Part shown: in pieces, positions 1 to 64,000 of the stretch | Numbering within the stretch: position 1 is the first letter of the stretch | How the letters are laid out: the number at the start of each line of letters is the position of its first letter | From: Desulfosudaceae bacterium | GTDB taxonomy: Bacteria > Desulfobacterota > Desulfobacteria > Desulfobacterales > Desulfosudaceae | Length of the DNA stretch: 64,000 nucleotides | Direction of reading: 5' to 3' | Assembly (NCBI GenBank): GCA_963674745.2 | Contig: CAXXDV010000003.1 | Coordinates: 2,592,001 to 2,656,000, forward strand | Program-made: the position numbers and the translations under genes | Notes under the pieces: model-generated | Databases searched by the model: none | What the model was told of the DNA's origin: nothing | What the model saw: the letters and a program-made list of their open reading frames with translations, nothing else

Positions 1-1160
1 ACGCATATCCAAAAAATGAAGCAGAGAAGCGGTGCCAGAAATGATGCCACGCGGATATTCAACAGCACGCCGGGAAAAAGACAAAAAACGGCATAGCTGC
101 TCAGATAAAGAATCAGGGGTGCCACACCCAGCAGGGCGACGATGGTAAACTGTCGAAAAGCCTTGCTGTTATCCGTTTCTGCGGAAAACTGATCGAGTAT
201 TTCAGCGGCCGATCTCATAAACCGGTTGCGGTCGACAATCAACACGGCCTTTTTTCCATGGCCGAGAATCAGCCGGTCTTCCTGAAAAACAAGTCTCAAG
301 TCAGCCGCAGGCCCTTCTTCGGCAATGACAAAATAGTTCTGTGCCCGCAACACAGCTTCCAGGCTGCGGGCGGTTTTTGCATCCATATCTCCGGCAATCA
401 CACAGGTTTTAAGCTGTTTATCAGCCAACGGCTTGAAAACCTCGGCCGGGAACAGGGTATACCGGTAATAAAAATCAACGATCGCGGCACCGGGGCGGGA
501 GGTCAACAGCAGGTTGTCCTTTAAATTGACAAACACATCCTTGTTCACCTGCGACAACCAGATCGCCAGCAGGACGGCAATAAGCACAAAATGAAAGGGA
601 TTGCGCCAGGGAAGGCGTTTATACCCTTTTCGTTGCGGCGACCATTTCAGGGTTGCCCAGACAACCGCCGGGGGAACCAGCAGCAAAAAAGCCGTCAGAC
701 CGGGACAAAGCCCACGGGCATTAGCCCGGATCAGCAGCATCAGCCATCCGATGACTGGAACCGTCGCGGCGGTTGCCGTTATCAGAAGAACCGCCATGCC
801 CAGGAACCGGAAACCGGGTTTTAACATTCCGGATTTATAAACCCGGACGAGCGACGGCAGCGGCAGAATCAGCAAAATCGTCACAAAGGTCAGCAAAACG
901 ACTCCCGCGCCCGTACTGAGCGTGAAAAAGGCGCCACCGGCAAAAGCGGCTTCAAAGCTTGTCAGTGACGGGTCAATATTAACGCCGGGCAGTGGACTGT
1001 AGCCTGCCGCCTGGATGGCGGCAATTTTTGCCGCCAGCGACCGGTTGGAAAAATAAACCAGCACGGTCCCGACCACCTGAGCCACCGCCAGTCCCAGAAC
1101 GACCACCCGAAACGGATAGAGGAGGCGCAGGGTGTCTTTAATGTTCGAAACCAGGTTCAA
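1..1160 (-). CDS. Multi-pass membrane protein of unknown function (partial, runs off the left edge)
   Basis: Read manually: open frame from TTG at 1160 (MNLVSNIKDTLRLLYPFRVVVLGLAVAQVVG...FAGGAFFTLSTGAG...DFYYRYTLFPAEVFKP...) with several hydrophobic segments. Absent from the ORF track because it has no stop in the window. Confidence 0.75.
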   Translation of the reverse strand, partial: MNLVSNIKDTLRLLYPFRVVVLGLAVAQVVGTVLVYFSNRSLAAKIAAIQAAGYSPLPGVNIDPSLTSFEAAFAGGAFFTLSTGAGVVLLTFVTILLILPLPSLVRVYKSGMLKPGFRFLGMAVLLITATAATVPVIGWLMLLIRANARGLCPGLTAFLLLVPPAVVWATLKWSPQRKGYKRLPWRNPFHFVLIAVLLAIWLSQVNKDVFVNLKDNLLLTSRPGAAIVDFYYRYTLFPAEVFKPLADKQLKTCVIAGDMDAKTARSLEAVLRAQNYFVIAEEGPAADLRLVFQEDRLILGHGKKAVLIVDRNRFMRSAAEILDQFSAETDNSKAFRQFTIVALLGVAPLILYLSSYAVFCLFPGVLLNIRVASFLAPLLCFIFWIC

Positions 1161-1180
1161 GGGTTCTTTCTTTCAGAAAT

Positions 1181-1260
1181 GGTTAAGTGTTTATGTGATT
1201 ATGTGTTTAAGGTTTTAGAGTTTTAGGGTTTTAGGTGGTTAAGTGATTAAGTGGTTAAGG
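1181..1260 (+). repeat. Degenerate 8-bp tandem array (10 units, invariant TTA at unit positions 3-5)
   Basis: ggttaagt gtttatgt gattatgt gtttaagg ttttagag ttttaggg ttttaggt ggttaagt gattaagt ggttaagg. Confidence 0.9.
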
Positions 1261-1265
1261 ATTTT

Positions 1266-1727
1266 CTAGTTATCGTTAATCACCTGTGTAAATGTAATCT
1301 CTAAATATGACTCAGAGGCCCCATGCATCATAAGGATTGATTTAACTTCTGCATCTTTTAATAGGCCTGAATCAAAAGGGCCTTCTACCCGCCACCAAGC
1401 GGGGTCAGCCTCCGAGTTATCCTGTAAGAATCTGTTGGATGGATTATCATACGGCTTCAAACCAAGCTTATTCACTAAACGAATAACGGCATCTTTATTT
1501 AATATGAATGCATACGTCACGGCACTACTATTCGATGACTTGTTCACATGAACAACGTTCGAGATGGGCAGCCCGTTATTTTCTAACAACATATCGATTT
1601 TCCGAACAAATTCTTCGTGACTATTACATGAGAACAGTATAGTACAAAAAATAAGCATCAAAGCGATTGCAAATGAGCTTATTCTTATATAGCCCCGACC
1701 AGCCACAGAATATTTTATCCCATACAT
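1266..1727 (-). CDS. AT-rich hypothetical lipoprotein (ORFan-like)
   Basis: Track ORF 1266..1847 begins inside the IS end; likely true start is ATG 1727 (MYGIKYS...). Hydrophobic stretch followed by lipobox-like LFSC. Confidence 0.6.
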   Translation of the reverse strand: MYGIKYSVAGRGYIRISSFAIALMLIFCTILFSCNSHEEFVRKIDMLLENNGLPISNVVHVNKSSNSSAVTYAFILNKDAVIRLVNKLGLKPYDNPSNRFLQDNSEADPAWWRVEGPFDSGLLKDAEVKSILMMHGASESYLEITFTQVINDN

Positions 1728-1855
1728 TGAATTTATGTTTAGCATGTCCTGCGCCATAACACCTAAAACTTTAACACCCTGATATGATTGACAGTTGTCA
1801 AATGGAAAATAGTTCTCCTGCCAGTTTTTAATCTGGTCTCCTTGCATTTATGAAA

Positions 1856-2051
1856 TTCCAGGGTACCCGGAGGGGCGGAACCTTTAATGCGACGGTTGTT
1901 CACTCTGATATACGCGGGTTGGATACCGCATGACTTTTCTTCGTCGCGGAGCTGCCTCTGTCTAAAATCTGGAGTTAGGCCGAAAGGCTTATCCTATAGG
2001 GTGTCCGAGGGTTCTCCTTTCCGTGGCTGCGCCCCCGCGGCTGCCCTGGAA
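1856..2051 (-). ncRNA. Putative IS110 bridge/seek RNA in the 3' non-coding end
   Basis: Outer stem ttccaggg (1856-1863) / ccctggaa (2044-2051). Two internal-loop hairpins carry segments matching the target (acacccta, agattttag) and the donor junction (atatcaga). Confidence 0.75.
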
Positions 2052-2120
2052 TATGATGTTGTAAATGGTCTATCGAACCTCCTGTTGATCATGTTTTTGT
2101 ATTTTGCCTTTTGATTGGCT

Positions 2121-3236
2121 CTAATTTGTCAAAGATGCTTCGGATTCAATGGCGATTGCCCAGATAAAACCGCAAAGTTCCCGGGCGATAGCGGTTATAA
2201 TGACCTGCTTGGTTTTTCCTTTGGCCCAAAAATGCCGGTAGCGTCCACAGAGTCTTAATTGTGCTTTCCAGGAAATATCACGGATGCTTTGCGGTAATCC
2301 TTCCTGTTTCTTCAGTAATGCTCGAGTAACCCGTGCTCTGTGCCGGTACGACCAGGCCGCTTCAACCAGTATGCGGCGCACATGCGAATTACCGGTTTTG
2401 GTGATCGGGCCGCGCTTGATATTTTCGCCGGTGGAATATTCTGATGGCACCAGGCCAAGATAGCTCATCAGTTGATCCGGGTGGTCAAAACGATTAAAAC
2501 TTCCGATCTCCACGGTGATTATAGCGGCAGCGAGTAACGAGATGCCGCGCAGGCTCTGGAGCGCTTGAACGACAGGAAACATCCGCCATTGCGGTATGAG
2601 CTGATGTATCTGCTCGGTGAGCCGCTGAACACGCAGGCTGCAATGATCCAGATGGTCGACATATTCTTGCAGGACAATTTGCTGGGACTCATGGGGCATT
2701 TTGATATCGGCAATCCAGCGCCGATGAGCCTGGGTCCACGGCGTACGTCCGGTATACGTAAAACCGCTACGCAGCAGAAAAGCCGACAATCGCTGCTTGC
2801 AACGTTTTTCATCCTGCTTGATATCACTACGCGCTCTGACCAGGTCTCGCAAGGCCTCGTCTTCGGCAAGGGGAACATGAACGGAAGTCAAGTCGCCGGA
2901 TCGATGCAAACGCGCCAGCATAAGAGAATCGCGCCGGTCATTTTTAATCCGGTTCCCGCTCTGCTTGGGAATCAGCGAAGGCGCTACCACCTTACAGTCA
3001 AAACCCTTGGCAGTAAGATGACGATAGATCTGATAACCGCAGGGACCGGCCTCATACACAAAATGCAGATCGGCATTTTTACTGACCATCTTACGTGTCA
3101 CCTTGTCCAGTGCCGCCAATGTTCCATCGATTTGACCATAGTGTACAACTTCACCATTACACCCGCCTTGGGCGATGGAAATATCAATACTTTTTTTGTG
3201 GACATCCATACCGATAAATATGCTATTCTTCTTCAT
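2121..3236 (-). CDS. IS110 family transposase/recombinase (DEDD RuvC-like plus Tnp serine domain)
   Basis: Motifs GMDVHK, YEAGPCG, KNDRRD, YLGLVPSEYSTG, GNSHVRRILVEAAW. Confidence 0.97.
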   Translation of the reverse strand: MKKNSIFIGMDVHKKSIDISIAQGGCNGEVVHYGQIDGTLAALDKVTRKMVSKNADLHFVYEAGPCGYQIYRHLTAKGFDCKVVAPSLIPKQSGNRIKNDRRDSLMLARLHRSGDLTSVHVPLAEDEALRDLVRARSDIKQDEKRCKQRLSAFLLRSGFTYTGRTPWTQAHRRWIADIKMPHESQQIVLQEYVDHLDHCSLRVQRLTEQIHQLIPQWRMFPVVQALQSLRGISLLAAAIITVEIGSFNRFDHPDQLMSYLGLVPSEYSTGENIKRGPITKTGNSHVRRILVEAAWSYRHRARVTRALLKKQEGLPQSIRDISWKAQLRLCGRYRHFWAKGKTKQVIITAIARELCGFIWAIAIESEASLTN

Positions 3237-3322
3237 GACCTGCCTCCTTGGTATTGGCTCTGTGCCAGGTTAATGTAGGTTGACCTTTAGCATAACCCAC
3301 GTTTGCAAGGATGGCAGGTCAT
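3235..3322 (-). promoter_or_regulatory. Hairpin occluding the transposase RBS and start
   Basis: 3235-3250 (atgacctgcctccttg) is complementary to 3306-3322 (caaggatggcaggtcat) with one bulge; covers AAGGAGG and part of the ATG. Confidence 0.65.
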
Positions 3323-3406
3323 TTCCTTCTATTTTAACTGTCAATCATTATGTCTAAAACCTTTAATGCCTCTGCCGCACATCCCCCCAGATCTAACCTA
3401 CACCCT

Positions 3407-3542
3407 CATAATCACTTAACCACTTAATCACCTAAGCACCTAAAGCTTCTAAGCGGCACTTTCACTTATCGGCTTGGTTCTGCGCTATGCCCCGGTTGGA
3501 CGTTTAAAACCCTAAAACCTAAAACTCTAAAACTTTAAAACC
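3407..3542 (-). repeat. Two degenerate 8-bp arrays, inverted relative to 1181-1260, separated by a ~50-nt motif
   Basis: TAA recurs every ~8 nt at 3409-3452 and 3505-3538 (cttaacca/cttaatca/cctaaaac units). Confidence 0.85.
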
Positions 3543-3641
3543 TTCGTATAATTATGAGTTGTACTATACCATCGTTCTGTTAAAATACAACATTCGACCA
3601 CGTTCAATCAATTGCGAGACGAAGCCGTCAAAGGAGATAAA

Positions 3642-4385
3642 ATGAAAATAGCCGCCATCATTCCCTCACGCTACGAATCCACCCGTTTCCCGGGAAAACC
3701 CCTGGCGCCGATTGCCGGCACCCCCCTGATCCAGCACGTTTACAATCGTGTCCGCCAGGCCCCTTGCATCACGGACGTCGCCGTGGCCACGGACGACCAG
3801 CGTATTTATGACGCGGTGATGGGTTTCGGCGGGGATTGCGTGATGACCCGGGACAAATGCCGCACCGGAACGGACAGAGTCGCGGAAGCCGCCCGGTTAA
3901 TGGGGCTGGAACCCGGTGACATCGTCGTTAACGTTCAGGGGGACCAGCCGCTGATCGCGGCGGAGACCATCGAACAGACCGTCGCCCCGCTGCTTTCTCC
4001 GGTTGATTTCGGCGTATCCACCCCGCTTCTTGCCATCGATGATGAAACAACGATCAACAGCACCAAAAACGTCAAAGCGGTTTTTGACAGCGGGGGGTTC
4101 GCACTTTATTTCTCAAGGGCACCGATTCCTTATGCCCGCGATCCCGAAACGCCCGCCCGGATTTACAAGCATCTGGGTGTCTATGCTTTTGCCATCGGTT
4201 TTCTGGGCCTGTTTGCCAGCCTGCCGTCGGGGAAACTGGAAGAAATTGAAAAACTGGAGCAGTTAAGAGTGCTGGAGTATGGATACAAAATCAAGGTCGT
4301 CATTACCGAACATGATTCACCGTCCGTTGATCTTCCCGAAGATATCGAGTATATCGAGTCGCTCATGGCCGCCGGTCAGGAGTGA
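3642..4385 (+). CDS. kdsB: 3-deoxy-manno-octulosonate cytidylyltransferase (CMP-KDO synthetase)
   Basis: IPSRYESTRFPGKPLA, TGTDRVAEA, NVQGDQP, ALYFSRAPIP, LEEIEKLEQLRVLE; AGGAG RBS before ATG 3642. Confidence 0.96.
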   Translation: MKIAAIIPSRYESTRFPGKPLAPIAGTPLIQHVYNRVRQAPCITDVAVATDDQRIYDAVMGFGGDCVMTRDKCRTGTDRVAEAARLMGLEPGDIVVNVQGDQPLIAAETIEQTVAPLLSPVDFGVSTPLLAIDDETTINSTKNVKAVFDSGGFALYFSRAPIPYARDPETPARIYKHLGVYAFAIGFLGLFASLPSGKLEEIEKLEQLRVLEYGYKIKVVITEHDSPSVDLPEDIEYIESLMAAGQE

Positions 4386-4393
4386 TCAAAACC

Positions 4394-5200
4394 TTACCTT
4401 AAATTTTCTTCGACAATCTCCCCGGGAGGAACAGGCTCGGCGCCAGGTGAAGAAACGGCCATCTTCCGTTCCAGATCATAGATGCGGACTTTCAGGGCTT
4501 TTAATTCATTTTCAACCGATCTGGTCGCGGCCTCAACAGACGGCATCAGGTTTTTCTGAAACTGGTTCAGCATGCCGCGAACCGTTTCCGTATCCGGTTT
4601 AAGGGCCGTCATATCCTTGAGGCCGGCCAGATGGGTTTCAACCGTTTCAAGCTGCTGGCGCAAGGCCAGCAGCTGACGTGACGCTTCAGCCACGGCCGAC
4701 GACAGTTTTTCCATGTCCTTGCGCAAACCGTCTACGGATGAAGCGTTTTCCCTGTTTTCCGCGGTCAGGGATTTAATGCTTTTTTGATTGGCTTTTACGC
4801 TGCCCTGATATGTCTTGAAGTCGGCCGAGATACTTTTAAACTCGCTCCGGATGCTTTTCACGGCCTCGGCATTGTGACTGATTCTGGCCAGTTCCCTGTC
4901 CACAGATTCCTTTTGCGCCGCCAGATTATTCTGCATGTCATTCAGGCGGACATCGTATCGTTGGGAAAATGACTGCACCGTTTCCGAACCCGTATGCTGA
5001 AAATCATTCACTTTTTTGGTAATACTGAAATAGGCCAGAACCCCGACCACCGCGATCAGGCAGGGTATAATGATGGATATAAAGGTGACTTTCCATCCCA
5101 GGCTGTCCACCTTTTTTTCCAGGTGTTCACCGGCGTACTCACCGGCATGGTCTTTGTGGTCGAACGAAAAGGTAAAATCTCCGTCATCCGGGAAGTCCAT
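4394..5200 (-). CDS. Membrane-anchored coiled-coil protein of unknown function
   Basis: Single TM segment (VTFISIIIPCLIAVVGVLAYF) followed by long heptad-rich helices; directly downstream of guaA. Confidence 0.8.
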   Translation of the reverse strand: MDFPDDGDFTFSFDHKDHAGEYAGEHLEKKVDSLGWKVTFISIIIPCLIAVVGVLAYFSITKKVNDFQHTGSETVQSFSQRYDVRLNDMQNNLAAQKESVDRELARISHNAEAVKSIRSEFKSISADFKTYQGSVKANQKSIKSLTAENRENASSVDGLRKDMEKLSSAVAEASRQLLALRQQLETVETHLAGLKDMTALKPDTETVRGMLNQFQKNLMPSVEAATRSVENELKALKVRIYDLERKMAVSSPGAEPVPPGEIVEENLR

Positions 5201-5206
5201 CAGGCA

Positions 5207-6736
5207 TTACTCCCACTCAATGGTGCTGGGCGGTTTGGAACTGATGTCATAAACCACCCGGTTCACACCGGAGACTTCATTGATAATCCGGTTGGATATC
5301 CGGCCGAGCAGTTTATGGGGCAACCGGGCCCAGTCGGCCGTCATGGCGTCTTTGCTGGTCACGGCCCGGATGGCCGCGATATGCTCGTAGGTCCGTTTAT
5401 CGCCCATGATGCCCACGCTCTTCAAGGGCAGAAGAACGGCAAAAGACTGCCACAATTTGCGGTAATAACCGCTCTTTCGAATCTCATCCAACAGCACCGC
5501 GTCCACCTCACGCAACAGGTCCAGTTTTTTACGGGTCACCGGTCCGATAATGCGGATGGCCAGCCCGGGACCGGGAAACGGCTGGCGGTGGATCATGTCC
5601 TCGTCCAGCCCCAGGGTCTTGCCGAGGGCACGGACCTCATCCTTGAACAAAAACTTGAGCGGTTCCACCAGGGACAACTTCATCCTGGCCGGCAGGCCGC
5701 CCACATTATGATGTGACTTGATCACCGACGAGGGGCCGCCGAAGGCCGAACGGGACTCGATCACATCCGGGTAAAGCGTCCCCTGGGCCAGAAATTCGGC
5801 GCCCTTGACCTTTCCGGCCTCCTGTTCAAACACTTCCATAAACACCCGGCCGATGATCTTGCGCTTTTTTTCCGGATCCGCCACACCCGCCAGGGCCTTT
5901 AAAAAGCGGCCCGAGGCCCGCACATAACGAATGCGCAGATTCAGGTGACGGGTAAACACCTCTCGCAGTTTTTCGGCTTCATTCTTGCGTAACAGGCCGT
6001 TGTCCACAAAGATGCAGGTCAGGCTATCTCCGATGGCCTGGTGAATCAGCAGCGCCGTCACGGAAGAATCCACGCCGCCGCTTAAGCCCAGCACGACTGT
6101 TTTACCGGCCGTGGCCTGGCGGACTTCCGCGATTGATTCTCTGGCAAAGGCTTTCATGGACCAGGTTTTCTTACAGCGGCAGATATCAAACAGAAAATTG
6201 GCCAGGATGCGGGTGCCTTCCCGGGTATGTACAACTTCAGGATGAAACTGGAGCCCGTAAAAATCGCGGGTGGTATCGGCAATAACCGCCGCTTCCGTGT
6301 TTTCGGTAGAGGCGATGACTGAAAAGCCGGGGGGCATTTTCTCCACCGAATCACCGTGGCTCATCCAGCAGGTGGACGTTTTACTGATCCCTTTTAAAAT
6401 TCTGCCGATTTTTGAGACCGACAGCTCGGCGAACCCATATTCTCTTTTACCCGCCGGTGCCACTTTTCCGCCCAGTGTCTTGGCCATGAAATGCATGCCA
6501 TAGCATATACCCAGCACCGGTATACCCAGATCAAATATCCTTCTGGTAATTCCGGGGCTGTTCTTCTCATAAACCCCGGAGGGCCCGCCGGAAAGAATAA
6601 TGCCTTCCGGTTTCATTTCCTTAATGGCTTTGACCGTGATATCCGGCGGCTCGATCCGGCAATAAACTTTGCACTCCCGGACCCGCCTGGCGATCAGCTG
6701 GTTGAATTGAGAACCAAAGTCAATAATCAGTATCAT
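5207..6736 (-). CDS. guaA: GMP synthase (glutamine-hydrolysing)
   Basis: [10 protein letters not shown] start at 6736, [40 protein letters not shown]. Confidence 0.98.
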
Positions 6737-7009
6737 AATCTTCCCCGTCTTTTGGACCCGCAAAAACCGGCCTGGAATCTGCTCGATGCTCCAGGGCCCT
6801 TCTCCGTTTGAAATTTCGCCGGCCCCGGCATCGCAAAAAAATACCCGTTTCAACAGCGCCGTTAAAAGAAATAACGTTCCCTTCTACGGCAAAGGCATCC
6901 ATCAATTGAGGTTGCAATATTTCAGAAAAATTCAATTTTTACAAGTTCTTTTTGCAAACCGTCGCCTGCCCGAAAAGGGGCTGTAAAGGCAAAAAATATC
7001 AGGTAATGC

Positions 7010-7038
7010 TTGACTTACGGTTGTCATCCGGTTATAAA
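7010..7038 (+). promoter_or_regulatory. Sigma70-type promoter upstream of the dodecin gene
   Basis: TTGACT-17 nt-TATAAA. Confidence 0.5.
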
Positions 7039-7198
7039 AAAAACTGCATTTCGTTTCGGCAACCTGATTCATGTTTCACTGAACACTAACCTGAAATTTT
7101 CATGATCCTTATTTATTTGCGTACAATTTCAAACGATGTGCTTTTATGAACGGGCATGTGCCCGTTCCCCTTAAAACCCGCAACGAAAGGAGACAATC

Positions 7199-7408
7199 AT
7201 GGGTGACAGTGTTTACAAAATCATCAACCTTGTAGGGACCAGCCCGACGTCCTGGGAAGAAGCGGCCAAAAACGCCGTGGAGCGCGCCTCTAAAACCCTG
7301 GAAGACCTGAGGGTCGCTGAAGTTCTTGAGCTGGACATGAAAATCGAAAACGGCAAGGTTGCCGCTTACCGGGCCAGCATTAAAGTTTCGTTCAAGTATA
7401 GAGATTAA
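7199..7408 (+). CDS. Dodecin-family flavin-binding protein
   Basis: SVYKIINLVGTSPTSWEEAAKNAVERASKTLEDLR...IKVSFKY; strong RBS. Confidence 0.92.
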   Translation: MGDSVYKIINLVGTSPTSWEEAAKNAVERASKTLEDLRVAEVLELDMKIENGKVAAYRASIKVSFKYRD

Positions 7409-7450
7409 TCCTGAAGTCTTACAGTTAAAGTGTGAAGTATACGGTTTGAC

Positions 7451-7485
7451 AAAAGGCGGGTCGGACGGGTTCCGGCCCGCCTTTT
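7451..7485. terminator. Bidirectional rho-independent terminator
   Basis: aaaaggcgggtcgga...tccggcccgcctttt between convergent genes. Confidence 0.7.
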
Positions 7486-7580
7486 GTTTACGTATGATCT
7501 GATGGATTTTTTTAATACCGGTTTTACGCTTCAGCTTCCCGACTGTCCCGGGACGACTCATCTTTATGAAGGGACAGGGA

Positions 7581-8345
7581 TTATGCCTGCGACAATTTCA
7601 GGATGTCACCAAAAACCCCGCTGATATCATCCCGAACAACGGCGTCCGCCAGCCCGTCCAGGGGCGTGGCGGTGTTGTTGACAATCACCAGACGCGCGCC
7701 CTGCTGTTTGGCGATAACGGGAAACCCCGCGGCCGGCTGGACCACCAGCGATGACCCCACCGCGATAAACAGGTCGCATTTGGCGGACAGGGCGGCCGCC
7801 CGCTGCAGATCTTTTTCCCGCAGGCTCTGACCGAAGGAGATGGTGGCCGGTTTCATAAGACCGCCGCAGGACTCGCACGTGGGCGCCTCATCCCCTCTTT
7901 TGACCCGTTCACAGACGTCGTCCATGGGAACAGACAGGCTGCAGGCAAGACAGGCCGCCTCATGCAGCCAGCCGTGAAGCCGTACGATCTTATCCGGGGC
8001 CAGGCCGGATTTCTCGTGCAGGCCGTCAATGTTCTGAGTAATCAGTCCCAGCAGCCGGCCTTCGGCCGCCAGTCCGGTAAAAAAGCGGTGGCCGTCGTTG
8101 GGTTGTGCGTCCCGGATGGCCGGCCAGCTTTCCACTTTCTGACGCCAGTACTCCACCCGGTCTTCATGATTATTCAAAAACGCGTCAAACATGACGGTCC
8201 GGTTTCTGGCCCAGACGCCATCCGGGCTTCGAAAATCAGGGATCCCCGACCCGGTGGATATGCCGGCACCGGTAAAACCGGTGATGGCGGTTGACTGCCG
8301 GATCCAGTCGGCGACGGTTGCGATATCATTTTTAATAGCGTTCAT
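7581..8345 (-). CDS. cobB: Sir2-family NAD-dependent protein deacylase
   Basis: TGAGISTGSGIPDFRS, ITQNIDGLH, two CxxC zinc motifs, VGSSLVV. Confidence 0.9.
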   Translation of the reverse strand: MNAIKNDIATVADWIRQSTAITGFTGAGISTGSGIPDFRSPDGVWARNRTVMFDAFLNNHEDRVEYWRQKVESWPAIRDAQPNDGHRFFTGLAAEGRLLGLITQNIDGLHEKSGLAPDKIVRLHGWLHEAACLACSLSVPMDDVCERVKRGDEAPTCESCGGLMKPATISFGQSLREKDLQRAAALSAKCDLFIAVGSSLVVQPAAGFPVIAKQQGARLVIVNNTATPLDGLADAVVRDDISGVFGDILKLSQA

Positions 8346-10342
8346 TTTACGGTCCTGCCTTTTTCGGCGGCCTGTTCTTTCGCATACGCCAGAACAGACA
8401 GATATTGCTGTTCCAACCCGGCGAATGTCCGTTTGTTAAAATCAATAACCGATCGCCGATTCTGAATGGCCCGCCACCCTTTTTCAAGAATATCAACCGC
8501 CTCATGCGGCCGCCCGGCAACCATCGCCACCCGGGCGGATTCCATGAACAGCATCAGGTCAAAACGCCGGGTCGGCCGGGCCATGACTTCTTTAAACACC
8601 GTTAAAGCGGGCTCCGTTTGATTCTGGCGCAACAGTGTCTGGCCGCAGAGCATCAGGGATAATGAATGTCGATCAGTTGCTTCCACCAGGCCGCGGGCAA
8701 CGGCCAGTGCCGCCTCCTGTTTCCCCGCCATTGACAACTCCGCAATCTGATTCTTGCAAAAATAATAATCCGGAACCGTCGGCAGGGGATGGTTCATCAT
8801 AAATGCCGTGTCTTTTTGATGGCCGTCATGACCGAATGTGTCTAGAAACGCCTTCAACCGGTATCTTTTGGTTACATCATGCATCAGGGCATATGATAAC
8901 GGCGGCTGGTCTAGGAGCGCCATCAGGCCGGCAAAGGTCTTTTGATAATTTTTTACCATCAGTCTCTTTTTAAGCCCGGCCGTCACCCCCATATGTCGCT
9001 CACATTCTATTTGAGACGGAACACGAACGGCAGGCTCACCGGTCAGATGCAATGCCAAACCTGGACAGATCTCGGCGGCAACCCGGTAACTGCCCTCTGC
9101 CGTAAAATGGACGATATCGGTAAAAAACGTCTCATCCGACAAGAAACCGAAAGGGCTTGCCTTTTTTATCGCTTCGGCCACATCAACCAGATAAATCGCG
9201 TCTTCTGAAGAGACGGCGGATATTTCGCGAACCACTCCGTTTAAGACGTCCAACCCCTCTGAATGGCCGGCGGAAAGCCGTCTTGCCCGACGGTAAAGGT
9301 CATCCGCTTTTTTCGGTCGGTCCAAAGCCCGGTAGCAGAACGCCATATGACACAGGGGGGCGGCAAATTGCGGAAAATAATTAAGGAATCGTTCATAGTA
9401 AAATATCGCAGCCGGATACTCTCCGGCACGTTCATAATCATACGCCTGGCGCACCAACGACAAATTGGCTTCGACCTCCTCAAAACGGGTATTTTTTGAA
9501 AACGGCTCGGCAGTGCACAAATTTTTCTGATTATGCGCATAAGTACATAAAAAAACAGGGACACCCTTTTCTTGACAAAGGGCTGCGATCTTATTCATGT
9601 TGTGCCGATAAACGGCCCTGACAGACGCCACCACCTCCGGTTTCAATGTTCGAAACGTGTTGAAATGTCGATAATCCTCCTGATTGACGAAACAATCGGG
9701 AATCTGCCGGATATATTCGCCGGCAACATCAACGGCCAACTGATATGTTTTCAGCCTTTTTATTGTATATATCGTTTCTTCAACCACAGATATTAACTTC
9801 GGGGAAAGCGGGCCCTTTTCCATGACGACGCCCCTCCCGAGATCGTTTCCGGCTTCGTAACAGACAACGGCATCCGGCTTGAGGAAAAGCGTGTCTTTTA
9901 AAATTCGGGCCATAGAGCCGGTGGTCAGAGAGGGGAAGGCCAGGCTGACAACGTCGATTTCACGTTCAGGAAACAGGATTTCCAGCATGGCTGCCAGGTA
10001 TCGGGCAAACCCGAGATCAGGTGCGAAATAGCCCCCGTATGCCGCCGATCCGCCCAGAACAAAAACACGAATAACCCCTTCCGGTTTGTTAACCGGCATA
10101 TTCAGAAACACTTCCCGGCTGGAATTGATCACACTCAGGCTCGTATACGGCAGCAGCGCGCAGAGATTCAGCACCGCCTTGTCTCCGGTTGCGGTCGACT
10201 TCCGGAGGGCATACGATGTGCTGTAGCCATAATCAAAAAACCGAAGCCCCAGCTCCAGTAATATAAAAAGCAGGACGGGCACAGAAAAGAAAATGATGGC
10301 TTTTTTTAATGTTTTCATGGCAGGCTGCCTGCTCCGCCTCAT
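8342..10342 (-). CDS. Membrane-anchored SGNH-like/TPR protein
   Basis: N-terminal TM (LLELGLRFFDYGY), LGGSAAYG, GND, DIVHF, TPR-like helices; ATGA overlap with the Sir2 gene. Confidence 0.75.
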   Translation of the reverse strand: MRRSRQPAMKTLKKAIIFFSVPVLLFILLELGLRFFDYGYSTSYALRKSTATGDKAVLNLCALLPYTSLSVINSSREVFLNMPVNKPEGVIRVFVLGGSAAYGGYFAPDLGFARYLAAMLEILFPEREIDVVSLAFPSLTTGSMARILKDTLFLKPDAVVCYEAGNDLGRGVVMEKGPLSPKLISVVEETIYTIKRLKTYQLAVDVAGEYIRQIPDCFVNQEDYRHFNTFRTLKPEVVASVRAVYRHNMNKIAALCQEKGVPVFLCTYAHNQKNLCTAEPFSKNTRFEEVEANLSLVRQAYDYERAGEYPAAIFYYERFLNYFPQFAAPLCHMAFCYRALDRPKKADDLYRRARRLSAGHSEGLDVLNGVVREISAVSSEDAIYLVDVAEAIKKASPFGFLSDETFFTDIVHFTAEGSYRVAAEICPGLALHLTGEPAVRVPSQIECERHMGVTAGLKKRLMVKNYQKTFAGLMALLDQPPLSYALMHDVTKRYRLKAFLDTFGHDGHQKDTAFMMNHPLPTVPDYYFCKNQIAELSMAGKQEAALAVARGLVEATDRHSLSLMLCGQTLLRQNQTEPALTVFKEVMARPTRRFDLMLFMESARVAMVAGRPHEAVDILEKGWRAIQNRRSVIDFNKRTFAGLEQQYLSVLAYAKEQAAEKGRTVK

Positions 10343-10424
10343 CGGTTAAGGCACTCAATGAGCGCACGATTTGATGAACCCAAAAATAAGCATTTTTTAA
10401 GACGGCCGTGTAAAAAGTTCAAGG

Positions 10425-11348
10425 TCAAGGCTTGCAGAAATATTTGCCCTGCCAGGAATCCCTGTCCGCCATTGTTTTCTGTATCGCGGCCAGTGTTTCT
10501 CTTTTCCGCATCGCCCAGAGCGGCGCGACCAGGTCGGCCGGGTGCGGATCACCGGTCAGGCGCTGGATGATCATATCTTCGGGCAGACGTTCTAAGACAT
10601 CACAAACCCGGTCCACGTATTCCTGCTGCTCCATACAGTGATAGGCGCCTTTGGCCAGCATCCCCACCAGGGGAGTGTTTTTAACCACATATAACAGGTG
10701 AATTTTCACCGCGTCGATTCCCAGGCGGCCGACAACTTCAGCGGTGTGCAGCATATCAGCGGCTGTTTCTCCGGGCAGTCCCAGAATGATGTGGGCGCAG
10801 ATTTTGACACCCCGGTTTTTCGTCATCTCAATCGCTTTTTCCACGCAGGCGAAATCGTGCCCCCTGTTGATCAGGGCCAGGGTTTTGTCCAGGGCTGACT
10901 GCACCCCGTACTCCAGCCAGATCAAGTAACGATCGGTATAATTCTCCAGGAGACCAAGCACATCCGGATTGACGCAATCCGGCCGCGTCCCCACCGACAG
11001 CCCGACGATATAATCTTCGGCCAGGGCTTCGTCATACAGCTTTTTCAACCGGTCCAGCGGCGCATAGGTATTGGTATAAGCCTGAAAATAAGCGATAAAT
11101 TTCGTCGCTTTATAACGGCGGGAAAGGACTTTACGACCGGCCCGCAACTGTTCGGTCACGGACAGCCCGGCCGCATGGGCACCGGTACCCGACCCACGGT
11201 TGTTGCAGAATATACACCCCGATCTGGACAATGTGCCGTCCCGATTGGGGCAGGCGAAGCCGGCGTCGATAGTGATCTTATGAACCCGGCATCCGAATAG
11301 GGATCGGAAATAGGTATTCAGATCATTATAGCGTTTACGCTCCGTCAT
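10425..11348 (-). CDS. TIGR01212/YhcC-family radical SAM protein
   Basis: DAGFACPNRDGT..GCIFC, YFQAYTNTYA, VGTRPDC, INRGHD, IQRLTGD. Confidence 0.92.
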   Translation of the reverse strand: MTERKRYNDLNTYFRSLFGCRVHKITIDAGFACPNRDGTLSRSGCIFCNNRGSGTGAHAAGLSVTEQLRAGRKVLSRRYKATKFIAYFQAYTNTYAPLDRLKKLYDEALAEDYIVGLSVGTRPDCVNPDVLGLLENYTDRYLIWLEYGVQSALDKTLALINRGHDFACVEKAIEMTKNRGVKICAHIILGLPGETAADMLHTAEVVGRLGIDAVKIHLLYVVKNTPLVGMLAKGAYHCMEQQEYVDRVCDVLERLPEDMIIQRLTGDPHPADLVAPLWAMRKRETLAAIQKTMADRDSWQGKYFCKP

Positions 11349-11407
11349 CTTCTTGACCTGATTCTAAAAGCCATATACTTTTATATAATAAATAATATGA
11401 AAATACC

Positions 11408-13288
11408 ATGACCACAGAAAATTATGACATCATTGTCATCGGTGCCGGCCATGCCGGTTGCGAAGCGGCCCTGGCAGCCGCCAGGATGGGTTGCGCCGTA
11501 CTGCTTCTGGCCATTGACCTGGATAAACTCGCCGTCATGCCATGCAGCCCCTCCATCGGCGGCATGGCCAAGGGACAGCTGGTCAAGGAGATCGACGCCC
11601 TGGGCGGTATGATGGCCCGGGTTGCGGACGCGACCGCCATTCAGTATAGAACCCTTAATACCCGCAAAGGCCCGGCGGTTCAGTCCACCCGTACCCAGAA
11701 CGACAAACACCGCTATCACGCGTTAATGAAATCGGCCGTAGAAAGCAGCCCGGGGATTGATCTCAAGCAGGCGCTGGTCACCCGCCTGGTCGTCGAAGGC
11801 GGAACCGTCACAGGCGCAATCGATCAGTCCGGTTACGCTTATTCAGCCAAAGTCGTGGTCATCGCCGCCGGCACCTTTCTGGGCGGGCGGGTCCATATCG
11901 GATCGGTATCTTATGACGCGGGCCGGGCCGGAGAATTCGCGTCGGTCGAGCTGGCCGGTCAACTGCGCGACATGGGCTTTACCACCGGTCGCATGAAAAC
12001 AGGAACGCCGCCCCGGCTTGACCGGGACAGCATTGATTTTTCAAAATTCGAAAAACAGCTTTCCGAAACCGCCCCCCGGCCCTTTTCGTTCTCGGGCCCC
12101 GGTCCGACCTTGCCCCGGGTCGCGACTTATCTCGGCCGCACCCGGCCGGAAAGCGTGGCCCTGGTCAAACGGCACCTCAAGGCGTCTTCTCTTTACGGCG
12201 GCTACATCACCGGCGTGCCGGCCCGTTATTGTCCCTCGTTTGAGGACAAGGTGGTCCGTTTTCCGGAGCGGGAAAATCACCATGTCATCCTCGAACAGGA
12301 AGGGCTGGAAACAAAGGAAATTTATGCCAGCGGCCTGGGCAACAGCCTGCCACTGGACATTCAGATCCGGTTCGTGCGATCAATCGAGGGGCTTGAGCAG
12401 GCGGTTATCATGCGTCCGGCCTATGCCATTGAATACGATTATCTCAACCCCCTCCAGCTCTTTCCTACCCTGGAGACCAAACTGGTGAGCGGTCTGTACC
12501 TGGCCGGTCAGGTCAACGGCACTTCCGGTTACGAGGAGGCTGCCGCCCAGGGACTGTGGGCCGGCGTCAACGCGGCCTGCAAAATCCAGAAACGGCCGCC
12601 GTTTATACTGGACCGGTCCCAGGCATACATGGGCGTTATGATTGACGACCTGGTGACCAAAGGCACCATTGAGCCCTACCGCATGTTTACCTCCCGGGCG
12701 GAATACCGCCTGATCCTGCGCGAAGATAATGCCGATATCCGCCTGGCGGCAATCGGTCATAAACTGGGGCTGGTAACCACCGAAAGCCTGGAACGGATCA
12801 ATGAAAACATCAAATCAATTGAAAAAGAGATCCGCCGTGTCCGCAAATCCCTGGTTAAGCCTACCGATGAGACCAACCGGCATCTCGCGACCAGGCATGT
12901 CCCACCGCTGAAAGGCAGTGTCACCGCGGAGCAACTGCTCAAACGCTCGGAACTGACCTATGCCGACATCCGGGTTCTGGCGCCACCGCCGGAACCGATT
13001 CCGGACGACATCACACGGCAGGTCGAAATCGAAATCAAATATGAAGGTTATATCGACCGTCAGCAACGGGAAATTGAAAAATTCCGTAACCTGGAGAAGC
13101 AGAAGATACCGGACGGCTTTGACTATTCCGTCGTTCCGGGCCTGTCCGGCGAATTAAAAGAAAAACTGTCGGCTGTCCGTCCGGCATCACTGGGGCAGGC
13201 ATCGCGCCTGGACGGTATGACACCGGCAGCCATGTCGGTGCTGATGGTTGCCCTCAAGGCCGCAACAAGCAAAGGAAAATCATCATGA
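11408..13288 (+). CDS. mnmG: tRNA uridine 5-carboxymethylaminomethyl modification enzyme MnmG (GidA)
   Basis: [58 protein letters not shown]. Confidence 0.98.
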
Positions 13289-14322
13289 ACCGGATACTCG
13301 TGCTCAGGCGGCACACGCTCAACATACCGTTAATACTGTTAATAACACTTTTTTTCTTCAACAGCGCCTTTGCCGGGGATACGGTTTTTCAAGAAAAACT
13401 CGGCCTGATTAAAGCTAAAAACTTAAAACACTATAAATTCTCAGGCAAATCCGACCTGGCAGACCGGATCAAAACAGCCCCTGACTTTGTGCTCGCATAT
13501 TGGAGTAAACAGGACGACCGGTCATACACCGCCTACAACCTGTCCGAAGATGATCTCCGGCTTACGCGGCAGTGCCTGGCACTTCTCCCGGGAACATATA
13601 AAACCATTTTAAAAGAGCGGCTTATCGGCATCTATTTTGTAGAGGACTTCCTCGGCAGCGGGCTGGCCGACTATGTCGTGGATGAAAATGATAGGATCTA
13701 CACTATACTGATGTTCAATCCCGCCGTTCTGAAAAAGGACCTGTCGGAACTGGTGACCGAAAAAGAGCGCACCTGCTTTATTCCCGACCGTCCCGGCACC
13801 TCGATTTCCATCACGCTGGATGACACCTTGCCCGGCCTTATTTATATCCTGCTGCATGAAGCCACTCACATTGTCGATTACATCAATCGCTACACCCCTT
13901 ATGTGGAACCGGACATGATCAAAATTCAGGGCAAAAACGTCAACCAGACGGCTTTCACCGACGGGGTCTGGAGCGATTATAACCGGTTCAAGGATACGAT
14001 GGATTTTAAATATAAGGACCGGGTGACCTTCTACGGGATGAACCAGGGGCCGAAAATCAACATATCAAATGCAGATGACGTCTACCGGGCTCTGGAAGCT
14101 GTTCCGGTGGCATCCATATACAGTACCTTCAACTGGGCGGAAGATTTTGCCGAATACATGACCTTCTATTATTTAACCCGAAGGCTTAAAACAGACTACA
14201 CCATCACGGTGTCGGCTAACGACAAAGTTCTCTATCAATATCAGCCATTTGCTAAAAAACAGGTGGTTGATCGGGCAGGGCAGCTGCCCTCGCTGCTTCG
14301 GCAGGGATCTGATCCGGAGTAA
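13285..14322 (+). CDS. Secreted putative zinc metallopeptidase (HExxH)
   Basis: Signal peptide (AFA), LLHEATH and a downstream AEDFAE motif; ATGA overlap with mnmG. Confidence 0.7.
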
Positions 14323-14340
14323 AATCTTTTTAATTTTTTC

Positions 14341-14368
14341 TTGACATATAAAAAATTGAGAATATTAT
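14341..14368 (+). promoter_or_regulatory. Sigma70-type promoter of rplM-rpsI
   Basis: TTGACA-16 nt-TATTAT with an AT-rich upstream element. Confidence 0.55.
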
Positions 14369-14403
14369 TGCAAGATTATATCGATACTAGGAGCAAGAAG
14401 GTT

Positions 14404-14838
14404 ATGAAAAAATATACATACAGCGCAAAAACGACGGATAACGAAAACAAGTGGTACGTGATCGACGCGGAAGGGCGCGTACTGGGAAGAATGGCCACGG
14501 AAATCGCCCGCCGCCTGAGGGGAAAACACAACCCCCTGTTCACGCCGCATGCGGATACCGGGGATGCGATTATTGTCGTTAACGCGGAAAAAATTGTTCT
14601 TACCGGCCGCAAGTGGGACGATAAAATGTATCACCATCACAGCGGATACATGGGTGGCTTAAAATCCATTACCGCCAAACAGCTTCATGAAAAACAGCCG
14701 GAAGAGCTGGTGATTCACGCTGTCAGAGGGATGCTGCCCAAAAACCGCCTGGGAAGAGACCTGCTGAAAAAATTACGGGTCTACGTCGGGCCGGATCATC
14801 CCCATGAAGCGCAACAACCCCAACCGCTTGAAATTTAA
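14404..14838 (+). CDS. rplM: 50S ribosomal protein L13
   Basis: [35 protein letters not shown]. Confidence 0.98.
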
Positions 14839-14865
14839 TTTAAAACTTTTCTTATCGAGGAAACG

Positions 14866-15258
14866 ATGGAAGAAAACATAATTTACGCAACAGGAAAAAG
14901 AAAGACCGCCATTGCGCGTGCCTGGTTGAAACCCGGAAGCGGGAAAATCACCGTTAACGACAAAGAAGCCGATGATTATTTTACCACGCTTATGGTGCGA
15001 AACCTTCTCCGCTCCCCGCTGACGTTCACCGAAACAGCCGACAAATTCGATATTAAACTGAAGATCACCGGCGGTGGTATGACCGGTCAGGCCGGTGCGG
15101 CCAGACACGCCCTCAGCAAGGCGCTGACCCTGTTTCAGGCAGATCTGCGTCAGCCGCTGAAGGCCGCCGGGTTTCTGAAGCGGGACGCCCGTATAAAAGA
15201 ACGAAAAAAATACGGTCAGCGCGGTGCCCGGGCCAACTACCAGTTCTCAAAACGTTAA
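14866..15258 (+). CDS. rpsI: 30S ribosomal protein S9
   Basis: TGKRKTAIAR, GGGMTGQAGA, ERKKYG...QFSKR. Confidence 0.98.
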   Translation: MEENIIYATGKRKTAIARAWLKPGSGKITVNDKEADDYFTTLMVRNLLRSPLTFTETADKFDIKLKITGGGMTGQAGAARHALSKALTLFQADLRQPLKAAGFLKRDARIKERKKYGQRGARANYQFSKR

Positions 15259-15282
15259 TTTTTCTTCTCCACAGACTGATTC

Positions 15283-15318
15283 AAAGGGCGACGGCTTCGG
15301 GCCATCGCCCTTTTTTTT
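15283..15318 (+). terminator. Rho-independent terminator after rpsI
   Basis: aaagggcga...tcgccc followed by T8. Confidence 0.85.
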
Positions 15319-15491
15319 ATGGCCCCTGGTTCCCGCTTTACCGGCGACACTTCTTTCTTGAATCGCCACCCGAATTACGTTACAAAAACAGAGTCTAAGC
15401 AAAGGCTCGTCAGAAGCTCAATTTCGGCCTTGCGTCCCGCCTCTCGTTAAGGCGGCGGCGCTGATTTCACAATGGGGGAACAACCAACGGA

Positions 15492-16511
15492 ATGACCGCA
15501 TACTTTCTCAGGCGCCTGCTGCTTATTCTTCCGACGTTTATCGGTGTGACCATTATGGTCTTCTGTATTACCCGTTTTGTTCCCGGCGGTCCGGTGGAAC
15601 GAATGATTGCCGAATCCTACCGCATGCAAAGCATGTCCGGTACACCCGGTCAACAAAATGGCAACCAACCCCTGTCCGAAGAACAGATCAATTACCTGAA
15701 ACAATATTACGGCTTTGATAAACCTGTTCTGGTGGCCTATTTTCTCTGGCTGGGGAAAGTGCTCACCGGTGATCTGGGCACGTCCACCCGGTATTATGAC
15801 CCGGTATGGGACATGATCAGCGAACGGATTCCCATCTCCCTTTATTTCGGCATCCTGTCACTGATACTGATTTACGGTGTCTGTATCCCGCTGGGCATGG
15901 CCAAGGCCATCCGCCACAAAACCGGCTTTGACAACATTTCGTCTATTGCCGTGTTTACCGGTTATGCCATTCCCGGGTGGGTGCTGGGGATTTTGCTGCT
16001 GCTGCTGTTCGCCTCCCGCTGGGGCATTCTCCCCCTGGGCGGCCTGACGGACTATGGCTTCAAAGACCTGTCCCTGGCGGGTAAACTTATCGATATCATA
16101 CGGCACACGATCCTGCCCCTGATCGCTTATGTCATCGGCTCGTTTGCCGTGATGACCTTTCTGATGAAAAACACGCTCATGGACAACCTCTCGGCCGACT
16201 ACGTTCGTACCGCCATTGCCAAGGGGCTTTCATTCAAACAGGCGGTTTTCAGTCATGCGTTGAGAAACAGCCTCATCCCTATTGCCACCAGCTTCGGGAA
16301 CAACATCTCGATTATCCTGACCGGATCGTTCCTCATCGAAAGTGTTTTCAACATCAACGGCATGGGGCTGTTGGGTTATGAATCCGTGCTGGAACGCGAT
16401 TACCCGGTCGTCATGGGCATCCTGGTTATTTCTTCGTTGTTGTTTATGATCGGTAATATCCTGTCTGATATCTGTGTCGCTGTTGTCGATCCAAGGGTAC
16501 GCTTTCAATGA
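15492..16511 (+). CDS. Peptide ABC transporter permease (YejB/OppB-like)
   Basis: RFVPGGPVE, YGFDKP, DYVRTAIAKGL, HALRNSLIP, ERDYPVVMG. Confidence 0.92.
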   Translation: MTAYFLRRLLLILPTFIGVTIMVFCITRFVPGGPVERMIAESYRMQSMSGTPGQQNGNQPLSEEQINYLKQYYGFDKPVLVAYFLWLGKVLTGDLGTSTRYYDPVWDMISERIPISLYFGILSLILIYGVCIPLGMAKAIRHKTGFDNISSIAVFTGYAIPGWVLGILLLLLFASRWGILPLGGLTDYGFKDLSLAGKLIDIIRHTILPLIAYVIGSFAVMTFLMKNTLMDNLSADYVRTAIAKGLSFKQAVFSHALRNSLIPIATSFGNNISIILTGSFLIESVFNINGMGLLGYESVLERDYPVVMGILVISSLLFMIGNILSDICVAVVDPRVRFQ

Positions 16512-17554
16512 TTAGCATCAGCCCCCTGACCCAAAAAAAAGTCAAACGATTCAAGTCCATCCGACGCGGTTACGGATCGCTTATCCTGTTTTGCGCCCTG
16601 GTTGCCCTGTCCCTGGCGGCCGAACTGTTGATCAGCAACCGGGCCATTATCGTCCATTACCAGGGAGACTTTTATTTTCCCACCTACGGCAACATCATCC
16701 CCGGCACAACTTTCGATCTGGACTATGCGTATGAAACCAACTACCGGGAACTGGCCCGGCGCCTTGAAACGGAAGCGTCCGGCAACTGGGTGCTGATGCC
16801 GCCCGTTCCCTACAACCCTTATGAGAATGACTTCATGGAGGGGAAATACCCGCCGTCTCCGCCTTCGTTTTCCCGAAAGCATTACCTGGGCACCGACACC
16901 TCGGGACGGGACGTGCTGGCCAGGCTAGTCTACGGTTTCAGGATCGCCGTATTTTTTTCATTTGCACTGCTGATCGTGACCTATACCATCGGCGTGGCCC
17001 TGGGAAGCGCCATGGGTTACTGGGGCGGGAAATTCGACCTGTTTGTCCAGCGGCTTATCGAGATATGGAGTAATATGCCCCTTTTGTATGTGATTATCAT
17101 TATTTCGTCGGTGGTGGTGCCCAGTTTTTTCATTCTGCTGATCATCATGGTGGTCTTCGGGTGGGCTTCCCGGACCTGGATCATGCGTACCGTAACCTAC
17201 AAGGAAAAGGAGCGGGAATATGTGCTGGCCGCCCGTTCCCTGGGCGCGTCCGATACAAGGATCATCTTTTTTCATATTATTCCCAATACCATCTCGATTA
17301 TCGTGACCTTTGCGCCTTTTTCCGTGGCCGAAGGGGTCATCGCCCTGACATCCCTTGATTATCTCGGATTCGGCCTGCCCTCGCCCACCCCCAGCTGGGG
17401 AGAGCTGCTGCATCAGGGCTGGTCCAACCTGAGTGCCTGGTGGATCGTCTGTTCGGTCGTGGTGGCCATGATTGTCACCCTTACCCTGGTTACGTTTATC
17501 GGTGAAGCGGTGCGGGAAGCCTTTGATCCGAGGATGCATACGGTTTATGAATAA
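16508..17554 (+). CDS. Peptide ABC transporter permease (YejE/OppC-like)
   Basis: LGTDTSGRDVLARLVYGFR, EYVLAARSLGA, GEAVREAFDPR. Confidence 0.92.
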   Translation: MISISPLTQKKVKRFKSIRRGYGSLILFCALVALSLAAELLISNRAIIVHYQGDFYFPTYGNIIPGTTFDLDYAYETNYRELARRLETEASGNWVLMPPVPYNPYENDFMEGKYPPSPPSFSRKHYLGTDTSGRDVLARLVYGFRIAVFFSFALLIVTYTIGVALGSAMGYWGGKFDLFVQRLIEIWSNMPLLYVIIIISSVVVPSFFILLIIMVVFGWASRTWIMRTVTYKEKEREYVLAARSLGASDTRIIFFHIIPNTISIIVTFAPFSVAEGVIALTSLDYLGFGLPSPTPSWGELLHQGWSNLSAWWIVCSVVVAMIVTLTLVTFIGEAVREAFDPRMHTVYE

Positions 17555-17577
17555 AAAATGAAAGGGGCAACGGACAT

Positions 17578-19467
17578 ATGCAAAAAACAAAAAGACTTTT
17601 AATCATCCTTCTGGCTTTCTTGATGACCCTGACGGTGGCCTGTTCATCGGACAAGGATAAAAACAAGACTGAAAAGGCCGAACCATTGCTGGTCGTCAAC
17701 CCGCCTTTTAAGGCGCCGGTTTCCGAAACCGGACCGCCGGAAAATATCAAGTGGATAACCAATGAAAGCGATCCGGTTTACGCTTCACCGGAGGCGGTAA
17801 CGGGCGGGACCCTGCGCCTGGCCATCACCGATTTTCCCTTGACGTTCAGGGTTGTCGGTCCGGATTCCAACAGCAGTTTCCGGAGTGCCATTCTTGACAA
17901 CCAGCTGTCGCTGGTTTCCGTTCACCCCAATACGGAAAATATCGTACCGGAAATCGCCACCCACTGGGCCTTTGGCGACGACAAGAAGACCATGTATTTC
18001 AAGCTTAACCCGAATGCCCGGTGGTCGGACGGCGTGCCGGTGACCGCCCATGATTTTGCCTATACCCTTGAGTTCATGCGTTCAAAACATATCGTCGCAC
18101 CCTGGTATAACGATTACTATACCAAAGAAATTGACCGGGTCATCGTGTATGACGATCACACCCTGGCGGTTATGGCCACCAAGGCCCAGCCGGATCTTCA
18201 TTTACGGGTGGCGCTGGCCCCGACACCCGCCCATTTTTATGGAACGCTGAACGACCGTTTTGTCCAGGACTACAACTGGAAAGTCACACCCAATACCGGC
18301 CCCTATCAGATATCCGATTTTCAGAAAGGCAAATATATCGAGTTTACCCGGAAAAATGACTGGTGGGGCAAGGATCTGCATTATTTTAAAAACCGGTTTA
18401 ACGTCGACCATGTCGTCTATACCGTCATCCGGGACTACAGCATGTTATGGGAGTATTTTAAAAAGGCCCGGGTCGATGTATTCGGCATCACCATCCCCGA
18501 TTACTGGTATAACAAGACCGACACACCGATTGTGAACAACGGCTACGTCCATAAAATCTGGTTTTTCAACGACACCCAGCGCTCCGCGTCCGGCATATGG
18601 CTGAACCAGGACAATTCCCTTTTTGCCGACAAAAACGTCCGTTACGCTTTCGCCCACGCCATGAATATCGAAAAAGTTATCAAAACGGTTTTAAGAGGCG
18701 ACTATTTCCGACTGGAACAGGGTTTTGTGGGTTACGGGGCCTACACCAACAATGACATCAAGGCCAGACGATACGACCTTGAAAAAGTCGAGCAGTACAT
18801 GAAACAGGCCGGCTGGGAACGGGGCGCCGACGGTATCTGGGAAAAAGGGGAGACCCGTTTTTCGGTAAACGTCACCTACACGCATGAAGAGCACACTTCC
18901 AGGCTGGTGGTGTTGAAAGAGGAGGCCAAAAAAGCCGGTATAGAGCTGAACCTGCGGCGACTGGATCCGGCCGCGGCCTTCAAACAGATCCTGGAGAAAA
19001 AACATGATGCGGCCTGGATGGGGTGGAGCACATCCCTGCGTCCGCAGTACTGGGAGCATTTCCATTCCGTGAACGCTCACAAGCCGCAGACCAACAATAT
19101 CACCAACACCGATGACCCGGAAATGGACCGTTTGATTGATGCCTATCGCAACAGTCTTGACGAAAAAGAACGGGAGGCCCTGTCAAGACAGATCCAGGCC
19201 AAGGTGCACGATATCGGCTGTTTCGTACCGACCTTCATGGTGCCTTACGTACGGCAGGCCTGCTGGCGCTGGTGGCGCCTGCCTGAACCGCCGGGCACCA
19301 GGCATAGCGAAGACCTGTTTAACCCTTTCAGCAGCATCACCGGCGGGCTGTTCTGGTTTGACCAGGCGCTTTACGATCAGACCCAGGCAGCCATGGAAAA
19401 CGGCACCACCTTTCCGCCCGTGACCGAAATTGATAAAACCTATTTAACCGGCCGGGATAATCCATGA
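17578..19467 (+). CDS. Peptide ABC transporter substrate-binding lipoprotein (YejA-like, family 5)
   Basis: Lipobox [21 protein letters not shown]. Confidence 0.9.
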
Positions 19468-20468
19468 CCGAAAAAAACCTTCTGACGGTTGAAGACCTGA
19501 CCACTTCGTTCACCACCGAGGCCGGTCGCCTGCCGGCCGTGGAGAATGTCTCTTTTGGCATTAAACGGGGTGAAGCACTGGGACTGGTGGGCGAGTCCGG
19601 TTGCGGCAAGAGCGTAACCGCCCTGTCGATCATGCGGCTTCTCCCCAGGCCTGCGGGGCGCATCGACCATGGCCGGGTTCTGCTTGAAGAAACGGATCTG
19701 ATCAGCCTTACCGCCGAACGGATGCGGTCCATCCGGGGCAGCCGGGTGGCCATGATATTCCAGGAGCCCATGACCGCCTTAAACCCGGTTCACGCCGTCG
19801 GGAAACAGCTGCGGGAAGCCCTCCGGCTCCATGAACACATTACCAACCGGCAACAGGGCGATACCAAAAGCGTTGAACTGCTCAAACAGGTGGGTATTCC
19901 GGACCCCGCCAGGCGGTTAAAAGAGTATCCTCACCAGATTTCCGGGGGTATGCGTCAGCGAGTGATGATCGCCATGGCTCTGGCCTGTGATCCCGACCTG
20001 CTCATCGCCGACGAGCCCACGACCGCCCTGGACGTCACCATCCAGGCCCAGATCCTGGACCTGATCAAACATTTGCAGGAGAAAAGGGGGCTATCGATCC
20101 TCCTGATCACTCACGATCTGGGGGTTGTGGCTGAAACCTGCGACCGGGTATGCGTCATGTATGCCGGCCGGATCGTAGAAACCGCAGACGTCAAAACCCT
20201 TTTCTCCGGACCGGCCCATCCTTATACCCGGGGGTTGCTGTCTTCCATCCCCCGCCTGGACAACAAAAGAAAAACCCGGCTGGCCGTCATCCCCGGCATG
20301 GTCCCTTCCCTTTCCGAACTGCCGCCGGGATGCCGGTTTCAGAACCGGTGCCGACTGGCACAGGACATCTGCCGCACCAGCGAACCACCGTTATTAACCA
20401 TCAGTGAAGGCCACGCGGCCGCCTGTCATTTTGCCGAACCAGAGAAAGGCCAGCATGCAACCGGTTAA
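19464..20468 (+). CDS. Peptide ABC transporter ATPase (OppD/DppD-like)
   Basis: [24 protein letters not shown]-terminal GCRFQNRC. Confidence 0.95.
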
Positions 20469-21462
20469 GCCCCTGATTGAAGTCACCAACCTGAAAAAAC
20501 ATTTTCCGATTCACGGCGGCGTGTTTCTGCGTCGGAAAGGGGCCGTTTACGCGGTTGACGGAATTTCCTTTTCCATCGCCCCCGGTGAAAACCTGGGGCT
20601 GGTCGGTGAGTCCGGATGCGGTAAAACTACCGTGGGGCGCTGTCTGCTGAGACTTTATCGACCGACGGAGGGCCGCATTCTGTTTGACGGACAGGATATG
20701 GCAGGGCTTGACAGACCGGCCTTACGCCGACTGCGAAAACATATTCAGGCCATCTTCCAGGATCCGTTTGAATCGTTAAACCCGCGCCACACCGTGGGCC
20801 ATATCCTGGAAGAACCGTTTATCATCCATGGCCTGGGTGACCGCCGGCAACGCCGGGAACAGGTTACGCAGCTGCTGGACCGGGTCGGCCTGGCCCGGAA
20901 CGCCGCCGATCGGTTTCCCCATGAATTCAGCGGCGGCCAGCGTCAGCGGATCGGCATTGCCCGGGCCATTGCCTTGAACCCGCGTATGATCGTCTGCGAC
21001 GAACCGGTCTCAGCCCTGGATGTCTCCATCCAGTCCCAAATCCTGAACCTGCTCCTGGATTTGCAGCAGGAATACGGCTTTACCAGCCTGTTCATCGCCC
21101 ACGACCTGGCCGTTGTCAAGCACATATCAGACCATGTTGCCGTCATGTATCTGGGAAAAATCGTGGAATTTACCGACGCCGACACCATCTACCAGACCCC
21201 CCGGCATCCCTACACACAGGCCCTGATTTCAGCCATCCCCATCCCGGATCCGACCCGGAAAGCAGAAAAGCAGGTTCTGACCGGCGATGTCCCCTCACCA
21301 TCAGCCCCACCGGCCGGCTGTCGCTTTCACACCCGCTGCCCCTATGCGGTCGACCGCTGCCTTGAAAAAGAACCGGGGCTACGGGCCATCAACCCGACCA
21401 CCGAACCGGAACATCTGGTTGCCTGCCACCGGGTTGATGAACTGAGCCGGGACTTAAATTAA
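20455..21462 (+). CDS. Peptide ABC transporter ATPase (OppF/DppF-like)
   Basis: [33 protein letters not shown]. Confidence 0.95.
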
Positions 21463-21491
21463 AATATATGACACCTATTATTATTCTGAAT

Positions 21492-22850
21492 CTATCTCAG
21501 GACGTCCGGAACATTGAGCATATTGCAGTAGATCGCTTCAGCTGCAATTGTATGGCCTATTTCATTTAAATGCGTATCATCATAATACCAAACAGACTTT
21601 TGTGATTCAATAAACACATCGCGGGAACCTTTTACTAAAAAGGGTTTCAAATCAATATAGTCGATCTTGTTATCCAGGCAATAATTGGTCAGTACTTCTG
21701 AAAAGCCTGACAGCGTTTCAACTATTGTCCCTGGTTCCACCCCCTCGGCAACCCATTGATAAACCTCTAACTTTGTCGGGAACAATACAATTTTCAACTC
21801 TAGCCCACGTTGCAGGCAGAACCCTTGCAACGCGCTCAGTGTTGACAGAAATTTTTTGAGCTTTGGATGAGAAAGGACCTCCTGCTTTGACCGGTTCGCC
21901 TGGTGTTTGTACAAATTATAAAATACCATTTTATGTGAATCAGAAAAATCACTTATGGTAAAAGCCGATTGATCAGGGGTCGCCGGGTTCCTTGCATGAT
22001 CCAGCTGCTGCTTTATCGGCGACCTGTTCTTAAAAGTCCGTAATGATGTTTTAAAGGCGGCTACCTGGCCAGCCGGAGGAAGTTCCGACAGATCGTTTGC
22101 TCTGTTCTTTGTTTCATCAAGATCATTTCCAGTAAAAAGTGTTAACAGGATGATCGTATCGGCTTTCAGGTTGAGTCGGTCATATTCAAGCTGCAAATTC
22201 ATAGAATGCTCCCAGAGCCCGCCCGGCAAAGAAAGGTTGTAAACCCCCAGGGCATATTGACTGGAAAGAAGGCTTGCCCAGGTAGCTGCCTGCGTGGTTC
22301 CATTTCCCACACCGAATGAATCACCCAGGACGATCACATTGATATCATGGGGAACGGCATCAGGGTCGTTCCTGAAGCCGAATTCGTCTGTTAAAAAGAT
22401 TACCTGCCGTTTTTCCTGAAGCGACTGAACACCGGACATGGCAGCCAGGTCTCCACAGACTTCTCCGGTATAAACGGCATTCGCCTTATAGCGACTCAGA
22501 TAAGGTCTTGATGGACAACGATTAATAAACCTGTCATGAGGACGGTAGTAAAGTGATCTGGGGGGATAAACTCTTAAAAAGATATCGACTAGTATGAACA
22601 GGGAAAAGGTTATCGTCACAACGAGCAAAATATTCACCGGCCATTCCAGTTTGGGATAAACCAGTAAACCCACGAACAACACGAACAGAATGACTGTAAA
22701 CGGTTCAAACAATCGAACCGGGAGGATGCCGAACAGCCAAAGTCCGATATTGGCCATTAGTGCCAGTATGAAAAGCAGAATCTTAATAGAAAGACGAATG
22801 TTCCGTGATTGTTTATCACTTTTATTACTTTTGTCTGCTTGTCCCGACAT
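21492..22850 (-). CDS. Membrane-anchored SGNH hydrolase-like protein (AlgJ/AlgX-like)
   Basis: Three N-terminal TMs, DEFGFRN, LGDSF, FTGND, DTHLNEIGH; visibly lower GC. Confidence 0.75.
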   Translation of the reverse strand: MSGQADKSNKSDKQSRNIRLSIKILLFILALMANIGLWLFGILPVRLFEPFTVILFVLFVGLLVYPKLEWPVNILLVVTITFSLFILVDIFLRVYPPRSLYYRPHDRFINRCPSRPYLSRYKANAVYTGEVCGDLAAMSGVQSLQEKRQVIFLTDEFGFRNDPDAVPHDINVIVLGDSFGVGNGTTQAATWASLLSSQYALGVYNLSLPGGLWEHSMNLQLEYDRLNLKADTIILLTLFTGNDLDETKNRANDLSELPPAGQVAAFKTSLRTFKNRSPIKQQLDHARNPATPDQSAFTISDFSDSHKMVFYNLYKHQANRSKQEVLSHPKLKKFLSTLSALQGFCLQRGLELKIVLFPTKLEVYQWVAEGVEPGTIVETLSGFSEVLTNYCLDNKIDYIDLKPFLVKGSRDVFIESQKSVWYYDDTHLNEIGHTIAAEAIYCNMLNVPDVLR

Positions 22851-22938
22851 TCAGTCTTCTTCTTTTCTTTTTGGGGATGAAAATGTAAATGAAAGACCGG
22901 ACGGGAGCAAGAAAAATAATAAGCGGTGCTGATGGACC

Positions 22939-24129
22939 TTATCGGCCGGCACCGGCCAGGGCCTGGTCCAGGTCGGCAATAATGTCTTCCACGTTTTCAA
23001 TGCCAACCGCGAAACGGATCAGCCCGTCCTTGATGCCAAGGGCTTCCCGTTCGGCCTTGGTCTTGTCATAATAACTGATGGTGGCCGGATGGGTGATCAG
23101 CGACTCAACGCCGCCCAGGCTGGGCCCGATACAGGCAATCTGAAGCCGGCTTAAAAAGTCCAGGACATAGTTCTTGTCATCTTTCACCTCAAAGGTTACC
23201 ACCGCGCCATAGCCTTTCATCTGGCGTCTGGCGACATCATGGTGTTGATGACTGGGCAGACCGGGATAATAGACACGCTCGACCTGGGGATGACGTTCAA
23301 GGTATTCGGCCACTTTCTGGCCGTTATGGTTGAGACGTTCCATGCGGACTTCGAACGTTTTCAACCCACGGATCAGCAGGTAGGCTGAATTGGGATCGAT
23401 CACGCCGCCGGTTATTTTCAGGTAGTCCCGAATCGGCTCGGTCAGTTCCGTGTTACCCAGTACCACCCCGCTTAGCAGGTCGTTATGTCCCCCCAGGTAC
23501 TTGGTGGCACTGTGAATGACGATGTCCACGCCGAACTCCAGCGGCCGCTGATTATAAGGGGTGGCAAAGGTGCTGTCTGAAATAACCAGTATGTTCCGCT
23601 TTTTGAAAATTCCCATCAGCCGTTCCAGGTCCATGATATTCAGGTAGGGATTGGTCGGGGACTCGGAAAAGAAGATACGGGTGTTGGGTTTAATGGCCTG
23701 TTCCATGGCCTCGTAATCACACATCTTGACAATGGTGCAATCGATATCAAAGCGATTCAGGCAGGTTTTGGCGAATTCCAAAGTTCGGCGATAGGCGTCA
23801 TCGGTAATAATGATATGGTCACCGGACCGGAGCAGGGCGAAAAGCGTGGTCGTAATCGCGCTCATTCCGGACGAGAAAAGGATGGCGTTCTCGGCCTCTT
23901 CGATGGCCGCCAGTTTTTTTTCTGCTGCCACTTCTGTGGGATGACCGTACCGGCCGTATTCAAACCGGCCCATGGCACCGTCGGCGAGTTTTTTTATTTC
24001 TTCAATCCCTTTGAATATAAAAGTAGATGTCTGGACAATCGGCGTTGTTACGGCACCGTATTCATTGTAGCGGACTTCGCCGGCTCGAACCGACCGTGTT
24101 GACAACCCCTGTTTTTTACTGTTCTCCAT
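22939..24129 (-). CDS. PLP-dependent transsulfuration enzyme (cystathionine gamma-synthase-like)
   Basis: YGRYGHPT, FSSGMSA, ESPTNP, HSATKYLGGHND, SLGGVESL. Confidence 0.92.
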   Translation of the reverse strand: MENSKKQGLSTRSVRAGEVRYNEYGAVTTPIVQTSTFIFKGIEEIKKLADGAMGRFEYGRYGHPTEVAAEKKLAAIEEAENAILFSSGMSAITTTLFALLRSGDHIIITDDAYRRTLEFAKTCLNRFDIDCTIVKMCDYEAMEQAIKPNTRIFFSESPTNPYLNIMDLERLMGIFKKRNILVISDSTFATPYNQRPLEFGVDIVIHSATKYLGGHNDLLSGVVLGNTELTEPIRDYLKITGGVIDPNSAYLLIRGLKTFEVRMERLNHNGQKVAEYLERHPQVERVYYPGLPSHQHHDVARRQMKGYGAVVTFEVKDDKNYVLDFLSRLQIACIGPSLGGVESLITHPATISYYDKTKAEREALGIKDGLIRFAVGIENVEDIIADLDQALAGAGR

Positions 24130-24243
24130 CAGAAGCCCCCTTTTCCGAACCGCCAGACCTTTTTTCCGGCATTTCCTGCTGAATGGTAAAGATATCAATC
24201 TCTGTGTGACAAGAGATATATATATAACCGATAAAGATCCACC

Positions 24244-27168
24244 TCAAGGATTATTTCCATTCGCGGCCCGGGGTTTAACAATAATGGTCGCGCTTTGGGA
24301 CACATCAAGGTATTTTTGCGCCAGCTGTATCATCTCATCGGTCGTTATTGCTTGATAATCGCTCAAAAAATTCCGGCACCAATCCAGGCGTTCCGGATGT
24401 GCCCGGCAACCGGACAACACGCTTCCCAACCAGTAATTGTTGGTCTTCACAAGCTCCTGAATGCCGGTCAGAACCGGTTCCCGGGCCCTGGCCATCTCGT
24501 CTTTGGTAAGGCCGTTTTGCCTGACATCCTCGGCGATGGACCGGATGGCGGCAATCACCGACCGGTCTTCCCCCGGTTTAATTTGAGCCGCGGCATGGAA
24601 AACGCCGTAGCCGGGATAAGCCAGGGAGGCATCATGATAGGCATACTGGCTGTAAGACTGCCCTGCGTCCTCGCGGATGATCACCCGCATGCGATCTGAA
24701 AAAATACGGGACAGCATCATCAGCCGACGCGTGCGTCGGATGTCCCAGAAATCGTCCGTCGGCCAGGCCACTTCAACATAGGCCTTGGCAATTTCGGTGG
24801 GAACGGTCAGCTCTTTTGTTTCACCGGCCGGAACAAACGGCGCCGGCCGTGAAGTCTCTGACCGGCCCTGATTGACCGCCATATCCATGCCACCAAAATA
24901 AAGCGCCGCGGCATCCTTCACCTGCCGCGGATCAAAGTCACCCACAATTGATATTTCCGGTTTTGACTGCCGTAACGCGGTTTTTATCCAGTCGCGGATC
25001 TCATCCAGCGAAACTTTTTCAAAAGCGCCGTAATCGGCCGGCCATCCAAAACGGGAATCTCCACCGGCCAGGAACCGGTCGCCCTCAAGCAACATCGCAC
25101 CGGAAATGGTATGGGTCTTTTCTTCATAGTCTTGCCGAAAACGCTCAAGACTCAGACGATAGGCGTCTTCCCGGCATGTCCAGTCATTATAGAAAGTGTA
25201 AAAAAGCTGAAACAGCAGGCGGACTTCATCAGAAGCGCAGCTGCCGGTCAACAGGAACCGGTCCTGATCAACGGAAAATGAGACACCGGCTTTCTTTCCG
25301 GCCAGGGCCAGGCGAAGGTCTTCTTTTTTCATCTGCCCGAAACCGCTTTCATTCAACGTTTGCGCGCCCAGTTCACACAGGGCCGGCTGATCCGCCGGCT
25401 CGGTTGACTCGCCGTATCCGAACCGCAGTTCGGCCACAACCTGGTTGGCTTTAAAATCGGTTTTCTTGAAATTCAAACGGACGTCGTTTTCAAAATCGAT
25501 CCGGGTAACACCGATATCCGGGTCTTCAATTTCCCGGACCACACGTCCTTTTTTCTGCGGGTCCGGAAGATATGGGAACTGTCGTGTCTCTTTTTCATCC
25601 GGTTTCCGGACGATTGCTTTGCGGCTTTTCTGCCATACAGAACGAATGGTGTCTTCAGGTTGGCCGGGCCCTTCAATCCGGACATTGCCGGTAACCAGAA
25701 CCAATCGGGCCTCAGGCGCCCAGGTTTTCTCAAATACCTTCAGCAGCAATTCCGGGGTCAAGGATCGGGCCACCGGTGCCAGCAGCGCCCGTTCCTGTTG
25801 CGGGGACTGAAAAACCTGATCCAGGGCCAGGTTCATCATTATCCGCGAGGCCAGTTTGCTGCTCTGCCGCGTATCGGCCTGCAGAACGGCCCGGTCCATT
25901 TCCGCCAGCACCTCCCGTTTGGCCCGTTCGACTTCCGACCGGGTAAACCCGTATGTCCGCACGGACCTTAACACTTTTTCCACCGCCGCCAGGGCCTGTT
26001 CCCATTTTTCCGGGACGGTGTTGGCATAAATAGACGCATAAGAATAATATTTCAGGGCGCCGCCGGCCGAGGCAGAAGCGGAAGTAAATGGCGGGTCCGG
26101 TTTTTCTTTTAACTCATCTAAGCGATAATTCACGATCCGGTAAGCCATGTTCCGTAAAAAGCGCTCTTTTTTAGCTTCCGCGGAATCCGGGGGCTGAGGC
26201 GCCTGTATCAGGGTTTCCAGGGTCACTTCCGTGCTGCCGGCCTCTGCTTCATGATGATAAAGAAAAGATACACCGTCATGGTCGGTATGACCGACGTCCG
26301 GAACCGGACGGGACCCACCTCTGGGACGCATGTCCGCAAACGCCCCGGCGATTTCTTCAACAGCCGTTTCCGGATCAAATTCCCCGACCACGACCAGGGT
26401 CATCCGTTCCGGACGGTACCAGGTATCATAATAGGATTTAAGACGGTCGGATCCGGCAACATCGAGGACCGCTTCGATCCCGATGGGATATCGCCGGATC
26501 AGCCTGGAACCTTCCAGCTCGAAATCCAGCGTAGCTTTAAACGTCCGGTACGACACGGAATCCCGGGTCCGTTTTTCGGCCAGGATGATGCCGCGCTCCT
26601 TGTCCACCTCGGATTCCAGAAGCAGTGCGCCCTCGGCATAATCCGTCATCACCAGCAGCCCCTGCCGCAGATGGTCCACATCTCCGGAAGGCAGATGCAG
26701 GTCATACACGGTCCTGTAAAAACCGGTATGGGCGTTGACATCGTTGCCGAAACCCATGCCGATGGACTGGAAATATTTAACCAGCTCTCCGGGAGGGTAA
26801 TGGGTCGTGCCGTTAAAGAGCATGTGCTCCAGGTAATGCGCCAACCCCTGCTGCTCATCGGTCTCATGAAAGGAACCGGCTTCAACCACCAGGTGCATGT
26901 CAACCCGGTCCTCAGGCCGGTTGTTTTTCATCAGCACATATTTGAAACCGTTTTCCAGCTCCCCGGTCTTTAGTGCCGGATCCGGCAGAAGATCACCGGT
27001 TTCCGGAACAAAAGCCTCAACACGGTCTTGCCGGGAAGAATTGAACAGACACCCGGACATGACCGCAAAAACGGCCATAAAAGCACACATTACCAGGACC
27101 GGGGAAAACCGGCCGGTGATAAATCGTTCTTTTTCAAACACTTGCCTCATATTAAATTTCCTTAACAT
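24244..27168 (-). CDS. M16 (insulinase/PqqL-like) zinc peptidase, probably a lipoprotein
   Basis: GLAHYLEHMLFNGT (HxxEH), NAHTGF, duplicated M16 halves. Confidence 0.93.
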   Translation of the reverse strand: MLRKFNMRQVFEKERFITGRFSPVLVMCAFMAVFAVMSGCLFNSSRQDRVEAFVPETGDLLPDPALKTGELENGFKYVLMKNNRPEDRVDMHLVVEAGSFHETDEQQGLAHYLEHMLFNGTTHYPPGELVKYFQSIGMGFGNDVNAHTGFYRTVYDLHLPSGDVDHLRQGLLVMTDYAEGALLLESEVDKERGIILAEKRTRDSVSYRTFKATLDFELEGSRLIRRYPIGIEAVLDVAGSDRLKSYYDTWYRPERMTLVVVGEFDPETAVEEIAGAFADMRPRGGSRPVPDVGHTDHDGVSFLYHHEAEAGSTEVTLETLIQAPQPPDSAEAKKERFLRNMAYRIVNYRLDELKEKPDPPFTSASASAGGALKYYSYASIYANTVPEKWEQALAAVEKVLRSVRTYGFTRSEVERAKREVLAEMDRAVLQADTRQSSKLASRIMMNLALDQVFQSPQQERALLAPVARSLTPELLLKVFEKTWAPEARLVLVTGNVRIEGPGQPEDTIRSVWQKSRKAIVRKPDEKETRQFPYLPDPQKKGRVVREIEDPDIGVTRIDFENDVRLNFKKTDFKANQVVAELRFGYGESTEPADQPALCELGAQTLNESGFGQMKKEDLRLALAGKKAGVSFSVDQDRFLLTGSCASDEVRLLFQLFYTFYNDWTCREDAYRLSLERFRQDYEEKTHTISGAMLLEGDRFLAGGDSRFGWPADYGAFEKVSLDEIRDWIKTALRQSKPEISIVGDFDPRQVKDAAALYFGGMDMAVNQGRSETSRPAPFVPAGETKELTVPTEIAKAYVEVAWPTDDFWDIRRTRRLMMLSRIFSDRMRVIIREDAGQSYSQYAYHDASLAYPGYGVFHAAAQIKPGEDRSVIAAIRSIAEDVRQNGLTKDEMARAREPVLTGIQELVKTNNYWLGSVLSGCRAHPERLDWCRNFLSDYQAITTDEMIQLAQKYLDVSQSATIIVKPRAANGNNP

Positions 27169-27222
27169 CTCACCGACTCACCCGTTTAACCCCGGCCCTT
27201 TATCCACATAACCATGACAAAA

Positions 27223-27246
27223 GGGCACGGCACGCCGTGCCCCTAC
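27223..27246 (-). repeat. GTAG-type REP palindrome
   Basis: Reverse strand GTAGGGGCACGGCGTGCCGTGCCC. Confidence 0.8.
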
Positions 27247-27266
27247 AACATTTTCGATCGACCGGA

Positions 27267-27322
27267 GAACCCAGAACCCAGAACCCAGAACCTCGAACCC
27301 CGAACCCCGAACCCCGAACCTA
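27267..27322 (+). repeat. 7-bp tandem array GAACCYN x8
   Basis: gaaccca x3, gaacctc, gaacccc x3, gaaccta. Confidence 0.9.
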
Positions 27323-27610
27323 TATCGCATCCAGCTCATCAAACATTTCAATCACCGGTGGCTCGGCCAGCAGCGGCTCCAGTGCTTTGAAAGACTGCTT
27401 AAAATAATCGGTCGAACTGTGAGCCACCAGGGCCTCGGCACCGGTGTATTTCTCATAAAACAGAAAAACCGAGGGATCCTGCTGGAGTCGGTTGAGGGTA
27501 TAGACCAGGGTACCTTCCTCGTTTCTCACGTTGGGGATCAACCCTTTTAAAATATTCGCCATTTCATCTTCTTTACCTTTTTGGGCCTTTAATCTGGCAA
27601 CGACAACCAT
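27320..27610 (-). CDS. ABM-family (putative quinol) monooxygenase
   Basis: EEGTLVYTL, FLFYEKY, ALVAH; 96 aa. Confidence 0.88.
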   Translation of the reverse strand: MVVVARLKAQKGKEDEMANILKGLIPNVRNEEGTLVYTLNRLQQDPSVFLFYEKYTGAEALVAHSSTDYFKQSFKALEPLLAEPPVIEMFDELDAI

Positions 27611-27791
27611 GAGGTTCTCCTTTCTGAATGATAATTATAATTCTAAAATGATAATAAACAACCGGACAAAGAGTGAGCGTCTTGCAATTTTACGTATAAT
27701 GATTCAATAATGACAATTAACAGGATTAATCATTTATGTAATATAAGACAAAAATGGATAAAAATAAACGTCTTTGGCAGGGAATTGAAAT

Positions 27792-28775
27792 ATGACAATG
27801 CTCAGCGTCCACCACACGCCGGGTAAACACTGCGGCAGTACCGGTATCCGCGATCTGGTCAACTTTCACGGGCTTGATTTTGACGAACCCATGTGCTTTG
27901 GCATCGGCGCGGGCATGGGGATCTGGTACTTGAAACAAAAGGGCCTGCCGGCCACCCGGATGATTCATGTCCGTTCCCTTGACCTGGAACATCAGTTTTT
28001 CACCCGCATCGGCATGCCTTTCGCGTGGACGTACTATGAAACCCCTGAAGAAAGTGAAACCGACCTGCTGGCCTGCCTGGACAGGGGGCTTCCCGCCATT
28101 ATCCAGAGTGATATTTATCACCTGCCCTACTATCAATCCAGCACCCATTTTCCCGGCCACCTGATCACCGTTTGGGGATATGACGCGCAACGCCGGGTGT
28201 TTTTCGTCACGGACACCGAGCGCCCTGATGTCCAGGAGGTCCCGTTTGAAAGCATGAAAGCCGCCCGTTTTTCAGGGGGTGGTATTTTTGACCTTCGGGG
28301 CAACCTGTTCGCACCGTCATCCATATCGCCGCCGGCTGATCTGCCGGGGGTTATCCGGCAGGTCATTTCTTTTAACAGCCGCGTCCTGCTCGATGACAGC
28401 CATGACATGCAGGGGCTTGCCGCCCTGGACGCCTGGCACGAGGAACTGGACGCCTGGCCTGATTTTGAAGACTGGCAGTGGACGGCCCGCCTGGCCTACC
28501 AGATCATTGAAAAACGCGGTACCGGCGGCGGCGGTTTCCGGCTGATGTACCGGGATTTTCTCTCCCGCAGCCGGTCATATCTGCCGGATCTTATTTCCAT
28601 GGAACTGATAGACGGCATGGATCAATCGGCGTCGGCCTGGACGGCCCTGGCCGACGCCCTGAAAGCCGCCTCGGAGAACGGCAGGCCGGATTTTTCCGCC
28701 GTTAAAAACAGACTGCGGACGGTCAGGGACCATGAAACCGCTTTTCATGAAGCGGCTGTTAAACTTGATGCCTGA
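27792..28775 (+). CDS. BtrH N-terminal domain / DUF4872 protein (papain-like fold)
   Basis: GKHCGST, EPMCFGIGAG, LPYY...HFPGH...GYD, GTGGGGFRLMYRDFL. Confidence 0.8.
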   Translation: MTMLSVHHTPGKHCGSTGIRDLVNFHGLDFDEPMCFGIGAGMGIWYLKQKGLPATRMIHVRSLDLEHQFFTRIGMPFAWTYYETPEESETDLLACLDRGLPAIIQSDIYHLPYYQSSTHFPGHLITVWGYDAQRRVFFVTDTERPDVQEVPFESMKAARFSGGGIFDLRGNLFAPSSISPPADLPGVIRQVISFNSRVLLDDSHDMQGLAALDAWHEELDAWPDFEDWQWTARLAYQIIEKRGTGGGGFRLMYRDFLSRSRSYLPDLISMELIDGMDQSASAWTALADALKAASENGRPDFSAVKNRLRTVRDHETAFHEAAVKLDA

Positions 28776-29232
28776 CAATAACGGCCGGGCAGAAGAAAAA
28801 GGATGGGCCATGCCGACACAACTGCCTGCACCCTCTGTCAGCCGAATCGCCTTAACCGCGCTTGCTTATGCACTGGCTGTTTTATTGGGCGAATTGACCT
28901 TCGGAAACCCGGTTTTTCCGATAACCATCTGGTATTTTGAAACGCTTCCGGCCTGGCAGTGGAGTTTGCCCGTTCACCTGGCCGGGTTCATCTGGCTGGT
29001 GTCCATCAACCGGTTTTTTTTGAACTATTCCAAGGCCTTGCCGATAATTGCGACCACCCTGTTCTTCTTCATCGGTGAAACCCTCAACTGGTATTTCTGG
29101 GACTTTTTCACTTACGCCGGCGACCTTGCCTGGCATAAAGCCCTGTCCTTCTGGACGGTGATCCTCATGTACGCCGGTCTTTGCACCGGCGCTGTACTTT
29201 TATTAAGAATACCAGAAAAGGAAAACCCTTGA
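28768..29232 (+). CDS. Small multi-pass membrane protein
   Basis: About four hydrophobic segments; start uncertain (28768 or 28810). Confidence 0.65.
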   Translation: MPDNNGRAEEKGWAMPTQLPAPSVSRIALTALAYALAVLLGELTFGNPVFPITIWYFETLPAWQWSLPVHLAGFIWLVSINRFFLNYSKALPIIATTLFFFIGETLNWYFWDFFTYAGDLAWHKALSFWTVILMYAGLCTGAVLLLRIPEKENP

Positions 29233-29263
29233 CGCACCGACCGGCCCGCTATATGTAACGGCC

Positions 29264-30139
29264 ATGTCGAAAACCAAAGGCCACCAAAGGGCAGCAAACC
29301 CGGAGCTGGATGAACTTGACCGCCGGACACCCGGAGGGGTCTATCTTTGCCAGGTCAGCGCCACGGTTTCCTGCGGTGCCTGCTGCGGCCTTTATAACGT
29401 CAACGACCTTTCCCGTGAGGCACTGACCCGGATGCTGGAAGACCGGACCGGCCGGTTTGCCCGGGTACCGCGGTCCATCGAAGCCATTGACGACTTTGCC
29501 GGTGAAACTTTCTTTCGTACCGAAGGGCAAAAACGCCCCATACCGGATTTCCACCACTGCCCGTTTCTGGGCCTGATAAGCCCCGGAAACTGTACTGTCG
29601 GTTGTCTGCTCCACCCGCTGGCCCAGGGCAATGACGGTGTTGACTGGCGGGGATTAAGCTACTACGGCGCTTTTGCCTGCGCCACCTATTTCTGCCCGAC
29701 CTGTCACCAACTTGCGCCGGGACACAAGCGCCTGATCCGGCAGGCGGCGGATAACTGGTATGACTACGGCCTGATGATTACCGAATCCGATATGCTGGCC
29801 ACGTTCCTGGACCGGGTGGAAAACCGGCTGGGGCAATCACTGGACGGACAACACATTGAACTGCGGCCAGAAGCACTAGACGCCCTCCGGCATTTTCTGG
29901 CCATCAAAACGACCTGGCCTTTCCGCGATCCGGACCGGTTCCGGGGGGCCAATTTTTTCTTTAACAAGGAGGAAAACCAGCCGCCGCCCATTGATTCCCA
30001 ACGTTCGGGGGGAGAAGGATCCGACTGGACGCCGGTTCTGAACGCGCTATGGTCAAAGCTGCCCGATCTAACGGCCTTGCGCGAAGCCGAATCGCACCTT
30101 AACCGCATGGCCGACGATATGGCCACGGCCCTTTCTTAA
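29264..30139 (+). CDS. Cys-rich hypothetical protein (probable Fe-S or Zn binding)
   Basis: SCGACCGLYN, CPFLG, GCLLHP, ACATYFCPTC. Confidence 0.75.
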   Translation: MSKTKGHQRAANPELDELDRRTPGGVYLCQVSATVSCGACCGLYNVNDLSREALTRMLEDRTGRFARVPRSIEAIDDFAGETFFRTEGQKRPIPDFHHCPFLGLISPGNCTVGCLLHPLAQGNDGVDWRGLSYYGAFACATYFCPTCHQLAPGHKRLIRQAADNWYDYGLMITESDMLATFLDRVENRLGQSLDGQHIELRPEALDALRHFLAIKTTWPFRDPDRFRGANFFFNKEENQPPPIDSQRSGGEGSDWTPVLNALWSKLPDLTALREAESHLNRMADDMATALS

Positions 30140-30313
30140 TGGTTAAACTCCCAAGTAGTTATAGTATATGGATTGCATAATTTTCAGTTCAGACAAAGGT
30201 CTTGGAAGGGCCAAGGGTTCAGTGACTTGAAACCGACTTTTGGTCGTGATATCAATAAAAAGTTTTTCTGCGCTTGTGCAAAAATGAATTTTTAGCCGAA
30301 AGGGGTATGGGGC

Positions 30314-31171
30314 ATGAAATCTGTTTTAATTACCGGGGCGTCCACGGGTATCGGCCGGGAATGCGCGATCGACCTTTCCCGGGCCGGCTGGCGCGTGTTT
30401 GCCGGTGTCCGAAAAACCCAAGACGGAGAAGCGCTGCGAACCACATCCGGTGACAGCGTTGTTCCCGTAATTCTGGATGTGACCGACGATAAAAGTATTC
30501 AGCAGGCGGCCGCAACCGTTGAAGAACAACTGTCCGGAAGCGGACTTGACGGCCTGGTCAACAATGCCGGCATAACCGTTCAGGGTCCCCTTGAATTCGT
30601 GCCATTGGCCATGTTCGATCAGCAATTTCAGGTGAATGTCATCGGCCAGCTGGCCGTAACCCAGGCTTTTCTGCCGCTGATTCGCAAAAACCGGGGCAGG
30701 ATCGTATTTATGGGGTCTGAGAGCGGACGGTTCACGCTGCCCCTGCTGGGACCTTACTCGGCATCCAAGTTCGCCTTAGAAGCGGTTGCCACCGCCCTGC
30801 GCCTTGAGCTGAAACCCGCCGGCATCCGGGTCGCGCTGATGGAACCGGGAAGTGCCAAAACCAGGATCTGGGACAAGGCGACTGAAAACAGCGGCCGGAT
30901 CATCAACGCCATGCCGGAGCAGGCCCGGCAGCTATACGCTTCGGAGCTGGCACTTTTGTCCAAACTGCCGGCGCGGATGAACAAAATGGCCTTTTCTCCG
31001 AAAAAGGTGTCAAAAGCCGTGATTCATGCCCTGACCGCCGATCGGCCTAAAATCCGGTATGTTATCGGTTCGGAAGCAAAAATGATGGTGCTTTTCTACC
31101 ACCTGACGCCGGCGCGGATAACCGACTGGATGACCTTAAGAATTATGGGCCTGATGAAACGTTTCCTTTAA
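30314..31171 (+). CDS. Short-chain dehydrogenase/reductase
   Basis: TGASTGIG, NNAG, YSASK. Confidence 0.95.
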   Translation: MKSVLITGASTGIGRECAIDLSRAGWRVFAGVRKTQDGEALRTTSGDSVVPVILDVTDDKSIQQAAATVEEQLSGSGLDGLVNNAGITVQGPLEFVPLAMFDQQFQVNVIGQLAVTQAFLPLIRKNRGRIVFMGSESGRFTLPLLGPYSASKFALEAVATALRLELKPAGIRVALMEPGSAKTRIWDKATENSGRIINAMPEQARQLYASELALLSKLPARMNKMAFSPKKVSKAVIHALTADRPKIRYVIGSEAKMMVLFYHLTPARITDWMTLRIMGLMKRFL

Positions 31172-31372
31172 TCAGCCTTGGGTATACCATAAAAATAACG
31201 GCAGCAGAAAAACGGCCAGAAGGATGATCAGCCCGGGCGGGCTGTAGTATGCTTTATACCAGGGGTCTCCCCGCTGATGTCCCCGCTTAACTCTTGTCAG
31301 GAACCAGTTACCGACCGCGATACCGCCGATCAGGCAGGCAATCATTTTCATCAAAATGACAAGGTTTTCCAT
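31172..31372 (-). CDS. Small two-TM membrane protein
   Basis: Two hydrophobic segments around PWYKAYYSPPG; last gene of the Gld-like run. Confidence 0.6.
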   Translation of the reverse strand: MENLVILMKMIACLIGGIAVGNWFLTRVKRGHQRGDPWYKAYYSPPGLIILLAVFLLPLFLWYTQG

Positions 31373-31392
31373 GGAACTTCTCTCTTACCGGG

Positions 31393-32370
31393 CTATTCTG
31401 CAGATTGGTCGTTCTGCAGATCTGAGGGTTTTTTCATGATCCGGCCGGCCTTGTAAGAGAGCAGCTTAAAAGCAGACGGGTTTTCAGACGAAATACCGGC
31501 ATAGTCTTTTATATCCTCCTCTTCGGAAAGCGGAAACAGTGAAAGGGTATAGGTTTTTTTACCGGTCAAGGTAACCGTATAGGCCGGATTCGTAAATGTT
31601 TTATCCGTATCTCCGGCGAGATAACTGTCACACTCAAGATCGGACAGCATGTCCAGAAGCTCTTTTATCGCTTCCTGATCGACGGCTTGATCATCAGCGG
31701 TTTTCCAGACGGCCTGTTCGTCTTCCGGCGTCAAATTTTCCCCGGCGGCACTCTCATCGGATGCTTCAGCCGGGGCCGGCGCTTTGCTCAACTCCAGCGT
31801 TTCATCGGCCATGGCGATGGATATCTTCTCAATTTCATTTTTGTCAAAGGCAAGAACCGTCTGATCCCTTAAGTCCTCGATGGTTTTTGCAAACGTATCA
31901 TGAAAGCTGCCGCCGACGTGATAAACAAAAGGGTCTTCACCGACCCGGGCAAAGGTATATTGACCGGACGTAGCACGTTTACCGACGGTCAGATCCCTGA
32001 CAACCGCGTTGTCGGCCGTGCGGGCGGTAACCCGAATGGCGTTGCCTTCATCCAGGTCGTATCGGTCATAATCCCCGGAATCAGACACCAGGGCCGTCAG
32101 CCGGACATCGGACAAAGCATGCAGCATATCATGAACCTGCTTTTCATCCGCCATAAAACCTGACGTGGAGAACGTCCACTGCCCATCGGTTTTTTCAAGG
32201 ATGAACGCTTCAGACTGTCCCCTTTTAATTTCGATTTTTCTAATATCGGCGCTTTCAACCGTTGCCAGTTCCGGCAACTGGTAATGGATACGATCTTTAT
32301 CCTTTAAATATAAGTACAGACAGGCGCCGATAATCACGGCAAAAAGAATCAGATACTCTTTTTTAAACAT
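31393..32370 (-). CDS. DUF4340 domain protein
   Basis: N-terminal TM, duplicated domain, position after a GldG-like gene. Confidence 0.8.
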   Translation of the reverse strand: MFKKEYLILFAVIIGACLYLYLKDKDRIHYQLPELATVESADIRKIEIKRGQSEAFILEKTDGQWTFSTSGFMADEKQVHDMLHALSDVRLTALVSDSGDYDRYDLDEGNAIRVTARTADNAVVRDLTVGKRATSGQYTFARVGEDPFVYHVGGSFHDTFAKTIEDLRDQTVLAFDKNEIEKISIAMADETLELSKAPAPAEASDESAAGENLTPEDEQAVWKTADDQAVDQEAIKELLDMLSDLECDSYLAGDTDKTFTNPAYTVTLTGKKTYTLSLFPLSEEEDIKDYAGISSENPSAFKLLSYKAGRIMKKPSDLQNDQSAE

Positions 32371-32404
32371 CGTTTTTTCCCCTAAGCTGTAATCGGTTTT
32401 GGCC

Positions 32405-34606
32405 CTATTTTGAAAACATCATCCGGAGTTGACGCTTGCGGGACAAGCGGCGGATCCATACCAGGCATCCGAAAAGGATAACCAGCACCGGCAGACCGGC
32501 GATATTACCCCATTTGATCAAAGACTTGGCAGCACCGCTCATCTCAAAAACGGGGTTATAAACCTGCCCCTTACTTCTTAATTGCGCGACCTTGTCCCTG
32601 CCGTTTAACGTATCCACCAGATTCATCATAAACACCGCGTTGGGCGACCGGCCCTCCGTGTCGAGCATGCGATCATAAAGCATCTGGGAGGATCCCATGA
32701 TAAAAATACGGGCCGGCTTACCCTTGGCGATCAGTTTTCCGGAGACCTCGACTGACTCATCGGCCTCAGGCCGAGCCGCTTGTGCGCCCGTTTCCGATTC
32801 ATCTATATTTTCTTCATCTGTCGCGTTCTCTTTGACGGGAATGGGTTTACCGGCAAAATAGCTGGGAAATTCTCCTTCCAGGATGGCGGCCAGGGGGAAG
32901 CTTTCGCGTTCCATGTTCGGCCCCGGCGGTTGAATGAACATGGGATTGTCAGGCATGCCGCCCGGCCGCTCCCAGGACTTTTTACTGGAAGTAAAAAGCG
33001 TGGTGGCTTTAATGCTGTTGGCCTCAAGGGTATCGTTCAGGAATTCAAGCGGCGCCACATTCATGACCACCAGCCCTTTTATGTTCTTCATAAAGGCCGG
33101 CTCGTTGTTAATATATTCGTTATTGATCACTGGTATAAAATACAGGGACTGTTTCCCCCCGCCGAACCGGGGATCCGTCGCCTGTTCAAAGCAGACCTCA
33201 TCCATCACGGTTGACGCTTTTATCCTGACGCCGTAATGGGCCAGCAGTTTTTCCAGGCCGGTGTTGACGGGCACCAGCTTCGGCTGCGCATAAGGCGATT
33301 TCTGGCCGGCCGGATAGGTCTCATGAAACGGCTCGTAAAAAATTGCCAGGTTGTTACCCCGCATCAGAAACTGATCGATCTGGTACAATTCATAATCGGA
33401 AAACGGTTCCGTCGGACGGGCGATAATAAGACAATCAACGGCCTCTTCTTCCAGGCCTTCCCCGGACACATCGATCTTGGACAAAGAATAATTCGGCGCC
33501 AGCAACTGACGGAAATGAATCAGGCTGTCCGGCGGATTCTGCTGCTGTCCGAAAGTATTGGGCAGGTTCGGGTCGGGCGTGCCGTGGCCGCCGAGAAAAC
33601 CGATATCATCATTGATACCGACCAGGGATTCCAGGGACTCATCAATCTGTTTAGCGATTTCTTTGGCCTCCGGAAGCGAGTAACGGGTGCCGAAAAACGG
33701 CAGATTGATCATATCCAGAACGGGCAGCGTAACGGTATTGCCCCGGTATTGCAGGACCAGGCCGATCAGGCCGTTGCCGGACGGAATCGGAGAGGCGCCC
33801 TTCTGCGGAATTTGCGGCCACTGAAGACGGATCAGGTTAAGCTTGCTCAATTCATCGGCCCGTTCAGGGGCTTTGGCTGGATCCACCGTCGAATAAACCA
33901 GTTTACCGTCCAGCTTGTCATTCAAGCCGGCCACAACATCCCCCATCATTTCAGGCAGGTTCGGCAGTTCCTTGACGCCCATGTGAGAAGCAACCGGTAA
34001 AATAGAAGAGGACATCACCAGGGTCACCTGGACCTTTTCCGGCAGGCTGGCAAAGGCACTGATTTTATTGGCCAGTTTTCGAATGGTCGTGGTGATCTGA
34101 TATTCAAGGCCGTCGGTGGTTTTGATCGGGGTAATTTTCTCTATCATATCACCGTAAATAATCACCAGCCCCATGTAAGCCTTTTTCACCTTGACCTCAT
34201 CGGCCTCGATGTTCTGGACCTGCACGGCGTGAATTCCGTAATCCTCAGCCAGTTTCTGGTCTTCTGAAACTTTCGTCATTTCCCCGCTTTGCGCCGGGGT
34301 CACATTATAAAACTGGTAATTGAAATTCTTGCCGGCATTGGCGGCATACTCCCCCAGCAGGTCGTGAAGGTATTGTTCGGTTATATTGTGAGGCGCGGGC
34401 AGATCTTTGGTAAAAAAGACCTTGATGGTCAGGGGTGCTGAAATTTTGGCCAGCACCTCAGTTGAAGCCGGTGACAGGGAATACTTGTTATCGGCCGTCA
34501 GGTCCAGCCGGAAGAAAAGCGTGATTCCGACGATATTGATCAACACCACCGCGACGCAATAGAGCAGGAATTTAAGATAAGGCTGTGTTCTCGATTGAAT
34601 ACCCAT
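32405..34606 (-). CDS. GldG-like ABC transporter auxiliary protein
   Basis: RLDLTADNKYSLS, FFTKDLP, LEYQIT, IDQFLMRG, C-terminal TM. Confidence 0.88.
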   Translation of the reverse strand: MGIQSRTQPYLKFLLYCVAVVLINIVGITLFFRLDLTADNKYSLSPASTEVLAKISAPLTIKVFFTKDLPAPHNITEQYLHDLLGEYAANAGKNFNYQFYNVTPAQSGEMTKVSEDQKLAEDYGIHAVQVQNIEADEVKVKKAYMGLVIIYGDMIEKITPIKTTDGLEYQITTTIRKLANKISAFASLPEKVQVTLVMSSSILPVASHMGVKELPNLPEMMGDVVAGLNDKLDGKLVYSTVDPAKAPERADELSKLNLIRLQWPQIPQKGASPIPSGNGLIGLVLQYRGNTVTLPVLDMINLPFFGTRYSLPEAKEIAKQIDESLESLVGINDDIGFLGGHGTPDPNLPNTFGQQQNPPDSLIHFRQLLAPNYSLSKIDVSGEGLEEEAVDCLIIARPTEPFSDYELYQIDQFLMRGNNLAIFYEPFHETYPAGQKSPYAQPKLVPVNTGLEKLLAHYGVRIKASTVMDEVCFEQATDPRFGGGKQSLYFIPVINNEYINNEPAFMKNIKGLVVMNVAPLEFLNDTLEANSIKATTLFTSSKKSWERPGGMPDNPMFIQPPGPNMERESFPLAAILEGEFPSYFAGKPIPVKENATDEENIDESETGAQAARPEADESVEVSGKLIAKGKPARIFIMGSSQMLYDRMLDTEGRSPNAVFMMNLVDTLNGRDKVAQLRSKGQVYNPVFEMSGAAKSLIKWGNIAGLPVLVILFGCLVWIRRLSRKRQLRMMFSK

Positions 34607-34621
34607 AATACAAAAAGCTCC

Positions 34622-35326
34622 TTACTGTTTTTCACTTAGCACAAGATAGGCCGCGTAAAGGCTGACAAAAACGACACTGAAAAAATACAAAAGGTCCCGG
34701 CTGTCCACAACCCCTTTGGCGATATTCGCAAAATGGGTACCGATGGCCAGGTACTGCAGTACGCTCAGGATGCTTTCGGGCAGGAAAAAAAGCGCGTAAT
34801 CCATCATCGTCAGCCCGAAACAGATGGCCGCCGCCAGTATGAAGGCGATAATCTGATTCCGGGTCAGGGAAGACACAAACAGGCCGATCGCCGAAAAGAC
34901 ACCCCCCAGCAGGACGGCGCCGATATATCCGCCGATTACCGGCCCCCATTCCAGGTCACCGGTAAAGGCAACGGAGACGGCATAAACGCCTGTCGGCACC
35001 AGCATCACCGCGATGAACGCGGCGGCGGCGGTCAGCTTGGCGATCAGGATCTGTTTGATCGTAACCGGCAGGGTGAGCAGCATTTCATAGGAGCCGGTAT
35101 TGTATTCCTCGGAAAAAAGCTTCATGGTGATGGCCGGCACGATAAAAGAGAACATGATCGGCAGCAGCGTAAAGAACGTTGTCAAAGACACCTGCCCTCT
35201 TAAAAAATAGGCGGAAAAAAAGAACCAGCCCGCCACCATGAGAAAAATGGCAATAACAATATAGGCAATAGGCGAAATAAAATATGCCTTGAACTCCCTT
35301 TCAAACATGGATCGTGTTGGTGACAT
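34622..35326 (-). CDS. GldF-like ABC-2 permease
   Basis: REFKAYFISPIAY, PAITMKLFSEE..TGSYEMLLTLP, SSLTRNQIIAF; start at ATG 35326. Confidence 0.9.
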   Translation of the reverse strand: MSPTRSMFEREFKAYFISPIAYIVIAIFLMVAGWFFFSAYFLRGQVSLTTFFTLLPIMFSFIVPAITMKLFSEEYNTGSYEMLLTLPVTIKQILIAKLTAAAAFIAVMLVPTGVYAVSVAFTGDLEWGPVIGGYIGAVLLGGVFSAIGLFVSSLTRNQIIAFILAAAICFGLTMMDYALFFLPESILSVLQYLAIGTHFANIAKGVVDSRDLLYFFSVVFVSLYAAYLVLSEKQ

Positions 35327-35327
35327 A

Positions 35328-36278
35328 TTAATTCTCCCGGGTAAGTTTTCTGAAAATGTTTTCCAGGCTTGGCGTTTCGCTGTAGAACGCCAGCAGATCC
35401 CAGTCCTTCTGCCGGATGCGGGAATAAATATCCCGGCGCGGATCGGACGTGGCCGGGCAACGCAACTGGAGCCGCAACTCGTCCGGCCGGTCGCCGTTTT
35501 CCCCTGCCGGGGCCTCACGGATTTCAGTTATTCCAGCCACATCATTCAGCAATGCCTTGACGGATGCCAAATCGGCACCGGCCAGTGTCAGGTGGATATA
35601 ATTTTCCTGCCCGCCTTGCTGTTTCAGCGCACCGGTAGACTCGTCGGCAACGATTCTGCCTTTATCGATAATGGCAATTCGGTCACAAGTGGCCTCGGCT
35701 TCGCTTAAAATATGGGTGGAAAAAATAATGGTTTTTTCCTTGCCGATCTGCTTGATGATATCCCGGATCTCCACAATCTGGTTGGGGTCCAGGCCGGATG
35801 TCGGTTCATCCAGGACCAGCACTTCCGGATCGTTGATCAGGGCATGGGCCAGCCCCACCCGCTGCTTGTAACCTTTTGACAGCTCGGCCACCGGCTGATG
35901 CATGACATTGTCCAGCCCGCACATATCCACCATGCCCCGAATCCGGGACAACCGGTCGCTCCTGGCAACGCCCCGTAATCCGGCCACGTAATTCAGGTAA
36001 TCATAAACCAGCATATCCGGATAAAGCGGGGCTGATTCCGGCAGATACCCCATCAAACGTTTTATCTCCAGAATGTCCTTGTCCACCGAAAAATCTTTTA
36101 CGCGAATCGAACCGGAGGTCGGTCTGAGAAAACCGGTCAACATTCTAAGGGTGGTGGTTTTGCCGGCCCCGTTGGGCCCCAGCAAACCGAGAATTTCGCC
36201 CCGGCTGATATCCAGATTGATCCGATTGACCGCGCAGAAATCATCATAATAACGTGTCAGGTTTTCAACCCGTATCAT
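35328..36278 (-). CDS. GldA-like ABC transporter ATPase
   Basis: GPNGAGKTT, LSKGYKQRVG, DEPTSGLDPNQI. Confidence 0.93.
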   Translation of the reverse strand: MIRVENLTRYYDDFCAVNRINLDISRGEILGLLGPNGAGKTTTLRMLTGFLRPTSGSIRVKDFSVDKDILEIKRLMGYLPESAPLYPDMLVYDYLNYVAGLRGVARSDRLSRIRGMVDMCGLDNVMHQPVAELSKGYKQRVGLAHALINDPEVLVLDEPTSGLDPNQIVEIRDIIKQIGKEKTIIFSTHILSEAEATCDRIAIIDKGRIVADESTGALKQQGGQENYIHLTLAGADLASVKALLNDVAGITEIREAPAGENGDRPDELRLQLRCPATSDPRRDIYSRIRQKDWDLLAFYSETPSLENIFRKLTREN

Positions 36279-36622
36279 ACGCTGCTCCTTTTCCGGCCTT
36301 GAAAAAAGGCCCGAACACTTCGATTAATTGAACTCACAGATTGGCCCGGGAACATGGTGTCCCCCCCAGCGGGCTGTTGCAGGGATATATAATCATTGTC
36401 TTTGACAATGTCAAGTGCCGCCCCGGTCAAAAATTTCCGCGTCACTTTTGCCCTTCCACATTATTTTGTTCATATGGTGCTGAAAAGCCGGGACAAAAAA
36501 AAATTTTTTATACTATAAATCAAATATTTACGGTTATTCAAGTAACCCCTGGAACCCTTTAGCCTGCGGCCCTTCTCAGAATACAGCAACTGAAACGACT
36601 TGGCCCAAAAATAACCTGAAAC

Positions 36623-36826
36623 TTAAATCCTGCCTTCGTTAACCAGCCGGGCAAAATGGTTGAAGGAACGGTCATACGTTCTTTCCGCGTCATCAGAAAA
36701 ACAACAGGCCGGCAGCTGTCGCATTTTAAGATGATAACGGATACATTCACAACATAGGCCTTTGCGGGAGCAGGGCTCATAAGAACAGTTACAATGCTGC
36801 ATGTTTTGCGACTGGTTGCACTCCAT
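36623..36826 (-). CDS. Small Cys-rich protein (DUF6485-like)
   Basis: [21 protein letters not shown]...LPACCF...ERTYDRS; GGAGG RBS. Confidence 0.8.
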
Positions 36827-36924
36827 CAGATTTCCTCCATTTTCTTTGCCGGTTTACGATCAAATATTTTACAACCCGTACAGAGCTTGATCCGGTATAC
36901 AAAATCTGTCGCCGGGTATCAACA

Positions 36925-36966
36925 GGGTTTTAGGTTTGCGGTTCAGGGTTCGGGGTTCGGGGTTAA
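36925..36966 (+). repeat. 7-bp tandem array NGGTTNN x6
   Basis: gggtttt aggtttg cggttca gggttcg gggttcg gggttaa. Confidence 0.75.
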
Positions 36967-36984
36967 AGGACGTTCGCAATTGTT

Positions 36985-37142
36985 GTAGGGGCAGGCCCCT
37001 GTGCCTGCCCGGGAAAGGGCAACCACAGGGGGTTGCCCCTACGAACCGGGGTAGACGTTTATGGGTGCCACGGGGCGACCGAGGTTGCCCCTACGAACCG
37101 GGGTAGACGTTTATGGGTGCCACGGGGCGACCGAGGTTGCCC
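36985..37142. repeat. Cluster of GTAG-type REPs including a perfect 52-bp tandem duplication
   Basis: gtaggggcaggcccctgtgcctgccc (36985-37010), inverted gggcaaccacagggggttgcccctac (37017-37042); 37031-37082 identical to 37083-37134. Confidence 0.88.
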
Positions 37143-37210
37143 GTGATTGGTCAAAAGCACGGAGAGTACGGGCAAGCTGCCGCCCTTGGCCCCCCTCAAA
37201 CCCCGTCCCC

Positions 37211-37312
37211 TTAATCACTTAATCACCTGACCACTTAATCACCTGGGCATCTAACCACCGGATCATCTAAAACAAAAACGCTAAAACCTTGAAACTTTAA
37301 CACCTAAAACTT
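37211..37312 (-). repeat. Degenerate 8-bp array (CA-rich on + strand)
   Basis: ttaatcac ttaatcac ctgaccac ttaatcac ... ctaaaacc ttgaaact ttaacacc taaaact. Confidence 0.8.
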
Positions 37313-37385
37313 CTATCACACCAAATCCGAGAAATTGATTTGACACCGCCCCCGGAGTGCTATAAATAATAACTATAAAAACAAT

Positions 37386-38123
37386 TTGTTATATAAAACA
37401 GGTACGGCGCCCTTGACCATCGACCGCATCATATCCACTCGCCTGACCGCGCCCCGGGATTCGTTTGAGGAAGCATTCCTGTCGGAACTGCTGATCAGCG
37501 AGCGCCTCAGATTGACGTTTCTGTCCGCTTTTTTCGCGATTGCCGCCCTCTGGATCTTTTTTTCTCCCGATTTCTTTGTCGTCCAGTTTCCGCTCCGGGG
37601 TTTTTACCGCGGTATGTCATGGCATATATGGTTTTCCGGTTTCTGGGCGCTGGTCGCCCTTTATGAATTCATTGTCAGCCAGGTTTTTGCGCTGTTTAAA
37701 AAAAACAACCGCCTGCCGCCAACAGCCGCATTTTATATGAACGCCCTGGTTGAGGCCAGCATACCGACCCTGGGCCTTTTCCTCATCTCCCGGAACATCG
37801 GCTTAAACGCCCTGGCCACCCCCATGCCTGTCTTTTATTTTATCTTTATCATGCTGTCCACCCTGCGCCTCAACGTCAATCTCTCCCTGTTCACGGGTGT
37901 TGTTGCCGGTTACGGTTATCTTGGTGTGGCCATGCTGATCCTGTCCGAACAGAAGGCGTTTATCCCCTGCACCACACTGCAGAACATCGCTATGCATCGG
38001 GATAAAGCCTTATTGTTGCTGATGTCCGGGGTAGCCGCCGGATTCGTGGCTTACCAGATCCGCAAACGGGTTGTCGGCGTGATGGAAGCCATGCAGGAAC
38101 AGAGCCGGGTTGAAACAGCTTGA
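37386..38123 (+). pseudogene. Membrane domain resembling class III adenylate/guanylate cyclase N-termini, catalytic domain missing
   Basis: SERLR...YFIFIMLSTLRLN..LSLFTG...GVAAGFVAYQIR; stops after the coiled-coil linker (EQSRVETA*). Resemblance is from recall, not a search. Confidence 0.55.
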
Positions 38124-38166
38124 ACGGGTTACCGGTGCTGTTTTCTAACGCTTAAAAGGAGAACGA

Positions 38167-39468
38167 ATGTCGTTGTCTCGTTTAAAAAACCTGGAAGACG
38201 AGATGAAAAAGTGCTTCCGCTGTTCTTTGTGTAAAATGGTCCCCCTACCCGTTGTTGCCAACCCGGCTTACTCAGACGGTTGCCCTTCGGCCAGGGAATT
38301 TCATTTTCACGGATATTCCGGATCCGGAAAACAGATCATGGCATTGTCGTTGCTGGATGGAAGAATCACGGTCGACGAAGACCTGGCGGAAATCGTATTC
38401 GCCTGCACGACCTGCGGTCTTTGTGATGTCGCCTGCAAGTTCATTATGGCGGCGGAGCGGCACCAGGTAAACATGGCACTGAGGGAGCATGTGGCCGAGC
38501 AGGGATTTACCCCGGCGGTTTTACAGCGAAAAATACACCGGCTGAAAAACCCGGATGGGCATCCTGATCAGGCCGGTGCTTGCGGCCATAAGTGGGCAAA
38601 AAACCTGGGGCTGAAGCTGTTGCCCAAAGACAGGGCCGATGTCCTGCTTTACCTGGACTACCGTTCATCCGGCACTGCCGCCGCCATGGCCACAGCCGGG
38701 AAGACGGTTTCCATATTCAAACAGGCCGGTGTCGACTTCGGTGTCCTGGGCGACGATGAGCCCTGCAGCGGTTTGCCCGCATACTGGACAGGGCATCGGG
38801 AACTGTTCTCCCTTCTGGCGGCCGAAACCCTCGAAAAACTGATTAATACAGGAGCCGAAACGGTAGTGGTCACCTCCGGCGCCACCCTGGGCCTGCTTCG
38901 TTCCAAATATCCGGAATATGGCCACCAGGCCGGCGGGCTTAAAATCCTGCACATAACCGAATATATAGAGCAACTGCTCAGAAAAAACCGTTTAGAACTG
39001 CCCCGGCCGGTCAACCGAAAAATCACCTACCATGATCCCTGCTACCTGGGACGTCAAAGCGAACCGCCGGTCACCTGGCACGGAGAGAATAAAGTCACTC
39101 ACGGTTGCATGTCGTATACCGACCCGCCCAGACCGATCAATACCGGCTCCGGGGGCGTTTTCGACGCACCGCGCAACATCCTTCGGGCCATCAAAGGGCT
39201 GTCATTTGTGGAAATGTGGCGCATCAGGGAGTACGCCTTCTGCTGCGGCGGCGGTGGCGGCGTCCCGGATGCTTACCCGGAGCTGGCCGCTTCCGCGGCG
39301 TCTCACAGGCTTTCCGAGGCCGCCGATACGGGCGCGGACCTGCTGGTCACCGCCTGTGACCATTGTGTGGAAAATTTCAACCGCTGCCGTAAAAAAGAAA
39401 ACACCCGGCCAATCCCGGTGGTTAATATTGTGGATTTAGTCGACCAGGCGATGTCAGGAGAAAAATAA
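38167..39468 (+). CDS. Fe-S oxidoreductase subunit (GlcF/HdrD-like, CCG domains)
   Basis: CFRCSLC..CP, CTTCGLCDVAC, YHDPCYLGR, CCGGGGG. Confidence 0.9.
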   Translation: MSLSRLKNLEDEMKKCFRCSLCKMVPLPVVANPAYSDGCPSAREFHFHGYSGSGKQIMALSLLDGRITVDEDLAEIVFACTTCGLCDVACKFIMAAERHQVNMALREHVAEQGFTPAVLQRKIHRLKNPDGHPDQAGACGHKWAKNLGLKLLPKDRADVLLYLDYRSSGTAAAMATAGKTVSIFKQAGVDFGVLGDDEPCSGLPAYWTGHRELFSLLAAETLEKLINTGAETVVVTSGATLGLLRSKYPEYGHQAGGLKILHITEYIEQLLRKNRLELPRPVNRKITYHDPCYLGRQSEPPVTWHGENKVTHGCMSYTDPPRPINTGSGGVFDAPRNILRAIKGLSFVEMWRIREYAFCCGGGGGVPDAYPELAASAASHRLSEAADTGADLLVTACDHCVENFNRCRKKENTRPIPVVNIVDLVDQAMSGEK

Positions 39469-40937
39469 TGCCCCGCCCGGAATACATTGAAAAGCTCTTG
39501 GCTGTTTTAAACGATACGTCCATTATTACCGATCCGGACAGGCTGCGTGCCGTTGTCCCGGGCAACCCGCTGCTCGCGCCCGGCATCCCCCCCGCCTGCA
39601 TCATCCGGCCCGACGGCACCGGCGAGCTGGAAAAGGTGCTTCATTTCGCCAATGAAAACAAGCTGAATTTATGCCTGATGTCTTCTTCCGGGAGCCATTA
39701 TCACGGCGGGTTCATCGCTTGCCGGGAACACGCGCTGGTTGACATGTCTTTGTGGAACGGCATTCAATGGATTAACCGGAGAAACCGGGTTTGCCTCATC
39801 CAGCCCGGTGTCACCTACGGCGGGCTTCTCTCTGCCCTGGCACCGGAAGGGCTGACCGTTCCCATGCCCCTGGCCCCGCCATCCGGGAAAAGTGTCCTGG
39901 CCGCATGTATGGATCGGGAACCCGTCACCTGGCCCAACCGGCAGTGGGATATCGGCGACCCCGTGGCCAGTACGGAATTTTATTTCGGCAGTGGCGAACG
40001 ATTCCGGACCGGAGCGGCCGGCGGACCGGGTACCCTGGAAGCACAACGAAAATCCGGCGGGGCTCAAAAATGCCCGAGCGGTCCTTCCCAAACAGATTTT
40101 CACCGGGTCATCCAGGGCGCCCAAGGGACCATGGGGGTTGCCACCTGGATGACCATACGCGCCGAAATTAAGCCTGCCAGGCAAACACCTTTTTTGATCG
40201 CAAGCCGTGACCTGGACAAGCTGATCACCTTTGTCTACGCCGTTCAGCGCCCCGGACTGGGCGAGCACACCTTCATCGCCAACCGTGTCTGCACCGCCAT
40301 GCTGTTTCACGCCCGGCGGGGATTGGATTATGCCGCTCTTGCGCGGGAACTGCCGCCGTATATCTGTTTGCAGAATATTGCCGGCTTTGAGTTACTGCCG
40401 AAATCAAGGATCGCTTACCAGAAAAAAGACATCCGGCGTAAAGCCCGGCAATCAGGGCTGAAAATGGAAAAATCCCTCGGCCGGGTTTCGGCCGCGGATT
40501 TCCTGGACATCGCCATTACCCCCTGCGGCCAGACCGACTGGCGGCTGGGGCTTTACGGGGATTGCCTTTCGGTATTTTTCCTGTCCACCCTGGACCGGGC
40601 ACCGATGCTTATCGGCGTTTTTGAAAAGCTTGCCGGCAAGCATGGTTTCGGTCCCGACAGAATCGGTATCTACCTGCAACCGGTGGTCCAGAATCACGGC
40701 TGCCACCTGGAATTCATGGTTCCCTATGACAGGCGAAGCGACCTTTCCGTTATCCGGGAACTGGAACAGGAAAGTGTCGATGTCCTCATGCGCAACGGCG
40801 CTTTTTTCAGCAGGCCCTATCTTTCCGCAGGTGACCGGGTGTTTGATAAAAACAAACAGAACACGATTGTGTTAAAAAAAATAAAGCATATTTTTGATGT
40901 CAACCGGATTTTAAACCGGGGCAAATGGGGACTGTAA
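39468..40937 (+). CDS. FAD-binding oxidoreductase (GlcD/VAO-PCMH-type)
   Basis: IQPGVTY, FRTGAA, GAQGTMG, FFSRPY, KHIFDVNRILNRGK. Confidence 0.85.
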   Translation: MPRPEYIEKLLAVLNDTSIITDPDRLRAVVPGNPLLAPGIPPACIIRPDGTGELEKVLHFANENKLNLCLMSSSGSHYHGGFIACREHALVDMSLWNGIQWINRRNRVCLIQPGVTYGGLLSALAPEGLTVPMPLAPPSGKSVLAACMDREPVTWPNRQWDIGDPVASTEFYFGSGERFRTGAAGGPGTLEAQRKSGGAQKCPSGPSQTDFHRVIQGAQGTMGVATWMTIRAEIKPARQTPFLIASRDLDKLITFVYAVQRPGLGEHTFIANRVCTAMLFHARRGLDYAALARELPPYICLQNIAGFELLPKSRIAYQKKDIRRKARQSGLKMEKSLGRVSAADFLDIAITPCGQTDWRLGLYGDCLSVFFLSTLDRAPMLIGVFEKLAGKHGFGPDRIGIYLQPVVQNHGCHLEFMVPYDRRSDLSVIRELEQESVDVLMRNGAFFSRPYLSAGDRVFDKNKQNTIVLKKIKHIFDVNRILNRGKWGL

Positions 40938-42629
40938 ATGCTTTCCGATTCTGAAAAAAAAGAGCTGTGTCATATCGTCGGTGATCGCTGGGTGAGTACC
41001 GCCCCCTGCATGATGGACACCTACGCCTTTTATATGAATCCTGAAGTACTGATTAAGGACGGGGGCCGTTGGGCCCCGCGGCCGGACGCGGTTGTACTGC
41101 CGGAATCGACCGGGGAGGTCCAGGCGATTGTGCGATACTGCAACCAGACCGACCTGATGGTAAAGCCACTTTCCACGGGATTCGGCACCTGGGCGGCCGC
41201 TTCCCGGGAAAGGGTCATTGTCCTTGACTTAAAACGCATGAATAAAATCATATCCATCGACAAAAAAAACCAGATCGCGGTGATCGAACCCTATGTCCGG
41301 GCCATTGACCTGCAGACCGAGTTGATGCGGCATGGCCTGAACGTTCATGTGGTTTCCTGCGGCGGTAACCATTCCGTTCTGGCCTCGACCGTCGCCGCCT
41401 GGGGATACGGCCTGACCGGGATTTCCATGGGATACAGCGGACGGAATCTTCTGGGCGTAGAGTGGGTAATGCCCACCGGCGAAATTTACCGCCTCGGCAG
41501 TGCCGGCGACAGCGACCACTGGTTTTCCGCCGATGGTCCCGGGCCATCCCTGCGGGGCATATTACGCGGTTTCCAGGGCACCATGGGCGGATTGGGTGTG
41601 TTCACCAAGTGTGCCGTCAAGCTCTACAAGTGGGACGGCCCGCCCCGCTGGGCGGTTACCGGCGGTTCTCCGAATTATATCCTGAAACAGAAGCTTCCCC
41701 ATACGGCTTTCAACGCCCTGTCTTTCCCCTCGGCCCGGGCCATGCGTGAGGCCGGCTACCTGATGGGCGAGGCCGAACTGGAATATTCACAGTTTCGAAC
41801 GCCCATGTTCTTTACCACCCTGGGGCTGACCGACAATAATCGCGAGTTGAAAACCTTTCTGGAAAGCGGGCTCTTTCAAAAAGTAACCCGATACGTGCTG
41901 CTCAATGCGGTAATCGGCCATTCCCGACAGGAGTTCAAATGGAAAATGAAGGCCTTGAAAAAAATCCTCCGCCGCACAAAAGGTGTCCGGCTGATGATGA
42001 ACGTCAAGCCTTCGGCCTCACAGTTGCGCCTCATGGCCCCCCTGGTAGAACGCATAAAGGACCCTTTGTTCCTGCTAAGGCGTTTTCCTTTTCTTCAGGA
42101 GGTGATGGCCGCAATACCCTTTAACCGCAGGCAGGACATGGTGTCCTACTCCCGGATGTTCTGGTTACTGATCCGGCACGCCAACAACACCCAGGGCACC
42201 TTCCGGCCCTCCCAGGGCATGTTTACCACTCTTGGATCTTTTGACACCTGGGACCTGGGCGTTACCCAGTCGGACTGGATTGCCGAAGCTAAAAAAGAAT
42301 ACATCAAAAAAGGGCTGATCCTGGATGATGACGGGGATCTGGGCTGCGGCGGCCTGTTTGAAAACGGCCATCTCGGATATCTTGAGGGTATCGGCCTGTA
42401 TGACACCAAAAATCCGGCTTCGGTATTGGCCGCCGGTAAACTGGTCGAACAAGGTGTGGAAGCCGCTATCGATAACGCCATGGGGGTTCCCATCGCCGGC
42501 TTCGGACAGGAGATGAACAAACGTTTCGGTCCGGCGTGCCACAATTATCATCATTGGCTGGGCCGGATCAAACAGGTCCTTGACCCCCATGACGCTTCGG
42601 ACCCGTTTTTCTATTACAAGGAAGAATGA
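40938..42629 (+). CDS. FAD-binding oxidoreductase (GlcD/VAO-PCMH-type)
   Basis: PDAVVLPESTGEVQAIV, LDLKRMN, GVEWVMPTGE, GPGPSLRG, KQVLDP. Confidence 0.87.
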   Translation: MLSDSEKKELCHIVGDRWVSTAPCMMDTYAFYMNPEVLIKDGGRWAPRPDAVVLPESTGEVQAIVRYCNQTDLMVKPLSTGFGTWAAASRERVIVLDLKRMNKIISIDKKNQIAVIEPYVRAIDLQTELMRHGLNVHVVSCGGNHSVLASTVAAWGYGLTGISMGYSGRNLLGVEWVMPTGEIYRLGSAGDSDHWFSADGPGPSLRGILRGFQGTMGGLGVFTKCAVKLYKWDGPPRWAVTGGSPNYILKQKLPHTAFNALSFPSARAMREAGYLMGEAELEYSQFRTPMFFTTLGLTDNNRELKTFLESGLFQKVTRYVLLNAVIGHSRQEFKWKMKALKKILRRTKGVRLMMNVKPSASQLRLMAPLVERIKDPLFLLRRFPFLQEVMAAIPFNRRQDMVSYSRMFWLLIRHANNTQGTFRPSQGMFTTLGSFDTWDLGVTQSDWIAEAKKEYIKKGLILDDDGDLGCGGLFENGHLGYLEGIGLYDTKNPASVLAAGKLVEQGVEAAIDNAMGVPIAGFGQEMNKRFGPACHNYHHWLGRIKQVLDPHDASDPFFYYKEE

Positions 42630-42651
42630 TGGCCCTCTTCCGGCCGGACGC

Positions 42652-43503
42652 TTATTTACCGAAAGTCTGGTCCACCCAGGCGCGGATTTCCGTGGCCACA
42701 TCTTCGGGAAGGGCTGACGAATTATCGCCGGTGGGAAAACGGCCCGCCGTCACGTCCTCCACGTAAGCGACGAAAATCTCCTCATACCGTTTGCCAAGAT
42801 CATCATAGGCTTTGGCATGCCTGAAGATACGATCGGAAAGCCCCAGGATATCGCAATAAACCTGGACCTGGCCGTCGCAATATTGACCGGCGCCGATCCC
42901 GATGGTGGGCATGGATACCAGGGCGGTAATTTCTTTAGCCAGAAGTTCGGGAATGAGCTCAAAAACGATCATGCCCGCGCCGGCCGCGTCCAGTTGCCGG
43001 GCGGCGTCGATCAGTTCCCTGGCGCGTTCGACGTCTTTGCCCTGCACAGCCGCCTGGCCGCGGGTCTGCGGCGTATAACCGATGTGGGCGCAGACTTCGA
43101 TACCGGCATCCACCACCTGCCGGATCAGATCAACCATGCTTTGTTCGCCTTCGATCTTGACGCTGTGGGCGCCCGCCTCAAGAAACCGCCGGGCGTTTTC
43201 CAGCGCCAGCTCCGGGGTATCGAAGGATTTATAAGGCATATCGGCCATCACGTGACCATTTTTGACGCCCCGGGCAACAGCCCGGACATGATGCAACATG
43301 TCATCCATGGTGACATCCAGTTCACTGGCATAGCCCAGCATATTCCGGCCCACACTGTCGCCGACCAGGGTGATGTCCACCCCGGCCCTATCCTGAAAAA
43401 CAGCGGTGGGAAAATCATAGGCCGTCAACATGGTAATTTTTCTACCCTGCTGTTTGTAGGTGTGAAAATCGGAAAGTTTTTTCATGGTTTCCTCCCTGAC
43501 CAT
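42652..43503 (-). CDS. panB: 3-methyl-2-oxobutanoate hydroxymethyltransferase
   Basis: MLTAYD, LVGDS, ADMPY, VKIEG, HIGYTPQ, IGIGAG..CDGQV. Confidence 0.95.
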   Translation of the reverse strand: MVREETMKKLSDFHTYKQQGRKITMLTAYDFPTAVFQDRAGVDITLVGDSVGRNMLGYASELDVTMDDMLHHVRAVARGVKNGHVMADMPYKSFDTPELALENARRFLEAGAHSVKIEGEQSMVDLIRQVVDAGIEVCAHIGYTPQTRGQAAVQGKDVERARELIDAARQLDAAGAGMIVFELIPELLAKEITALVSMPTIGIGAGQYCDGQVQVYCDILGLSDRIFRHAKAYDDLGKRYEEIFVAYVEDVTAGRFPTGDNSSALPEDVATEIRAWVDQTFGK

Positions 43504-43579
43504 CGGCTTGGTTGCGGATAATTGACGATTGATTTCAGTCTATCGCCGCTGCCGCTTTCCGTCAATAGAAATAGGGGGG

Positions 43580-43839
43580 TTAGGGTTGCAAAGTTTTAGG
43601 TTTTAATGCTACGTGTTACATGCCACGTCAGTAGATTTAACGTATTTATGTGATTAGGTGATTAAGTGATTAAGGTTTAGGTTCTGGGCATGCAGGCCAT
43701 CCGCAAATGTTGTAGGGGCGGCACTCTTTTCATACTTTATTCCGGTTCACGTTCTGCTACGCTTCACTGCCCGGAAAGACGAGTAGGATAACCACTTAAG
43801 CACCTAAACACTTAAACACATAATCATCTAAATCCCTAC
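43580..43839. repeat. Inward-facing degenerate 8-bp arrays enclosing a REP stub and a conserved motif
   Basis: GT-rich units 43580-43690 (gtgattag/gtgattaa), CA-rich units 43789-43832 (cttaagca/cctaaaca); cgcaaatgttgtaggggc at 43702. Confidence 0.8.
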
Positions 43840-43897
43840 CCCGGCATCAGGTTTTATGTTATAAAAGATCAGCTACGCAATATTAAGGGGGACAACC

Positions 43898-45091
43898 ATG
43901 GACCGTTTTCACGACTTTTCTTTTGACGCCTGCGAAGAATGCGGCCAGTGCCTTCAGCAATGCCCGGTTATGAGCCTGACAGAACAGGTGGCCATCGATG
44001 AAATCAAGCGCCTGAAAAAAGGAGAACCTACCCGGCACGTGTTGAAGAAATGCACCAGTTGTTTTGACTGCAACTTCGTCTGCAAAAACAACTGCAATCC
44101 GGCCCAGCTCATTCTGCAGCGCTGGAATGAAACCTACCGGGACAAAGGGCTGCCGGCCCGGGCCCGCTACTACGACCCCAACCATACCCCGAATTTCAGG
44201 ACTTACGTCCTGGATCGCCTGCCGGAAGACGAAAAAGAACTGGTCCAATCCTGGCGGAACATGGAACCGTGTGAAGAAATCTTCTACCCCGGATGCAACG
44301 TCATCACCGTACCCTACCTGACCCGTACCAGCCTGCTTGACGGCATGAACATCCGGGGGTCCCTGGACATGTGCTGCGGCGAAACCTATTACCGCATGGG
44401 CCTGTTTGACGAGCTGCAGAAAGTGGCTAAACGCCTGGAAGCATGGTTCAACGCCCTGGGCGTCAAGCGCATGATCATCCCCTGCACGGCCGGCCGGAAC
44501 ATGTTCACCAATGTTCTGCCCCGATTCGGCGTCAAATTTGATTTTGAAATTACCCACCTGCTGGAAATCCTGTGGCGGAAGGTCGAATCCGGCGAACTGA
44601 AATTTACCCGCCCGGTTAACCTGACCGTCACCATCCAGGAGTCCTGTTATGCCAAGATGTTCGGCGAAGAATACATGGACCTGCCGCGCAAACTCCTGGA
44701 AGCAGCCGGTGCCACGGTCATTGAGGAAGAGCTGCACGGCGAGTCCGCCCTGTGCTGCGGCATTGCCGGCGGGTTTTCTCCTCATTCCGGGTACCACCCC
44801 CTCGACATCACCCTGGCCACCATCCGCTCCCTGCGCCAGGCTCAGAAGACCCGGGCCGAAGCCGTCGCCACCTATTGCGCCGGCTGCCTCCAAATGCTGT
44901 CGGTGGGCAAAATCGCCTATCCCCTGGCCGGTCAGCCGATCTATCATCTGCTGGAAATCCTGCAGATGGCCATCGGAGAAACCCCGGCCCGGCTCAACCG
45001 CAAAAGAAGCTGGACCATGTTCACCGGCGTGGTCAAAAACCAGTTCCCCATGGTCCTGTCCCCGAAACGGCACAGGATCAACGTGGCATAA
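43898..45091 (+). CDS. Fe-S oxidoreductase subunit with 2x[4Fe-4S] and CCG domains
   Basis: CEECGQCLQQCP, CTSCFDCNFVC, YPGC, CCGE, CCGIAGG, CAGC. Confidence 0.88.
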   Translation: MDRFHDFSFDACEECGQCLQQCPVMSLTEQVAIDEIKRLKKGEPTRHVLKKCTSCFDCNFVCKNNCNPAQLILQRWNETYRDKGLPARARYYDPNHTPNFRTYVLDRLPEDEKELVQSWRNMEPCEEIFYPGCNVITVPYLTRTSLLDGMNIRGSLDMCCGETYYRMGLFDELQKVAKRLEAWFNALGVKRMIIPCTAGRNMFTNVLPRFGVKFDFEITHLLEILWRKVESGELKFTRPVNLTVTIQESCYAKMFGEEYMDLPRKLLEAAGATVIEEELHGESALCCGIAGGFSPHSGYHPLDITLATIRSLRQAQKTRAEAVATYCAGCLQMLSVGKIAYPLAGQPIYHLLEILQMAIGETPARLNRKRSWTMFTGVVKNQFPMVLSPKRHRINVA

Positions 45092-45108
45092 AACCGGAGG
45101 CTGATGGC

Positions 45109-46542
45109 GTGAACACCCGAACAATATTCCGCTGGTTCAGACAGGATCTTTGCCTCATGTGCGGCCGCTGCCTTTCATCCTGCCCGGTCCTGGCCCTGCC
45201 TGAAGCCGTGGCCGTGGCCGAAAAAAAGCGCCTGATTTCCGACGTGCCGGATGCGTCCCTGCCATTCCGGTTCTGCACCACCTGCAATGTCTGTGACCTG
45301 GTCTGCCCTCAGAACGCCGCCCCCTACGAGCTGATTCTGGAATGCTATGACCGGCAGGCACATCAAAAAGGCCTGCCCTACATTGCCCGCATGGTCCTGC
45401 CCGACGCCCCGGAAAACATCTGGTCCGCCCTGCGGCCGTTGATGAGCGACCGGGAACGGAATCTGCTGGCCCAATGGAACGACAACCTTGGCAAAAAACA
45501 CGAAGCGGCCGTCCTGACCGGCTTTTACACCAACCTGGCGCCGTACCTGGCCGACCTGGGTATCGTCAGAAGCCTCGACCTGCCCATTGCCGGCAGTGAA
45601 GGGCTGTGGGGTTGCGGGGGGGATACCAACAAGATGGGACTGATCCGCCAGACCGAAGCCGTGATCGACCTGGTTGGCAACACCTTCCGCGATATGGGCC
45701 TGTCAAAAGCTTACTGCTTCATGCAGGCCGAAGCGGTCATGCTGACTGAAGTTCTGCCGCGCTTTTACGGCGCCAGGCTCGAAGTCGAGGCACGGCCCCT
45801 GGACGACCTGATTTCAGACAGGATTGATTCCGGCGACATCGAGATCACGCACCCGTTAAACATGACGGTCACCGTTCACGACAACTGTATGTCCCGCTAC
45901 CTGGGGGCAAAACCCCAGGATGTCATGCGGCATCTGATTACAAAATCCGGCTGCCGGATTGTGGAAATGGAACACAACCGCGACCGGGCCCTGTGCTGCG
46001 GCTGGGCCGCCACCATTCCCACCCTGTACGCCGGCACCGGCAACCCTTTTGCTACGGTCGGTTATCTGCTTTACAGCTTGAGGCGCCGCCTGACCGAAGC
46101 TGAAAATACCGGGTCCGAGGCCTTGGTCACCAGTTGCCCGGCCTGCTACCTGTTTCTGACCCTGATCAAAACCCTGACGAGCTCAACAATAGAGGTCTAT
46201 CACCTGCTGGAACTGGTCGACATAGCTGCCGGCGGTCGGCCGGAAAGAAAAACCGAAGAACGCTGCTGGGAAATCCTGGCCCACACCTCTACCATCATCC
46301 TCAACTGGATGGTGTCGGCTAAAAACAGGCGGTATTTTCCGCCACCGGAAATCGACCCCACCGTCGTTGCCCCCCCGCGACCGCAGTCAGCGACCGACGC
46401 CGCCCGCACAAAACAGTTTGCAGCCCTGTACAAAAGCAGGCTGACACAGAACCCGGTCGTGCGCAAACTCCTGGCCGCGGCCGTCAACGCAACCGCCCGG
46501 GTCTACGGTATCTGGCTGGAACGCCAGAAAAAGAACCGATAA
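45109..46542 (+). CDS. Fe-S oxidoreductase subunit with 2x[4Fe-4S] and CCG domains
   Basis: GTG 45109 after GGAGG; CLMCGRCLSSCP, CTTCNVCDLVCP, HDNC, CCGW, CPAC. Confidence 0.85.
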   Translation: MNTRTIFRWFRQDLCLMCGRCLSSCPVLALPEAVAVAEKKRLISDVPDASLPFRFCTTCNVCDLVCPQNAAPYELILECYDRQAHQKGLPYIARMVLPDAPENIWSALRPLMSDRERNLLAQWNDNLGKKHEAAVLTGFYTNLAPYLADLGIVRSLDLPIAGSEGLWGCGGDTNKMGLIRQTEAVIDLVGNTFRDMGLSKAYCFMQAEAVMLTEVLPRFYGARLEVEARPLDDLISDRIDSGDIEITHPLNMTVTVHDNCMSRYLGAKPQDVMRHLITKSGCRIVEMEHNRDRALCCGWAATIPTLYAGTGNPFATVGYLLYSLRRRLTEAENTGSEALVTSCPACYLFLTLIKTLTSSTIEVYHLLELVDIAAGGRPERKTEERCWEILAHTSTIILNWMVSAKNRRYFPPPEIDPTVVAPPRPQSATDAARTKQFAALYKSRLTQNPVVRKLLAAAVNATARVYGIWLERQKKNR

Positions 46543-46561
46543 AACACCCCCTCCCCGGATC

Positions 46562-47734
46562 TTACCGCGAGACTTCATCGTCAAGGCCGAGTGCCTTGGC
46601 ACGCGTTTTCCACAGTTTGCGGGCAAAAGCCCGCATGTCGTCAATTTTTTCAATTTCATCGACAATCTCGACGCCGATTAACGTCTCGATCAGGTCTTCC
46701 AGCGTCACCACCCCGCGGGTCTGGCCGTATTCGTCTACAACTATGGCGATATGCTGACGGTCCTTGAGGAAACTTTCGAGGAGCCTGGATACCGAAACCG
46801 TATCCGGAACCACCAGGATATCTCTTTTAAAGGATTTAAGCGGCAGATCCTCTTCTTCCTGCATTTTCTTAAACAGGGTCTCATCCCGGAGTACAAACCC
46901 GGTTATCTCGTCAATATTGTTCCTGTAAAGGGGCAGGCGTGAAAAGGGAATGTTGCTTATCTGCACCACGGCATCGGACACCGTCATGTCCTCGGGTAGG
47001 GCCGAAACGACCGTGCTGGGTGTCATAATATCCCTGGCCCGCAGGGATTCAAGGTGCAGCAGGTTCCGTATGATACGGGTTTCCGTGTTTTTGATGTCTC
47101 CGGTCAGCTCCCCCACCCGGGCCATGGCGACCAGCTCGTCGCGGCTGAAGATATGCATCTGTTTTCCGCGCGAGATGATTTTTGTCAACCGTTCGGACAA
47201 CCATACGATCGGGAAAAGCGTTACAATCAAAGCATAAACAAAAAGTGTGGTCAGTCCCGCCAGCCTCGACCAGTAAATGGCGCCAATGGTTTTGGGGATG
47301 ATTTCCGAAAAAAACAGGATCATCAATGTCATGACCGCGGAGAACAGACCGAACCAGGCACTGCCGAAAACCACTGCGGCTTTAGCGCCTGCCCCGATGG
47401 CACCGACGGTATGCGCGATCGTGTTCAGGGTTAAAATAGCCGCCAGCGACCGGTCGATGTCATCCTGCTTCAGGCGTTTTAACAGCACCGCCCCCTTGAC
47501 CCCTTTCTTCAATTGGTCTTCAATATAGGCGGGGGTCACACTCAACAGGACAGACTCGGCAATGGAACAGAGGAAGGACACCAGCAGTGCGATCAGTATA
47601 TAAATGACCAGCAACACCACATCGCTGTCGGCTGTTTCAACACCGGCCGCCGGCAGTTTTGGATCCAGTGCCAGGGCCGATCCGGTTAAAGATATCAGCC
47701 CGGTAAAAATTGCTATGGCCGTAATTTTATTCAA
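46562..47734 (-). CDS. CNNM/CorB (hemolysin-family) CBS-domain membrane protein
   Basis: SFLCSIAESVLLS, SEIIPK, DIMTP, FSRLP, VDEYG..GVVTLEDLIE. Confidence 0.92.
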   Translation of the reverse strand: MNKITAIAIFTGLISLTGSALALDPKLPAAGVETADSDVVLLVIYILIALLVSFLCSIAESVLLSVTPAYIEDQLKKGVKGAVLLKRLKQDDIDRSLAAILTLNTIAHTVGAIGAGAKAAVVFGSAWFGLFSAVMTLMILFFSEIIPKTIGAIYWSRLAGLTTLFVYALIVTLFPIVWLSERLTKIISRGKQMHIFSRDELVAMARVGELTGDIKNTETRIIRNLLHLESLRARDIMTPSTVVSALPEDMTVSDAVVQISNIPFSRLPLYRNNIDEITGFVLRDETLFKKMQEEEDLPLKSFKRDILVVPDTVSVSRLLESFLKDRQHIAIVVDEYGQTRGVVTLEDLIETLIGVEIVDEIEKIDDMRAFARKLWKTRAKALGLDDEVSR

Positions 47735-47980
47735 AGGTCGTCTCGCAGGCGGTTCCTGTTTTGGATGTCCATTTTCTAACTTGGGCCGGATTTACCAAAA
47801 TGTCAAGAGTTCCCGTTTGCGTCGAAACATCTCGAACAGGGTCTATTTCAGGCATTTTCCCCGGTCAGGCCACCCGGATTTCAGCATCATGGCGGGCCGG
47901 AATCATATTGACAGGTTACGGCGTTTGGTATAGGTAAAGGCAAAAAACTGGCTGTTTATTCTTATTCCTTAAAATCCATT

Positions 47981-50287
47981 GTGGCCATGAAGTCCCTGAT
48001 TAAAAAAGGGCTGTTTGCCCTTGTCTGCCTGACCATCCTTGGTACGGGTCTGGGCGCGGCCTATTGCTGGTATCTTTCGGTAAACATTGAAACACGTTTT
48101 TCCGGACGAAAGTGGGAAATTCCCTCCACCGTCTATTCGGATACCTTTGTGCTTTTCCCGGGAAAAAGCGTGAGCCTTTCGTGCCTGGAAAAAAAACTGA
48201 AAAGGCTGGGTTATCGCAACACCGGACTGCGGCCGGAAAAAAAAGGCCAATACCTTATCAACGGCCGGGCCCTGGAGATTTTTTTCAAGGATCTGGATCT
48301 CCCGGACAATCACCGTCAAGGGTTTTTAGCCCGGATCACGTTGAGTCATGGCACGATCCGGGAGATGCAACGACTGGATACGGGCAAATCCCTGGCCCTG
48401 GCCGAGCTTGGCCCGGAAACCATTATGCAGTATTTCGGCCAAAAAAGAGAACTGCGACGGGTGGTCTCCCTGGAAACCATACCCGATCACCTGGAAAAAG
48501 CGGTCATTGCCATTGAAGACAGCCGCTTTTACAAACACTTCGGCATCGATCCCCGAGGCATTGCCCGGGCTTTTTACATCAATATCCGGCAGGGGGCCCT
48601 CCGTCAGGGTGGCTCCACCCTGACCCAGCAACTGGCCAAAAACTATTTTTTGACCCCGGAACGGACCTTCCGGCGAAAAATCAACGAAATGTTTTTTGCC
48701 CTGGCCATGGAATACAAGTACAGCAAGAATGAAATCCTGGAAATTTACTTAAATGAAATTTATTTCGGCCAGAAAGGCTCTGTCTCCATCAACGGCGTGG
48801 GTCAAGCCGCGGATTTTTATTTCGGCAAAAGCGTCAAACAGCTTTCCCTGGCCGAATGCGCCCTGCTGGCCGGTATTATCAAGGCACCCAACCTGTACTC
48901 GCCCTATTCTGACCCGGAAAGATGCGAACAGCGGCGGAACCTGGTGCTTTCAGCCATGTTTGACGAGGGCTTTATTTCCGCCAAAGAACTGGCGGCGGGT
49001 GTCAACGAACCGGTCCGTACCGCGGGCTACACGGGTTACAACCGCAACGCGCCCTATTTTCTGGATTATGTTTCAGCCCAGCTCCATGAATTGTATTCAG
49101 AAGCCATCCTGTCCAGCCAGGGATTCTCAATTTATACGACCCTGGACACAGACGTTCAGGCAGCCGCGGAAAAAGCCCTGGCCTTTGGATTGAACCGGCT
49201 GGAAGAGCAGATCCCGCCCGTACGACGGGCTGACCCGAAAAAGAAGCTCCAGGGTGCGGTGCTGGTCATCCAGCCCCGGACGGGCAATATCCTGGCCATG
49301 GTCGGCGGCCGGGATTACGGGGTCAGCCAGTTCAACCGCGTTACCCATGCCCGGCGCCAGCCGGGAAGCTGTTTCAAGCCGATTGTCACGTCCGTACTGC
49401 TGGACCGGTTCAAGCCTTCGGATCTGCTGTCCAACCAGGCCAGGGGCTATCCAGTCAATGGGGAGCAGTGGACACCGGACAACTTCGAGGACCTGCCACA
49501 AGCAGAGCTGTCCGTGCGGGACATGCTGAGATTGTCCTGCAACCGGGCGGCCGTGGACATGGTCATGCGAAGCGGGCTTGAGACCGTGGCCGGCCGGCTG
49601 CAGGTCTTTGATTTTTCCACGCCGTTGGCGCCCTACCCGTCGATCGCCCTGGGGGCTTTTGAGGTCATCCCTCTGGAACTGGCCCGGGCCTACTGCGCCT
49701 TTGCCGCCGACGGCATCCTGCCGTTTGCCCTGTCGGTCCGGGACGTTACCGATGAAAACGGGAACATCCTGGTGCGGCGGCATATGGATATCCGACCGGT
49801 GCTGTCTCCGGCCAAAGCCTTTGTCATCACATCCATGCTCGAATCGGTGGTTAACGACGGCACGGCGCGGTCCGTACGGCGGCTGGGCCTGGATTTTCCC
49901 CTGGCAGGCAAGACCGGCACTACCAACAACTACCGGGATGCCTGGTTTGTCGGGTATACCCCGGACTTCCTGGCCCTGGTATGGGTAGGGTTCGACAACG
50001 GAAATCCGGTGTACACCACCGGCGCGGGCGCGGCCATCCCCATTTTTGCCGAACTGGCCCGAAACATGCCCGGGTATATCTCTTTAAACAAATTTACAAT
50101 GCCGCCGGGTGTGGTAGAAAAAAAGGTGTGCAAAAAAAGCGGTGAACTGGCGGTTTTTTTAAAATGCCCGGACACGTACGAGGAATATTTCCTGGTTGAA
50201 AACCAGCCGCAAAAAGAATGTCATCTTCACGCCGAAACCGGTCCGTTGAAAAGGATTTTTAATGGGATCAAAGGCTTATTCAAATAA
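47981..50287 (+). CDS. mrcB: Class A penicillin-binding protein 1B
   Basis: TM, UB2H-like insert, EDSRF, GGSTLTQQLAKN, GSCFK (SxxK), SCN, KTG. Confidence 0.88.
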   Translation: MAMKSLIKKGLFALVCLTILGTGLGAAYCWYLSVNIETRFSGRKWEIPSTVYSDTFVLFPGKSVSLSCLEKKLKRLGYRNTGLRPEKKGQYLINGRALEIFFKDLDLPDNHRQGFLARITLSHGTIREMQRLDTGKSLALAELGPETIMQYFGQKRELRRVVSLETIPDHLEKAVIAIEDSRFYKHFGIDPRGIARAFYINIRQGALRQGGSTLTQQLAKNYFLTPERTFRRKINEMFFALAMEYKYSKNEILEIYLNEIYFGQKGSVSINGVGQAADFYFGKSVKQLSLAECALLAGIIKAPNLYSPYSDPERCEQRRNLVLSAMFDEGFISAKELAAGVNEPVRTAGYTGYNRNAPYFLDYVSAQLHELYSEAILSSQGFSIYTTLDTDVQAAAEKALAFGLNRLEEQIPPVRRADPKKKLQGAVLVIQPRTGNILAMVGGRDYGVSQFNRVTHARRQPGSCFKPIVTSVLLDRFKPSDLLSNQARGYPVNGEQWTPDNFEDLPQAELSVRDMLRLSCNRAAVDMVMRSGLETVAGRLQVFDFSTPLAPYPSIALGAFEVIPLELARAYCAFAADGILPFALSVRDVTDENGNILVRRHMDIRPVLSPAKAFVITSMLESVVNDGTARSVRRLGLDFPLAGKTGTTNNYRDAWFVGYTPDFLALVWVGFDNGNPVYTTGAGAAIPIFAELARNMPGYISLNKFTMPPGVVEKKVCKKSGELAVFLKCPDTYEEYFLVENQPQKECHLHAETGPLKRIFNGIKGLFK

Positions 50288-50297
50288 GACATGGAAA

Positions 50298-50735
50298 ATG
50301 ACGGCCGGCGCGGGGTTGTTTCTGGCGGCCATGTTGATGCTGGCCGCCTGTGCCGGGGTCACGCCGCCGCCGGAGACCGGGACAGGCCTGCCCGCGCCCG
50401 GCATGGTGCCCCCGCCCGACCCGTTTCGGCAGGCCGATGAATCCAGAGCCCGGGCCGCTCACAGCCTGGTACGGGAGGGATACGAACTGCTGGTCGGCAA
50501 CAGTTTTGACGGCGCCATCCGGGTGCTGGAGCGGGCCGTGGGCATCAACCCGGCCGACGGCCAGGGTTATTTTTACCTGGCAGCGGCCTGGCTGGGCAAA
50601 GGCAATTTTGATTTGGCGGCCCGGTTCAACGATCTGGCCGGAATGTATTTAAGAGATGATAAAACATGGTCCCGACAGGTGGGGCGACAGAAAGAGCGGA
50701 TACAAAAGGGTCAGGCACGGTCGCGGGCGGAATAG
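50298..50735 (+). CDS. TPR lipoprotein (LpoP-like)
   Basis: Lipobox LAAC, Pro-rich linker, TPR (LERAVGINP..GQGYFYLA); immediately after PBP1B. Confidence 0.75.
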   Translation: MTAGAGLFLAAMLMLAACAGVTPPPETGTGLPAPGMVPPPDPFRQADESRARAAHSLVREGYELLVGNSFDGAIRVLERAVGINPADGQGYFYLAAAWLGKGNFDLAARFNDLAGMYLRDDKTWSRQVGRQKERIQKGQARSRAE

Positions 50736-52075
50736 CCGGGAATCAGATTCAGCAAAGAAAAATCATTGCTGTGAACACTGCGGAAAGACATCACATCGGC
50801 CCGGAACACCAGCAGGTTTCTCAACAGGGATAGCAAATAGTTCTGCGGCCCATGCGGCGGGCGGGCAAACCGTCGGGCAATCGAACGCAAACCATAAAAC
50901 CGTTGATATAATGACCAGTAAAGGGTTTCGAGTTCCCGCGGGGTCATGCCCTCCGGGGTGATGACGGCATGGGTGCCGTCATAAAGGGACCAGTTCCGGG
51001 GCAGGTCGGTTTTGACGGTTTCCAGCTCTTCCCATAACCGGCTGCCGGGGATCGGGGTCAGGATATAAAGGGCCAGTTCGTCAATTTTCATGGCTTCCAG
51101 CCGCTGCAGGGTGACCCGGATGGTGGCTTCGTTTTCTTCTGTCAGCCCCAGGATCATGCTGGCAAAAACAACCATGCCCCGCTTGTGGAGGTTGTCGATC
51201 AAGGCACTGTATTGATCGATATCGGCCCACCCCTTTCGAACGCGTTGAAGTCCCCGGGCGGAAAAACTTTCCAGCCCGATATAAGCGGTCTCCATACCGG
51301 CATCCCGGGCCATGTCCAGCAATCGCAGGTCCCGGCCGGCGGCGGGATCCATCTGGGCCAGCCAGTTGACGCGCATGGACTTCATGGCGGAAAACAGCGG
51401 CGGCAGAATTTTCTTGTACGAAAACAGGTTGTCATCGATGAACATGATCCGCCCGGCGGACACGGCCCGGATATCGCGGAGCACGTCTTCCACCGGCCGG
51501 GTCCTTACCTGCCGGCCGTAAAACCGGGTGACCGTGCAATAGCTGCAATTATTGGGGCAGCCCCTGCCGACCCAGACGGGGTAGTATTTGTAGCGGTGTG
51601 GTTTACGATCGATCAGGTCATAACGGGGAGTGGGCAATCCGTCCAGCCGGATATACGCGTCCTGTTGGTAGCGCTTCTTCAGCCTGCCCTGTTGCGCATC
51701 GGCCAGTACCTGCTGCCACACACCCTCGGCCTCGCCGATGACCACCGCGTCGACGTACCGGCCTGCCTCGTCCGGGAAAAAAGAGGCATGAAGACCGCCC
51801 ATCACGACCGGGACACCCCGTTTGCGGTATTCTTCGGCGATCTGGTAGGCCCGCAGCGACTGACCGGTCATGGCCGTGACAGCCACCAGGTCGGCCGGAG
51901 CATCAAAGCATATGCCTTCAAACAGTTCATCGATGACCCGCACCTCGTGTTCTTCAGGCGTCAGGGCAGCCAGGTAAATAAACGAAAGGTTGAGAATTTT
52001 CCCTTCCCGGGCCCGGGTCCGGATCGGCATGCCCCGGCCGTCCAACTGGGTGGGGAAAATGATGGTTATTTTCAA
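50711..52075 (-). CDS. B12-binding domain radical SAM protein
   Basis: VVMGGLHAS, GEAE, RGCPNNCSYC, FIDDN, GLES, TPIPGS; TTG start overlaps the recD stop. Confidence 0.9.
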   Translation of the reverse strand: MKITIIFPTQLDGRGMPIRTRAREGKILNLSFIYLAALTPEEHEVRVIDELFEGICFDAPADLVAVTAMTGQSLRAYQIAEEYRKRGVPVVMGGLHASFFPDEAGRYVDAVVIGEAEGVWQQVLADAQQGRLKKRYQQDAYIRLDGLPTPRYDLIDRKPHRYKYYPVWVGRGCPNNCSYCTVTRFYGRQVRTRPVEDVLRDIRAVSAGRIMFIDDNLFSYKKILPPLFSAMKSMRVNWLAQMDPAAGRDLRLLDMARDAGMETAYIGLESFSARGLQRVRKGWADIDQYSALIDNLHKRGMVVFASMILGLTEENEATIRVTLQRLEAMKIDELALYILTPIPGSRLWEELETVKTDLPRNWSLYDGTHAVITPEGMTPRELETLYWSLYQRFYGLRSIARRFARPPHGPQNYLLSLLRNLLVFRADVMSFRSVHSNDFSLLNLIPGYSARDRA

Positions 52076-53991
52076 GTGACCTCGCGGTGTCTAAATGGTT
52101 TTGCGTTTATTGCCGGACTCAGGGCCTGCAAGGCGTCTTTCAGTCCGGAACGACGGTTGACGACGGCCTGAACAGCCGTTTCCAGGATGGCATCATCGGC
52201 CCAGATGACGACCGACTTTTTTGCCCGGGTCAGGCCGGTATAAACCAGTTCCCGGGTCAGAACGGGAGAGGGGTTTTCCGGCAGTATCATCAGCAGGGAA
52301 TCAAACTCCGAGCCCTGGGATTTGTGAATGGTCATGGCGAATACGGTTTCATGGGGCGGCAGCCGTAACGGTGAAAAGGCCCGCCACTCTCCGGCCGGGT
52401 CCGGGAAACAGGCCTGCCGCCGGCCGGCGGCGTCTTCCCAGATGATACCGACGTCACCGTTGTACAATTTCCGGGTGTAATCATTGCGGGTGATCATGAC
52501 CGGCCGTCCCGGGTAAAACGGGTCCGAAGCATCGATCAGGCCCCGATCGGCCAGTCCTTTTTCCACCATTCGGTTGATGGCTTCCACACCGTATGCGCCG
52601 TTGCGATGGGCGCAGACGATCCGGAACGTGTCCATAGCGGCCAGCGCCGCTTCGACCGAATCCGTCCGACAGATCTTTTGGAAAAACGGCAAGGCGGCCT
52701 GTTTCAGCTGCTTTTCAAGGTTTTCTTTGTCGGGCAACGGCGCCAGGACGACCGTCCCGGAGGTATCATCCTCGAAAACCCGGCGGGTCAAGGCCGCGTC
52801 CCCCTCATTAATGGCCCGGCTGACGGCATTCACCGAAGATCCTTCGGGAAAGCGGTAGTTCTGCTTTAACTCCACAACACAGTCCGCCAGCGAATTGTCA
52901 TCCCCGGCCGGCAATGACGGCAGTTGTTCATCGCAGATTTCCCGGCATTGCTTGCAAAAATCATCAGAGAAGCCTTCACCGGATGAGGCGGCACAGATGT
53001 CCCCCAGAACAGCACCGGCTTCCACGGAGGCCAGCTGGTTTTTATCGCCCAGCAGCACCAGGCGGGTTTTGCGGGTCATGGCTGCCAAAAGTCCGGCCAT
53101 CAGAGACAGGGAAACCATGGACGCTTCATCGACAATGACGATATCCACCGGCAGCCGGCGGTTTTCGTTATACCGGAAACCGGCATCCATGTCGGACGCC
53201 CCCAGAAGACGGTGAATGGTATGAACCGATTCGGGAAACCGTTCCGCCGTTTCCGGCATTTGGGCCGAGATCTGGTTTCTGGCCGCAACCATGGACGCCT
53301 GAAGCCGGGCGGCGGCCTTACCGGTCGGCGCACACAGCGCGATGGACATACCCGGCTGCTGGGCCAGCAGTAATCCGATAATCCGGGCGGCGGTAAATGT
53401 CTTGCCGGTTCCCGGCCCGCCGGTAATGATGCAGACATTCCGCGTCAGGGCCGCAAAAGCCGCCACCTTCTGCCAGTTCACCTCCGGGGATTTACCCGAC
53501 GGCGGAAAACAGCGGGCCAGGTCTTTTTTTAGCCGCTTAAAATCAATGCCCCCCGGCCGATTGAACAACCGTTCCCGGAAACCCGCCGCCAGTTGCTGCT
53601 CGTATTGCCAGTAACGGAAAAGGTAAAGCCGCCGACCGGCCCGATCAAGCACCAGCGGGGCATAATCGCCGGGAGCACCAACCACCGGGCTGTCGGCGAT
53701 GCGGTCCATCCAGGCATCTGCCGGCGGTGTGAGCATATCATCGGCCGGGCTGTCTGTGTCCGGGCCGGCATCGTCCAGGAGGCTGAGAAGCGGTTTGGCG
53801 GCCCAGTCGTCAAAATCCAGGCAGACGTGTTTGCCCCTGCCTACCGTATTGTTCAGCAACACGCAGGCCAGGTACAAATCATCGCCGCCGCTGTTTTCGG
53901 AAAGCCTGGCCATCAGTTCCGTAAACCGGATATCAATGTCCGTCAGCAGGCCCTTATCGTACAGTTGTTGAATAGGGTAAACGCTCATCAA
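52072..53991 (-). CDS. recD: Exodeoxyribonuclease V alpha subunit
   Basis: GGPGTGKT, APTGKAAARL, TIHRLLG, VDEASM, GDKNQLASVEAG, TIHKSQGSEF. Confidence 0.96.
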   Translation of the reverse strand: MMSVYPIQQLYDKGLLTDIDIRFTELMARLSENSGGDDLYLACVLLNNTVGRGKHVCLDFDDWAAKPLLSLLDDAGPDTDSPADDMLTPPADAWMDRIADSPVVGAPGDYAPLVLDRAGRRLYLFRYWQYEQQLAAGFRERLFNRPGGIDFKRLKKDLARCFPPSGKSPEVNWQKVAAFAALTRNVCIITGGPGTGKTFTAARIIGLLLAQQPGMSIALCAPTGKAAARLQASMVAARNQISAQMPETAERFPESVHTIHRLLGASDMDAGFRYNENRRLPVDIVIVDEASMVSLSLMAGLLAAMTRKTRLVLLGDKNQLASVEAGAVLGDICAASSGEGFSDDFCKQCREICDEQLPSLPAGDDNSLADCVVELKQNYRFPEGSSVNAVSRAINEGDAALTRRVFEDDTSGTVVLAPLPDKENLEKQLKQAALPFFQKICRTDSVEAALAAMDTFRIVCAHRNGAYGVEAINRMVEKGLADRGLIDASDPFYPGRPVMITRNDYTRKLYNGDVGIIWEDAAGRRQACFPDPAGEWRAFSPLRLPPHETVFAMTIHKSQGSEFDSLLMILPENPSPVLTRELVYTGLTRAKKSVVIWADDAILETAVQAVVNRRSGLKDALQALSPAINAKPFRHREVT

Positions 53992-53992
53992 A

Positions 53993-56900
53993 TTATCCCA
54001 GTACCCGTTCGAGTCTTTCCACCGCGGCTTTTTCCGGACGGTCGAAATAAACCCCGTTGCCGGGGATGTCGGGATTCACACCCCGGACGAAAAGATAGAC
54101 GGCCCCGCCGAAATGGGTGTCATAATCATAATCCGGCAGGCGGTGGCCCAGGTACCGGTGAAGGGCCACGGTATAAATATAGTACTGCAGATAGTATGAT
54201 TCGTCCGCTATACACCGGTGCAGTTGTGGAAAGGCATAATCGTCGGGATCATATCCCAGGTGGTTGGTCTTCCAGTCCAGCAGATAAAACCTCCCTTCAT
54301 GCGCAAACACCAGGTCGATAAACCCCCGCATATACCCGTGCAGCGGCCGGAACTCGAGGCGCTCACTGCCGGCGAAAAGATCCCGGCCCCTGTCATCATC
54401 CACGGCTGCCGACCGTCCCAGCGCCCTTCGCAGGCCTTCCGGGGTGATTCGCCGGATGGGATAATAAAAGCCCATCTCGGTGATCATCCGGTCGCGGGAA
54501 AGCCCGCCCAGTGCAAACCCGGGGGCATGGGGAAGCACCGGCGCCCGGAGCACATCCGTAACCATCTGATAAACCACCTTGTTCCAGAACCCGCCGGTGG
54601 ACGACGGTTTATCCAGGCCGTAACGCCTCAAGTTGATATCGATCAATTCCCCGGCATCATCCGGGCTGGAAAGTGAAAAATCCAGCTGTTCAAAAATGGA
54701 ATGAACGCACAGGCCCGGCACCGCACCGGCCGGAAAATCGAAAATGGTACCTTCCCATGGGCGGCCCTCGTCCGACACCTTTTTAGAAAATTCATCCTGT
54801 TTGATTTCATCGTCTTCCCGCGGCGGGGATGCCGTCCGCCCGATGGCGGACAGGTAGGTAAAACTGGCAATGCCCCATTCCTGGTCAATACGATCACCGG
54901 AGAACTGTTTCGGTTGTAAAACGGGTTTTTTGGGCTCTGCAGTCGGGCGATAAGGCCCGTATGAACCCGGCAGGTAACGCTCGACATGGATAAAATTCGC
55001 AGCCGGCTGAAGCCGTTCTTTCACCAACTGATAAAGGGCTTCGGCATCGATATCTTTCATCTGTGCCTGTAACTTTTCCAACCGGCCATCATCCGGCAGG
55101 CCGCCGTTCATCACATAGTCTAGGGCGGTCACACCGGACAAACCGATTTGACCAATCCTGCCGTAAACCAGGTAACAGCGGTTAATGGCCCGGGTCACCG
55201 CCACGTAAAGCAGTCGGACCAACTCTGACAGGTTTTCCCGGTAAGCAGACCGGGTATGTGCCTCATCTCCGGTACCGATATCCATCATCAACTGCTGCTG
55301 ATCATGGAAAATCACATTATCCGGCCTTACCGCCGCGCCTTTGTCCCACAGAAAGGGACAGAACACAATGGGATACTGCAGGCCTTTGCTTTTCCAGATG
55401 GTCACGATCTGTACGGCCTCATCATCCCGTTCCAGGCGCAACTGTTCCTCATCAGACATTTCTTCTTCGGTACCGTGCCTTTCCCTGATCCAGTCCAGCA
55501 GGCCGTTCATGCCCAGCCGGCATGTCACCGCGGCCTGATGGATCAATTCCGCCAGGTGCAGCACATTGGTCAGCCGCCTTTCACCGTCAGGGAAGTCCAG
55601 CAGCCTTAAACGGACATGATAATCGGACAGAAACCGCCGAAACGCGCGCATTAACCCGACCGACCGCCAGAGTTCGTGATATTCACCGAAATTGCGCAAA
55701 TGGTCGTCATATTCCGCGTAGCGGCCGTCATCTTCACCAAAGGCCTGAAGGTCCGCCGCGGAACAGCCGATGAGGTCGTCCGCCAGGGCCGCATTGACCA
55801 GCCTGTAATCCGTAGGGGCGGCCATGGCCGATAATACCCGTTCCACTGACAGGGCCTCTTCGGTTGTAAACACACTGCCGGTCCTGGATATCACCGCCGG
55901 AACATTCAACGCCGACAGGCGGTCCTTGATCCGGCCGGCATCCTGGTTACGGGTAATCAGAACGGCAATGTCCGCCGGTCCAAGCGGCCGATCTCCGACC
56001 AGAACGGCGCCCCTGGCGGACAGGTTCAACAGGCGGGCTATTTCTCCGGCCACGGCATCCATCACCACCTGTCGAGCGGTTTCTTTGTTCAGTTTAGCCA
56101 TTCGCCCGTCGTCATCTGTTCCGACAAACCACAGCTTGGCATGACCGGCCCCGTCACCGTTCATCCGTAACGGCAAGCGATTGCCAATGTTGTCTGGATC
56201 GGCGGTGACCGGGGCAAACCCGATGGCCTCCCCCAACACAAAGGGATTAGCGGTCTGGCCGAAAAGGCAGTTAACCGCCTCCACCAGGGGTGTTTCAGAG
56301 CGCCAGTTCCGGGGCAAAGCGTACTTCCTGTCGGACGGGACGTTTTTTGCGGCCTGGATATAGGAAAACACATCAGCACTACGAAAGGCAAAAATAGACT
56401 GCTTGGGGTCACCGATTAAAAAAAGGCTGTGGGTATCGACATTAAAAAGCCGGTCAAAAATCTCATGTTGAACCGGGTCCGTATCCTGGAACTCGTCGAT
56501 CAGGACCGCCCGATACCGGTCACGAATGGCCGATGTGAGCAGGCCTTTACGGTCGGCGGCCAGGGCCTTTTGCAGGCCTGACAGCAAATCGTTGAAATAC
56601 TGTACGTTACTGTCCTGCTTGCGGCGGACCAGTTCCTGCTCCAGGTACTGCCTGAAGGCATGCCGGTAATAAACAGCGCAGGCATCCTCGGCCGTCACAT
56701 AGCGCTGGCAGCATTCAAAAAAAGAATGTGCCGGTATGCCCAGGTGCGTTTTCGACGGCTTGAGGTTTTGCCGCATAAAATCCGGGGTTAAACGTCCGAA
56801 GACGGCCAGCCCGGCCGTGTCGATGTCTTCATTGAAAATCCGGTCCAGTTCTGCGGCGTATTCTTCGACCGCCTCCGCTTTGAAGGTATCCTTGCTGCGC

Positions 56901-57637
56901 CTGAGGCCATAATCATCGGACTTGAGCAGATCCATGATACGGCCGCGTTCTTTATCCCAGCGGTCGCGGGCGTCGTCAAATGCCTGAAGTAATTGCCGGG
57001 AGGGATCCCCGACGTTCGAAATCGGGATCAGTTCCAACATCGGCTTATTGATCAATATATCGGAAAAACGAACCAGGTGGTCGACAGACAGCAACCGCTT
57101 TATCGCCACGGCGCATAAGAGTTTGGGGGCCCGGATGAAGTTCCGCCGCCAGAAATCATCGACCACTTCCCGGACAAACCGGCTCTGGTCGGTCACCAGT
57201 TCGACATTGAACCGCAACGAAGACTCAAAAGCGAATTGATTCAGAATCCGGTTGCAGAAACCGTGAATGGTAAAAATACCGGCTTCATCAAAAGACAGGA
57301 CGGCTTTTCGCAGGGCTTTGGCCACGGTTTTTTCGTCACTGTGTTGAACCGCCTGCCTGACAACGGCTGCTGCGACGGGATTATCCCACGAATCCGGTTC
57401 ATCGATGAGTAACCGGGCCCGGGAAAGGGTTTGCCTGATCCGTTCCCGCAACTCCGTGGTGGCGGCTTCGGTGAAAGTCACCGCCAGGATGCGGCTGATG
57501 TCAAGACGGGCCTCGGCCACCAGCCGCAATATCAGATTGGTAATGGTGAAGGTTTTCCCGGTCCCCGCGCTGGCCTCGATCAAGTGGATTCCACGCAGGG
57601 GTACCGACAGAATGTCAAAAGGCGTAAATCCGGTCAT
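53993..57637 (-). CDS. recB: Exodeoxyribonuclease V beta subunit
   Basis: EASAGTGKTFTI, IDEFQDTD, IGDPKQSI, RLLYVAVTRA, GFIDLVF...LDWKTN nuclease domain. Confidence 0.96.
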   Translation of the reverse strand: MTGFTPFDILSVPLRGIHLIEASAGTGKTFTITNLILRLVAEARLDISRILAVTFTEAATTELRERIRQTLSRARLLIDEPDSWDNPVAAAVVRQAVQHSDEKTVAKALRKAVLSFDEAGIFTIHGFCNRILNQFAFESSLRFNVELVTDQSRFVREVVDDFWRRNFIRAPKLLCAVAIKRLLSVDHLVRFSDILINKPMLELIPISNVGDPSRQLLQAFDDARDRWDKERGRIMDLLKSDDYGLRRSKDTFKAEAVEEYAAELDRIFNEDIDTAGLAVFGRLTPDFMRQNLKPSKTHLGIPAHSFFECCQRYVTAEDACAVYYRHAFRQYLEQELVRRKQDSNVQYFNDLLSGLQKALAADRKGLLTSAIRDRYRAVLIDEFQDTDPVQHEIFDRLFNVDTHSLFLIGDPKQSIFAFRSADVFSYIQAAKNVPSDRKYALPRNWRSETPLVEAVNCLFGQTANPFVLGEAIGFAPVTADPDNIGNRLPLRMNGDGAGHAKLWFVGTDDDGRMAKLNKETARQVVMDAVAGEIARLLNLSARGAVLVGDRPLGPADIAVLITRNQDAGRIKDRLSALNVPAVISRTGSVFTTEEALSVERVLSAMAAPTDYRLVNAALADDLIGCSAADLQAFGEDDGRYAEYDDHLRNFGEYHELWRSVGLMRAFRRFLSDYHVRLRLLDFPDGERRLTNVLHLAELIHQAAVTCRLGMNGLLDWIRERHGTEEEMSDEEQLRLERDDEAVQIVTIWKSKGLQYPIVFCPFLWDKGAAVRPDNVIFHDQQQLMMDIGTGDEAHTRSAYRENLSELVRLLYVAVTRAINRCYLVYGRIGQIGLSGVTALDYVMNGGLPDDGRLEKLQAQMKDIDAEALYQLVKERLQPAANFIHVERYLPGSYGPYRPTAEPKKPVLQPKQFSGDRIDQEWGIASFTYLSAIGRTASPPREDDEIKQDEFSKKVSDEGRPWEGTIFDFPAGAVPGLCVHSIFEQLDFSLSSPDDAGELIDINLRRYGLDKPSSTGGFWNKVVYQMVTDVLRAPVLPHAPGFALGGLSRDRMITEMGFYYPIRRITPEGLRRALGRSAAVDDDRGRDLFAGSERLEFRPLHGYMRGFIDLVFAHEGRFYLLDWKTNHLGYDPDDYAFPQLHRCIADESYYLQYYIYTVALHRYLGHRLPDYDYDTHFGGAVYLFVRGVNPDIPGNGVYFDRPEKAAVERLERVLG

Positions 57638-57688
57638 AAAACGGGCAACAACAAAGCCATGTTATTTAACGGCCGATCCATCATTGAC

Positions 57689-59278
57689 CTACTTTCCACC
57701 GCGCACGGCACGGGCATAATAGGTTCCCGTCTTTTCGCCGTATGCGCTTTCACCGGTGGAAAAGTTGATGAGCCAGGCCTCATCCGGATAGTAAGCGCTG
57801 GTGGTAGACGACCAGTAATAGGCCAGTAAAGCGTCCGGGAAAACGGCGGTATCAGTAGCCGGATTGCCGGCTTCTATTTCCACGATTGAAAAAAGTTCCT
57901 TAATGCTGGGCAAACGCCAGTCATCAAACCCGGCCAGCGTCATATTACTGCACCATTCCAGCGCCTCCTGCCAGGTCATGGTGGCCATGGATGCGCCCCG
58001 GGCCCACGTCAGGCCGGTGGTGCTGTCGGTCACCGTATTGTTGGCATTCACTGTAAATGAAGGTGTCGATTGAACGCCACGAACCGCCCGCGCGTAAAAG
58101 GAACCCGGCGCACTGATCGTGTAACACCGGCCGTCAAGGTAGTTGAGACGACAGGAGCCGCTGGTATCGTCTGCCGGATCGACAAACGCCAGGTAGGCGC
58201 CTTTGGCCGTGTTCAGAAAATAGTCGATATCAATCGCCGGGGTATAGCTGCTGAAATCGGTAATGTAGAACAGATCTTTGATCGTCGGCATCCGCCAGTC
58301 GTCATAACCGCCAAACTGACCGGCATTGAGCGAAGCGATAAAATTATCGTCAACCGTATACCAGGTATAACGATTGTCTCTATCATGAATGCTGCTATCA
58401 TCGGTTTTGACTTCCCAGATCAGACCGGTGGCATTGTCCCGGACCATGGCCCATGAAGCAGCATCACCCGGCAGCTCAATGCCGGTGTCATCCAATTTTG
58501 TATAGTAAGGCGGGTTGATCGAATAAAAGGCGTCCTGGCCATAGAAAGCCTGTCCCTGGGCCGGGCAGTCAATAATCGTCCCTTTTCTATCATAACAATC
58601 GTCCTGCCCGGTGTCCGGCAGGAGCGGACAGTTCTCGTCAACCTGCCCGTCACAGTCATCATCGATATCATTAACGCAAATATCCGGCATGCCCGGGTTA
58701 ATGTCGGGGTTGGCGTCATCACAATCCACGGCTTTGCCACAATCGGCCTGGACAAAATAGCCATCACCGTCGGCGTCTGTACAATTAACACAGTTATCGT
58801 CAATCAGACCGTCGCAGTTGTTATCCAGGCCGTCGCCACAGACCTCGTAGGTGCCGGGGTTGATCTCCGGTTCCGTATCGTCGCAGTCGATTGGCGTACC
58901 GCATCCGCTCTGGGCGAAATAGCCGTCATTATCTGCATCCGTACAGGCACAGCCTTCGTTTATCAGACCATCACAGTTATTATCAATACCGTCACCGCAA
59001 ACTTCCGCCACGCCGGGATTAATGTCCGGGTCGCTATCATTACAATCGCGTTTATCGGTAACATAGCCATCGGGTTTGGTCGTTTTCCGGATGGTATCGT
59101 TCGGATCCCCGTATCCATCTCCGTCCGCATCACGGTGATAAAAAAGCCCTTCCGTATCGGATGAGTACCCCCCCCCGCTGCTACCGCCGGTGCCGATGAT
59201 GGACACCAGACCGATGATAAGAATTGCCAGCAACCCGGCCAAACGAAAGGCGTTAAAAATTCTAGGGGACCGTTTCAT
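57689..59278 (-). CDS. Surface protein with 3 Cys/Asp metal-binding (MopE-like) repeats and 2 DUF1566 (Lcl) domains
   Basis: DADGDGY...DCDD...PG..EVCGDGIDNNCDG x3; DTGQ, DNATGLIWE, GYDDWRMPT, YYWSSTT, RAVRG. Confidence 0.88.
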   Translation of the reverse strand: MKRSPRIFNAFRLAGLLAILIIGLVSIIGTGGSSGGGYSSDTEGLFYHRDADGDGYGDPNDTIRKTTKPDGYVTDKRDCNDSDPDINPGVAEVCGDGIDNNCDGLINEGCACTDADNDGYFAQSGCGTPIDCDDTEPEINPGTYEVCGDGLDNNCDGLIDDNCVNCTDADGDGYFVQADCGKAVDCDDANPDINPGMPDICVNDIDDDCDGQVDENCPLLPDTGQDDCYDRKGTIIDCPAQGQAFYGQDAFYSINPPYYTKLDDTGIELPGDAASWAMVRDNATGLIWEVKTDDSSIHDRDNRYTWYTVDDNFIASLNAGQFGGYDDWRMPTIKDLFYITDFSSYTPAIDIDYFLNTAKGAYLAFVDPADDTSGSCRLNYLDGRCYTISAPGSFYARAVRGVQSTPSFTVNANNTVTDSTTGLTWARGASMATMTWQEALEWCSNMTLAGFDDWRLPSIKELFSIVEIEAGNPATDTAVFPDALLAYYWSSTTSAYYPDEAWLINFSTGESAYGEKTGTYYARAVRGGK

Positions 59279-59352
59279 TATTTTCTCCTTTGTCCTGACA
59301 GCATTAAGATCAGATAACCCCTTTATGTTAATCAGTTCGAGTCATCCTGTCA

Positions 59353-60936
59353 CTATGGCGTACCACCCCGTCCGCCACGGACAGCGCGCACGTAATACCG
59401 GCCCGTTTTATTGCCGTAACCGTTGTTGCCATAAGAAAAGCCGACGAGCCAGGCGTTATCCGGATAATAGGCATGTGTCGTCGATGACCAGTAGTAGGAA
59501 GACGTCGTATCCGGGAAATAATTGATATCGATCATCTGTCCGTCGGCATTGTCATCCACCAGGGATTTCAGCTCCTTTACCGTGGGCATCCGCCAGTCTT
59601 CATATCCGGCCAGGGAAAGGTCTTCGCACCAGGCCAGGGCTTCTTCCCAGGTCATGTTGCTCGCGGATGAACGCTTGTCCCACATCAGGCCGCTGTTATC
59701 ATCCGTTATTGTTCCATCCATGTTATCCGTCAAGGACACCGTCTGCTGATGGCCCCGAACAGCGCGCACATAATAATATTGATCCGACAGGTTTGAGGTA
59801 TTGTCCTGACCGTATATGAAGTTGACGGCAAGGACACCATTGGCATTATTATCGGCATCGCCGGATGCCCAGTAGTAAGATAACATGGTATTCTGAAAAT
59901 AATAAGTATCAACGGCCGGTCCAAAGGTGCCGTAGTTGACAATGGACATCAACTCTTCTACCGTGGGCAGCCGCCAGTCGTCATAACCACCGTAAAGCTC
60001 GGCGTTAAGCGTATCGATAAAATCATTCACGATATACCAGGCATAGCGATTATCCTTATCATGGGTACCGCCCTCATCGGTCTTAACCTCCCAGATCAGG
60101 CCGGTGACATTGTCCTGCACCATGGCCTCGCCGTTGCCGATAAGCCAGGTATAAGACGGCGGGTTAATGGCATAGGAGGCATCCTGCCCGTACAAAGCCC
60201 TGCCCGGGACCGGGCAGGTCGTCTCACCGCCGGCTCTGTTGTAACAGGTTGTCTGGCCGGTATCCGGGATTCTCGCATCAGCCGTACCGCAGCTCAGGTC
60301 CTGGCCGTCACAGTCACTATCCACGCCATCGCCGCATATTTCCGCCGCACCTGGAAAGATATCGGCATCGCCGTCATCGCAGTCCACAGCCGTGCCGCAG
60401 TTACCTTCGACATAAAAACCGTCCGCATCCGCGTCCGTACAGGTACACCCCTCGTCAATCTGCCCATTGCAGTTGTTATCGACGCTATCCCAGCAGACTT
60501 CGGCGACACCGGGATGAATCGCGGCATCGGCATCATTACAATCCACATTGGTACCGCAACCGAACTGGACAAAATAACCATCACCGTCATCATCCGTGCA
60601 GATACAACCCACATCGATTTCTCCATCGCAGTTATTGTCAATACCGTCGTCACAACGCTCTATCGCGCCGGGATGAACGGCCGGGTTGCTGTCATCACAG
60701 TCCGTCTTATTGCTTACATATTGCCCCAGCGGCATGGAGGTAAACTCAGCGGCATTGCCGGCATCGCCGTACCCGTCCCCATCCGCATCACGGTAATAGG
60801 TCATGCTTTTTTCGGATGCCGGCGAATAGCTGCCGCTCCCGCCGGTGCCGATAATTGACACCAGCCCCAGAATGATAATGGCCATCAATCCGGTAAAACG
60901 AATCACATTATAAAATCCGGAAGGGGGCTGTTTCAT
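59353..60936 (-). CDS. Paralogous surface protein with 3 MopE-like repeats and 2 DUF1566 domains
   Basis: Same architecture and motifs as 57689-59278. Confidence 0.88.
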   Translation of the reverse strand: MKQPPSGFYNVIRFTGLMAIIILGLVSIIGTGGSGSYSPASEKSMTYYRDADGDGYGDAGNAAEFTSMPLGQYVSNKTDCDDSNPAVHPGAIERCDDGIDNNCDGEIDVGCICTDDDGDGYFVQFGCGTNVDCNDADAAIHPGVAEVCWDSVDNNCNGQIDEGCTCTDADADGFYVEGNCGTAVDCDDGDADIFPGAAEICGDGVDSDCDGQDLSCGTADARIPDTGQTTCYNRAGGETTCPVPGRALYGQDASYAINPPSYTWLIGNGEAMVQDNVTGLIWEVKTDEGGTHDKDNRYAWYIVNDFIDTLNAELYGGYDDWRLPTVEELMSIVNYGTFGPAVDTYYFQNTMLSYYWASGDADNNANGVLAVNFIYGQDNTSNLSDQYYYVRAVRGHQQTVSLTDNMDGTITDDNSGLMWDKRSSASNMTWEEALAWCEDLSLAGYEDWRMPTVKELKSLVDDNADGQMIDINYFPDTTSSYYWSSTTHAYYPDNAWLVGFSYGNNGYGNKTGRYYVRAVRGGRGGTP

Positions 60937-61418
60937 GATGTTCTCCTTTTGTCCTGACTGTATATTAGAATCAGATAAGCGACAACGGCGCCTGTAATGA
61001 TAGCGATCATATCATGATTGCTGTATGATCCACCTGTAAAATAATGACGGGTGTTCTCCAGCAGAAAAATACCGTCAAACCAGTCCGGAACAAGTCCGGC
61101 CGCCTGTGCGCTGTATTTCTGGCCCAGCTCAAAAGCGCCGTCAACGACCAGCCAGAACAGGCAGATGACCAGGCAGCTCCGGCGACCGCCGTTCACGATA
61201 CCGGCTGTCAGAAAGATAAATGCCATAACATGCAGCAGATCCGGTAGAAATTTGCTGATACTTCCGAACAGGGGCGGGTAAATATTATAAAGACTGAGCT
61301 GAACGGGAAGAACCGAGACAAACCAGGTCTGATCCGGCGGCCGATCGATCAGGTATACCAGCATCCCGATCAGCAACATCAGGATGCCGGATAATATATA
61401 TCCCATGTTGACCTTCAT
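60933..61418 (-). CDS. Membrane protein with VanZ-like ExxQ...D motif
   Basis: About four TMs, LPDLLH, FELGQ, GSYSNHD; ATGA overlap with the DUF1566 gene; start uncertain. Confidence 0.65.
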   Translation of the reverse strand: MKVNMGYILSGILMLLIGMLVYLIDRPPDQTWFVSVLPVQLSLYNIYPPLFGSISKFLPDLLHVMAFIFLTAGIVNGGRRSCLVICLFWLVVDGAFELGQKYSAQAAGLVPDWFDGIFLLENTRHYFTGGSYSNHDMIAIITGAVVAYLILIYSQDKRRTS

Positions 61419-61793
61419 AACACCACGTGCAGATTTCCCGCCGCTGAACAAAAGGCTCTGGCAATAGCCGAAATGGTTAAAATCAGTGTATAAAAGGTTC
61501 CGACCCACTCCTAAACCCCCTGAATGACATTAGTATTTTGTAATACGACCAAAATGTCAACCATTATTTAGCACTTATCCCGGATCACGGTGGTTCAGCT
61601 GAGACCCGAAGATGACTGATATTTTCGACCAGAGTGAATTCAACACTAGATAACAGGATATTGTTCATTAAATCAAGTCGGGCATCGATTTTTCTTGAAA
61701 TTAAAAAACTTTATGCCAGACTCGAAAGACATTGACACCCAAAACGGCTGCTGATAGAAAATTATTTTAATAAAAACAAAATATTATAGAGAA

Positions 61794-62801
61794 ATGCGGT
61801 TAAAAAAGATTGCCGGGGCCATTATTTTCAAAAAAAGGTCGCTGTTTCTGCTTTTCGACTGGAAAAAAGCAGTCGCCATTATGCTCATTTCCCTCGTCTG
61901 TTTTTCAGCCGAAGCCGTCCCACTGCTTCAAACCGACCTTTCTGCGGGCTGCGGACAAATGTCGGGCAATACCGAGTATCGGGTCGGTGGAAAAATTTCG
62001 ACCGCCAATGAGACCTATAAGGTCCATTTTCCTGTCAGCCGGTTGTCTTTTCCTGTTGAAAGTTATCTTTTTTTTCTGCGTGCCGGGATAACCTATAAAG
62101 ACAGATTGACCGGCAGCGTTTCCTGGCATCAGAACCTGACCGACGACCCGGGCAAAATGAAGGACTACGATTGGGAAATGTCCCCGGCAGACCTTACCAT
62201 TTATTCAAAAAGCCGTCTGAATATGGGGGCGAGAATGCTCTCGGGGGAAATCCGATACCGCCTGTACCGGATTGACCTTGCCGGATATGCGCCTTTTTTT
62301 CATCCCGGGGACAACTGGCAGTTGCTGGCAGGCGGAGAATATCTTTACCGGCATTTTGATTTTAGGGTTTATGATACCCTGCAGACCTATCCCGGCCAGA
62401 ATATAAGCCCTGACTTCGTGCCCGGCCGGACCCTTGAATATGATGTTGATTACCTGATTCCGCTTCTCAAGCTGGGAACGGCACTGGAATTGGCGAAAGG
62501 GGCGTCGGTGGAACTGGCCATCGGATACAGTCCCTATGCCCGGGCAAAAGATGAAGACCGTCACCTGTTAAGGAATATGGTGTCTACGGCCGATTGTGAC
62601 GGAGACGCCTGGATGTTCTCCGGCCGGTTGAGATATCTTTTTGCGGACAAGTGGTTTGCCGGTTTGTTGCTTTCTTACCTGGAGATTGAAACCGAGGGCA
62701 CCTCAAAGACGTACATCAACAACCGGCTGGAACACATAATTGACACCGAAATTATAAGCCGGCAATCTCTGGTCACGTTGACGATCGGCCGGAATTTCTA
62801 A
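61794..62801 (+). CDS. Omptin-family outer membrane protease
   Basis: GKMKDYDW and DEDRHLLR catalytic-type motifs, alternating beta-barrel pattern, terminal Phe. Confidence 0.8.
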   Translation: MRLKKIAGAIIFKKRSLFLLFDWKKAVAIMLISLVCFSAEAVPLLQTDLSAGCGQMSGNTEYRVGGKISTANETYKVHFPVSRLSFPVESYLFFLRAGITYKDRLTGSVSWHQNLTDDPGKMKDYDWEMSPADLTIYSKSRLNMGARMLSGEIRYRLYRIDLAGYAPFFHPGDNWQLLAGGEYLYRHFDFRVYDTLQTYPGQNISPDFVPGRTLEYDVDYLIPLLKLGTALELAKGASVELAIGYSPYARAKDEDRHLLRNMVSTADCDGDAWMFSGRLRYLFADKWFAGLLLSYLEIETEGTSKTYINNRLEHIIDTEIISRQSLVTLTIGRNF

Positions 62802-62813
62802 TTCCTGCCCCGG

Positions 62814-63686
62814 TCAGACCACCTGCCGGGTGGCCTGGGCCTCATACCTGGCAAAAAACTTCGCAAAAGGCCTGGGCATTGACGCCGTGGGGCCGAGAAA
62901 GGCGGTTGCGGCCCCGGACGGGCAATACCGCACGCAACTGTAACAATAGCTGCAGTTCTTGCCGTGAACCGCAACCTGTTGGAGAGTAATGTTTCCAGTC
63001 GGGCAGTTTTTCAGGCACAGGCCACACCCCGTGCAGACATCGCGGTCGATTCTGACCCCCGGCATGAACCAGGAAAATGCTTTCAGGTTATTGAAATAAC
63101 TATCAATAAAGTTCATAACCGATGACTTGTCTTTAAATGCTTCGGGGGTGAACCGCTGAGCGTCTGCGTCCGTCAACCGCCCGGCCAGCACTTTTGCAAA
63201 TTGACGGATAACCGCCAGATCTTTTTCATCCGGCCGCCCCTCGTGAAAAGGAGCTGCATGTGGAAACGTCAGGCAATGTTCGGTCAACACCTGCACGCCA
63301 CCGAGCAGACGGAATTTTTTCTTAAACAGGATTTTCGCCAGGTCAAACTGGATGACGCCGCTCGAAACCCCTCCGAAAGTACTCAGAATGGCAGCCGCCT
63401 GACCGTCGGCCGCCCCGGGCATATTCCTGACAAAATCCATGAACACCGGCGGCGCGTGATGGAAATAGGTGGGCGCGGCGAAAACGACCAGGGAATAAGA
63501 CGGCAGCATGGTGCCGGCCTGCTCCAATCCCTGAATATCCTTAAAATCATTCAGCGAACGGCTTTCGACCGGCAACCCGTTTTCAACAAGGGATTCGGCC
63601 AGTGCCGCCACCGCCTTGCGGGTCGTACCATGAGGCGAAAGATAGATGATCAGCACCGATGTTTTATCTGTTTCCATAAAAATCAC
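62814..63686 (-). CDS. EFR1-family flavodoxin-ferredoxin protein
   Basis: YLSPHGTT, GRPD, CTGCGLCLKNCP, CSYCYSCVRYCP. Confidence 0.88.
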   Translation of the reverse strand: MIFMETDKTSVLIIYLSPHGTTRKAVAALAESLVENGLPVESRSLNDFKDIQGLEQAGTMLPSYSLVVFAAPTYFHHAPPVFMDFVRNMPGAADGQAAAILSTFGGVSSGVIQFDLAKILFKKKFRLLGGVQVLTEHCLTFPHAAPFHEGRPDEKDLAVIRQFAKVLAGRLTDADAQRFTPEAFKDKSSVMNFIDSYFNNLKAFSWFMPGVRIDRDVCTGCGLCLKNCPTGNITLQQVAVHGKNCSYCYSCVRYCPSGAATAFLGPTASMPRPFAKFFARYEAQATRQVV

Positions 63687-63748
63687 CTCTAACAGAATCG
63701 AGTTAATACCGGAAAAACAGGCCTTAAGGTCAGATCAGCCCCCAAAAA

Positions 63749-63925
63749 TTATAACCGATTGCAGGGAATATTCGCCAGCCGGCGCTCAAAATCGTCGTCC
63801 ATCTGCTTCTTATACTGCTCCAGGGTAAATTCGGTGTTGCAGGACCTGCACCGCAGATAAACGGCCTTTCAGGTACGGCGCATTTCCATGCGCCCGTCGC
63901 AACGCAAGCATCTGGCATTTTCCAT
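63749..63925 (-). CDS. Dual-CXXC small selenoprotein (58 aa, Sec at codon 19)
   Basis: MENARCLRCDGRMEMRRT-U-KAVYLRCRSCNTEFTLEQYKKQMDDDFERRLANIPCNRL; GGAG RBS; in-frame TGA at 63871-63869. Confidence 0.85.
63832..63853 (-). promoter_or_regulatory. Bacterial SECIS element
   Basis: CGGUGCAGGUCCUGCAACACCG hairpin 15 nt after the UGA, closely resembling the E. coli fdhF SECIS upper stem-loop. Confidence 0.8.
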
Positions 63926-64000
63926 GGATAATCTTACTCCGCCAATACAATTTTATTTTCAAAACATAACTATCGTGTTGATAAAGCATTCCGGTTATAA

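Follow-up and report, generated by a model that had tools for sequence, protein, structure and literature searches.

The window analysed here is a 64,000-nt stretch of a Desulfosudaceae genome, and near its start an insertion sequence (IS) sits within a host array of 8-bp repeats. The body of the element covers 1781..3353 on the minus strand (1573 bp), with its left end (LE) at 3353 and its right end (RE) at 1781. A CT dinucleotide, which reads AG in element orientation, borders it as a 2-bp core, at 1779..1780 on the RE side and, as read from the sequence, at 3354..3355 on the LE side. The gene at 2121..3236 (minus strand) encodes a 371-aa transposase/recombinase, recognised by its Pfam domains and by distant structure matches, and the non-coding sequence is distributed unevenly around it, with 340 nt downstream (1781-2120) versus 117 nt upstream (3237-3353). 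The protein carries DEDD_Tnp_IS110 (PF01548; 1.7e-17, 64.1 bits, cut-off 29) and Transposase_20 (PF02371; 3.7e-21, 75.7 bits, cut-off 21.3). Among solved structures it distantly matches ISCro4 (4.1e-10) and, over residues 195-294, IS621 (E 4.5e-07). Its segment ...YLGLVPSEYSTGEN... includes GLVPSEYSTG, which by eye, rather than against a reference alignment, corresponds to the GL-P----(S/T)G motif of the C-terminal domain, a motif given for IS1111 transposases in the available text of PMC11187229.

Each end of the element contains one arm of a 12-bp subterminal inverted repeat, located 5-6 bp inside the terminus; the RE arm (TGATTGACAGTT on the + strand, 1786..1797), read directly from the sequence, is the reverse complement of the LE arm (AACTGTCAATCA on the + strand, 3336..3347). 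These repeats are kept in homologues, and the criterion for the IS1111 group is a length of 7-17 bp. The terminal motifs, ACATAATG... and ...CATATC, are likewise conserved among homologues. The element belongs to the IS1111 group of the IS110 family, as a first-pass annotation of this DNA had proposed; the Pfam domains, the subterminal repeats, and the conserved ends all bear that assignment out, and the coordinates given in that annotation, including CT at 1779-1780 and 3354-3355, are all correct. The same architecture has been described for the IS1111 elements with a seekRNA, ISEc11, ISPa11, ISKpn4, and ISPst6 (Siddiquee et al. 2024, PMC11187229). As far as the available portions of that paper go, they share with our element the DEDD transposase with its GL-P----(S/T)G motif, the subterminal inverted repeats, and the extended non-coding stretch that follows the gene, whereas the range quoted there for IS1111 transposases, 330-350 aa, lies below the 371 aa found here.

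Two copies at one kind of array junction

Exactly two copies of the element occur in the genome (5.55 Mb, 3 contigs). Their 100% identity over 1577 bp suggests recent movement, and to judge from its sequence the element is intact, real, and probably recently active. On the + strand, each copy has ...TTAACACC|CT| to one side and |CT|AAAAC... to the other. Common to the two are thus the target half-sites ACACC (1774..1778, + strand) and AAAA (3356..3359, + strand), both part of the host octamer array, and in both copies the insertion junctions show an equal CT core on each side with no longer duplication. The first-pass annotation had raised the question of whether copies with identical RNA occur at unrelated sites; both genomic copies sit in ACACC-CT-AAAA.

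A segmental duplication that carried the element along with its flanks would make the copies non-independent and their shared target uninformative about specificity. Their complete identity fits such an event, as do the wider flanks, in which about 26 bp of array sequence is alike on one side. Beyond the array units, in contrast, the flanks are unrelated on both sides, and the right flanks part as early as 5 bp past the core. The neighbouring genes differ as well, kdsB and guaA at one copy and tRNA-Lys at the other, so the two copies represent separate insertions, and we consider a duplication hardly credible. An uninterrupted site elsewhere in the genome (G000 C3:2307396) is near-identical to the joined flanks of the first copy and contains a single CT. 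This look-alike fixes the element boundaries and the 2-bp core, and it supports the boundaries around the CT core that had been proposed from the sequence.

A conserved two-loop RNA downstream of the transposase gene

The 3' non-coding region is predicted to encode a bridge/seek-type RNA of 196 nt (1856..2051, minus strand), in which an outer stem encloses two internal-loop hairpins. This model draws on the fold, on a consensus structure, and on a covariance-model score of 219.6 bits. Hairpin 1 (1948..2017, minus strand), with the target-binding loop, is built from the helices GGAG/CUCC and CCUC/GAGG, the latter closing the loop at 2010-2007 / 1958-1955, followed by an internal loop of 12 x 12 nt and a distal stem. 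Hairpin 2 (1889..1947, minus strand), with the donor-binding loop, consists of the helices GCGACG/CGUCGC, which closes it at 1947-1942 / 1894-1889, and GCGG/CCGC. This two-internal-loop fold is the minimum-free-energy structure (-99.3 kcal/mol, z -4.46), and none of 100 shuffled sequences was as stable. An RNA with one target and one donor loop had been read from the letters alone by the first-pass annotation, and the closing helices that it named are present.

For comparative analyses we used a homologue set of 79 loci, mostly from Desulfobacterota genomes, with 43-81% protein identity. An alignment of 26 homologous 3' ends shows a conserved scaffold and variable loop bases. In the consensus fold of these sequences 13 pairs have compensatory changes, and when the distal stem is included 18/48 pairs are changed on both sides among the 26 homologues. 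Pairing is found in 90.9% of cells, while slid partners reach at most 50.7%, and the RNA covariation score was reached by none of 500 shuffles. One helix (helix 6) was scored one column off register, which accounts for its figure of 49% paired and slightly weakened the model; its correct pairs, taken from the consensus fold, are invariant in 25-26 of the 26 sequences.

With a covariance model built from the 26-sequence alignment, the RNA was located 3' of the gene, in sense orientation, at 70 of the 79 loci. Contig ends cut into most of the nine loci without a match, and the model's 34 antisense matches are weak echoes. The model has no match at L005 and L007, the two further IS110-type paralogue loci searched in the genome. 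A search of Rfam with both strands of 1500-3700, at E values up to 1, gave no family match. A promoter and terminator scan of 1600-3700 returned two promoter-like sites and one terminator-like site, no excess over shuffles; no site was positioned to define the ends of the RNA, and no terminator-like site fell in the 3' end.

We also compared the locus with three metatranscriptome runs and one DNA run, all in the form of contigs. One contig from an RNA library spans 1855-2032 with 6 differences, and many RNA-library contigs span 1889-1976. We rejected these environmental contigs as evidence of expression because the DNA run has an equal pile-up on the conserved scaffold. No circle-junction or empty-site joint was seen in these four contig runs.

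In its general plan the predicted RNA resembles the bridge RNA of IS621 and the IS110 group (Durrant et al. 2024, PMC11208160; Hiraizumi et al. 2024, 2026), which has internal loops for target and donor, each reading both strands around a 2-bp core (PMC11208160); according to the available text of the same source, 93% of IS1111 elements are predicted to have a bridge RNA in their RE. It differs from that of IS621, as described in the text available, in lying 3' rather than 5' of the gene, in a reversed order of the left and right guides within the loop, in the core, which here is AG in element orientation, and in the covarying left guide of just 3-4 nt. It is also like the IS1111 seekRNAs (PMC11187229), in which, by the published account available, two short segments match opposite target strands and overlap at the crossover, the top-strand match preceding the bottom-strand match in the 5' to 3' direction, as we find here. 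The experimentally mapped seekRNAs reported in that paper's available text are 82-96 nt long, as against our modelled 196-nt unit with its long outer stem.

Loop bases that track insertion sites and the RE

Within hairpin 1, the candidate right-target guide (1998..2004, minus strand) consists of ACACC (2004-2000) and core CU (1999-1998) and can pair with AG-GGTGT on the top strand in element orientation. The candidate left-target guide (1962..1967, minus strand), UUUU (1967-1964) plus core AG (1963-1962), is identical to the top-strand left flank and core. By this reading the two guides, ACACC-CU and UUUU-AG, would specify ACACC-CT-AAA(A) on the + strand.

The covariation of such guides with insertion flanks, proposed as a check in the first-pass annotation, was examined by taking element ends from the conserved terminal motifs and then comparing loop bases with flanks; loop positions do track the flanks at 37 right and 32 left junctions. 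On the right, positions 3-7 of the 5' loop strand of hairpin 1, read as the reverse complement, agree with flank positions +1..+5 in 33, 34, 35, 35, and 28 of 37 distinct junctions, and the next positions, +6 and +7, agree in 8/37 and 2/37. On the left, the 3' loop strand agrees with flank positions -1..-3 in 30, 28, and 27 of 32 junctions, with -4 in 14/32, and with -5 to -7 in 7, 8, and 6 of 32. Matching is thus at background beyond +5 and beyond -4. Cognate guides match their right flanks at a mean of 4.46/5 versus 1.86 for non-cognate ones (37 junctions), and their left flanks at 3.09/4 versus 1.43 (32 junctions). None of 20000 permutations reached the right match total and none of 20000 the left, figures that overstate independence, since the counted sites are related and several come from one genome or lineage. 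The 37 right junctions carry 22 distinct guides, as counted from the listing.

Several counted junctions fit poorly on the right: L024 at 2/5, the upstream copy of L027 at 1/5, and L016, L043, and L028 at 3/5 each. Twelve loci were left out of the count (L009, L020, L052, L055, L056, L058-L061, L063, L066, and L067), L020 for a mutated end and the other eleven because the end pattern failed or a false upstream LE end was called. At the right junction, the gamma-proteobacterial group (L052-L061), L063, and L067 have AA in place of AG. Inspected by eye, L052, L055, and L058 (UU core) fit 5/5, L063 and L067 reach 3/5, L066 fits only with a 2-nt offset, and L009 does not fit. A further locus, L064, was retained in the set and entered neither count, no end having been found; it fits 3/5. 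By eye, the gamma-proteobacterial group appears to follow a variant rule, with a UU core in the right guide, AA at the right junction, and AG at the left.

These data also delimit the guides. The first-pass annotation had put them at 2004-1997 (ACACCCUA) and 1970-1962 (AGAUUUUAG) of a minus-strand RNA and held that they fit the flanks, which is true for both genomic copies, and place and strand are correct. Their lengths were overestimated: the positions that covary with flanks are confined to ACACC plus CU and UUU(U) plus AG, whereas the A that ends ACACCCUA and the AGA that opens AGAUUUUAG belong to the scaffold and match flanks at the background rate. A putative third guide, 12 nt at 1879-1890 identical to the flank at 3358-3369, was rejected as a general feature: copy 2 has no match, and by eye the same linker in homologues is unlike their flanks.

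We weighed these results against a reading in which the protein itself recognises DNA sequence or array structure, the 3' structure serving for termination, for stability, or for control of the transposase and not as a guide. Taken alone, our element leaves room for it, as a core-spanning match of 8 nt to the 24-nt empty site arises in 143/2000 mononucleotide shuffles of the 340-nt end and is not significant; for this reason the significance of the guides rests on covariation in the family. The roughly 26 bp of one-sided likeness between occupied sites, which extends beyond the guide span, also speaks for recognition by protein. Against this, flank bases covary with specific loop positions of the RNA, against a protein scaffold that remains 57-74% identical, and between L052 and L058 a single guide base differs together with the matching flank base. 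The 3' end moreover lacks a terminator-like site in our scan, and experiments reported in the available text of PMC11187229 demonstrate RNA dependence in four IS1111 members. Recognition by the protein is, on this evidence, very improbable.

The donor loop has a corresponding relation to the RE of the element and, in part, to its LE. The RE donor-end guide, AUAUC plus AG (1905..1911, minus strand), is identical to the RE end and core (CATATC|AG); the segment noted earlier, AUAUCAGA, is indeed at 1911-1904. In the main clade, the RE guide and the RE end are invariant together; elsewhere the guide shifts in step with the end, reading AUGAAAG with CATGAAAG in L076 and AUGGAAG with CATGGAAG in L077. 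An alpha-proteobacterial group shows 6/7 agreement between RE guide and RE end. For the LE, the end proximal to the transposase, a weak candidate guide, AAGUC (1932..1936, minus strand), may pair with G-AC.T of that end. By reading, LE pairing amounts to 4/7 in our element, 5/7 in the clade consensus, and 5/5 in the alpha group, in keeping with the earlier remark that the left donor guide is weak.

Joining the ends in silico yields a circle junction with TTGACA, 18 nt, and CATAAT. The first hexamer, in the RE (1796..1801, minus strand), could be the -35 half and the second, in the LE (3347..3352, minus strand), the -10 half of a junction promoter, and this putative promoter would act on the transposase gene only once the element had been excised.

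RNA-guided choice of targets by IS110 and IS1111 elements was established in 2024, and the known mechanism is described in PMC11187229, PMC11208160, and PMC13626964, each cited for the text available. For the locus described here, we put at nearly nine in ten the probability that an intact IS1111-group element picks its insertion site by means of a bridge/seek-type RNA made from its own 3' end. The grounds from the present analysis are the element's anatomy, the conservation of the RNA structure, the covariation of guides and flanks, and the census of sites described below. The circular intermediate, the junction promoter, the RNA-protein complex, and strand exchange we infer from the family. 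In the proposed mechanism, the 5' loop strand of hairpin 1, ACACC-CU, would pair with one target strand and the 3' loop strand, UUUU-AG, with the other, the two guides overlapping at the 2-bp core. The 3' loop strand of hairpin 2, AUAUC-AG, would match the RE end and core of the circularised element, and the 5' strand would fit the LE end in part only. Strand exchange at the core by the DEDD recombinase would follow, so that a CT remains at each side of the insertion.

Octamer arrays as insertion sites

Tandem Repeats Finder reports 348 arrays of period 8 in the genome; for periods 7 and 9 the numbers are 75 and 160. Together with the arrays of periods 16 and 24, those of period 8 merge into 357 regions totalling 15.8 kb. 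Only 38/357 lie mostly within ORFs of at least 150 aa, a class of ORF that takes up about 86% of the genome. The exact 11-mer target occurs at five unoccupied and two occupied sites, base composition giving an expectation of 2.5 for the genome, and all seven lie inside octamer arrays, which with 16-bp margins make up about 27 kb of 5.5 Mb. The 11-bp site exists in this genome only where two particular octamer units abut, and the element therefore lands in intergenic tandem arrays. Allowing one mismatch in the 10-mer with an unchanged core gives 186 sites, and 68 of these fall in or close to arrays. Of the 68, 49 are AAACC-CT-AAA, the most frequent near-cognate junction, and this element is present at none of the 49.

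A sister element in a same-genus genome is found at AAACC|CT in three of its four visible junctions, two of them in arrays, and at TTACC|CT in the fourth. We searched that genome (G011, 71% complete) for the RNA of the sister element, which is not assembled there. Among relatives more widely, the periodicity of 48-nt flanks is mostly at background, that is, outside tandem arrays; periodic right flanks occur at L027, L044, L047, and L072, where the values, 0.51-0.71, exceed the 95th percentile of the background (0.46). A general preference for tandem arrays among all relatives was rejected on these grounds.

The census bears on two ideas put forward in the first-pass annotation. One, that the guides are programmed for the octamer family as such, does not hold, since what they address is one junction of two unit variants. 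The other, that the arrays serve as a multicopy safe harbour, would describe a small one: 7/7 exact sites lie in arrays, and arrays are mostly outside long ORFs, but there are only 7 such sites versus 357 arrays. Guidance by the RNA may be real and its link to the arrays incidental: the 11 bp that the element recognises would simply be found in arrays, with no dedicated harbour and with neither element nor host shaped by array targeting. The scarcity of exact sites among the 357 period-8 regions fits this account, as do the location of most homologous elements outside tandem arrays and the fact that every relative has its own target. It fits less well with the confinement of all seven exact sites to about 27 kb of sequence, and with the sister element, whose AAACC|CT (3/4 junctions) is the commonest array junction here (49 sites). 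Repeat targeting also recurs in the family, for example at REP, attC, and Tn21 ends, according to the available text of PMC11187229 and PMC11208160. An incidental link is quite possible in our judgement, though we lean slightly the other way.

We also considered a stronger form of RNA-guided array targeting. On this reading, the guides of the lineage are being retuned to a fast-evolving intergenic repeat family, with ACACC-CT as the junction variant of the octamer satellite used here and AAACC-CT as the one used by the sister in the same genus. IS and satellite would then co-evolve, the arrays would be dedicated landing pads, and the clade would form a natural reprogramming series. This scenario we think unlikely. 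If true, the clade would use a minimal code in which a 2-base core joins 3-4 bases to 5 bases, and members whose two target guides differ in core (UU for one strand and AG for the other) would imply tolerated core heterology.

Insertion into repeated sequence has precedents. The IS1111 seekRNA elements likewise favour repeated host or mobile-element sequences in the available account (PMC11187229), and their targets named there are REP, attC, or a transposon end, unlike the junction in degenerate 8-bp tandem arrays used here. ISPpu9 and ISPpu10, REP-targeting IS110-family elements of Pseudomonas putida, also insert into a multicopy intergenic host repeat; their targets, in the sources as available, are a palindromic REP or a single conserved intergenic sequence, which sets them apart from the short tandem arrays here. 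A literature search of titles and abstracts gave no description of IS110-family targets in tandem repeats, and a search for octamer arrays in Desulfobacter-like genomes gave nothing relevant.

The mechanism is already known, and the element is a further member of the bridge/seek-RNA class with an unusual target context. Its value lies in defining a two-loop RNA for an IS1111 clade centred on Desulfobacterota, in mapping programmable loop bases position by position (5 + 2 + 3-4), and in a type of target, a junction within short tandem arrays, for which our literature search found no earlier description. The abundant intergenic 8-bp arrays are a separate genome feature in their own right. For the family, about 22 natural guide variants could aid designers of IS1111-type recombinases.

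Tandem arrays in the window and across the genome

Across this genome, degenerate tandem arrays with a period of 8 bp are abundant; their units include CCTAAAAC, CTTAATCA, TTAACCAC and ACATAACC. They amount to 357 regions and 15.8 kb, and nearly all of them lie outside long ORFs. Within the window, they occupy positions 1183-1263, 3409-3443, 3505-3542, 37210-37270, 43646-43674 and 43788-43823. Our literature search on Desulfobacter-like genomes returned no description of the octamer arrays of such genomes. Other periods are also represented: a period-7 array with the unit AGAACCC (7.9 copies) lies at 27266-27320, and a 52-bp unit repeated in tandem without mismatch (37031-37142; 2.2 copies, 100% matches) adjoins period-7 and period-8 arrays. 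In a different genome, a GGTTCAG-type heptamer array is the insertion site of L027, a locus carrying a relative of the IS1111-group element studied here.

Surroundings of the two element copies

Twelve nucleotides within the element (1879-1890), running from the end of hairpin 2 (the donor loop of its RNA) through the linker into the beginning of the outer stem, are identical to 12 nt of the flank of copy 1, the copy in the window, beginning 3 bp past the core (3358-3369). This match is absent at copy 2, the second, identical genomic copy, and the linkers of homologues, compared by eye, are unlike their own flanks. The identity is probably either chance or an array-end motif. At the RE of copy 1, a 193-aa ORF (1266-1847, minus strand) starts within the element and reads on into the adjacent gene, for which Pfam gave no match. 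We consider this ORF probably an artefactual extension of the host gene, the insertion having fallen in that gene's upstream region. Copy 2 lies approximately 190 bp away from a tRNA-Lys (CTT) gene (3272-3348 of its locus, L002), from which it is separated by a terminator-like hairpin.

IS110-family relatives within and beyond the genome

The genome encodes four more IS110-family transposases, of two other types with 30% and 24% identity to that of the element (contig C1, 2189387-2190241; contig C3, 1612671-1613525, 2335150-2336010 and 1846139-1846999). Our covariance model of the RNA, built from the 3' ends of homologues, found no match in one locus of each type (L005 and L007).

Most close relatives (L018-L040 and most of the 67-81% relatives) carry in their LE, upstream of the transposase gene, an additional insert of approximately 120 nt with a long hairpin; it is absent from the window's element and from L029. 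L027 contains two element copies in tandem (1926-2121 and 3681-3876), approximately 90 bp apart and with near-identical left flanks. In the upstream copy, right-target guide and right flank disagree (1 of 5 positions match), and this misfit suggests rearrangement rather than guided insertion.

In the gamma-proteobacterial relatives L052-L061, the core is UU in the right-target guide and AA at the right junction. On the left side, target guide and junction both have AG, as does the RE-donor-end guide. These relatives look like a natural instance of one RNA with unequal cores.
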